A stretch of DNA of 64,000 nt. Source: Narcine bancroftii (Eukaryota). The position numbers were made by a program, and so were the translations under genes. The stretch spans positions 280,364,001 to 280,428,000 of the forward strand of contig NC_091469.1 in assembly GCF_036971445.1 (NCBI RefSeq), read 5' to 3'. Numbering within the stretch: the stretch's first letter is position 1; each line of letters opens with the position of its first letter. The notes beneath the pieces were generated by a model. The model was given only the letters and a program-made list of their open reading frames with translations, did no database searches and was not told where the DNA came from. This document shows positions 1-64,000 of this stretch, in pieces.

Positions 1-180
1 ATTCCTTTCTCCTAAAGGTCTCTTTATATTAAAAGACATTTTATAATATGGAGAACTCCTGTTGTAAATCTTTTGTCCTATACTTTCTTTCTTTTTAGTA
101 GGGAGTTAATGGGGAGAAAGGGAGGGATATTAGTGGGCGGGGGGGGGGGTTCTTAATTCTCTATCTTTTTCTGCTTTTTA

Positions 181-187
<7 letters not shown>

Positions 188-217
<30 letters not shown>
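188..217. repeat. (CA)n microsatellite
   Basis: Direct run of acacac... in sequence. Confidence 0.9.
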
Positions 218-218
<1 letters not shown>

Positions 219-1832
219 CATAAGTATTATTAGAAGTTGATTTATAGTAATGTTATGTATCTGAATTTTAGTGGGTTTTAAATTTATAAACAAAATTTTT
301 TTTAAAACGTCTACAGAGCACTCATCTTTTCACTTCACAAGCACTCCAGAACTGCCAAATCAGAGATGGGTTTTGGAGCAGAATGCCCATTTCTATTCAG
401 GCCAGTCAGTGTATCAGCCAACTGAAAAAGAAGACTTTAATTTCATTGACAGAATTTTGATTTGAATCCAGGGGTAGAGCTGAAAAGCCAGCATGTAATT
501 CACCAAAACATACTCCCCCTAGTAAATGTCCCCTTCTTACCCCTATCCCCTCTGGCAACTCCTCCCACCACGTGACAATTCTCTGCATTTAATTTAGGAA
601 GTGCCAGAGCTTCACACTTGTTCACACTGAGGAAGAAATCAAGCTAGATAATGAATACCTTTTGAAATATCAGGCCATTAGGTTAGTCTTTCATTCATAT
701 ACTAAACCAATCAGCATGACATTGAATAGTGCATTCCATCTAGTTAATTAGCTCTCTGAGACCCAAACAATAAAAAAAAATGGTAACTAACCCTGAAAAG
801 TTGTCAACTTAAACAAATGGAACAGAAAATCCAATGTTCAGCTGGTCCTAATTAGGTAAGCCATGACAATAGTTTTCCATTTATCTATTTCTTTTAATGT
901 GAGTGAATTATTAATATGTGGTTAACAAGTTGACTTCACCAAATTTAACTTCATGAAAATTCTTTTTGGAGGATATTGATGTCACCTCCAAGGTGGAAAC
1001 TAGATGGATGTGTGTTTGATCTGCTATTTCATAATATATGAATTGAACGTACACCTGGGAACTCTTTGGTCTTTCATCTCAGTAGGAATTGGTCTCATTT
1101 TGATGCCAATTTGATACTATTCTGAAGTCCATTGAAGCATTTAAGAACTATACATGCAACCAATTCCATTTCAAACATGCACAAGAACTTAACATTGAAC
1201 AGGTCTACAAGAACACAAACAGGATGGATTTAAGCTGAAAAGTTTCCATCGTTCATGCTGGTAGAAACACATTTCCACGGGCCAACAATATGCTGACATT
1301 GAAACACACTAGTGAATTACTCTTTAGCCAATCTGTCCAATACGGAATCAAATTCAACACTTTGCTACAAAGATAAATTTAGCTGAGATTTTCAAGCTAC
1401 TTTCTTATGAAAGTGTTGTGATCAATTTTTTTTAGTCTGGCTTTTAATTTACATTATAAATTATATTTACATATTAAGTGTTCTCTATAGAAGACTGTCC
1501 ATCAGAAATGGCACATGAAGCTCCTATATACCACACCAATGGTATGGCCTGGATTATAATGTCTCTCTATGTATAGATCTATATATATACATATATATAT
1601 ATACAATACACCAGTGAGAGGACTTGAATGAAATTCTACACTTTAATTCATGGCGCTTAGCGTCTTTCTAAAATTTCTATGGAATTTCATAGACAATTAC
1701 TCTACACAGCTAAGCATTGCTTATTATTCCATGATAAACCTTCCCAATGTAGCTGTATATCCTAGCAATACTAGATTAACAGATTGATATATATACCTAT
1801 AAGGTTACATATCTTGCCTGTGTGTTACGTAC

Positions 1833-2030
1833 CCTTTCTTATTCCTCCATCGGGTGGACATGCAAATTCCCCGGTTGATAAGAGGAAGCAGGGCCCGTCT
1901 CTGGCATTCCTCTCCCTGGTGTTAGAACGAGTGAAGGGGAGGTGATCTTCAGGCGTCAGTGCCTGGTCAATATGAGGACAATCTTCGTTTGCCAATGCTG
2001 CATTTGCTGCATCACCGTTCTGTTTAAAAT
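1833..2030 (-). CDS. KCNC1: KCNC1 exon 3 (Kv3.1b-type C-terminal exon), 198 nt, phase 1/1; not in the ORF track
   Basis: Minus strand acceptor ...tttgaag|ATTTTAAACAG and donor AAGG|gtacgt. Translation (D)[65 protein letters not shown] matches the recalled mammalian Kv3.1b [63 protein letters not shown]. Confidence 0.93.
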
Positions 2031-3159
2031 CTTCAAATATACAAGCAAAAGCTGAATGAAATGCTAAGTACTATGTTTGTGTTTCTTACTAAAGGTTAGC
2101 AGAATCTATGGTTTGTAACGCTCTATGCAATTAACTAAAGTTACTCCAGAGGCAGCACATTCAGCCAATAAAATATTTTGCATTGGCAAATAATATCACA
2201 TAAATATAGTAAGCAACGGCACCAAAATTTGTGATAAATATCAACAATTCTAAGCAAAAGTAACTGGTCTCAGTCTGCATGGAACAGAATGAGCACGATT
2301 TTGTGAAAAAAAATTCTGTAATAGGCTGATGGATGAAGATCTAGAGATGCTTCTGTGATTCATAAGTTCTTAAGGGGATGCTTTGATGCAGTCTCTGACA
2401 AATGAGACAGCCACCAAGAGGTTTAAATAAAGACTTCTCTGTGGCCACTAGGCTTGATGGAGGAGGAGGAGGGGGGGGGGGGTCAGAGGGGTAGAAAATC
2501 AAGTTAACCTAACCATTCGATTTGTCAAATGTTGAAATCGTAAATAGTCCTGTTCAATATGTTTTGCAGACAATTTTTTAATCATGTGCAGCTTATTACC
2601 ATGTGATATTGGGAAGCAATAGTCCGATCTGTTTGCCACAGACATCCTTTAACATAGTTTATTGCCAACTGAATCCAGAGTCATTGCCTTCATAGAAAAG
2701 TGTTAAAGTTACAGAATATTACAGCACAAAAGAAGGGCATTTGGCCCAATGTTTTTTTGCCAGATTGTCGATCAAAATGTCCAATTAGTCCCTAATCCCA
2801 TAATACTGATTTCAGATTTTGAATGTTTATACTATTGCCAAATAAAACAAAGAAGTAGCAAAAATCTCTTTATGAAAAATGAAAAATATAATTCTAACAG
2901 CAACACTGTTCCCTATTAATTTTCCTCCCAAAGAACTACACCCTGTTATCCCTTTTTTAAAAATTCTCATTTGCAACTACTGTATCTTTTAACTCGATGC
3001 ATCAAAATGCATCGAAGTGCATCAGCCTAGAAAACATTACGCTTGGAAAGGTAAGTGAAACAAGTCGTCAACAGCAAGCCAACATAAATTTCAGTTAAGA
3101 AACCATTGCTTCAAACTTTCCAATACCCAAGACATCAGGCATTGAGCAAAGAGCCTTGC

Positions 3160-4340
3160 GTTATAAATATGCTAAATTTACAAATGATGCTAAGCTGCAT
3201 GGCGATGCAGGCTGTGATAAAGATTTCAAGAGGCTTCAGGGTGACTTGGATAGATTAGGAGAGTGGGAAAATATTTGTCAGATGCAGTATAATGCAGACA
3301 AATATGAGACTATCCACTTTGGTGGCAACAATAGGAAGGCAGATTATTATCTGAATGATGAGAAATTAGGAAAAGAGGAAGTACAATGAGATTTGGATGG
3401 TGCCTCATTTATTGAAGATTGCTTGCTGTCAGGGTGTAGCCAGGTTCTAAAGTTAGGGGGAGTGAGCACATTAAAAAAAAGGTCCCATGACACATACCAG
3501 ATGGTGAGTCAGTGGTTGAGTGGCAGGCCGCACTGATTTTTCGGCAGCATCGGACTGGGTAGGAGGGTGGTGGCAGTGGTGTCAGACCAGGTTTGGGGGG
3601 GGGGGGGGTAGAAGGCACCTCTTATGAATTTTGTGTTTGGGGGGAAGCTTTTGCTCTCCCTGCAGCCCCCCCCCCCCCCTTCCCTATCTCTGCCACTGCC
3701 TGCTGTATCTGCATCCCAATAAAAAGAGAAAATGGCACGTTAGCCTTTATTATAAGAGGTTTTGAATATAGAAGCAGGGAGGTTTTACTGCAATTAAATA
3801 GGGCCATGGTGAGACCATACCTTGGGTATTGTGCACAGTTTTGGGTTCCTAATCTGAGGAAATACATTCCTGCTATTGAGGGGGTGCAGAGAAGGTTCAC
3901 CAGACTGATTCCTGGGGTGAAATACTGATGTATGAAGAAAGACCTGACAGGCTGAGATTATACTCATTGGAATTTAGAAGAATAAGAGGTGATCTCATTG
4001 AGACATAAAATGTCAGGATCAGGAAGATGAGATGCTAATGTTACGGAAGTCCAGAAATATGGGTAACAGTCTAGGGATAAGGGGTAAGAAATTTAAGATG
4101 GGAATGAGGAGAAACTTTTTTTTCATTCAGAATTGTGCATTTGTTGAATATATTCAACAAACTCTGGAGGTTGATGTGTTAGATATATTGATAAGGGAGT
4201 TGGATATGCCCCTATTGGCTAAAGGGATCAAAGAGTACGGAGAGAAACCAGGAACAGGATATGGAAGATGTATCATCAGCTATGAATGGTGGAACAGACA
4301 CAAAGGGTTGAATGGCCTTCTCCTTCTCCCATTTTCTACA
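3160..4340 (+). mobile_element. CR1-type LINE, 3' part of ORF2 plus 3' UTR, degenerate, interrupted by a hAT MITE
   Basis: ORF fragments KFTNDAKLHG...LQGDLDRLGEW...QMQYNADK and LAFIIRGFEYRSREVLLQL...VRPYLGYCAQFW...VQRRFTRLIPG are typical CR1 RT C-terminal motifs. Confidence 0.85.
3430..3698. mobile_element. hAT (Tip100-like) non-autonomous element/MITE nested in CR1
   Basis: Ends cagggtgtagc...ctctgccactg are degenerate CAGTGGCGTAG-type TIRs. Flanks cttgctgt (3422-3429) and cctgctgt (3699-3706) form an 8-bp TSD with 1 mismatch. Confidence 0.7.
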
Positions 4341-5399
4341 TACTCAAAGTCCATTCCTGTAGGATCTATACAGAACAGGGGTTTAATATAGAGGATTGGA
4401 TCTCCATGATTGGGCTGTTCAATGAGAGTGGTGGAGGAGGAATAATCAGTGACTATAGAGGTTCGAGGAAAGAAATTAAGTTGAGAGGGTTGGTCTGACA
4501 ATCAGTTTAGGAAATTGGGGATGCAAAAGAGAGCCACTGTGAAGGGAAAGCTTTTTAAATTTAGTGGATGTCCAGAAGCAAGATCCCAATAACAGACTCC
4601 ATAGTGTAGCACTGTCTCTTTCACTTTCAGCTACAAAAGAAACAGGCCACAAATCTGCTAACATTGCAGGCCATGTAAGTGCACATGAACCTCATGGAAT
4701 AGTCTGTGCCTTAGTGCATTAGATGCACAGAGCACGCAGAGAAAATTCACAAACTTGGCAGAGTGATCAGTAAGTCCTGGAATGTCCTTTGCAGAGGATT
4801 TTCTGATGAAATGGTACAGTGCACATAAATCTATGGTATGGGACACAATATTGAGTTCCTCATGTTATCATTTTGTTACAATGAAAAGAAAGGATCTTTC
4901 TTCCTTCCCACACCTGCCAAACACGGTGCATGAAATTGTGTGAATATATACAAAAGTCAAAAATTACTATGAATGTAGAAAGAAATGCTGTTTTTTGATG
5001 AGCAAGATATAATCTGGAATGCAGAAAGTAAAAGGTATGCAAGTATAAAAGGAAAATTGCAGAATGCTTTGACCACAGAATTGGAGATTAAAATACCATT
5101 GTTTTCAGTCAGTAACTTAAATGATTTTTGTTACATCATAATTGGATAGTTTAAGTAACAGCTCATTTATTAAGTATTGTAGGTTTAATTCCCTTTTATA
5201 AAATTCAGAAAACAACTAGCCTTCCTGCTGTAGATCAAGATGTCAAGAATGTACTGCTTCTCACCCTTTCTCTTGCCCTCATTTGGCCTTTATTAAATTT
5301 CAGTTTATTAGCCAAATGTGTTTTTCCATTATAATCTGGCTTTCTTCAATTAAATGCAACATCAACTATATTGCTCATTTCTTTTAGAAATATCATAAA

Positions 5400-5990
5400 G
5401 ATAAACATAAGAGGTAGAGAATTGAGTCAGCCATTGCTTCTCTTGCCTGCTTCATCATTCAGTAAGATTCTGGCTGATCTATTATCCCAGCTTAGCTTTA
5501 CTCGTGCTCTCTTGATTCTCTTAACATCCATATATTTATCAATTCCTCTAAACATTTTTTTGGAACCAAGTCTACACATCCCTTTTTGTACAGAGGGTAG
5601 TGAATCTACCCTCAGTGAAGGAATTTCTTCTTATTTTGAATCTGTGTACACTTCTGTGAAATAACTACTCTGCATCCACCCTGTTAAGCTTAGTAAGAAT
5701 TTTTTTCAGTGAGATTGTAACTCATTTTTTTCTAAACTCAAAGAGGTATTGGCCCAATCTTCTTAATCTTTCCTCATGAGACAAACTTCCAATTTCAGTA
5801 AAAATTCAGGTGAACCTTTAATGCAAGTATATCGTTTCTTGGGTAGAGAGAGAGAGTTTTGCATGCAATATTCCAGGTAGTCTTACCAAGGTCCTATATT
5901 ATTATAGTAAAATCTTTTACTCATCGACAAATCCTTTTGGAATAAAGGCAAATTTACAGTTTGCCTTCACAAATGCTTTTACTTTCTTAT
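5400..5990 (-). mobile_element. CR1-type LINE 3' fragment
   Basis: Reverse complement of CR1 3' ORF2/UTR-like sequence (aacataaga tail; caatattccaggtagtcttaccaaggtcct corresponds to LVRxxLEYC). Confidence 0.65.
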
Positions 5991-5999
5991 CTGTGAATG

Positions 6000-7230
6000 A
6001 TTTCTATTTAAGTTGTGTGCTGATCTGAAAGATGTGAAAAATAGAAAAGACTAGAGACAGGAAATGGAGAGAATCTTGCTCAATGTCTCCATTGGCAAAG
6101 ATGTTATCAGGAAGTGGAGATAATTTGAAGATGATTGTAAAGTGACAAGAAATTTTATTTTATTCTGTAGCAAATGATTAAGGTGTGGCATTGACTGCCA
6201 CAAATGATCATGGGTTCAAATGTAGCCTTCAAAAAGAACTGGATCAATATCTGAAGGCAGGAAATGTGCATGGCTATGGAGAGGGCACAGAGAGTGGGGC
6301 ATCGGAATATTTATCTGTAGAATTGGGATGAATGGTCTCCTGCCACGTTGTAACGGTTCTGATAAAAGTTCCTGGGGTTGAACCAGGCAGCTGTGAAATT
6401 GGCTATGGTGTGAGAATTGGAGCTTGAATAGGATTGGAGATGGACTGTATTAGAGAGAGTGCAACATAAATTCACCAGACTTATCCTGGGGATGAGAAGA
6501 TTATAAATGAAGCAGCACTGAATAAGTTATTTTGAGTTTAGAAGAATGGGAGTAATCTCATGGAGATGTACATGATTCTGAGAGGGGTTGTGACATGTTA
6601 GAGAGTCTAGAAGAATGATTGTCGACCTTTTTCTTTCCAATCACATACCACTTTAAGTAATCCCAATGCCATCAGTGCTCTGAGATTGGTAAGGTGGTAT
6701 GTGAGTGGGAAGGGAAGGTAGAGAGCCACTGCTGTAGACCCAATTGTTACTGAAATAATTTGCTTGAGAAAAATTATCATTGAACCATTTCCTTTGGAGT
6801 TATGAAACCATGCACATAACAAGTCAATTAGGTACGATTAAAACACTGGTTTTCAAACTTTTTCTTTCCACTCTCATACCACTTTAAGCAATCCCTTGGC
6901 ATAGGCACCGATGGCATAGCGAATACTTAAAGTAATGTGTGAGAGGAAAGAAAAAGGTTGAGAACCACACCTGGTGCCAATTGTTAGGATGTAGGTTGAG
7001 CATTTGTGACTGTGAAGAAGAGAAAATTCTTCATGTCAGCGACTGGAAATCTCTATCTCAATAGATTTTATCGAAAGATGAATAATAGTTGTTTTTCACA
7101 TTAAAGTGGGGAACACAGAACAGGCAGCTAAGTGAATTTGAGGCTCAGGATTAATCATGATGAGATAGTGTCGTGCAGAAGGCTTGAAGAGCTATTGGAC
7201 ATATTCCTGCCTCATTTGATTTTGTTATGT
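6000..7230 (+). mobile_element. CR1-type LINE 3' fragments, interrupted by a composite MITE
   Basis: ttcaccagacttatcctgggatg (FTRLIPGM), gagtttagaagaatg, and a CR1-like 3' UTR ending ttatgttct. Confidence 0.6.
6611..6969. mobile_element. Composite hAT-Charlie-like MITE (two ~120-130 bp palindromic units plus spacer)
   Basis: Internal termini cactggttttcaaact...aaggttgagaaccac. Reverse-complement homologous to 34304-34642. The left flank gtctagaa fits the Charlie NTCTAGAN target. Confidence 0.7.
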
Positions 7231-8783
7231 TCTAAAATTTTGAGGTATGTAAGAGGGCTGGATTAAAGAGACATGTTGCTGAGTCTGGGACTGGAAGTCG
7301 AGTTGGCCAATGCTTGCAGAAAATCCCCTGTAAATCATGTTGCCAAATGACCTTGGCAGGCTAGGAGTCTGCATGCTGATGGCCTTGAAAATATTATTTT
7401 ACCAAAACAGAACTATTGAACACATTAAAGATGCATTATCAAAAGACAGTGAATCTTAATCAGTAAAAATTACTGTTCACATCGTTTCTCTGACTTTTCC
7501 CTGCATTCATTTTCTCTTTTCTGTTTTGTTGATTGTAAGTGTTTTAAATGAGTTAGCTTCCTGAAGAAAGAACAGAGAGAGAAATCTGTTGGGGTTGGAT
7601 TAACTTTACTAACTGTAATTTTAACTTTTATGTTTTAAAATATTTTTCATTGCTAACTATACTGTAATTGACCTATATTTATATTTTCGTTTCTTCGTGA
7701 GACCACGTGAAAAAGCAAAGTAGGACATTACTGTTTGTGATATTAGCAGACGCACATTTAAAGCATTTGATTGGCACTCGTTTAATGCTGGTGTTAACCT
7801 GTTTATTTTAAATGCGTCCATTAGTATACAAATAGCAATTTTAGACTAAAACTCTTGAATACTAAAATAGGTATTAGAAACATCTTAATCTGATGTGATT
7901 ATGTGAGTATATTTCTCTCATTGAAAGAGTTAAACATTGTACTAAAATGCACAATTATTTGATGCTAATTCACTCAGAAACAGCAGGGAAAATGGCTTCT
8001 CAGATTTGCTTACAAAGATATAGCATTAGTCGTAACTATTATTCTGAGCTATTTTGTAATAATAATGCATGGCAGATTTCTAAGAGCAACATGAAATATA
8101 TTTACAGACGAAATATATTTTACTTTTCTGTAAGTAAAATGGGGTGCTATTTTAGAGGAGTTTGAAGCCATTCTGTATATATTTTCATGCACCAAAATTC
8201 CTATAGGAGAGCTAGTAATTAGGCTTTAGACCTTATTTGGAATCCAAAGTCCTCAGTTTAGCCTGGGATATAGTTTTTAATTAATCATATATTTTCTTAT
8301 ATACATTAACTACAGTTTTACCCCATTCTTGATCCCCACTGTTGATCAACTTAAGACCAAGCTCTATCCTAAATCCAGCGAATGGATGGTAATATTTCAC
8401 TCTAGAGGTTATTACCAATTAACTATGAATAATTCTAAATGCTTTAGGGAAATATAGTAAGTTTGGTAGTCATTTGGAGAATCAAATCATCGAAATTTTT
8501 GCTTTACCTTTTCTACAAACAAAACTGTCATAAGCCTTAATTCACAAATTGTACTAAGATTCCATAAGTAGCTGGTGTTATTAAGTTACCTCAACAATGC
8601 ATGGATGCATTCCAACGTAGTAACTTGCCACATTGGCTGCACCCTATTTGGTAATGTGCTTACTAAAATAATGTTTGATACAAAACACTAGCATGGCTTA
8701 AATGTGCTGCCTTTCCAGAAATCCAAAGCTAGTTGAGATATAAAATGACTACCAGGGGTAGATGCAAAGGAGGCATTCAAGGG

Positions 8784-9749
8784 TCAGATGGACATTCCTC
8801 TAAGAGGTTTCCTACCTGCTCTGTTTATTTCTAAAATCTCTTCCTGAGCGAGTGGGCATGTGTCACTCTGTGTACTGTGATGTGGAGAGTTTACACCAGA
8901 TTTACAATAATTGGGGGATCCCAGCTGGGGCGGTCTCGGTATATGCTTCTTTTTCTTCTTTGGTAATTTTTGTTTGGCCATTGCTAAGGAGTAATACATT
9001 CCAAAATTATTGACAATAACAGGGACTGGCATAGCAATGGTCAGCACGCCCGAAAGAGCACAGAGGGCTCCTACCAACATGCCCGACCATGTCTTAGGAT
9101 ACATGTCTCCATAGCCAAGTGTAGTCATGGTTACTACGGCCCACCAAAATCCAATCGGAATATTTTTGAACTGTGTGTGTTTATCGGCTCTCAGATCATG
9201 GGGGTTAGCACCTATCCTCTCAGCATAGTAGATCATGGTGGCAAATATCAGGACGCCAAGTGCCAAGAAGATGATGAGCAGCAGAAATTCATTGGTGCTT
9301 GCACGCAAAGTATGTCCTAAAACTCTCAGTCCTACAAAATGACGGGTCAGCTTGAAGATTCGCAGGATTCGGACAAAGCGAACCACTCTCAGGAAGCCCA
9401 GTACATCCTTAGCAGCTTTGGAAGACAAAGCACTGAGTCCTACCTCCAGATAGAAGGGCAGAATGGCCACAAAGTCAATGATATTGAGAGTATTCTTGAT
9501 AAACTCCACTTTGTTAGGACAGAAAGTGATCCTCATGAGAAATTCAAAGGTAAACCATACCACACAGACTCCTTCGATGTACATTAAGAAGGCTTCTGTT
9601 TCTGTTTCCTGAATAGTTTCCAACCGCGTTTCATTTCCATTCCTTATAATCTCCGTTCTGTTAACAATTGGATTAAATGCCTCATGGGTCTCGAGGCAGA
9701 AAGTGCTGATTGAGACCAAGATGAAGAAAAGTGAAGCAAAAGCACAGTA
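8784..9749 (-). CDS. KCNC1: KCNC1 exon 2 (S1-S6, pore, proximal C-terminus); read-through to TGA at 8786-8784 gives Kv3.1a, internal donor after 8816 gives Kv3.1b
   Basis: Acceptor ttttcttcacag|TAC at 9749 ([14 protein letters not shown]...). S4 is [18 protein letters not shown], pore TMTTLGYGD, then PVP motif and [16 protein letters not shown]. The C-terminus [15 protein letters not shown] is identical to recalled Kv3.1a. Donor is GCAG|gtagga. Confidence 0.97.
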
Positions 9750-11301
9750 CTGTGAAGAAAAATAGAAAAGAAAAACATATTAATGGTAATAATTGTAAAC
9801 TAAGACCAGATCAAACAGAGCAGTTTCTAAAGAATGAGAAATTAAGTATTTGGGCAAATAGGCCTGTTCTTTACTAATTGCCCTCAAATCTCCTTCACCA
9901 TCTTTTCACCCACAAGCTTAACAATCATAGATTTTCATGAAAATTATTTATTTGCTTTGTACAAAATTCTGCAGAAAAAGTTCTCCATGTAAAAAAAAGT
10001 AACATATTAGATCTTTAAATCAATTATTCCATTTCACATACATTTTTAAAGAACCCACTCACAGATTGTCTTACACATTGTATGCAAGAGATATTGGGAG
10101 GGTGTGCCCTTCTAGAATTTCCTACTCCCCGCAACCGCCCCCCCCCCCACCTCCGCCAAAAGATGGCCCTTTGTATTGGTTACATATTGGTTTAAATATG
10201 TCTTGTAGCCCATACTACTGAATTCTGAAATATGATACTTAGGTGCAGTCAATCCAAGATCATTCCTTTAGTGGGAAGGCAGAATGGATGTCTCTCGTTG
10301 AGAACATCTTTGAGATCATAGAGGTCTATATATTCAAGCCATTGGGAATGAACCAGAAGTAGTACCACTGCATCCCTCTCACCATATTTTCCATCACAAT
10401 CACACAGCCTTGAGGACCACCTTACAGTAGCTTTGAGGTTCTGAGCATGTTCGAAGTAACCCCAAAGCAACACCTTAAATATCTTGCACAGTTGCCACCA
10501 TTTTTAGAAAAATATCTGAAATGAGTTATTGAATTGAATAGAGAGGTTCTTATTATGATCACCCAAGCTACATCCTGGTGCTTGTTAGAAAGTTCTGATA
10601 CTGAGATGACTTTGCCAAATGGCCTTGTCAGGGAATTATCCAATTGAATCTACTCTCTCATAACCTCTTTGGATATTGAATATATTCTATATCAACTTTG
10701 GAGTTGAGAATTCCTTTTCAGAAATCTCTCTACCTGAGAAGGACTCCACCTTGCTGGGATATGCTCAGTTTGCTCAGCCAATAATTGATGAGGCTAGCCT
10801 AGAATCTTCCATCCAATTCTTAACACCATTCTTGAGGAAGTGAACTTAAGAAGATGCACTTGAGATATCATGGAAGAGGACTTGGGATGAAGTCCAGCAG
10901 TTATGCAAAGGGACTAGAAAATATGAGATGCTTCACCTTAGCAGTCAAAGGCGATTTAACGGAAATTTTCAAAATTATGAAATTATTTGATTGAGAAGGT
11001 GGAAAAAAATGATATAATCTTGGAAGAATGTCTGTGGCCAAATATTTTTTAAAAGTTGGCAAAATAACATCATGAGTTACTTAATGAGATGAAAATATTT
11101 TTCTCCGTAGCAAGTTTTTAAAAATCTGCAATGTACAGTCTGAAAAGGAAGAAGATTTATTTGCAACTTTCAGATATATGCTTGAAAAAGAACATTTTCA
11201 GGAGGTGGAGAAAAACTAAGGTGATTGGACTAATTGGATAACTTTTAAGGTGCACAATTGACTAAATAGCTTCAGGTGAAGTGTAACGTATGTAAGCAAG
11301 A

Positions 11302-11500
11302 GAGACTGCAGATGCTGGCAAACTGGAGCAATACACAAAATGCTGGAGGAACTCAGCAGGTCAGGCAGCATCCGTGAAAAGCAACGGTTAACATTTTGGG
11401 CTGGAACCCTCCATCATTCCTGATGAAGAGTTTCTGCCCAAAGTATGCTTTGGTTTCTGCCTAAAGCATTGACTGAGTTCCTCCAGCATTTTGTGTGTTT
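11302..11500. mobile_element. Penelope-like-derived palindromic element
   Basis: Perfect 24-bp inverted arms at 11333-11356 and 11473-11496. The same tgctggaggaactcagc motif occurs at the end of the GIY-YIG-bearing element at ~40930. Confidence 0.7.
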
Positions 11501-12389
11501 CATGTAAAATATGTGTGGGGTAAAGTGAAAGAAAGAGAGTCATGTTTGTGTCAGAACACTTCTTTAAACATGCGTTTAAGATGAGAAGGAAAAAAGAAGA
11601 TGGTGCAAAACAAATCTTTATATGCAAAGAGTGGTAGGTGTGTGGCAGGTTGTAGAAGCAGGTATGATTACAATGTTTCAGAGGCATCGAGACAGACAAT
11701 TGAATAGGTAGGGAAATGTGGACCACATGCAAGCAGATGGGATTAGTTAGATTGGCATTGAGGTCAGCACAGACATGGTGGGCCGAAGGTTCTTTTACTG
11801 TTCTGTATTATTCCTGAGAGACGTTTGCAATGTCAATGGATATCTCAATGTAGAAGCTAAATTACATCAATTTAATTTGTCTATATATTCTATAAAAAAA
11901 AAACTGTTGTATTGGTCCCATAGAGCTACTGATCAAGATTTGACATGATTACAGGTACATTAAAATAGAACTCTAATTTGTACATGTCTTTATCAACTTT
12001 GGTCTGAGTGTTCAAGGGTATATGATGGTGTTAAGTTTCAGTTAAATACACGGTCAAAAGGACTCCTGTGGAATAAAGCAGGGGTGGCAGAATTGAAGCT
12101 CCTTCTCGTGATGTAATATGGCATGTGTGTGAGACAAGCGGATCCTATGTGGTAAAACAGCTGACCAAGACTGAAATACAACCCTGGTGTCAGGTTTTTT
12201 TCATGAAGCTTCTACTGTTTTGCATTTTTATAAGACGTGGATGAGAGAGTCGCAATGATAATGAACTGCATTCTGAAAACGTGTTCAAGGGCATTGATAG
12301 CTTTATAAACATAAATCCACCATATATCCTTGAGCACTCAGACCAAAGTTGACAAGGGCAGGTACAAATTGGAGCTCCATTGTTCATCT

Positions 12390-12655
12390 TGAATCTATGG
12401 CTATCAACCTTATCTATGCCTTTCAAATTTGTATAAACTTTTTTCATGAAACCATCAGTTCCTGACGCTTCAGAGAAAACAAGCCAACTTTATCCATCCT
12501 CTCCTTCCAGCTAATTCTCTTTAATCCAGGCAACATCCTGGTAAACATCTTTTGTACACTATCCAAAGCCTCCACATTCTTCCACGAATATGGCAACCAG
12601 ATCTGTACACAACATGGAAACATGCCGTAACCAAAGTTTTGTACACCTATTATTA
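12390..12655 (-). mobile_element. CR1-type LINE fragment
   Basis: ORF CCVQIWLPYSWKNVEALDSVQKMFTRMLPGL...LFSL is CR1 ORF2 C-terminus. Confidence 0.8.
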
Positions 12656-14879
12656 ACATTTATTACAACATAAAATCAAATTTGAACCTTAGTCCAATGC
12701 TGTTTTTCTATTTTTATTTTCAATCCAAAGATGATAGTTTCTATTTTATTTTTTGTAAGGTAGCTCCAAAATTATGGATGATGTTAATGTTGCAGAAGTT
12801 CAAACGTTCAGTGCACAATCAAACATCTTTAGGGAGATGTTAGGAAGTAAAGACCAGTTGCCAAGTAAAGATCTGTCTACACTTTTCCAATAATACTGTA
12901 GGTCTGGGCTCAGTTGCCCAACAGCAGTCTCCATTTTATCAGTATCCCAACACAACAGTGGGTCCGAGCCTTTAGATATGAGCATTTATGGAAGGGAAAC
13001 AATGCACAGCACACCATGCTCAGAGGTAGCAATGTCTTTTCATAAAGGCAGGCAGTAAAAATTAGCTGTGTAGCAGATGTCATCAACTGATTGTTATAAG
13101 CAAGAGGAAATGGGAGACAGAAATATTGATGGAAAGTGTCAGCCTAAGATAAGCCTGGCAAGTGGAATATTGAGCATGAAAATACAGCTTAGAAAAGTGC
13201 AATACTGCAGGCTATACAGAAGAAGTAATGGAGAATGTACAAGAGAAGATTTGGAAGGAGTTGATTAAGAAATGCAAAAGTAGGTTTGGATGCAGAGAGT
13301 TCACTGAAGAATTCACGAGTCGGTTGTCTCAGTATTACCCATGAAATAGCAGAAGGAAGTTCTTGAACTACTCAAGCAAGTATGGCAGTGAATGCAGGAA
13401 AAGACAATTTTAAAGTAGGAAAATTGCATTTATATTTGGACATAACAGAATTGCAGAATGTCCCATAACTCTTTATGCTCAAGAACATGTTTTGTTAACT
13501 ATTTTTTGTCACTACATAATTCAACAATACTTAAGTGTCTCTTATCAGAGTCTGAAACGATGAAAACAATTTGGGCAAACACAATTTGGGTGGGAAAGGC
13601 AAGGGCAGGGGTGGGGTACAGTGGCAGATGTGGAATGGGTTGGGGCACGGATGAGACAGGGCTCGGATGGATTTTTAAAAAGATTTGGTTGCCACTTGCA
13701 GCCCAATCCTTTAACAAATCAGCTACAAAGCATAAGCATTTAGGTTGTTGGCAAGGGTGTGGCCACTTGGCTAATGTGACGGCAGAGCCAGTGAGTCAGG
13801 AAAGGTGCTCCTTGGGCTGGTCACTGTAGGAGAATCTTTGGTTTGCTGATAATGAATTGTATTGTTTTTTAATTACTATCTAAATTCTAGTAAGAATAAT
13901 TTTCGAAGTCTTCATGTGTGCCTCAATAATTTTCTATTAAAATTTATATACCTGACCAGTGTTGAATCTCGACTCCCATGGAAAATCACATCTTGCCATC
14001 ATCAGCCATGGGTCACACAACTTCTTTTTCAATTTCCTGTTAGTTGGCTAATAGGATAAAGTTTAAAAACTGATGCTTGTGATTTCCTTCAAACGCGGAG
14101 TCTTTACCAATGTTTGAGTGTGTCACTTGGGAATTCTAACTCACAACCTGTTTGAATGCATTCTTCCTGGTCTTACATATTTCTTCTTTTTTTAAAATTT
14201 TTTTTTATTTTTCACACTATATATCACATTATTCAAGATATACACATTTCTCTTCTTGAAGTAATTTGCAATCCCTGGAAAAGAGGAGTGTTGTCTTGAC
14301 ACTGTCTGCTGTAAATTTCATGCCAGCTCATTTAATTGCATATTTTCTTCTTCTACAGATTGAATGCTCCTCTCATTTTTTGGTGTTTTTAACACACAGG
14401 ACCAACCCCTCATTTCCCTACTTTGTTCAAGTTCAAGTTTTTTGTCACATGTAACAAAGTGCAACGATAAAGTTTGCTGAGCATTCTGTGCTATTCTGTT
14501 ATGCCCATTTCCATCAGAGTGGTCATTTAAATTCTATTCCATCAACCTGTCAGGATTTTAAATCCCTCAATTGTTTTTTTCTCAAGTGCTGATGTTCTAA
14601 AGAAAATAAGTTAATTGAATCCCATTTGCTATTTTCTGCTCCCCAACCAATTAGTCCACTGTTTGTATGGTTTGCACACAGTCCCAATGTTAGATGCTTG
14701 AGATTTAACAAACACATTTGTCCACGCTGACCTGAAAGTCAAGGTCATTTTCACTCTGAGATATCTTACTTCTGAGTCTTTCAGGTTGTCTCTGTTGATA
14801 TACTGCTCATATTTCCATTGAAGAAGTCAAGACGAGGACTAACAGTAGAGGGGGGGGGGAGGGATCTTCCATCATTTTT

Positions 14880-15030
14880 TAATGATACAACATGGTAGAA
14901 GGTCTTTTTGGCCCTTGAAACCCATGCTGTCCAATTACACTCAATTAACCTACCAACCCCATATGTTTTGGAAGGTGGGAAGAAACTGAAGCACCCGCAG
15001 AAAACCCATGCAGGTCAAGGAGAGAACATT
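14880..15030 (-). mobile_element. tRNA-derived SINE, 3' part
   Basis: Reverse-complement similarity to the SINE copies at 26092 and 59379 (gaaaacccatgcag...ggagagaac). Confidence 0.6.
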
Positions 15031-15347
15031 TAGATGAATACAACTTTTGCATTCCACCACACCTGGTAATGACACTCAGCTGCTATGCATGGCTCCCAAA
15101 AGCACAAGCATGTATCAAGGACAATCCTGTCTTGACAGTAACCATCTTGTTGTGAATACACTACCACAACAGCTCTTCCTCAGAAGGATGCAGAGGTTCC
15201 TCTGCATTCCCTTCCCCTTTCTGTGGTATGTACCCATTCCTTCCAACTCTCCCCATTCACCTTATCCTCAAATGGAGATAATAGGGCTTTAAAAATTCAG
15301 TTTTTTAAATACATTTTATATCAGTATTAGAGACATTGCTAATACTA

Positions 15348-15632
15348 CAGTAAAACCGCAGTAGTTGGGATCCAAGATTTCATACCACGTTACAACCGAG
15401 GTGCGGAACAGATGCATATACGGATGCCCACGGATAATCAAACACAAATATTACCAGTTTTCGAAGGATCCGCTATCTATAACTAACAATTTCAATGAAA
15501 GAAAGCAAGCGCATTCTTTTAATATTGGTATTCTGAATTTTAATGAACATTTGCAAAGTTTGGGGTCCTCAGACACCCGCGCCATAAGCGATTCCACAGA
15601 TTAACGAATCGCATTCTAATGAGGTTTCAGTG
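15348..15632. mobile_element. Tc1/mariner (Tigger-like) MITE
   Basis: ta|cagtaaaacc ... ggtttcagtg|ta: imperfect TIRs with a TA target duplication. Confidence 0.6.
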
Positions 15633-16154
15633 TATTTTAATGCTGGAAAGGCAGCCCAGGCCAATTTCTAGCCTTTTGCATCTGACTAACAATTGAATTC
15701 TTGTGAAGGTAATACAAAGGGTCAATGAGAGGAGGTCATTCACTGGAGTTGAATGGATTTCACAAAATTCGCATAGCAATCTTTTTTAGTAAAAGTCAAT
15801 GCAACCTGAGGGAAGTGGTAAGTTGGATTCAAAACTGACTTAGTGGCTAAGAACATAAATTCTTGCCAGGAATTTTAATGATTCGAAGAGTATAGACAAT
15901 GGCATTTCTTGGTTTTCATGTCTCTGCATGTCCAAGATAGTGACTCCTAAGAACCTAAATTTGCTTACCCTCTAAATGCAGGAGTATTTAGACTTGTTTC
16001 TTGGATTAAACAAAAATGCAGCAAATAGGGTAACCATATAACCATATAACCATAACCATTTACGGAGCGGAAACAGGCCATATTGGCCTTTAGCAGCACA
16101 ATACAGAAGGACTAAAATTGGGAGTGATTGATAGTGCAGAAAAAAACAGTGAAA

Positions 16155-16862
16155 TCAAGTTCAAATTTCAGATTTATTGTCCGAGTACATTCATGACATC
16201 ACATACAACCCAGAGATTCCTTTTTCCTGCAGGCATAAACTGTACACGGTGTAAACATGTAAACAAATAAAAGAACTGGAAGCAGATAATGAATGTAAAC
16301 AAACTGATACTGCAATACAAAGAGAACAAAGAAAATCAATAAAGTGCACAAGTAAGAGTCCTTAAATGAGTCTCTAATTTAGTTGGTTGTTGAGAAGTCT
16401 GAGGTGGAGAGGTAGCAACTGTCCCTGAACCTGGTTGTGCGAGTCTTGTGGCACCTATACCCCCTTTCCTGATGGCAGGAGCGGGAACAGAGTGTGTGCT
16501 GGGTGGTGTGGGTCTTTGATGATTGCTGCTGCCCTCCTACAGCAGTGCTCCCTGCAGATGCAGTCAATAGTGGGGAGGGCTTTGCCTGTGATGTCCAGGG
16601 CTGTGTCCACTACCTTTTGGATGGTTTTTCATTCAAGGGTATTGGCATTCCCATACCAGACCGTGATGCAGCTAGTCAGCACACTTTCCATCACACCTCT
16701 GTAGAAATTTGTCAGGGTTTCTGATGTCATACCAAACCTCTGCAAACACCTGAGGAAGTAGAGGTAATGACGCACTTTCTTCATGATGCCATTGGTGTGT
16801 TGGGTCAAGGAAAGTTCCTCCAAGATAGTGACTCCTAAGAACCTAAATTTGCTTACCCTCTA
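16155..16862 (-). mobile_element. Rex1/Babar-type LINE, 5'-truncated
   Basis: ORF ...KKVRHYLYFLRCLQRFGM...LTNFYRGVMESVLTSCITVWYGN (DUF1891-like) and KTRTTRFRDSCY; 3' tail with AATAAA and ttgaa-type repeats on the minus strand. Confidence 0.75.
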
Positions 16863-17559
16863 AATGCATGAGTATTTAGACTTGTTTCTTGGATTAAACA
16901 AAAATGCAGCAAATAGAATTCAATGTGGAAAAATGTGAGGTGCTATGTTCGGGAAGGGCAAACAAAGGAAGGGAAAATACATTTAATGGAAGCTATTGAC
17001 AATGGAGATGAAGAGAGGAATCATGAATCATCTGACCATGCAGGAGGCAGGGCAGATGGTTAAGAAATCATGTTTATGTTTATTTTAATGATGAAGATCT
17101 AGAATATAAGAGCAGAAAAATTATCCTGGAACTATAATGTCTGCAACCATCTTAATCCAAATAGCAGATTCACAAAAAAAAAATACTAAGCATTCTTTTT
17201 CAGCTGCACACAAAAGTCCACTAAAATTCAAGAGTTTTCTCCTTTCCTCTAGGTTGCCAAATTGTAAATTACTATCTTGAACAGGAAATGGTGACGTAAT
17301 GATTCATTGCTAGTAATGGAGATTTATTTTATTTGCTTTCAGGACAGAGGGGAAGCTGACAGTGAGTCATGTTCATGTTCATGAACAGCTGCTCTTTGTG
17401 CAGTGAAGGTATTCCCAATGTGCTTTTATGGATTTGACCTGTGACAAAGAAGGATTGTGATCTATTTCCATGTTGTGGTGACTTGCAAGAACATTCAGGT
17501 GGTGGTGTTCTAATGTACGAATGGCCCTTGCCATTGAAATACAGGCTATGGGATTAGGA

Positions 17560-20249
17560 GGTGCACTGGCTCATCAAACTTACTCTGCCATTCAATAAGA
17601 TCATGGCTGATCTGTCTGTGGCCTCAGCTGCACTTACTCATCTTTTCCCCATAACCCTAAATTTCCCTATTTTTAAAAAATCCACCTATCTTAAATCTAT
17701 TCAGTAAGGCAGCCTTTACTGTTTCTCTGGGCAGACAATTTCACAGATTCACCACCTCTGGGCAAATCTGTTCCTCTTTATCTCAATCTTAAATATACTT
17801 GATTCTTGGGATTATGTCCCTGAGTTCTATTCTCACCTGCCAGTGGAAGCAATCTTCCCTAGTCTCCTCGTATGTTTTCATGAGATAACCCCTCATCATC
17901 CTCCTAATATAACAATGAGTATAGTCCCAGGCTACTCAATCTCTCATCATCAAATAACCCCTTAATTTCCAGTATCAATCTGGTGAACCCCCTTTGCATC
18001 ACCTCCAAATCCAATATATCCTCTCTCAAGCAAGTTGACTGGAACCTGCACACAGCATTCCAGGTGCAGCCTCATCAGTACCCTGGCCAGTTGCAGCATA
18101 ATCTCCCTGTTCATTAATTCAGTCCCTCCAGCAACAAAGGAGAATGTTCCATTTTCCATCTTGATTACCTGTTGCACCTCCAAACTAACATTTTGCAATT
18201 CAACCACAAGTATTCCCAGATCCCTCAGCATGGTGCAACCTTTCACTATTTAGGGTGGCCACCCAGATTCGAATCTGCAGTTGTCTGTAAGGAGTTTGTA
18301 CGTTCTCCCCAAACCTGTGTGGATATTTTCCAGGTGCTTTGATTTCTTCCCATGTTCAAAAGATGTTCAGGGTCAGTCATGAAGTTGTTCACGTAGGTAT
18401 ATTTGGGGGGGAAAGGCTCGTTAGCAGGAAGGCTGCATCTCTAAATTTAAAATTATATAGTAGTTTGATCTATTTTTCTTTCCAAAGTAGATGCTCACTC
18501 ACTTTACCTGTCATGCACACTCACTTTACCTGTCAATTTTCTCTCTACAGACTCTGTGTCCTCTATACTATTTGCTTTTCCACACAGTGTCCAGCAAATT
18601 TAGATATGCTACACTTACTCCTCTTTGTGGGCCTAACATCAATCCCTGCAGCACTCCAATAACCTCTGATCACCAACTAGTTGGAACACCCATCTATTCC
18701 AACTCTCTCCCTTCTATTGGTTAATTATATCCTCTAACCATGCCAATACATTAACCCAATTCCACACATCCTTGTCTTATGCTGAAGTATTTTGTGCAGC
18801 ATCTTTTTGAACACCTTCTGGAAATCTAAGTAGGCTACATTTACCTACTTCCCTCTATTCACCGCACTTGTTCTAAGAATGATCAATCATAACCTGTCCA
18901 TGCTGTGTCTGTCTGCTGGAACTATTTCCATATAGATCTCTTGCTATTTCTTTTTTTAATGATGGCTATAGTTTTAAGCATTTTCTCAAGTAAAGACATT
19001 AAGCTAATTTGTCTATGGTTACCTGAATTTTGTCCATCTTTTTGAGAAAATACTGTTACATCTTCCAATTCACCAGGACCCATTCAGAAAACTTCGACAA
19101 ATTGCCACAAATGAATCTGCTATAACCACTGAGAGTGAAACACAAAAGTCTGCCAATGCTGTGATTGGAATAAAAAGCACAAAAATGCTGGGCTGGTTCA
19201 GTCCACTGCAATAGCAGGGATCTCCCAGTGACAACCCATTTCAAGTCCCCATCCCATTCGCATGGCAGCATGTCTGTGCATAGTCTCATGCTCTGCCAGA
19301 CCGAGTCCACCTGCAAATTGGAGGAACAACACCTCAGATTCTGTCTGGGCACTCTCCATCCTCAAGTCAAGTCACCTTTATCTATCATTCATATCATGCT
19401 CGCACAGTAAAGATGAGATAGCATTTCTCCAGGACATAAATATAAGTTAGACTAGAATTAAACACATTAAAATATTAAGATGTATACAGTAAAGGACTAT
19501 GGTACACTATCCATATATGTTCTGGAATTCAGGAGCCTGATGGCTTGGGCCCAATCTGGATGGAAAGGCCCAAGTGATATGGTACCTCCTACCAGATGGC
19601 AGAGGGAGATCAGTTTACATGAGGGGGTGTGTGGAGTCCTTCACAATATTTATTGCCTTTTTCCTGCATCGAGTGCTGTAGATGTCCTTCATGGTAGGAA
19701 GAGAGCCCCCAATGATCTTGGAGGTCGGTGGCACTAATATCGACCTCCAGTTTTGGTTAGCCCCCACCACCTTCTATCCCTATTTCTCCTTTTCTCTTGT
19801 TCTCTCTCTCTTTCCCTTTGTCTCCTTTCCTCTAGATCTGCAAACACAGATCCACTTCCTCCCCTGATCAATTCTCACCTTTCCTCTCCTGTCCTCCTAT
19901 CCATGTCCAATTACCATCCTTTGTTGATGGTAATCCTTTGTTGAAGGGGTCAACCCCAAAACATTGGTTATATATCTTTACTTCCTATGGATGCTGTGAG
20001 ACCTGCTGAGTTTCTCCAGCATTTATGGGTTTTTACTGCTATAGCTGCTGCCATTCTTTTTTCATACTCCAGAGAAGCATCCCATTAGCACAGGGTCTGA
20101 TCTAACTTAAGACCCACTAGTTTTCCCATCACTACACCTCACCTTCCATTCTCTCTTTAATATTAATCTTTGGCATGTTACCTATGCCTTCCACTACGAA
20201 GACTGACACAAAATAGTTGTTCAGAGCCACAACATTTTTACATTCCCGA
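17560..20249 (-). mobile_element. Long CR1-type LINE remnant with nested SINE/Penelope/Rex1 fragments; continues at 23796-24174
   Basis: ORFs RDLGILV...LEVQQVIKMENG...LMRLHLECCVQ (17962-18246) and ALNNYFVSVFVVE (20132-20317). The CR1 sequence resumes beyond the Chapaev3 element. Confidence 0.7.
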
Positions 20250-21152
20250 TTACACTGGACAACAATTTTTTTCAAAAAGTTTGTTTCCTGAAAAAAATTG
20301 AGGATTATGATAGACAACTTGCTGATTCACATAAGGACGGAAAAACATTAAATTAACTTTTATTGTATTTAGCATGTTTAATCGTATAATGATGCTGACA
20401 CATTGCATTAGTTCAACTGAGCTAAGATAGATTTTCGTTTGTACTCAGCATCTGATGCCTCTCGTGTCAGTGTCAACAATAGTCAGCTGGCATGGATGGA
20501 TTCCAATTGGCCTGATACCGTTTTTCAATGGTCACAAAATCCTGGTGAAACTTTTCACCATGTTCAGCACTTACTGTACCTACAGACTAACCCATGTCCC
20601 TGACCAGGTCACTTAATTCTGGCTGTGTTATCAAGTGAGGATAACTAGGAATAAATGGTGCAACATCTGGATCTGTGTAATTTTTCACATCTGGTACATG
20701 CATTGTAGCATCTTCATCTGCATCATCTAGGCTCCGTGTCTCTGGTGGCTTTGGAACCAGCAAACTTTTGTCATGTGGCACTGTTCTCATGATGAAGGCA
20801 GATTGGGGTATTCAATAGATTTCTTATTTTTAGCCAAGAAGCTAGATACATCGGCCAGACAGAAGTAACAGTCCATCATGTGATCCTTCTGGTCTCAACA
20901 TATCATTGTGACTGCAAATTGCACTAACTTCTGAGAACCTCTCAACCAAGCTCTCAGGTTGACTGAATGTATTGCATAACAAATGTGAGGAACCCAATGT
21001 TTGTCTTGGTCACCAAATAGAGCTCATAGGCTTTCTTAATAAGTGAAATCATGCTACATCTTTGAATTTTAAGCGTATACTAACCACAAATGTAACAATG
21101 TATCGTAGTTGCTGCAACATTGACAAGATATTCTACTGTATTGAATATTCCT

Positions 21153-21942
21153 TTTAATGCTTTCATTTGTTCTTGAAAATTTTAAAAATCTATATACTGT
21201 CCATTTATTTTACCTTCTATTCCTCTGTGCAGAGCTTGGTCTTCTTCTTCTTCTTCTTCTGTGACTGCTCTTGGGTTTGTGTCTTCTACTTCTCTTCCTG
21301 GTATCTGTGTCTCTTCTGACTTTCTTGTTGAGCTGCTTGTCTCAGTTTGTTGGGTTTTTTTTTCATGGTTTCTTGATGTTGGTCCTCTTCTTCTGGACTG
21401 GTTATCTGTTGGGCCTCCTGTTGCTGTTTTTCTATCTTATCACTCCCTTTCCCATTGCTTTCCTCTTCCAGCTGAGAGCCCTGCTGTCGGGCATCTCTCA
21501 GCTGGTCGCGTTGTGTAGGTTCACTCCACAGCTGGGCCCCCTTCCTGTCGGTGTTTTCCTTTTCCTTGGTGTGCACATTGCGCACTTCTGTTTGGCTCAG
21601 AGAGCCATTTTTGCAGTCCCATGGTCAGGAGGTCACGACCCTGTGGGGTCTCCACTAACCTCGGGGACTGGGCTCCTCTGTCCATGGCGGGTCCCTGCCT
21701 CTTCATGCAGGTAAGGCCTTCTCCTTTCTCTTCCAGCGTCTTTCCTTCTTTTTTCCCCGTTGTTTTTGGTTTTTCCTTCTTAGGTGTCATTTTCTTTCTT
21801 TTCTCCACACCTTTATCTTTTATTTGGTCTTATTTGTTGTGTTTTGTGTTTCTTGAGCTTTGCGTTTTTTCCACTTTATTTCTTCTTTTCTGGAGAGGGC
21901 TGGTATTCTCCTACCGGCCACTACTCCATCACATGACTCCTC
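21153..21942 (-). mobile_element. L1-like element 5' end only (5' UTR plus start of a charged ORF1-like region) with 17-bp TSD
   Basis: Exact direct repeat ctgtattgaatattcct at 21136-21152 and 21943-21959. The minus strand begins gaggagtcatgtgatggagtagtggccgg and carries K/E/Q-rich ORFs (MEKRKKMTPKKEKPK...). Confidence 0.6.
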
Positions 21943-22090
21943 CTGTATTGAATATTCCTGAAGACAATAAATGCATGTTTGGACTAACCAAAACAGCTTG
22001 CTTTGTGGGCAATAACTAAAAGACTTAAAATATGACAGGAAATAACAAAAATAAGTTATATATAAAAATCAGTACATGATAGGAAAATTT

Positions 22091-23698
22091 CTTTCGTCTT
22101 CAATCTTTTTATTGGCTTTTGAAAAAATATCAGAAACATAGACACATATGATATAATGATCAGGTAAATTAAAATTATGGATAGTTAGCAGGCAGTAAAC
22201 AAGGTACATATTTTATTGATTAAAAAAAGGAAAAGAAAAAAATATATATAACTAATCTAATTTCTAACCTCCACCTAGTATATGAGCAATTAAGTCAGGC
22301 ATCAGCTACTAATTTCAATCCTAATAGTTCAGAAAATAAAAGGAAAAAAAAATTAATAAAGACCAAAAATAATTGATCTATATATTTTGAAAATAATTTT
22401 AAAAAGAACCCCAAAGAGAAAAAAATTAATACTTGTTTCAGTAGTTGAATTCCTAATTTTCTGTAGAGAAAGGAATGCCATCAAATCCGATAACCATTAT
22501 GTATGTGTGGGAGGGATAACAACTTCCCACTGCAGCAAAATGAGCCGTCTAGCAATCAGGGAAGCAAAAGCAACTACATAGAGTTGAGGTGAAGTCAAAG
22601 TTAAGTCCTTTGGTCCACTCATTCCAAAAATAGCAATAAAAGGGCTTGGAGAGAGATTTATATCAAGAATTAAAGATAATGTAGTAAATACCTCTTTCCA
22701 GTAACTATAAAGGGAAGAACAGAGCCAAAGCACATGATATAAAGTACATTCCTGATTTGTACACTTATCACATTTAGAGGATATATTGGGGTAAAATTTA
22801 ACTAATTGAACTTTGGAATAGTGGGCCCTATGGACTCATTAAATTGTAATTTCTCGCACAGAGAGAAGACGAATGCACATTTAAAAAAAATTACTCCCAT
22901 GTATCTTCAGTAAACAGCTGTTGAAAGTCATGTTCCCAAACTTTCTGGATGTTAGATAAAGAACTATCAATAGATCTTAAAAAGTAGTTCATAAGAGTCC
23001 TTTCTGATTAGGTCTAAAATTATATTCTTCCCAGATAAGATTAAAATCTAAATCTTGGGGAGGCCTCAACGTAAAGGAGTTGAAGAAACTCTTATTCTGT
23101 AAGTATCAAATAAAATGTTTATTAGGTAATTTAAATTTGGCAGATAATTGCTCAAAGGAACCAAAGTTTTGGTCTATAATACAAGTCCAAGAAAAATTGA
23201 ATACCCAACCTGGACCATTGAGTATATCCAGTGTCTTGAACCAAAGGTTTAAAAAAAAGAATTAATAAAAATCTATGATAACAAGGTGTTCTCAATTGGA
23301 ACCAAATATGCAAAGTATGTCTAACTACCAGATTATCACTTCATTTGGAGAGCGATAGAGCAAAAGGTCTCCAAGTATTGAGATAAGAGAATGTCTTTTA
23401 ATGGATTTCATCTCTAAGTCAATCCATCTTGAGGCACCTGAAAATTCATTATGATGTATCCAAATAATGATGTATCTAATATTCACTGCCCAGTAATAAA
23501 GTTTCAAATTAGGTCATTTCAAACCCCTATTTCTCTTGGTATTTTGAAGGAATTTTTTTTCAAACGGACTCTTATTTTTCCATAAAAAAGAGATAATAAG
23601 TGAGTTTAATGAATCAAAAAAAATTTAGGAGCAAATTCTGGGACAGACTGAAAAACATACAAAAATTTAGGCATGATACTCACCTTAATAATATTAAT
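22091..23698 (-). mobile_element. L1-like LINE, 5'-truncated ORF2 3' region
   Basis: Motifs KFLYVFQSVP, LKLYYWAVNIR, LWLCSSL..YWKEVF, FASLIARRLILLQW; AATAAA near the 3' end; imperfect TSD atgataggaaaattt/atggtaggaaatttt. Confidence 0.75.
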
Positions 23699-24174
23699 AT
23701 GGTAGGAAATTTTAAGGTGATTTTCATGATAAGCAGCCAAAATCCTTAAAATACACCCAAAAGTGTCCAGGAAACAAAATCATTGTCCGGTGTTATTAAT
23801 TTCCCTTTCTCATTATCTAAAAAGTTTACTTTATACATTCTTTAACACTTGATATAATGTATTTATAAAAAAAATTACCATCTGTTTTCATATTCTGTGC
23901 TAGTTTCCCTTCATAATCTACCTTTCCTTTCTTGATTTCTTTAGTAGTGTTGTTTTAGTTGCTTTTTAATATTTCCCATTCTTGAAGTTCCCACTATTCT
24001 TAGCCACGCTTTGGGGTTAGGATAGGGTTAGTTTAATTCCTTTATTTCTTTAGTTATCCATGACTGATTATCCCTACCCTACTGTCGACATCTATAATAT
24101 ACTTTTGTGGACTGTGAAAGTTCTCTTTGAAAGTCTTGCACTGTTCAACTGTCTCACCATTTAGCCTTTCTTCC

Positions 24175-24351
24175 NNNNNNNNNNNNNNNNNNNNNNNNNN
24201 NNNNNNNNNNNNNNNNNNNNNNNNNNNNNNNNNNNNNNNNNNNNNNNNNNNNNNNNNNNNNNNNNNNNNNNNNNNNNNNNNNNNNNNNNNNNNNNNNNNN
24301 NNNNNNNNNNNNNNNNNNNNNNNNNNNNNNNNNNNNNNNNNNNNNNNNNNN
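24175..24351. other. Assembly gap (177 N)
   Basis: Run of n characters. Confidence 1.
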
Positions 24352-24699
24352 CAAAAATGTTTCTGAAAATTTGGTTGCAGTAGATTTTGTAGTTAGTGGT
24401 CGCTGAAGCAATAACCTGACTGCAGTAGAAAGAGTAAATGTTAAAGTCATTGTTGGGTGCCCATTAAGAGAGCAGCTTTGTTGTGAGCAGCAGATCTATG
24501 TTTATTTCTTGAGCGTTATTACTTCTGCACTCATTCGAATGGAGAATTTTCCATCAGTCGCGAACGGTGTATTGAAAGATCTCCTCTGGTGAATGACACC
24601 ACAAATAATAAGCTTCTAACCTATTCTTATTACCACAGCATTTATGTAGCTATTTCAATTAAGTTTTGGCTCTTTAGCAATTCACTATTGATATTTACC

Positions 24700-24965
24700 T
24701 GTACAAAGCAAAGGGAGGGAAGTTTAGGGGAGACATCGGGGTACGCTTTTTTACACAAAGTGTAGTGGGTGCCTGGGATGCATTGCCAGGGATGGTGGTG
24801 GAGGCTAGAACAATAAGTGAATTTAAGAGCCTCATAGACAGGCACATGGATGAAAGAAAAATAGAGGGTTATGAGGTACACTGTTTAGTTTTTTTTAATA
24901 GGTAAATATAGGTCAGCAGAACATTGTGGGCTGAAGGGCCTGTACTCAGTAATGTTCTATGTTCC
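24700..24965 (+). mobile_element. CR1-type LINE 3' end
   Basis: ggaagtttaggggagacatc...gggctgaagggcctgtact...atgttctatgttc tail. Confidence 0.7.
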
Positions 24966-25239
24966 ATTTAGTTTTGAGGAGGACTTGAGGCCGAGTTTGA
25001 TTAACTGTTACAGTGATTATTGATTATTCAAAGCAGCATATCAACAGTGAAATCTGTTGGAATAATCAAGAGCTCCGTTTTACACTGCTAAATTCTGTTA
25101 AAGTAATATGTGGGCCCCAATGCAGGGATGCAGATTTGTAAAAGGAAGAAAACATCTTGCATCTCCAAAGTCCTTTTCATATATTCTGGTCATCTTGAAA
25201 ACAAAACTAATTTGGAATAAAATGCATGGAAAAGAGAAT

Positions 25240-25620
25240 ACCTAAAACATTCCAACAAAAGGGTTTTGACCCAAAATGTAAGCACTGTTTCTCTTTCCAT
25301 TTTGCAATCTGCCTTCTGAATTTTCTGTTTGTGCTTTAGAGTTCTGAACACCCTCCAACCAGATGGTATTAACGTCAACTTTTCCAGTTTCCATTAAACC
25401 CCTCCCTGAGTCTCTCTCTTTCCCTAATCCCTCCTTCTCCTTTCTTTCAGCACCCCATCTCCTTCCTTTTCCTCTTCATTCAGGGAGTTATTGCCACCTT
25501 CTCAGCATTTATCCTTCTACCCATACCCACTTATGACCTCTGACCTCTTAACTGGTAGCCTGTACTCATCCCCCTGCCCCTTCTGCCTCTCCTCAATTCA
25601 CCCCACCTTTTCAAAATGTA
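25240..25620 (+). mobile_element. Penelope-like element fragments
   Basis: gaacaccctccaaccagatggtattaacgtc (GTLQPDGIN, end of the GIY-YIG region) followed by a pyrimidine-rich tail. Confidence 0.5.
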
Positions 25621-39784: not shown

Positions 39785-40330
39785 ACAATGAGATGCTGGA
39801 GCAACTCAGCAGGTCATGCAGCAAACACAGATACAAATGGAATGGCTAGTCAACGTCTCAGCTTGGGTCCCTAGATCGAGACTAAAGGAAAAGGTGATAT
39901 CAAGAGGAAAGAAGCTGTGGAGTGGTTATAAGGTGATAGGTTATTGGACAGAAGTTGGAAGAGATGGACCGCTGGAAAAGGAGAGTTGGGAATTAGAGAA
40001 GTAAGAAGAGATATAAACAGTGGAAGCAGATAGAGGTAGCGTTACTTAAAATTAGAAAAACTCACTGTTCTTGCCACTGGTTTTAAGGCTGACCGGGAGA
40101 AATATGATGTATTGTTCCTCAATCTTACATTGACCCTTCCCTGATGATAGATGAGTGGGAATGGTGAAGGGAATTCAAATGGTTAGCTACTGGGAATTCA
40201 AGCCTAGACTCACAGATTAAGCAAGTTGTTTAGCAAAGCAATCACCTAATCTGTTTATGGTCTCCCCGACGTAGAAGAGACCACACTGAGTGCACTAAAT
40301 ACAGATTAGTTTGGATGATGTGCTTTGACA
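39785..40330 (-). mobile_element. Penelope-like element fragment
   Basis: gatgctggagcaactcagc end motif; ggtctccccgacgtagaagag (minus: LFYVGET, GIY-YIG). Confidence 0.6.
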
Positions 40331-40889
40331 CCTCTATCACAAAGAAGTACAACAGCATTAAAAGGATGATGAAAATGTATAGTAAAAATGGGTGGCAGAA
40401 ATTGTATGATTTCATACTAAAGAAAGAAAAGTGAAAAGTGTTGGTGTTTGCTTTAAATCCCAGTATTCTTCAAAAAGGTTTACCACATTAAGGGGTATTG
40501 TCATCCTAGAAGCTGCTAAGATAGTTGGATCAAAGGTACATAACGTATCAATTCTCAAGGTGGGAACTAACATATGAATGTTTGTTTCTTCAATTTTGTG
40601 CTTCTTTTAAACAGCCAATTCTAGAGTTTTGTTATTTACCAGTGATTTTGTGGATTTAGCGATCAGATCAGATGTTTGTCACTATTCAAGAATGTAATTT
40701 TAAATTTGAATGTCTATTTAAATGTCCAGTATATAGTAATTATTTCTGGAAAGGAAAAGAATACTTAGATACAAAGGAATCTTTCATTGTATTGCCAAAT
40801 AATCATTATTTCACTCCTTCATTAATGTGGATGATCAGGTGGGACAGGAAAAGGCCAACGAGACATTTTAGCTTGTAAAAACAGAAGTA

Positions 40890-41345
40890 AAACATGAAAG
40901 TCTGCAGACACTGTGGTTGAAGTAAAAACACAAAGCTGGAGAAACTCAGCTGGTCAAACAGTGTCCTTTATGCACCAAAGGTAAAAATACATAACCAACA
41001 TTTTGGGCCATGGACAGACATGTGAGTATGGGAGTAGAACGCAGAACTGAAATGGTTGGCCACTGGAAGGCTGTGTCACTGGTGTGGGCAGAGCAAAAGT
41101 GCTCAGCGAAGTTATCTCCTAGTCTACGCCCTCTCTCTCCGATGTAGAGAAGGCCACAAAGGGAGCACTGGATCCAGTAATTCAATCCTGCAGATACACA
41201 ACTGAAGTGTTGCTTCACTTTGGGGCCCCAGACTGTGGTGAGGAAGGAGGTGTGGACATAAATGTGGCACTTCCTGTGGCCACAGAGGAAGGTGCCCTGT
41301 TGGGGGGTGGGGAAGAGATGTGATTGGTGGGGATGGGAGTCGTGC
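40890..41345 (-). mobile_element. Penelope-like element, GIY-YIG endonuclease remnant
   Basis: ORF ...KQHFSCVSAGLNYWIQCSLCGLLYIGERGRRLGDNFAEHFCS is the GIY-YIG (Uri) signature of Penelope-like elements. Confidence 0.8.
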
Positions 41346-43005
41346 ACTTTTAGCTTTCTCAGAGAATACACAAAGCTTTCTCAGCTGAAATCATGCAGTC
41401 TTCTGTAGTAGAAAAAAGTAAGACAATTCAGAAGGGAAATGAGATAACAATCCTGCCAACAATCAAAGCTAATCCTGAAAACTACAATAACTCTTGAGTT
41501 CTTGGTTCCCTGAGGAGAAGCAGATCCAGTTTACATCCAATAGAGTACATGGAATCAGATGTCACTAACCAAACTATCAGCCTGTCTCAATAGTTTCTCT
41601 GACATAGTCCTGGTTTGGCTTTTCTGGTTTTAATTGACTACTTAATCCACATAAACTAACTCTAGTGCCCACATAATTTAGTAGACAGTGATCAAATTAG
41701 GTTTTATTCTGTTTTTCGCAGTTATTTAAACCCATCCAAAAGCATGTCTCCAATGTCGAGATCTCCATTTTCTTAAGCAAATATATTGCAGATGGTGCTA
41801 ATAACAATTTTGATCTCCCTAAAAATCTACAAAATTAGACAAAAAATAGCATGCAAGGGAACCATGATAGGATAGATACAGGCAGGATTATTCCATCACA
41901 CCTCTGCTGTTGTTTGGTAGGCATTGGAAAGTCTGAAGTTAGGCACACAGTGTTGAACCTTTGACCTGCTGTTAAGGACTCTCATCTTGCCAGGTCTGGC
42001 TCAAGGAGGTTGCAATTACTTCAGAACATACAGCTCTCTCTCATTTGAGGAAGGGGTTGGTCTTAGAAATATGTCATTTTAATCAGCTGCCTGACTGGAT
42101 GTGGCTTTCATTTGACCCATTTGACTGTGAATCTTGCAAAGCCTTGCACAAAGGAAAAACTCTTCTATTTTGAATGAATTGTTTTGTGAATGTTACTTTG
42201 GATAGACTTGCATAGCTCTGATTGTTCATCTTTCTAAACCTTTACAACACCCCCTTTTGTTTACATTTCTGTGTCCTATTTTCTGAATATCTTTGCCACA
42301 TCTGACATTGTCTGTTGGTGCTAAATAAGGCAGCTAATTATTGTTCAGTTAAAATAACTGAGGTTCCTCCATGTAGGATTCTTCCAGACCATGCACAATT
42401 AAAAATACCATTCTTTTAACTTAAATTTTGACATCTGTCCCAATCTGAAAGACAATTGTCTACTTTCAATCTCTTCATTAAATTCGAACAAAGATGACAA
42501 GGTCCTATAAGCAAGAGAGCTTCAGCATCTGGTTAAAAATGGCAACAATGTGATTTCTTGACCTCTTTGATTTTGTTGGGGAAGACAATGAATTAAAATA
42601 TACTCATGGAGTAAATATATAAGCTTTAAATAATGGGCAAAAGATACTTGAGGGGTGGGTGAGGTTGGTGAAGAAAACTTCTTACACAGAGAGGGCTACG
42701 ATCTGGAACTCATGGCTGGCAAGAGGGTGGGAACAATCAGTTAGTGTTTTCAAAATGAAAATAAATAGGTAACGGCATTAAAAAAGATTAGGTAAACGCT
42801 ATTGATTACAGTTAACAAAGAGCAGCAGCATATCTGATGGGCCGAATAATCCCCTCGCCGTAAAACATTCTGGCTTTCTATGATTCTATGTAACTACCTG
42901 GGCATTTCTGCAATCACCAGCGCTTTGCTTGTTTAAATGTGACATTTTCACTTCCTTATGGTTTGCCTAAATTGTTGTGAAGTCACGAATAGTGGTGTTC
43001 TCAAG

Positions 43006-43193
43006 CAGCCGTTCTCAAAGGAGGCCACGGATTGAAATAATAAAATATTTTTTGTTTGTTATGTACAGTGTGGTCCGTCGAAGGGAAATATAGAAGTAAC
43101 CAACTAAATTTGACTGTTTCACAGGGAAGGGAGCCCATAAACTTTGAGCATAGCATTAAGGGGGCTGTAGTCAAAAAATATTGAGGATGGTTG
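43006..43193. mobile_element. hAT-Charlie-like MITE
   Basis: TIRs cagccgttctcaa / ttgaggatggttg; degenerate 8-bp flanks ttctcaag / ttctaggg. Confidence 0.5.
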
Positions 43194-43199
43194 TTCTAG

Positions 43200-45600
43200 G
43201 GGACTGGAGAATATTTAAAAAGCATTAGCCAATGTATAATTAATCCCTATACGAAAATTAGCAATGGTAAAAGGAAAGTCAAATTATGAATTACAGTATT
43301 GTCAAAAAGAATGAATTATTTCAAGAGATAAGAGACTTTATGCTATTTATCAAATGAAAATGTAACAATTGTAAATATTTAAATAGGGTATGTAAAGGAT
43401 ACAAATTAAGTATATCTCAATGATGCTAAGATGACTCAAAGATCAGGCTTTTGCAGGTGGAAAGTGAAATTATCTCGTATTTAAAATTAGGAGGGAAAGG
43501 TTTCAGTAATAACACAGAAAACAAATGTATGGAGTGCATTAGGGATGGGAAAATGGTCCAGCTGTAAAAGGTGAGATAGTGTTAGACCAAGACATACAAT
43601 GTTGTCAAAAAGTGTAATAGCCTGAGGATGAGGAAATGTTCAGAATTCAACAAAGCAAGACCAAGATTTTTTTCAAGAAAGGTAAGATAATAACACAATA
43701 AAACAGACTGTAGAAAAGTCTGTTAACATGTAAAAGGGAGGGGTGGTGGTGGTGATGGTGGGGGGAGTAAGTTAGTGAGGGTTCTGAGACAGGAGAAGTT
43801 GGGCTGGAAAATGAGGAAATGGAAAAAAGGTCCAATGTAAAACAAAGAACAATACAGCACAGTACAAGCCGACAGATATTTTATTCCTATTTTCACAACA
43901 AAGTTCTCGGAGCCTCTTGGAGATTATGTAGAAAGCAGGTCCAGAGTGGATGAGAAGCTGTAACTCACTTGTAAGGAAAAGGGGGAAGACAAAAATTCTG
44001 ATCTACTGACACCAGTTGTGGTGTTAATGATAATGATAACAGACACTGAAAGACTAAAAATAGGATTAGGCAATCAAGATGAGTTTTTAAAGGGAAAATA
44101 ACGTTTGACAAATTTGTTAAGCTAACAGAATTGATGAAGAAAACCAATAGAATTTTAGAAGACTTTCTATATGATGCCATGAAAGATGTTTCTAAACCAA
44201 CTTGGATCACATGAGACTCTCGTAATATATTGGTGTGGACTAAATTTTGGCAAGTGGGCAGAAAACTGACAACAGGAATAAATGGGTCATTTTTGGATTG
44301 GGTGACTGTGATCAATGGAATGCCTCAAGGACTGGTGTTCTCAGTTTATATTAATGATTTGGATCAGAATAATATCCAGTTTCCTGATGATATAAAGCTG
44401 GGTGGCAGAATTGAGGATGATGCAAAAAGACTTCGGGGAGATATAATGTGCAAAAATCTAAAATTATTGACTTCATAGAAACAAAAATGTCTTTAAATAT
44501 GATTGAAAAATTAGTGTTCAGAAGGATATTCTCGACCTGTATGCAGGGTACTGAAAACTAATGTGCAAACTTGGCACAGAGAGAGGAAGTTAACCAAAAT
44601 GTTGGCTTATATTGCAGGAGGATAGGAGTAAAATAGTGAAGACATCCTGCTATTGGACTCTGAGATAATGTATGGAATACTTCGTACATGTTTGATCTCC
44701 CTAGCTAGCCAAGCATACACTTGCAAAAGGGAATGCAACGGCAGTTTAGTAGGTTGTTTCATTGGATGGTAGGTTCATTCAATAAGGAGAGATTATTCAG
44801 ACTAAGCCGATATACCCTGGAATTTCAAAGAATGAGAGGTGAAAGCATTGAAATGTGCAAAGTTTTTATGGGGCTTGACATAGTCAGAATGATGTTTCCC
44901 CTGAGTTGATGTCTAGAAGAACCAAAGGGTTACAGACTGTAAGGTAAAAACATCATGAGATGGGACCGGAGAAGGAGTCACCCAGTACTAAGGAGTAACA
45001 GAATGCAGATGTGATCTTGTACACTCAAGATAAGCTTTGCACTAACAAGAATGATGTGCAGCAGACTAACAGAGAAGGATAGCAACAGTTTATTCATTGG
45101 ACAATGTAATGGTATGATAATTTACTAAGTACGTATCCTGAGGTATAAAAAAAACACCACTTGCTGATAACGGCAGAATGCGCCTTCTCCAACTAACACT
45201 GTTAGTTGCAAGTGTTACAATCCGGTAATAAAGAACAAAGAACCTTGATTTCGACTCAGTCTGGTGTCTGACTCACTCATTCATGAACAAAGCAGACCTA
45301 ACAAGACTCAAAATAAGAAATTGGCCATGTAGGATTGCGGTAAAAAGAGATTTCTTCACCAAAATAGTCATGTATCTTTGGAATCATCCACCAAGAATGC
45401 AATGGAGGCACAGTTGCAGGGTTTGTTAAGTGGAAGAAAGGACACATTTTATTTGCAGATATTGAAGGAATCAAGAGATATTGGATTGGTGTAAGAAGGA
45501 GGCACTAAGGTAAAAAGATGAGCCACAATCTTACTGAATAATGGAGCAGGCATGAATGGTCAAGTCACTTTACCCCATTTCTATATTTTTTAATGTTCAT
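43200..45600 (+). mobile_element. Long degenerate CR1-type LINE containing a solo LTR
   Basis: GINGSFLDWVTVINGMPQGLVFSVYINDLD..QFPDDIKLGG (RT core) and QRQFSRL...LEFQRMRGE. Confidence 0.8.
44938..45303 (+). mobile_element. Solo LTR (366 bp; Gypsy/ERV1-like 4-bp TSD)
   Basis: TGTAAGGT...ACCTAACA termini; TSD agac at 44934-44937 and 45304-45307; TATAAAA at 45144; AATAAA at 45227; the CR1 sequence is contiguous once the LTR is removed. Confidence 0.85.
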
Positions 45601-45759
45601 AGAAGGGAAAGATGTTGTTTAAAAGAACAATTATAAAGAATACAGGAAACCTATCAATGGACCCTTGAGGAGAGCCTTGACCTTTGAGTCAAGAACTATG
45701 CTATTTAAACTTACAATAGTAGTAATAGAATATTAAATATAATAATGAGAATGATAAGG

Positions 45760-46125
45760 AAAATGGAAAGTGAGTGAAAAAGGGGCTGGTCATTTTTAAA
45801 AAATCCTTTCACAAATGGTGGTGAATATTGGAATTGTCTACCCCAGAGGGTTGTGGAAGCTCAGTCATTAATTGGCTAATTGGGCGGTACAGATTTCAAT
45901 GGCCGGAATCGGATTCTACCATGTTGTAAATAAGTTTAATAAAATTTAATTTAGTTTAAAGTTGGAGGAAGATAATTTTATGAAAGACCAGGGAATAAAC
46001 GATTACGGAGATCTGGCTCAGAAGAGGAGAGTTGAGGCCCGCGTAGATCAGCCATTATCATATTGGCTGGTAGGGCAGGTTTGAGGGGCTTGGTGGCCTA
46101 CTCCTATTATCTTATGTTCTTGTGT
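45760..46125 (+). mobile_element. CR1-type LINE 3' end (with small SINE-tail insert)
   Basis: ggtggtgaatattggaattgtctaccccagagggttgtgg...ggcctactcctatt...ttatgttcttgtgttc. Confidence 0.6.
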
Positions 46126-46635
46126 TCAGGGAACACTTTACCTTGGTTTCAAGATTCTAAAATCAAGGAAGATGTTCAGTCACTTCATTATAGTTAAAAA
46201 GATTATCATGAAGAAATTATTCAGGCTGACAAACTATAAGAGTAAGCTGGTTAAATCTGCAATCAAAATTTTTGAAGAGTAATTTTGGTTGGAGATTGGC
46301 GGACAACAAACATTCCAACTTCCTTCAAAAAATGGAGAAGAGAATTACGGGTACTTTAGACTTCACTCCACGACATAGTAAAATAAACTAATCAAGATCA
46401 ATCACTGCAGTTTTCTAAAAGAAAGTCCATTCTTGACCAATATATTTGAAATAAAAGTGAGAATAAATACATTTAGTGGATGTGATTTTGTATGAATGTT
46501 CCAAAAGCATTAGCAAGGAATCCCATGGGAGATTCTTGGCAAAGATCATTGCAGAATTAAGAGGAATATTGTGAAATAGACAGAGGAGATGGCACCGGGT
46601 AAAGGAGAAAGGTTGCTTTTAAGACTGGAAACGTC

Positions 46636-47360
46636 TCAGAATCAGAATTTATTGTCAAGAACTTGTCATGAAATTCATTGTTTTGTGGCAGCACCAAAGT
46701 GCAAACATTTATATCAACCACCGTACAAAATAAATTTAAAAAGTCAAAGTAAGGCAGTGTCTCTGGTTCATTGTTCATTCGAGAATCTGATGGCAGCAGG
46801 AAAGAACTGTCCATATGTCATTGAATGCTTGTCTTCAGGCTCCTGTACCTTTTCCCTCATTGTAGCAGAATGAACAGGGCATGGCCTGGGTGGTAGGGGT
46901 CCTAGAGGATAGAGGCTGCTTTCTTAAGGCACCACCTCTTGTAGATGTCCCTAATGGAATGAAGACTGGTGCCTGTGATGGTACCGAGTTAACAACCCTC
47001 TGGAGTTTTTTTCTTGTCCTGAGTGTTGGCTCCTTTGTATAAGACAGTGATGTAACCAGCCAGAATACTCACCACGGTACACCTTTAGAAGTTTTTGAGA
47101 GTCTTCAGTGACATATGAATCTCCTCAAACTCTTCACAAAGTATAGCCACTGGCGAACCTTTTTCATGATTGCATCAACATGGAGGCTCCAGGACAGATC
47201 CTCAGAGATGTTGACACCCAGCAATTTGAAGTTTTTGACCCTTTCAACTGCTGACCCCTCGATGAGGACTGGTTCATATTCTCCTGACTTCCTCCTGAAG
47301 TCCACTATCATCTACTTGGTTTTGCTAACATTGAGTGCACTTTGTTGGTGTGACATCACT
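46636..47360 (-). mobile_element. Rex1/Babar-type LINE, 5'-truncated
   Basis: IVDFRRKSGEYEPVLIEGSAVERVKNFKLLGVNISEDLSWSLHVDAIMKKVRQWLYF; tcagaatcagaa tail. Confidence 0.85.
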
Positions 47361-47944
47361 CAGAGAATTCCCTTACAATAGGTTATGCTGGGATTGTCTG
47401 CATCTGTTGTTATTGTGTTTTAAGCATCATTATTATTTATTCTATTAATTGGCCCCTTGTTAACACCTATTTATAATGGAACCTGCCTGTAAAAATTGTG
47501 TACCCTATAATTACATGCAGTGATTTCAGCTGAGCTTGTTGAAAAAGTTTTTACAGTACATTAATGTAAAAATTGAATTGAAATTTAAGTAAGAAAATAA
47601 TAAAATATTATGTCTTCTTAAAATGTCAACTGAGTTACAACTGCATACCTTGGTCAGAATTTTTCACCCCTTTAATCTCATTTTCCCTCAAGGCTACAGT
47701 TGGCCTTGACTGCCTGGGGACAAAAAAGTGCTTTAACTTGAGGGGAAAATAACAAAAATTGATGGAATTCAAGGCTGCAATAAGGATTACATTCATGAAG
47801 AATGACAACTGGGAATCAAATACAGCTTAATATAAAAAATGTGAAGTTGTTTATATGGAAATAAAATAGAGATGATATAAATAATTTAAAATACAACAGG
47901 GCAGGAAAACGAGCAATAGTTACTCTGCATTATTCATAAAGAAT

Positions 47945-48260
47945 AACACAGTGGCACAGATAGAACTGTTAGAGCTGCAGTCTCACGTGTTCAGTACTGA
48001 GTTCAGTCTTGACCTCGGTTGGATCCTGTAACTGCATAGGTTTCATCTGGCTGCACCAGTTTCCTCCCACATCCCAAAGTTGGCATTTTGGTGGGTTAAT
48101 TGGCCATTTTAAATTACCAGATGTGTGCAGATGAGAGGTAGAATCTGAGAGTTGTTGATGGGATTGTGAGGAGAATAAAATGTGATTGGTGCTGGTTTGG
48201 TATAATTTAATGCTTGATGGTTCGTATGATTCAAAGAGCTGATGGCCTCTTTCCTCACTG
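47945..48260 (+). mobile_element. tRNA-derived SINE (older)
   Basis: cacagtggcacag...gagttcagtcttgacctcgg...gtttcctcccacatcccaaag. Confidence 0.6.
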
Positions 48261-51200
48261 ATTCAATGTCACTGCAAGGTGATAAATCCATGAGAAATTA
48301 ACAGAAACTATTACTTTAAAAATGTGCCTTCAAATGCAACAAAAAGAACAAAAATATGAACATATAGGAGGAATGTAATTATTCTGCTATGCACGTTTGG
48401 CATGGAGAAGAGAAAAGCAACTCTCCAGCCACCAACATTGTGTGAGCACCTTCAGGTATCTATTGAAATGGTTCAAGAGATGATTCATCACTAACATCTA
48501 GTTCAGAAGGAATGAGAAATGTTGGCTTTGCTGATGATGCCAATATGAAGAGTTTGTTTCTGACTTGTAATGTTCTGTAATTTGATGTTTTAGGGCCAAA
48601 TTACTATCAGTCATGTGCTTCGGGCAACTACCTCATCATCTTTTGGAGTGTCAGAAAGGTCAAAGCTGAGAGAGTTAGCGTTTATTTCAGAGTCTGCTTG
48701 GTTTTGATCCAAAGAGTACCAGGTGATCGATTACGTGACCCAGAGTCAACATGAGTACTCCTTTAAGAGGCACCCGTGGTAAAACATTATTCTGTTGAGT
48801 GCCGTGAGTACCTAGAAGGCTAGTCACGTGCACCACGTTAGAACTAACCTGGTCCTCTGGTCCTTCTCTCCAAACAAGCCCCCTCTTGTCCTCAACACAC
48901 CACCGACTAGAACAAAGTTTTGGTCAAACATTGATATTTCCTTAAGATGTTGTTTCTCTTGAATGGTGTAAAAATTGGCAGGCTGGTGTTGTCAGATTAA
49001 TGATTTAGCGACATTGAGGAAGGTCGACTGGAAAACTATCTAACCCGTTTGGAAGCTCTTTCCAATCGCTTTATTCTCCTTTTCAAGAAACCTGTGCATT
49101 CACCTTCACCTTCTCCACACGTCCCTTTAACCCTGTCCTTGAGATCCAGTTCGTCTGGCCCCGTTATTAATATGCAGTTTGTTAATTTGCTGAATTGGTC
49201 CCTGATGCATTCTGAATGCATTCAAGAATAAGAGCACCATGAAGACACGATAGACACCAAAGCACTTCGATTAAAATTCTCTTGAACGCTCACTATATGT
49301 GGAATTAATTATAAGCATTGATTCCGGAAAGGTCGGTCCAAACTATATTATCATTTATGTCTTCAGTATCAAACTCTTCCCTTATTTTTTGGTTTGGACT
49401 GAATGGACGTTTCCTCTTGAAATATAATTCCAGTTTTAACATGAATATCCACAACATTTCGTTAACTGAACCCAAGTAGCTTTATTATATTGCAAGTTCA
49501 AATAAACCCCTGGTTGATATTAGTTGAGGGATTCTATCCATGAAGGTCTTGTCTCCATTTTCCTGGAATAATGAATTCATACCAGTACCAGACACATTTT
49601 ATGGACAACCTATGTCTTGACCCTAGTTATGCAGTGTTCAGAAAGCGCATCATTTCAGATTCAAGGTCAAATGCTGACATCTTGTCTGCAATCCATCGAC
49701 CAAAGGGTTAATTTCCAAGCCAAAGAATCGATGCGCGGCAACGACGTTATCCGTGTTTTGCGGCTGATTTAAACAGTTATTCCTTTCCCACTGCGGAGAT
49801 TTCAGGAAAATCGGACGTAGTGCTAGGTACCACCTGCTGGAGCACTGAGGAAATACTCCCTCCTGAAAGCCTCGACCTTGTCCCTTTTGGTGTCTCTTAT
49901 TTTGGATTTCTGTGAGAAAGTATTGTAAAATAGCGCGCAGAAACTTGTTTCTGCTGCGGTCAGAGGGAGATGCAGAAGAGGAACTGTTCCTTAAAATAAC
50001 AACGGAAGGAATCATATTACTATAGACATCTTGGAAAGACATTCCAGTGTCTCTGGTTAACTTTCAAATACACACAAAGATTGACGAATTTTGTTCGAAA
50101 CGAACCTGAATGCACAGGAGGCGGGAATGGCTCTAGACTGTGCGCAATCTAATAAGTAGCGAATAACTGGAGATGCCTGACATGTTTGTTTACATGCTGC
50201 CTGTTTCACTATATATATATTTCTGACTTCTCCCTCCCGCTCTTTCTAAATTCGTTCGGAAATGAGCACGATAAACATGAATTCAATGCGGCACTTTTAA
50301 TATCAGTCTCTTTGTTAGTTGATAATGTTACCAATTTTGTATCATGTGTGTCTTCCTACCAGAAATTTGATTCTTTGCAAATCGGAAATTTCTTTTTTAG
50401 GCGCTAAGGTGTTGAGTGGTTTCGGTGCTTCTCCGGAACATACAGACTGGCATTGGTCTCTAAATAACCTGCAGATCGATAGCCTTCATTTTCTGAGGTC
50501 AGCGATAATAATGTATCACAACATCTCCAGGACTAGCAACAAAAAAGGTTTAAACCTGAAAGCGCATCACAGTCGTTCTCAGGAGACTCAGGGATGTAAA
50601 ATTAAACACCAACAATTTTACATTTAAAGCTCACAAACTGTAGAATTGCTGAAATATATAATGGCTCTTGTATATGTTTTTACTGTAAATGCTCTTGAAT
50701 CTTTGCTGTAACCTTTGTTATTCCTGCTATTTGTAGCCTGGGTTTCTTTTAAAGAAAAACAAATAGAAGTATATTACCATTATTCCCTTCAGTAAAATGA
50801 TCCATAGTTTATTTTGCACATATTTAAAACCAGGATATGAGGTTAAATTGGCTCTCGGATTCCGCTGCAGTCTGCACCCAGAGTGTGCGCCGATGGAATA
50901 CCAATGAGCCCAAATTTGAAACTCACTCCTGCTGTGCGTAATCTCTGTGACTTCAATCATAAGAACTGGTTCTCCGAAACAAGAAGATGCCCGCTTCCAT
51001 TGTACCCAGATGCTTGAAACTCGTCCAATAAATATATCACTTTAATCAATTACCCGAATTTGTATTTTGAGAGGATGCTCGCAAGACGACAGCCTTCGGT
51101 AAAAGATAGATGTTGCTGCAAAATTAGTCCTTTGCGCTCATCTGAATTTCCTATCCGCGCAGTTTTGCTACAACTCAACCTGCTTCATCACCCTGTAATA

Positions 51201-51529
51201 TTCTTATTTCCTTGTTACAAAGTGGGAGCACCTGATCTTGTTCTGGTTCCCCAAGAATCTCAAACAACGGATTCCCAGGCTCTCTGTCTAATTCGCACAA
51301 TGAAGTTCCCCTTCCACACAGATCTCCCTCCCTACCCCCGCCACCCACGTCTCCCTCAATCACTGTGATTTCCTAGTGCTGTCTATATGAATCCACTGGA
51401 AACGTCGCTTACATTCGTTAATGTAAGGTATTTCTAGAAATTGCACACGCTCCGCTCGTTTGACCAACAGGTTCTTGAGATAGAGTTCAAATTTAAATGC
51501 TGCAGACCAATGTTTTTTTTTGCTCTTAC

Positions 51530-52186
51530 CCGTGCATATTTAGAGGAATAGGGGTCTTCAAAGAGAGCCCAGATGCGGCGTTGCCATTTCCTCCACCAGC
51601 CGGGTTTTGCCCCGGCTTCAGGGGAACAGTCCCCGAGGGCGAGACGTTTGGTGTCCAACTCATCTTCCGAGTCCCCGACCCCGTCTCCTCCTCCGCCGCC
51701 GCCGTCGCCATCCGCACTGTTGAGATCCGGAGACTCGAAGCTGTCGAGAGCCTCCTCGGCGTCGCGATGCTGCCGATAAGTCATCCAGCAGCAAGGTTCT
51801 ACGTCGGTCTCATCGATTCCCCAGAAGGCAATCTCCTCCTCGTACAGGGGTCCGCACACATCGGCTGGACAGTGGAGTTTGCCCGTGCGGTAGTAGTTGA
51901 GGATGTGAGCAAACACCCCAGGGTGGCGGTCGAAGAAGAACTCGCCCGCCTTGGGGTCGTAGTCGAAATTGGCGAAGGCGCCGGGCTCGGTAAGCCATGC
52001 CAACCGAGTGCCAGGTAGGGTCTTCAGGGTGCTCCGGTACGTTTCGTGCCTAGTCCCTCCCACGTTTATCACGATGCGATCGTTGTCGTCGCCTTTGCCC
52101 ATCTCCTCGATCAGACATGTCGCGGAGGGGGGTCGCTTTCCTGGTGTGCTGCCGCGGGAGGTGGAGACCTGCACTGAGCTGATCAT
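51530..52186 (-). CDS. KCNC1: KCNC1 exon 1 (N-terminus and T1/BTB domain); upstream ATG at 52186, canonical Kv3.1 ATG at 52102
   Basis: [37 protein letters not shown]...[45 protein letters not shown]...[14 protein letters not shown]. Donor CGG|gtaaga (phase 0) joins in frame to exon 2. Predicted Kv3.1a is 512 aa from the second ATG and 540 aa from the first. Confidence 0.96.
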
Positions 52187-52206
52187 TCAGCACCGCGGAC
52201 AGCGGC
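52186..52206 (+). promoter_or_regulatory. RE1/NRSE (REST binding site)
   Basis: TTCAGCACCGCGGACAGCGGC versus consensus TTCAGCACCACGGACAGCGCC (19/21). Confidence 0.85.
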
Positions 52207-52213
52207 CAGGCAT
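52187..52213 (-). other. uORF MPGRCPRC* whose TGA directly precedes the upstream KCNC1 ATG, in frame
   Basis: Minus strand ATG CCT GGC CGC TGT CCG CGG TGC TGA ATG ATC AGC. Confidence 0.6.
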
Positions 52214-52825
52214 CTGTCCGCCGCACCTCCGCCTTCTCCCCGCCTCTTTCCTCCCTCCGACGCCGACCTTCCTTCGTCTCTCCAGGCTCAGGTTTTAACC
52301 ACCACCTCTCCAGCGCGACTGATCAGACAGCTTCGATATTGATTGATCAGGTGTTGCATTTACATTGTTCGGCTTGGTGCAAGCGAGAGAAAGAAAAGAC
52401 GGCGCATTGGAAGGAGGAGCCCAGACCACTCCGCTCTCAGCCACGCTGCGCAGCCGCGAATTCAGGTTCTCGCCACCACCTCCCCCACCCCCACTCCCTC
52501 CACGCCAACCATCGCCGGGCACCGCGCACGGTCTAAGAAACCGTGACAGCTGTCAGAAGGTTGTTTCTTGAGCCACATCAACAGGAGGGTGCACTTCCAA
52601 CCCGAAAGCCACAACCCAGCCCATAAATAGACACAATTCGCAAGAGTCTGTACCAATCCATGGCATTTCTGAGACTGAGATTATGAAAAGGCAGTGGATT
52701 TCGGCGGAAGGAAAGAATGACGGGTTGGCAACCCAGCGATAAACACAAAGCACAAGAGCAAACGTCTACACGGTTTGATTCCTGTGGATGCCTCATGCAG
52801 ATACGAAGACATACACAAAATGTAG

Positions 52826-52853
<28 letters not shown>
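52826..52853. repeat. (CA)n microsatellite upstream of KCNC1
   Basis: Direct sequence. Confidence 0.9.
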
Positions 52854-52856
<3 letters not shown>

Positions 52857-53319
52857 GTGTGGGCATATACTTGCATGTTCGTATACAGGATTGCACAAAA
52901 CACAAGCACGATCTTCATGGGTTTTTTTTTGGACAGATTATTAAAATTTGCTGCTGAATGGAGCTGAGGGCCAGTTTCTCAAGGGGCTGCTGAGTGTATC
53001 AACAATAATTTCTTCTGTACGGACCACAGTGTCAATCATACAGACCCCATATTTCAGAGTTTCAGTAGGGCACAGTTATTAATAACTGCCCAGGAATGGA
53101 TTACTGGATATATCAAGAGACTTCGATGATATGTTATCCTGCAAAAGAAAAGTCATTCATTTTCTGAATGTCATCAGAAATACAAGATGTTTTTTTTTTG
53201 CCATGTCTAACACTTGGCAAGGACATGTTAGTTTGAATCACAAGTAGCTTTCTCTTTGAAGAGCTGTTGCTCCCTGCATGTTTTGTACCTTGTGCACTGA
53301 ATTGGATTTTAGAACAAGA

Positions 53320-53740
53320 GAACATTTCAGCACAGAAAAGTCTGTCTGTCCCAAACTATTATTCTGCCTAGTTCCACCAACCTGCACCATCCACAGCCCT
53401 CCATACCCCTCCCATCCATGTACTTGTCCAAATTTTTCTTAAATGTTAAAATTGAGCCCACATTCACCACTTCAGATGACAGCTCATGCCACATTCCCAG
53501 TATGTGAGGAAGTTCCCCTTAAACATTTCCCCTTTCACCCTTAACCCATATCCTCCGGTTTGTATCTCACCTACCCTCAGTGAAAAAAAAGCCTATCTAT
53601 TTATGTCTGTGTATCCCCTTGTAATTTTAAATACCTCTATCAAATCTCCCTCATTCTTCTACTCTCCAGGGAATAAAGTCCTAACCTGTTGAACTTTTCC
53701 CTGAAACTCAGTTCCTGAAATCCGGACAACATTCTTGTAA
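53320..53740 (-). mobile_element. CR1-type LINE 3' fragment
   Basis: FTRMLSGFQELSFREKFNRLGLYSLESRRMR. Confidence 0.8.
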
Positions 53741-55349
53741 AAGGATTCAAGGAACATTTTGTTTTGTACCTGTTTTGTGATGTGAGACTGTTCCTTTTGT
53801 ATTTATCTAGAATATTAAAATAATGTTGTAGAATCATTTTAAATTAGCGAAAGGAGTAGATTTGTCTTTTTTTTAATATATGAACACTGAATATGTTGGA
53901 AATTGTACCACTTGTTATGTTCATTGCATTGTACAGCACAGGGAAGTTGCCCATTTCAGCTTCCCCAAACTGTTTAATCAATTATCTTTTCTCACTCCTA
54001 AGGGCAGCCGAGGGTCTATTTGTTCATGTTTTCATGATTTGGCCATGATAGCAAAGTTACTGTTTCTGAATAACTTGCATTCTGACCCTTGACTGCAACC
54101 CAGTATCTACAAGACTTAATTCAGGAATATGGCGGAATATTATCATTGTCCAATGAAGCAAAGATATAGGTAAAACAAAAAAAAACTGCAAGCACTATGA
54201 TTGTAGTGAATGCACAAAAGTGCTGGAGAAACATAACAGATTTCCAAAGGAAATAGGAAGTAAAAATATACAAGAAAGTCTGCAGATGCTATCTTGACAA
54301 ATGTTCACTCAGGCCTGAAACGTTGATTCTATATCTTTGCCTTCTATGGATGCTGAGGGACTTGCTGAGTTTCTCCAGCACTTTTGTATATTAAGCATAG
54401 ATCTACCAGCATTCACAGAATACAATGCCATCCAGAACAGATCAACTGATTTGCATGGATTTCCTATCGTCTTCCATTGTTTATCCATGTGTGGTGTTGC
54501 ACAACTTAAAAGGTTCATCATAGTTCTGTTGACAGCAGCCCACTCCTCTCGGCTGTATCATATATTGAAAAATGAAATCATAACTATTATGTTTTGAGCC
54601 TTCGGGGCATTCAGGAGCACCTTTCAGTCAATAAATTTGTTCTTATGTTGGTAAAAGTGTGATTATATTAAAAATTCTGAATGGTGCATTTTAGTTACAT
54701 ATTTTGTGGTCTGTGTATGTATTCCATATTGACACAGATGTTCAATTTTGTTATTGAGTTTTGTTCATTATGTATTGCCAGTTATAGGCTTTGTTCAGTA
54801 TGTGTTCATTGTATACTTGTCCTCTATATCTTACTTCTAAATTGCACATTTGGACAATAGGCCAGATCTTGGTGGATTAGGCCACCCACCTGGAACCCTA
54901 TGCACCGGCGTATACATAAATTTTGCAGTCCATGACCTGATATCTAATCAGCATCTGGAGTTCACTACCTGAATTGAGGATAACAAGATCCAGATGGCTA
55001 ATGGGTGTTGGGTCATAAGTTAAAATGATGGTCAAAGCTTTATCTTCTCTCAAAACTGCCAGGAACTTTTAACAAATACTTTAAATGTCTCTGACATTCA
55101 GAAACAGAACAAAATAAGATTGAAATAAACAATTTTAAAAATAAAAATTGAAGCATATAAAGCACTTAAAAATAATTTAAAACATTAACATATAAAATAA
55201 TTAAGAATTTTTCCACTTTGTCCCTCAATCAGCAGAATTAGAACCTCCATTGAAATCATTGGGGTCTCAGATCTTGGTCTCATTTCAGGTTGACTCAGAG
55301 ATAATATTTCAGGTCCAAATTCTCTGTCAGAACTGGGAAAGAGAGAAAA

Positions 55350-56130
55350 CACATTTATTTTCACTAATGCAAACTAAACGACTGAGAACGAAAAAACAAT
55401 CCCTGGGGTACTTTGCCAGTTACATCCCTATGGCCTGAAAAAGAACCATTTATTCTAGCCTTCCTGACTTCTATATTACACCAGTTTTCAATCCGTGCTA
55501 ACACAATTCCTTCAATACCCAGGACTCTCAGTTTGTTCATTAGCCTCTTAAGTAGCACTTTGTCAAATATCTTTCGGAAATCTAGATACGTCACATCTAC
55601 AGATTGCTATTTACCAACTCTACTATTGCATCCTCAAAGAATTTGAACAAATTTATTCAACAAGATTTACTTTCATGAAACCATGTTGACTCAGTATGAT
55701 TATGTTCAGCTTTCCTAAATGATTAGTTATTTCCTCTTTGATCATTGTCTTGAGCGTCTTGCTAACTTAAGATGTTTTAACTAACTGATCCAGATTTCCC
55801 TGCCTTTTGTGTTCCTTCCTCTTTGAACAAGAAAGTCACATTGTCTGTTTTCTAATCTATTGCGCCCTTCTAGAATTTACCTGGTATTATTTCAATCAGT
55901 GAATCCACTATCTTGTAGTCACTTCCTTCAAAACTATGTGCAAGACCGGGTTCTGGAGATTAGTCCACATTTAGTCCCACGAGTTTCTTTAATACTTTAT
56001 TCCTTGTGATTGAGATTTTTGCAAGGTCCTCCATGTTATTTGAAATCACCCCATCTGTTATCTTGAAAATATATGCAGTAAACACTAACCTAAACATTGA
56101 TTTAACGTGTCTGCCATTTCCTGTTTACTT
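55350..56130 (-). mobile_element. CR1-type LINE RT fragment
   Basis: YLDFRKIFDKVLLKRLMNKLRVLGIEG...WCN...INGSFSGHRDVTGKVPQG. Confidence 0.85.
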
Positions 56131-56779
56131 TCCTTTTAGAAATCTAAGAAGACAGGCCAGTCAGTAGGTCAACAACAAGCAAGTGAAGATGAGGGAAAAA
56201 CTGACACTGAATCTGACACTTCTGGGCAACATGCTGTCCAAATCACTTTAGAGGTGAGATCAACACATGGTGAGTCAAAATAACACCTAGAAAACAGGTA
56301 CTATGCAAGAGAATTTTACACCTTGTGTTGTTAATCACTGCTTCAAATATATTACAGCAGGTTTCTGAACGAGATTTCTTTCTGCTTTACTTCCTTATCT
56401 CTTACACCAAACAGCTCAACCTTCATCTTAATCTCACACCTCTGAGTTCATTGCCATTCTTTCTCCTGAAGTCCCTTCACACTCACTGTACAAACTCATC
56501 CACCCCTCATCATAGTCTTATCCCCAGTATTGGCTTGTCATTAAATCTTTCAGCTCCTGTTGTAACCATCGCTGATAAAGGCAATCTTTCATGATTTCTT
56601 ATTGCAATCTTCATCGATTTTCTCTTTTCTCTTCCGACCATGCTTCTTTTCTTTTCTGCTCCTTGAACAAAATGCTCACAAATCCTACTATATTTTTGTA
56701 TAACATGGATAATTGTAAATTGTTGTCAATCCTGATTACGTTGACGTTGACACTGATAATTTTGATAACTGTTTCGGTA

Positions 56780-57180
56780 CGAGTTTGGAAATTCATGAAC
56801 AAAATACCCATCTATATAATCCTATTCAACTATTTCTCAAGATACCTCTTGAATGTTCTACTGTTCTATCTTCTGCCAACATCTCTGGCAACTTATTCCA
56901 GACACCAACAACTCTGTGTGAAAACAATTATACCTCAAATATCCATTAAACCTTCTTTCTTTCACCTTAAACCTGTCTTCTTGTTTTAGCACCATCCACC
57001 ATGGGAAACAGATATTGACTATTGACTCTATATATACCTCTCATTATTTTCTATACCTCTATCATGTCACCTCTCTGTCTCCTTCACTTCAGGGAAAACA
57101 GACCTAACCAATCCAATCTCTCCTTAAAATTCAAACTCTCTAATCCAGGTAATGCCCTCGTGAATTTGTTCTGACTCCTT
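56780..57180 (-). mobile_element. CR1-type LINE 3' fragment
   Basis: Reverse complement of FTRALPGL...LGLFSLK-type sequence. Confidence 0.65.
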
Positions 57181-57859
57181 GATGCCCATTATCAAATTCT
57201 TCTATATGACAAACAAAGAGCCCATGCTAGCTCACAAACCAATCCCATTCTCCCAGTATTTTTTCTTTAATCTATTCTTCCCACATTCCCTTCTGTTGTT
57301 CCCACCCCCAAATTCTACCGCTCACCAATACACTGGGGAAAATTCACATACGCAGCCTCTGTACCTTTGAGATGAGGGCGGAAACTGGAGCACAGGTTCG
57401 AGGGTGAAGGAACCATGCACTCACGGGGAGAACATGTAATCTCCACATCGTCAGCACTGGTGGTCAGGAGTCAACCATTAACCTTGGTGTTGTGAGGCAG
57501 CAGCTGGTAGCCAAGCCACTGTTCTGTCATATGATAAACTGCTTTAAACCAAAAGTTGCCAGATTTGGCTGTATTAACATTATTTGCTTCTATTTAAGCT
57601 ACATTGTCACTTACAATAGTTTCTTTTGCTTTGTCCTGTACAATTTCTCATCAAGACCAAGCCTCAGCTACCTGTTTTCCCCTCTACCTCCTTTCCACTG
57701 GATCACACTCCTCTTCCTGAAATTCGGTGCTTGCCTTGATTCTGTTCCATTTCTAGCTTTGGCCTGTACAATTTTTCATGTTGTCCATCACTCCCAGTCC
57801 ACTTGATACGTTTTCAGCCAAACTGTTAACCACTCTAGATGCTTTCCTAGCCCCCTGAT

Positions 57860-58830
57860 CATGGTTTCCTCTCCTGGTTTATGTTCTCCCCACTTTCCCA
57901 CTCTCCGTCTCTCCCTCCCTCTCCTTTTCAACTCCTCTCCCTCTCAACCCTTGCCCTCTCAACCCCCCATTCTCTCACTCCTTCTGTCAACCTTCTTTCT
58001 CTCCTCTCTCACACCTTTCTCTCTCCCTTTCCCCTCTCTCTCACACCCTCTCTCTCACCTCCTCTCTTTCTCATCCCCTCTCTTCCTCCCACCCAGTCTC
58101 CATCCCTCCTGATCTTCCACTCTCCCTCGCTTGCACTCTTCCTCTCTCCTTCTCTCCCTTTCTCAATCCCTCAATTTCTCCCACTCCCCTTTCTCCATTT
58201 TTCTTACTCTCTTCCTTTCTACTAGTATCCCTCTGTTCCTCCATTGCCCAATATCTACCCTCTCTCTCATCCCCTCCCTCTCTCACTCTCTTACACCTCT
58301 CTCAACCACCCCTCTCTCCACCTTTCTCCCTCCATCTCCCACTCCCTCTCTTTTCTCTCTCTGTTCCTCTCTCCCTCAACCACTCTCTCCTCCTTTCCCT
58401 CTCTCTCCTCTCTCCCTTTCACCCCCTCTCCCTCTCACCACTCACTCTCCCCTCTCCCTCTTTCCCCTTCCTCATTCTCTATACCTTCTCTCTACCTCTT
58501 TCTCTATCCTTCCTTTTTCTTCCATACACCTATCTCTCCCCATCTCTCCCATTCTCTCCTCCCCCCCTACTATTCTCCATCTCTCCTCCACTCTCCCCCA
58601 CTCTCTCCCCATCTCCCCCTCACTCTCCTCTTCCTTCCTCTCCTTCTCTCCCTCCCTCACCTCCTGGCTCTCACTCCTGTTCCCTCTCTCCCCCTTTCTC
58701 TCCCCTCTCCTATTTGTCTCTCTCTGTGCCTCTGTCTCTAAATGTCTCTCTCTATCTCTCACATACACACTCTCTCTCCCTCCCACCCACCATCCCCCAC
58801 TCTCCCTTTCCCTACCACCATCCTCCACTT
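57860..58830. repeat. ~1 kb CT-rich polypyrimidine/polypurine low-complexity tract
   Basis: Almost entirely C/T on the plus strand; the ORFs called here are S/L/P or G/E/R compositional artefacts. Confidence 0.9.
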
Positions 58831-59378
58831 TTTAAAAGGGCTGTTAAACCTATCTATGACCGAGCTTTTGAAATTTGGTCCCTGCTTTTGTTTCAGTATT
58901 AGTGTCAAATATTTACAATTTTACATTATGCTACAGGTGCTAAATAAATGCAGGATGTCATTGCAGGTGTCATGGTGTGGTTGGAAAACAACACTGATAT
59001 TTATAGCAGGGCTTTGAAGGAACACCGACAGTGACGTGCAATGGGGAAGAATCACATGAGTATGGTAATGAGATCTTGCACTGAAAGTGATGAGGTTATG
59101 AGAGATTGCTAATATTAGTGATAATGGGATGGGAGGTCAGCCAATGCTCTTACAGTTGATGCGGGAGATACATTAAAGCTGACTGCCACTAAACAAGAAT
59201 AGTGATCAAATATTAGGATCAAGGAGGCAAGGAAGAGACCATTGTGCTTAAACAGTTAATTACAGCACGAAATAACAGGATAGGAATAATTACAAAAGTT
59301 GGCGATGAAAGAAGGTTGAGAGTTATTAGGACTGCATCAGAGCTCAGAGGCAGCTGGTAATCTTTCTGATTAATTGGT

Positions 59379-59625
59379 GGGGTGGCACAGTTGGCGAAGC
59401 GAGTAGCACAACCCCTTTACAGTGCCAGCAATCGGGACCAGTGTTTGAATCCCGCGCTGTCTGGAAGGAGTTGGTATATTCTCCCTGTGTCTGCGTGGGT
59501 TTTCCCCAGGGGCTCCCACCATACAAAACGTACCGGGGATAATAGGGTGTAAATTGAGAGACATAGACCATGGGCTGAAATGGCCTGTTAACCATGCTGT
59601 ATGTCTAAATTAAATTAAAAATTAA
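59379..59625 (+). mobile_element. tRNA-derived SINE
   Basis: ggggtggcacagttggcg...gtttgaatccc...tgcgtgggttttcccc...aattaaattaa; homologous to 26092-26345. Confidence 0.8.
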
Positions 59626-60051
59626 CCAGTGATTCAATTAGCCTGGGACAGATCATTGATGTGGCAAATGATGTGAAGTGGAAAGGATGTCCAAGAATGG
59701 TGAGATTTAATGATTGTGTAATGACTACATTCAGGTTCTAATAAGATTGATGCTGGATCATTCCTTCTGATAGCAGAGTGGAGAGGATGTTGCTGGTTCT
59801 TGAAGGGTGTGAGGAGTTTCATGACTATTCATAAAGTTGATGATGGAATTAATAATGACAGCAGTTTTTGGGGTTAAAAGAATCTTTGCAGATCTCAGTG
59901 AAAATAGGAAGGAACATGAGGCCGAAGAGGATTGCTGACAATAACTCTTCTTCCTGAGATGTAAGACTATTCAAGTTCTTTTAACATTGAGGAGAATTAT
60001 TAATGATGACAGTACTGGGATTGCTAAGGACTTTTGGGGTGGTAATGGTAT

Positions 60052-60353
60052 TGTAGTATTCGCGCTTTGCAAGTGTGGAGAAGAACAATACACATGCCAA
60101 AGGCTTGAAGTCAAGACTGGTTTATTGAACTGGTTGTCGCACTTATATGGGCTCCAGGTGGTGACGTCAGGGCCCTGGGTTATTAGAGTGCCGGCCTGGG
60201 ATTGGCCCAGCATTCCCGCCACAGTTCCCCATCTTCCCGTCGTGTGGGAAGTCACCTGGGATGATAACTGGTGTCACCCCCAGGGCCGCGTGGTCACCAC
60301 GTTCGTCGGCCATTTTGTGGGCTGGTCCACATCTCCGTGCACTGGCTGCTACA
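60052..60353 (-). mobile_element. Solo LTR (302 bp, Gypsy-like)
   Basis: TGTAG...CTACA termini; TSD gtat at 60048-60051 and 60354-60357. On the minus strand: CCAAT (60201-60205), TGACGTCA (60162-60169), TATAAG (~60142-60147), AATAAA (60121-60126). Confidence 0.85.
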
Positions 60354-62555
60354 GTATAAGTAGGAAATATTATTGACACTGGTTATTTTAAGGATTAAAA
60401 TCACAACTTCTGCTCTGATATCAAGAGCTTTGTGGATGAAAGGTGCATTTACATTAAGGATACAGTTAATGAGAAATTTCTGATTGTCGGGACTTCGAGT
60501 GAAATTGACAAAATCTAGACTGAGTGGGATATTAAGGGCCTTTGGTGGTCAAGTCATGCTCAGTGAGAATACTGATTCAGGTAGTAAAATAAATGGGAGG
60601 AATTTCTGGACTTGGTTGTGAAGGAAGATTCAGATTCCCATCCTGCCCACAAATTATTTTGACCAAAGTCATCAATAACATTCTGTGTGATTAGTGCAAT
60701 ATTCCACTTTGATTACCCTGTGGTCTGCCGCATTATTGACCACATTATTATTTCCCATTACCTGTTTTCTGAAGCGTTCTTCCATGGCATTGCATTAGTA
60801 TTGTTACATTTATTCCTATCGCAAAGCAAACTGATCGTCACCATGCAGATTTCTCTTGAGGTGACCACTCATCATTTCTTGTGCATTTCATGGCCCTTCT
60901 TCTACCCTATGATCTTTGGTGATTTCATAGCCAATGACACATCAGTCAGGAAACTATTGTTCACCTAACCATCAGTTGCAGTAAATGTCCCCCTGGAATG
61001 AGGCACTAATGTCCCTCAAGTCAATGAGATGCATTACATGTCATAATTTGGCTTATAATTATTTATGTTGCTAGATTTTGAATTTGTCAAACTAGTGTTT
61101 TCTATGCAAATTGTGGCAAGTGCTGGGGTGGGTGTGGGATACATGCATAAATCCAAAAAGCATGTGAAAGCCTGGAAGAGTGGTCCCAATGCTCAGTACC
61201 CAAACATAATAAGAGCTGAAAGCTTCATAAATCTACACAAACCTACACCTCTCCCTGACTCTGCATTCTTCTTTTCCTAGGCAAAAAATATTTTTTTGTT
61301 TGAGAGAAATCATGGATAGCCCTGTGGGCAGGTTCTGGAGTAGGAAGAAAGATCACAGGAAGTATACATTTATACCTCAGGAGATTCCAAGATATTTATT
61401 CTTGAACATACAAAGACTGTATTTTCTGAAAGGAACATTCACTGATTAAAGAGTTTTCAATCCAGACTTTCAAACTACAACAGGGATAGCTATTTCCAGA
61501 CACAACCTATCAGTGGCATCTTGAATATTTACACAATCAAGTTGAAGAGGCGTTTACTAAATTGCCCAAATGTGTGTCAGGGAGATAGGGTGAGAAGAGA
61601 GAGAATGAATAAGGAAAATGAGAAATAACTTGTGTGATCCTGGTGAGGCATCTGACAGCTCCTTCCACAACATTTCCATTTCTTCCACATCCATAGTGTG
61701 GTTGTAAGGACAATATTGTAGCTAAAACACCAGATCATTTGACAGAAGCAGCTATAAAAACACCAGCAGCAATGAAAACAACAGCACATGCTTGTAGCCC
61801 TTCAGACAAAACCACGTGATTTGAAATGTCACTGTAATTGGATAATAATGACAGCTCTGACTGGAGCGCATTAGAAGGTTCAAAACGAAAATTAGCATAG
61901 AGTTTTAGCCTTGTAGGTAAGCTGGGCTTATATGGCCACACTGGCATCACTAGGGGGGTGCGGGGGGGGTGCAAATCATACTGGGTGACACCATCAGAAG
62001 CGGTGACGCCAAAATTACTGTCTATATAATTTTTGTACAGTGTTTTAGCAGAAATTTATTATTTTTTATAAAATATCCCTGTAGTTAGATATAACCACAA
62101 ATACATTTTTCATAAGCCCAGCTTACCTACAAGGCTAAAACTCTATGCTAATTTACTTTTTGAACCTTCTAATGTGCTCCAGTCAGAGCTATCATTATTA
62201 CCCAATTACAGTGACATTTCAAATCACGTGGTTTTGTCTGAAGTGTTACAAGCATGTGCTGTTGTTTTCATTGCTGCTGGTGTTTTTATAGCTGCTTCTG
62301 TCAAATTATCAGGTGTTTTAGCGACAATATTGTGGTAATTAGTGTTTGTTAACCTATAGCAATAACTTTTTTGAGAATTAAGTAGTAATTAAATGAAAAG
62401 GGAAAAAAAAGGCTTTCACTCAGTAACTAATAATGTTGTAATTCAATGTAGAAAGATTTTACAAAACAATTTTGTTCTTAGAAATATTACATTTAAGCAA
62501 TTTACAACTATATTTATCACATCTTATTCTATATTTTTACAACTATATATAAATT

Positions 62556-63143
62556 TGTACCTCTCACTTTGTTCGTTTTAGATTGGTCACAGTGTTTGAG
62601 CTACCGAAAGAAAACAGAGACACACGCCGAGAGCACTTCAGTTTATACAAATCTTTATTACTAAATCTAAAGCTGATTTCAAACTACAATATGCAAGCCC
62701 TTGCCAATTATACTTATAAACGCCTGGACTGGTCCCAACTGCTGAAGCGAGGCAATGACCGCACACTTGTAGTAGCCAGTAGCAGCTTCTCCACCTCCCC
62801 CGACCGGGACGTTGGTTGGACTCTAGAAGTTCTTCTTCTTGCTGAGAGACGTTTCCACCCCTCGGAGAGTCTGAAACTTCAGCAGGGGACCATGTCTTAT
62901 ATTACCCAAAAATTGTTTACTCATAGCCCATCACCCTGAATTTACTTATCTTCAAGGTCTCCTGACAATCTGCCACCAACAAAAGACAACTGCATCTCTG
63001 GGCCTCATGGTGTAAATTAGATTGTCTAATGACCAACAAAAGACAACTGCATCTCTGGGCCTCATGGTGTAAATTAGATTATGTCTGCTGATTCTGCATC
63101 TCTGGGCCCTATCGTGGAATTTAGATTATGTCGGCTTCATACA
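62556..63143 (-). mobile_element. Probable solo LTR (left boundary uncertain)
   Basis: Ends in ...ACA at 63143. The minus strand has U3-like tandem repeats, then a TATA-like element (~62898), then AATAAA (~62654). No clean TSD found. Confidence 0.5.
62975..63132. repeat. 57-bp tandem repeat (2 near-exact copies plus 1 partial)
   Basis: accaacaaaagacaactgcatctctgggcctcatggtgtaaattagatt at 62975 and 63032; partial third copy at ~63094. Confidence 0.85.
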
Positions 63144-64000
63144 TTATTCTCCAAGTAGGTTACTGATACTTAAACTTGTATAAGTAAAAGCATGGTCTAA
63201 ATCCTCCATTACAGGGGGTTGACACCATGAGTTACCACACTGGGTGACACCAATGCTAGTGACACCACTGTATGGCATCTTCAATGAACAACTTTGTAAT
63301 GGCATTTGTGGGCACCATTTATATACAACTTCCTGCAAACAAATAGAACAAGAAGCAGAAATCCAAGAAGATGTGTGTCCAAAACAGTAGGCAGCTTTGT
63401 AAATCTTTTATCATGAGGGATTTGGGCATCTTGGCTTTCAAGAGCAATATATCTAACATATTGTGATATCCTAGGGGTACATAATAACATTTGTGCATAT
63501 GAATAGCAGATGAAGAAGCAATAGATGGTTTTACATGAGTCTTCTGTGAGGTCAGTTGGGGTCAGTTTTTATACCCTCATGGGTATATTTCATAAGTACT
63601 TTATTGACTGCAAAACAAACTTCAGTCTTATACTTAAGTAAGGTATTGTAAAAACATAAGTTACTTAATTTTTCATGGCAAATGTATTTAGGTTCTATTA
63701 AAACATCTAAATAGAGATACTTTCAAATCTTAGCCAAGGTCCAGTGAGTAGTTTTCATCAATGGAAGCTCACACTCCACCCCAATATTGGTGCAGTCAAG
63801 ATGAAGAGCAGCTAGCAAGTTCAGTTCATACAGAGCTGTGGAAGAACCCTAGGCCTAGTGGCACTTCCAGCGCAGACTACCAATGTTGACAGCAAATTCC
63901 AACACATTGTCTTTGGTGCATGTTAGAATCTCCACTCCCCAAACATCTCCACAATAGCAATTGTCCTGATACTGGACCATCTTGCTATTGATCTTGGCTG

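Follow-up and report, generated by a model that had tools for sequence, protein, structure and literature searches.

Does the KCNC1 gene of the ray Narcine bancroftii carry an N-type inactivation peptide ahead of its usual start, and, if so, would that peptide be translated and would the channel inactivate? The question arises from a 64-kb stretch of genomic DNA (the window), for which the original prediction described Kv3.1 with a Kv3.4-like ball behind a weak upstream ATG and proposed that the choice of start codon could switch the channel between A-type and sustained forms. Translation of the minus strand from 52186 to 52103 confirmed the claimed 28 in-frame codons ahead of the canonical Kv3.1 start, and these codons share their frame with the second methionine (Met29) and the T1 domain. 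The contexts of the two starts were likewise as described, and an in-frame TGA stands in the window sequence immediately 5' of the first methionine (Met1). The features of the locus are as follows.

52187..52213, minus strand: 8-codon upstream open reading frame (uORF) in the channel's frame, with a weak context and a TGA that abuts Met1; a candidate, from sequence only.
52186-52184, minus strand: Met1 ATG, in the weak context TGA ATG A (T at -3, A at +4).
52103..52186, minus strand: N-terminal extension of 28 codons, homologous to the Kv3.3/Kv3.4 inactivation domain.
52050..52118, minus strand: out-of-frame 22-codon ORF that starts 16 nt before Met29 (ATG 52118-52116), with a purine at -3, and overlaps Met29.
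52100..52102, minus strand: Met29, in the strong context GAG ATG G (G at -3, G at +4); the start in bony-vertebrate Kv3.1 models.
51530..52186, minus strand: KCNC1 coding exon 1, comprising the extension, the T1/BTB domain (aa 38-132) and a linker, followed by a GT donor.
8784..9749, minus strand: KCNC1 coding exon 2 (S1-S6), with a donor at 8816 and a coding part from 9749 to 8816.
1833..2030, minus strand: KCNC1 coding exon 3, belonging to longer C-terminal isoforms.

Read-through past the donor at 8816 leads to a stop at 8784 and yields a short isoform of 540 aa counted from Met1; the last exons of the longer C-terminal isoforms were not found within the 64-kb window. A spliced contig from a relative (run X7) covers positions 51530-52158 and departs at 51530 into exon-2-like letters. 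It is the one spliced contig obtained from 4 of 23 runs, and it reaches only codons 10-28 of the extension and includes neither Met1 nor the uORF. Three further runs labelled with the same species, presumed to be RNA, shared almost no sequence words with the locus, a result that bears neither way on expression. Further upstream, 297 nt of the window (52350-52646) are letter-identical in a DNA run with another organism label (X5), which reflects either a conserved promoter or untranslated region or a very close relative.

If the gene were actually KCNC3 or KCNC4, a ball would be unremarkable, and the label "KCNC1-like" is borne by many public models, true Kv3.3 and Kv3.4 proteins included. This possibility is extremely improbable. 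Trees of 45 selected rows, built on the channel core with the extension excluded, unrooted and containing no bony KCNC2 and no cyclostome rows, grouped nine chondrichthyan rows with ten of bony KCNC1, not with KCNC4 (support 97/94 and SH-aLRT 94); in the 97/94 tree the relevant ray row is the Narcine bancroftii gene model, to which the window core is identical at 446/446 positions. Larger published trees, as far as the preprint's Kv3 account goes, also give pan-gnathostome Kv3.1-3.3 clades (bioRxiv 10.1101/2025.09.21.677649). The window core is 91-98% identical to seven other chondrichthyan rows and 81-87% to bony KCNC1, compared with 80-84% to KCNC3, 80-81% to KCNC2 and 76-80% to KCNC4. Moreover, the 29 matches in this genome include four strong Kv3 loci, with separate KCNC2-, KCNC3- and KCNC4-type loci on contigs C23, C27 and C11; by resemblance to named proteins, locus L002 is KCNC3-type, L003 KCNC4-type and L004 KCNC2-type. 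The core trees and these three separate paralog loci led us to reject paralog misassignment.

The neighbourhood may point the same way. On the strand of KCNC1 and 86 kb to its 5' side is a gene with a PF00351 domain (G000:C1:280502406-280517861); the same contig carries a second PF00351 hydroxylase at 262.8 Mb and, 11 Mb from KCNC1 at 269.5 Mb, a MyoD-like gene; MYF5/MYF6-like genes are located on the contig of KCNC2 and a myogenin-like gene on that of KCNC4. We take the PF00351 neighbour to be an aromatic amino-acid hydroxylase, likely TPH1, the names of the neighbouring genes being our assumption. A MYOD1/TPH1/TH group is presumably what should be expected near KCNC1, although the local order differs from the human order. 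From the trees and the four separate Kv3 loci, and with a neighbourhood that may agree, the gene is KCNC1, as the original prediction held.

The extension itself closely resembles the inactivation ball of Kv3.4. Alignment with a Kv3.4 ball (P0088) reproduced the gap-free identity at 18 of 28 positions, and over positions 2-28 the 17 identities observed compare with a maximum of 11 in 100,000 shuffles. The structures of the Kv3.4 inactivation peptide (PDB 1B4G, 1B4I and 1ZTN) match the extension with E=6.7e-6; matches to MazF7 structures (E=0.11) were set aside as chance. The Kv3.4 domain is described as the first 28 residues of the channel, with regulatory sites at C6, C24, S8, S9, S15 and S21 (PMC12184066). 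Like that domain, the ray peptide comprises 28 residues ahead of a second methionine and shares S8, R11, S21 and C24 with it; among the regulatory sites, C24, S8 and S21 are kept, S9 is replaced by threonine, and C6 and S15 are lost. The replacements of Cys6 by Gln and of the RK pair by ST were predicted correctly, and the changes Y10S, S15P, K22A, K26I and N17K are to be added to them. Unlike the Kv3.4 domain, however, the ray peptide is attached to KCNC1 and has three basic residues instead of six, with the differences C6Q/H, S9T, Y10S and S15P. None of three chondrichthyan KCNC1 proteins scanned matched the Pfam family PF11601, whereas all four Kv3.3/3.4 proteins did.

The same extension is widespread in cartilaginous fishes. 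It stands at the beginning of public gene models from 10 of the 11 elasmobranch genera among the matches listed (Scyliorhinus, Carcharodon, Mustelus, Chiloscyllium, Stegostoma, Heterodontus, Narcine, Hypanus, Mobula and Amblyraja), a count that rests on predicted starts of gene models, covers the 15 of 80 main-cluster members listed and excludes a partial catshark model without exon 1. The remaining genus is Rhincodon (whale shark), whose one model (P0136) starts at Met29. In the chimaera cluster, two of seven members (the older RefSeq models P0137 and P0251) carry a diverged 28-residue version with Cys6, a net charge of -1 and identity to the ray peptide at 11 of 27 positions (41%), and the newer, current models (P0247-P0249 and P0252) start at Met29. 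The Met29 starts in the whale shark and in the newer chimaera models represent either an annotation choice or a real loss. A ball begins none of the 139 fetched KCNC1 sequences of bony type that include exon 1; their cores resemble that of the ray at the 81-87% given above, and reading through past exon 2 terminates the short isoform in them too. When 61 candidates were compared with a profile of the chondrichthyan extension, six proteins matched, all of chondrichthyan KCNC1 type, in a word-limited search that is weak evidence of absence elsewhere, and a metagenome scan of 161 candidates returned two loci, a KCNC4 and a teleost-type kcnc1b, with no shark among them. Outside the jawed vertebrates, a Kv3 of the lamprey Lethenteron (P0335/P0340) carries the ball. 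This one lamprey gene runs from the ball into the T1 domain without a second methionine; judging from these sequences, an arrangement with two starts may be particular to jawed vertebrates. The proposal that an ancestral Kv3 ball has been kept in the KCNC1 of this lineage is supported by the lamprey ball together with the spread among cartilaginous fishes.

Whether the extension is maintained as protein can be judged from its pattern of change. Codons 2-28 align without gaps to the KCNC3 and KCNC4 loci of the same genome, with 53/81 and 49/81 nucleotides identical, respectively, and the exact 84-nt spacing between Met1 and Met29 is common to all three genes; directly upstream of Met1, identity falls to only 21/84 and 22/84. 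Among the 27 codons, the first, second and third positions are identical in 19, 20 and 14 cases against KCNC3 and in 18, 21 and 10 against KCNC4, the third being lowest in both. As paralog ratios, which include ancient history and do not come from shark or ray orthologues, dN/dS of the extension is 0.35/0.92 (~0.38) against KCNC3 and 0.36/2.07 (~0.17) against KCNC4; the ratios of the T1 domain for the same comparisons are lower (0.03 and 0.10), and the extension dN between KCNC3 and KCNC4 is only 0.12. At the protein level, identity of the extension between sharks and batoids is 89% with no gap cells, compared with 89.5% and 29 gap cells in the linker after T1 and 99% in T1. Seven of the 29 columns vary among nine genera, and at positions 9 and 14 the variation is between serine and threonine only. 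In KCNC2, there is neither a ball nor a Met1, and the corresponding region contains indels and a stop. Taken together, these comparisons favour continued but relaxed or shifted protein constraint on the extension.

It could also be argued that Met1 is hardly used and that the frame survives through slowly evolving chondrichthyan genomes and a constraint on the 5' untranslated region, for example an element built on the out-of-frame ATG. Conservation of the 24 nt directly ahead of Met29 extends to KCNC2, in which this block is non-coding (0-8 of 500 shuffles scored as well), and part of the conservation may therefore lie at the RNA level. The same block fails in teleost kcnc1b (97-309 of 500), although two teleost kcnc1b genes give a similar conceptual translation upstream of Met29, one of them with a stop. 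The ATG at -16/-17 recurs in all six Kv3 loci compared, and some models start at Met29. On the other hand, such a constraint accounts poorly for the depletion of changes outside third positions, the lack of indels and the sharp fall to chance identity above Met1. Met1 and the exact spacing are also common to elasmobranchs and the older chimaera models despite the 41% identity of their peptides, and neither KCNC2 nor teleost kcnc1b shows conservation of the segment from -100 to -25. We regard this explanation as quite improbable. The idea that the 5' untranslated region of KCNC2 or teleost kcnc1b preserves an extended remnant of the ball was considered separately and was not supported, as 32-436 of 500 shuffles of the -100 to -25 segment scored as well. 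Within KCNC2 (L004, approximately 1486-1509, G000:C23), the 24 nt directly ahead of the start are similar to ball codons 21-28 when shifted by one base. RNA structure around Met1 was no more stable than that of shuffles (z=0.37).

How often ribosomes would begin at Met1 is a further matter. The weak context and, insofar as they lie within the mRNA, the abutting uORF stop and the 10 ATGs within 616 nt above Met1 speak against initiation there, and ribosomes translating the 8-codon uORF would be expected to miss Met1. In the three remaining loci that bear a ball, the 120 nt around Met29 contained no comparable uORF. The combination of a weak Met1 and a strong Met29 is alike in KCNC1, KCNC3 and KCNC4 of this genome; since KCNC3 and KCNC4 share it, the arrangement is inherited and is not a switch specific to Kv3.1. 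In Kv3.3, similarly, a weak first ATG is followed by a second in-frame methionine, and inactivation disappears when the first is skipped: in zebrafish Kv3.3, a mutation of the first ATG, which takes out the stretch between the first two methionines, is reported to abolish fast inactivation (PMC2933717), and start choice has been proposed for mammalian Kv3.3 (PMC9110028, citing Fernandez 2003). Start choice has been shown or argued for Kv3.3 only, however, and Kv3.3 balls, unlike the ray peptide, keep Cys6 and 4-6 basic residues.

A second element of the arrangement is the out-of-frame ATG with a purine at -3, found 16 or 17 nt before Met29 in 6/6 Kv3 loci (the window, L002, L003, L004, L017 and L018, two of which, KCNC2 and teleost kcnc1b, have no ball). 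In the four loci where the region is coding, codon 23 has to end in A for this ATG to exist, and in a post hoc count over the first 190 codons of these loci, only 17 of 157 four-fold codons for Ser, Thr or Pro end in A. Nothing on this ATG in Kv3 loci was found in the open literature among the matches listed; the relevant passages of a report on a human KCNC3 Kozak variant (PMC11595341) and of one that places KCNC2 and KCNC4 among predicted eIF2alpha-dependent genes (PMC12303066) are silent on it. A broader proposal would be that the weak Met1, the out-of-frame ATG 16-17 nt before Met29 and the strong Met29 form an old translational control unit of jawed-vertebrate Kv3 genes. Such a unit would fix how many subunits carry a ball relative to those that lack one, and it would have persisted in KCNC2 and teleost KCNC1 after the ball itself disappeared; Kv3.1 of sharks and rays would then be a living intermediate with a re-tuned, low-charge ball and slow or partial inactivation of a kind not found in bony vertebrates. 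We consider this proposal speculative and, as it stands, rather unlikely.

Would a channel bearing the ray peptide inactivate? The peptide has three basic residues and a net charge of +1 over residues 1-28 and +3 over residues 1-25, compared with 4-6 basic residues, +3 to +5 overall and +4 or +5 over residues 1-25 in 28 distinct Kv3.3/3.4 balls. Over residues 1-25, the net charge is +3 in all elasmobranch rows and 0 in the chimaera, and the net +5 basic cluster of the Kv3.4 ball is absent from the chondrichthyan KCNC1 rows. The basic positions have changed disproportionately (5/6 compared with 5/21 other positions; Fisher p=0.015, post hoc). Residues 1-10 are also more polar, with hydropathies of 0.69-1.03 compared with 1.28-1.70 in the 28 Kv3.3/3.4 balls. 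The ball on ray Kv3.1 is, by its residues, eroded: half of the basic residues, Cys6, Tyr10 and Ser15 are gone. In contrast, the non-polar tip MISSV-x-V and R11 are retained in the ray peptide, and the M-I-S-x-V tip is kept in every extension-bearing row, the chimaera included.

The original prediction implied a fully competent ball that gives A-type Kv3.1, with regulated start choice toggling between A-type and sustained current. The 18/28 identity and the retention of S8, S21, C24 and R11 are in keeping with such a ball, and the start choice proposed for Kv3.3 (PMC9110028, citing Fernandez 2003) and the uORFs flanking Met1 and Met29 with such a switch. In the NMR structure of the Kv3.4 ball, however, R11, R13, K14, K18 and K26 are described as surrounding S8 and S15 (PMC2229409), and the ray peptide has lost three of these five (R13, K14 and K26); in addition, the weak Met1 is family-wide, and its regulation is a proposal. 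Since half of the basic residues are lost, we consider a complete A-type current like that of Kv3.4 less probable than had been implied, and we judge the switch between competent A-type and sustained channels to be distinctly unlikely.

At the other extreme, the extension may be translated and selected with no role in gating, as a phosphorylation or targeting tag or as a merely tolerated segment, so that all current would be sustained. The basic cluster is mostly gone in rays and sharks and, via mostly different substitutions, in the chimaera; residues 1-10 are more polar than in any of the balls compared, Pfam recovers no ball match, and a conserved [ST]PGK stretch occupies positions 14-17. 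We presume that this stretch fits a proline-directed kinase motif. Every extension-bearing row retains the M-I-S-x-V tip, which is the segment predicted to go into the pore, and this argues against a non-gating tag. So does the behaviour of the Kv3.4 ball as reported in the structural work, according to which it is not a simple point charge and charge alone fails to explain what it does (PMC2229409); there, the net charge is given as +5 in 25 residues for Kv3.4 and +2 for Shaker, a value that the ray peptide, with +3, exceeds. Loss of gating is possible but unlikely.

Between these extremes, we tentatively predict, from the residues kept and lost and with somewhat less than even confidence, that block would be weak or slow and that the current would not be transient as in Kv3.4. 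The retained non-polar tip could still plug the open pore, as the non-polar tip of the Shaker ball is reported to do (PMC12460158), and the loss of R13, K14, K22 and K26 together with the polar residue 6 would be expected to slow binding and weaken block. Replacement of C6 or C24 is reported to reduce haemin sensitivity (PMC7239824); the C6-dependent part of redox and haem control and the PKC site at S15 would be gone from the ray channel. Sequence comparison establishes the homology, orthology, frame and taxonomic spread of the extension. The reading that we prefer, held provisionally and just short of an even chance, is that the extension is the ancestral vertebrate Kv3 inactivation peptide on ray KCNC1 and that leaky scanning probably yields long, weakly or slowly inactivating subunits from Met1 together with short, sustained ones from Met29. 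We infer translation from Met1 from the protein-type constraint, the first starts of KCNC3 and KCNC4 being equally weak; in bony vertebrates, the peptide would have been lost from KCNC1 altogether.

As a sequence feature, the ball on cartilaginous-fish Kv3.1 has already been reported and is not new. Jiang, Kopri, Zurnachyan and Jegla (2025) noted that cartilaginous-fish Kv3.1 orthologues appear to have a ball (bioRxiv 10.1101/2025.09.21.677649, Fig. 11C) and, in the same preprint, inferred that the ball was present in ancestral vertebrates and disappeared early from Kv3.2 but late from Kv3.1. Our observation and its evolutionary reading are the same as theirs, while the Kv3 section of that preprint contains no expression of such a channel and no account of start contexts, uORFs or charge loss. 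What is added here is the erosion of charge and residues, the family-wide weak Met1, the 8-codon uORF abutting Met1 and the -16/-17 ATG. No functional work on chondrichthyan Kv3.1 appeared among the matches listed from the open literature, with few subscription journals covered.

Because the shark and ray peptide is natural and long conserved, with its non-polar tip kept and half of its charges gone, it offers a simple test of what a Kv3 ball requires. The conserved out-of-frame ATG before Met29 may represent an overlooked control of Kv3 expression, a post hoc lead from six loci. The extension on ray KCNC1 supports the published view in which vertebrate Kv3 channels originally inactivated fast and fast-spiking neurons gained their sustained Kv3.1 when the ball was lost.

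Follow-up and report, generated by a model that had tools for sequence, protein, structure and literature searches.

A canonical RE1/NRSE motif flush with a weak upstream start codon in the KCNC1 (Kv3.1) gene of the electric ray Narcine bancroftii

In the electric ray Narcine bancroftii, KCNC1 (Kv3.1) carries at its 5' end a canonical RE1/NRSE motif that lies flush against ATG1, the weak first start codon of a form of the channel with a predicted inactivation ball. The arrangement is probably that of an ordinary REST silencer of the KCNC1 5' end, to which REST would be expected to bind, adjoining a start codon whose weak context is ancestral. REST bound to RE1 elements silences neuronal genes in non-neuronal cells. 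The features of the locus are collected in Table 1, with positions counted along the window, that is, the whole stretch of 64,000 nucleotides that was analysed.

Table 1. Positions of the KCNC1 exons, start codons and leader elements in the window.
Feature	Position	Strand	Remarks
KCNC1 exon 3	1834..2031	-	approximate bounds from tblastn; gives the long form
KCNC1 exon 2 (S1-S6)	8784..9749	-	either spliced at the donor after 8816 or read through to the stop at 8784-8786
KCNC1 exon 1, coding part (ball, T1/BTB domain)	51530..52186	-	inside a CpG island
Out-of-frame ATG with a 22-codon frame overlapping ATG2	52050..52118	-	16 nt before ATG2; -3 G
ATG2 (Met29)	52100..52102	-	strong context, -3 G and +4 G; annotated start of bony-vertebrate Kv3.1
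28-codon N-terminal extension, homolog of the Kv3.4 ball	52103..52186	-	PDB 1b4g/1b4i/1ztn, E=2.2e-6
ATG1, start of the ball-bearing form	52184..52186	-	weak context, with T at -3 and A at +4; the A of the codon coincides with RE1 position 1
Canonical RE1/NRSE	52186..52206	+	TTCAGCACCGCGGACAGCGGC; matches 19/21 bases of the 21-bp consensus; lies 84-104 nt before ATG2
In-frame TGA directly 5' of ATG1	52187..52189	-	reverse complement of RE1 positions 2-4
8-codon uORF, MPGRCPRC-stop	52187..52213	-	same reading frame as the channel; start context weak, with C at both -3 and +4
Second RE1 right-half core, inverted	52214..52221	-	GCGGACAG; inverted repeat with 52195-52202; might fold into an mRNA hairpin at the uORF start

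Gene identity and the N-terminal extension

The product of exon 1 was identical at 219 of 219 residues to a protein annotated for Narcine bancroftii, and its best match in the PDB was human Kv3.1. In a tree built from 38 of the 187 fetched proteins plus two rows from the window, all with their N-terminal extensions trimmed, the window exons were placed within chondrichthyan KCNC1 (100/97), sister to the KCNC1 of bony vertebrates (96/95), and the KCNC2, KCNC3 and KCNC4 proteins of elasmobranchs branched apart from them. Judged from its sequence, the gene is the elasmobranch ortholog of KCNC1 (Kv3.1). An identity as KCNC3 or KCNC4, under which the presence of a ball would be trivial, was rejected by the tree placement. 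The CpG island that contains exon 1 extends from 51530 to 52560, with a GC content of 0.61 and a CpG observed/expected ratio of 0.95. Exon 2 can also be read past its splice donor, in such a way that a 10-codon tail and a stop are added; we take this read-through end to be of the short Kv3.1a type.

The extension encoded between ATG1 and ATG2 has the 28-residue length of the inactivation ball of Kv3.4 and is identical to it at 18 of 28 residues; Pfam gave no hit for the 28-mer. The modulatory residues of the Kv3.4 ball are given as C6, C24, S8, S9, S15 and S21 in the available passages of one source (PMC12184066). The ray ball has Ser8, Ser21 and Cys24 in common with Kv3.4 and differs from it in the replacement of Cys6 by Gln (or by His in others), of Ser9 by Thr and of Ser15 by Pro, and in a net charge of +1 versus +4, the full modulatory set with the charge of Kv3.4 being thus absent. 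As its residues indicate, the ray extension is a degenerate ball of the Kv3.4 type, with a putative role in inactivation.

Extensions of this kind are common among elasmobranchs. As many as 18 of 20 elasmobranch KCNC1-type database proteins, with 11 named species, start at the equivalent of ATG1 and have an extension of exactly 28 residues, counts that rest on the members listed (15 of 80 for the main protein cluster). The two exceptions are a fragment and a whale-shark isoform. The latter, P0072 (whale shark KCNC1 isoform X6), is annotated from Met29 and lacks the ball, which could reflect either a loss of ATG1 or a choice of annotation. The elasmobranch extensions that were compared showed 25-28 identities to that of the window, and a chimaera entry has a 27-residue version with 13 identities. 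For bony vertebrates, all nine KCNC1 rows in the tree begin at the residue equivalent to Met29. According to the passages available from a recent preprint (bioRxiv 10.1101/2025.09.21.677649), the Kv3.1 of cartilaginous fish appears to keep the ball, and a late loss in the Kv3.1 lineage is proposed; these same passages make no mention of RE1, of the initiation context or of a recording of the ball-bearing channel.

The RE1 motif and the presumed leader around ATG1

The motif was scored against the 21-bp RE1 consensus; of its two mismatches, one lies in the linker (motif position 10) and the other in the tail (position 20). On both strands of the 64 kb it is the sole site with fewer than seven mismatches, the next best having seven, and such a match is expected by chance around 1e-5 times per window. 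The published 17-bp degenerate NRSE consensus, NTYAGMRCCNNRGMSAG (PMC4430910, in the passages available), is matched with 0 mismatches, the half-sites appearing in the canonical order, left then right, with a 2-nt linker. A second match to this 17-bp consensus, found at 18075 with one mismatch, was discarded as a chance occurrence, shuffled sequences giving 0.54 such hits on average. In the ray, the site at -104 to -84 is the sole REST element of this kind within 1.6 kb.

A preliminary description of this DNA had placed the first base of a 19/21 RE1 match on the A of the upstream ATG, and this was confirmed, the length shared by motif and start codon being that one base, at motif position 1. 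This position is N, hence unconstrained, in the published consensus (PMC4430910, same passages), and the RE1 abuts ATG1 more than it overlaps it. It had also been proposed that the register dictates both the in-frame TGA and the T at -3, as is borne out by the consensus itself: its positions 2-4 (TYA) can be read on the opposite strand as TGA or TAA only, in such a way that an in-frame stop and a T at -3 are forced in the present register.

A feature absent from that description is the uORF, which encloses RE1 positions 2-21 and ends on the base adjoining ATG1. By the rules of initiation, ribosomes that end a uORF flush with ATG1 would be unable to restart there, but could restart at ATG2. Downstream of it, the layout that allows leaky scanning was found, as a weak first ATG is followed by a strong second ATG in the same frame, with an out-of-frame ATG between them. 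This last ATG, at -16 and with a purine at -3, is common to the ray KCNC1, to a teleost kcnc1b locus (L001) and to a bird-type KCNC4 locus (L002). Some ribosomes that have scanned past ATG1 would be diverted by it, and a model of plain leaky scanning to ATG2 is therefore incomplete. In both ball-coding genes its A is a third codon base, free to change, and throughout the Kv3 family the codon may reduce initiation at the second methionine.

The second, inverted right-half core found next to the uORF has a parallel in the teleost element described below, which shows an inverted GGACAG upstream. An mRNA hairpin over the uORF start was considered and rejected, because a z of -2.1 was obtained only in a hand-picked 51-nt window, the values in larger ones being -1.1 and -0.1.

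Conservation and position of the site in other KCNC genes

A comparison with a close relative was provided by a chondrichthyan-like contig (X15, organism F), the only one among four runs compared to cover the region; this single contig spans all 701 bases, 63 letters being other than those of the ray. Among the differences listed, 40 out of 55, none falls within 52170-52214, where ATG1, the stop and the RE1 are found, and the sort order indicates that the remaining ones would lie near the ends of the compared sequence, outside the RE1/ATG1 stretch. The RE1 alone differs in X15 at 0/21 positions, against 26/213 in the UTR beyond (p=0.07 for the differences listed), and this outer UTR carries indels as well. 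For the uORF, the proportion is 0/27 against the same 26/213 (Fisher p=0.04), a value confounded by the RE1 that it encloses. A single substitution, at 52215, falls within the second right-half core. In the ball codons, 3/84 positions differ, all of them third codon positions and without any indel (deficit p=0.015); two of these differences are silent, and the other one changes Gln to His, as in other elasmobranchs. Taking uORF and ball together, there are 3 differences in 111 nt versus 26 in 213 beyond (p=0.002).

These data suggest that the ball frame shows the conservation pattern of a coding sequence and that ATG1 is really used. The existence of a ball-containing frame after ATG1, as first described, finds support both in this coding-like conservation and in the homology to the Kv3.4 ball. 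The comparison with X15, a single one, also suggests that the register between RE1 and ATG1 is common to the lineage. Given the identity over RE1, stop, uORF and ATG1, the flush register may be conserved across elasmobranchs, a pattern that a coupling between silencing and initiation would predict as well.

Binding of REST to the orthologous gene is documented in mammals. Human REST peaks labelled as KCNC1 promoter appear in at least 15 cell types, with summits at chr11:17756656-17756675 (PMC4055426, Table S2), and one more row of the same table records a weaker peak from HepG2 cells, 4 kb more distant. With KCNC1 c.47 at chr11:17757596 (PMC6549525, in the passages available), and assuming the same assembly for both sets of coordinates, the human summits lie 875-894 nt (around 885) before c.1, and among the peaks listed none is nearer than 593 nt. 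The mouse Kcnc1 gene is REST-bound in ES and neural stem cells, with ChIP-PET sites that precede the RefSeq start by 668 and 701 nt (PMC2573930, supplement); the table of 1166 canonical sites of that study has no Kcnc1 row. Together with the perfect fit to the 17-bp consensus, this occupancy upholds the initial identification of the ray motif as a canonical RE1. Ray and mammals share the motif, the target gene and the general place at the 5' end; by contrast, the ray site abuts an upstream ATG and is found around 94 nt ahead of the methionine that the genes have in common, whereas the distance is around 885 nt in human and at least 668 nt in mouse.

Both half-sites of an RE1 were found in perfect form around 510 nt before the start codon of the teleost kcnc1b gene (L001:300-320), the right one at -520 and the left one, inverted, at -508. 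This element and the ray RE1 have 10 identical bases, and it looks like the ray site with one half flipped, in such a way that the two are candidate homologs; the ray and teleost upstream regions gave no significant alignment between their UTRs. Half-sites in atypical orientation have been described for RE1 (PMC2573930, in the passages available), and the teleost element, with its left half inverted, resembles these non-canonical sites, whereas the ray site is canonical. Just before the teleost start codon, at L001:730-819, there is a remnant of a ball interrupted by stops, and an in-frame ATG at -72 opens a 6-codon frame. Two alignments are possible for the location of a vestigial ATG1 in this gene, and no RE1 was found at its ball remnant or start.

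The canonical RE1 consensus was found in 0/80 of the fetched loci, among which only L001 and L002 read as vertebrate KCNC genes, the remainder being more distant and Shaw-like (three inspected). The combined RE1-plus-ATG pattern gave 0 matches in viral contigs. A table of canonical NRSEs from Xenopus has no kcnc1 row, which may reflect its annotation. From the title of a 1999 study by Gan and co-workers, a negative element is said to be present in the 5' UTR of Kv3.1.

The paralogs bear on the origin of the weak context. The KCNC4 locus L002, identified by its match to bird proteins, is collinear with the ray sequence between ATG1 and ATG2. Its first ATG (aaatctATGa) has T at -3 and A at +4 and is not preceded by a stop, and any RE1-like site in the 2.8 kb carries at least seven mismatches. 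Human KCNC3, as read from a primer, has C at both -3 and +4 of its first ATG and no RE1 in the 12 upstream bases of this primer (PMC11595341, in the passages available). The NRSE of Xenopus kcnc3 is 78 kb away. Upstream extensions annotated in one bird KCNC4 and in two teleost kcnc3 proteins do not correspond to the RE1 frame.

The closest precedent is Kv3.3, whose first ATG has a poor Kozak context with an effect on inactivation (Fernandez et al. 2003, as cited in the available passages of PMC9110028). Like the ray gene, Kv3.3 has a weak first ATG and a second methionine after the ball, a layout from which ball-less subunits can come from one mRNA, according to the accessible parts of the Kv3.3 literature (PMC9110028, PMC2933717, PMC11595341). 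Unlike it, the ray gene is another paralog, KCNC1, in which leaky scanning would be expected from the start contexts and from the example of Kv3.3.

Since the first ATG is weak in L002 and in human KCNC3 without an RE1, the RE1 is not required for a weak context, and the idea that it causes the poor Kozak sequence of ATG1 was not sustained. Weak context and RE1 position were shown to be independent across four other genes. The distance from the RE1 to the shared start (around 94 nt in ray, around 510 in teleost, at least 668 in mouse and 875-894 in human) also speaks against the proposal that silencing and initiation are coupled as a conserved design. A conserved position of RE1 relative to the ATG across KCNC orthologs and paralogs was not found either, being kept in one close species only; RE1 and ATG have thus varied largely independently among orthologs, an outcome that the preliminary description had named as refuting its proposal, X15 being the case in which the register stands. 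In teleost, mouse and human the gene no longer encodes a ball, which left its RE1 free to move. As they are ball-less, the bony-vertebrate genes bear on the history of the arrangement and not on its function in rays. The arrangement is not a vertebrate-wide design, and it may still have a function within elasmobranchs.

Readings of the arrangement and other features of the window

According to the reading that we consider probable, REST would bind to the DNA site and keep KCNC1 off in non-neuronal cells, as we infer for the ray from the motif and from the REST occupancy of the mammalian gene. Separately, at the level of the mRNA, chondrichthyan Kv3.1 would retain the layout with two methionines that is ancestral for the Kv3 genes of vertebrates, in such a way that the weak ATG1 would give rise to a minority of subunits with the 28-residue ball-like N-terminus, and the strong ATG2, 84 nt later, to the ordinary non-inactivating subunit. 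This leaky scanning is presumed because of the start contexts and of the Kv3.3 precedent. The weak context of ATG1 would be a trait of the family, next to which the RE1 would happen to sit flush, being compatible with the inherited pyrimidine at -3. For as long as it stays in place, the RE1 fixes the T at -3 and the stop codon, as the logic of the motif shows; on this reading, the fixation would be a side constraint and not an evolved coupling between silencing and isoform choice.

The locus is therefore mostly known regulation packed into one spot and not a new coupled switch. The binding of REST at KCNC1, the weak ATG of Kv3 balls and the ball of chondrichthyan Kv3.1 are already in print. 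New details are the flush register, the 8-codon uORF that contains the RE1 and the half-inverted teleost counterpart; in a literature search that covered mainly open-access papers, no earlier account was found of an RE1 lying against the start codon of a KCNC gene. The presence of a REST site in KCNC1 of a cartilaginous fish suggests that REST has controlled Kv3.1 from early jawed vertebrates with a mobile site, and the ray locus provides the DNA layout of a Kv3.1 gene that still bears a ball.

The initial proposal can also be put in a weaker form, to which the uORF is added. Such a lineage-specific dual use of the 27 bases in elasmobranchs, as a REST site on the DNA and as a uORF stop and a poor Kozak sequence on the mRNA, appears rather unlikely, and the same holds for its second part, in which ribosomes translating the uORF would skip ATG1 and restart at ATG2, selection at the two levels holding the register and a low share of ball. 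It would agree with the stop and the T at -3 forced by the register, with the intact uORF that encloses the RE1, with the low divergence of uORF plus ball in X15 compared with the sequence beyond, and with the retention of the ball frame in the 11 named elasmobranch species, but the weak context of ATG1 in paralogs without an RE1 argues against it, as does the uORF start, itself weak. In addition, it is by estimate not rare for chance to place an in-frame ATG a few codons ahead of a fixed stop, and the conservation comes from one comparison and is explained if the RE1 and the coding frame are each conserved in their own right.

We regard as unlikely a still more demanding proposal, namely that this 27-nt stretch of sharks and rays is read in three ways, as REST site, as flush uORF and as Kozak context of ATG1, with selection for REST locking a low output of ball, and represents a preserved intermediate in the loss of N-type inactivation from Kv3.1. 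If true, the ball would have decayed under reduced use, and bony vertebrates would have lost ATG1, with the same REST element rearranged, as in the inverted left half of the teleost one, and displaced upstream. It would be a clean case in which the binding site of a transcription factor sets limits to translation initiation, and hence to channel gating, and would suggest a route by which the fast-spiking Kv3.1 became non-inactivating.

That ATG1 is practically unused, the ball codons being a relic or conserved as UTR, with translation starting at ATG2 and the RE1 acting as a simple UTR silencer, is quite improbable. The loss of Cys6 and of three net positive charges with respect to Kv3.4, the further drift of the chimaera ball (27 residues, 13 identities) and the whale-shark isoform annotated from Met29 would fit with it, considering also that database starts are automatic predictions; however, such disuse is hard to reconcile with the restriction of the X15 ball differences to third positions, two of the three silent and none an indel, and with the constant length of 28 residues in 18/20 elasmobranch entries, at 25-28 identities in those compared. 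A chance match, or a site that REST does not bind, would be extremely improbable in view of the expectation of around 1e-5 per window, the perfect fit to the published 17-bp consensus and the REST binding of the orthologous gene in mammals.

Regarding the rest of the window, no neighbouring genes were recognised among the long frames of the 64 kb. A pyrimidine-rich, low-complexity sequence of around 1 kb (57850-58900) gives rise to long spurious open frames, and a (CA)n repeat is present at 52826-52853. Intron 1 contains LINE-like reverse-transcriptase fragments, as judged by their translations only (for example near 3563-3957, 27012-27401 and 30299-30676). A perfect 12-bp palindrome, TGACAGCTGTCA (52544-52555), marks the upstream border of the CpG island; we take it to resemble the TGIF/MEIS/PKNOX dimer motif.
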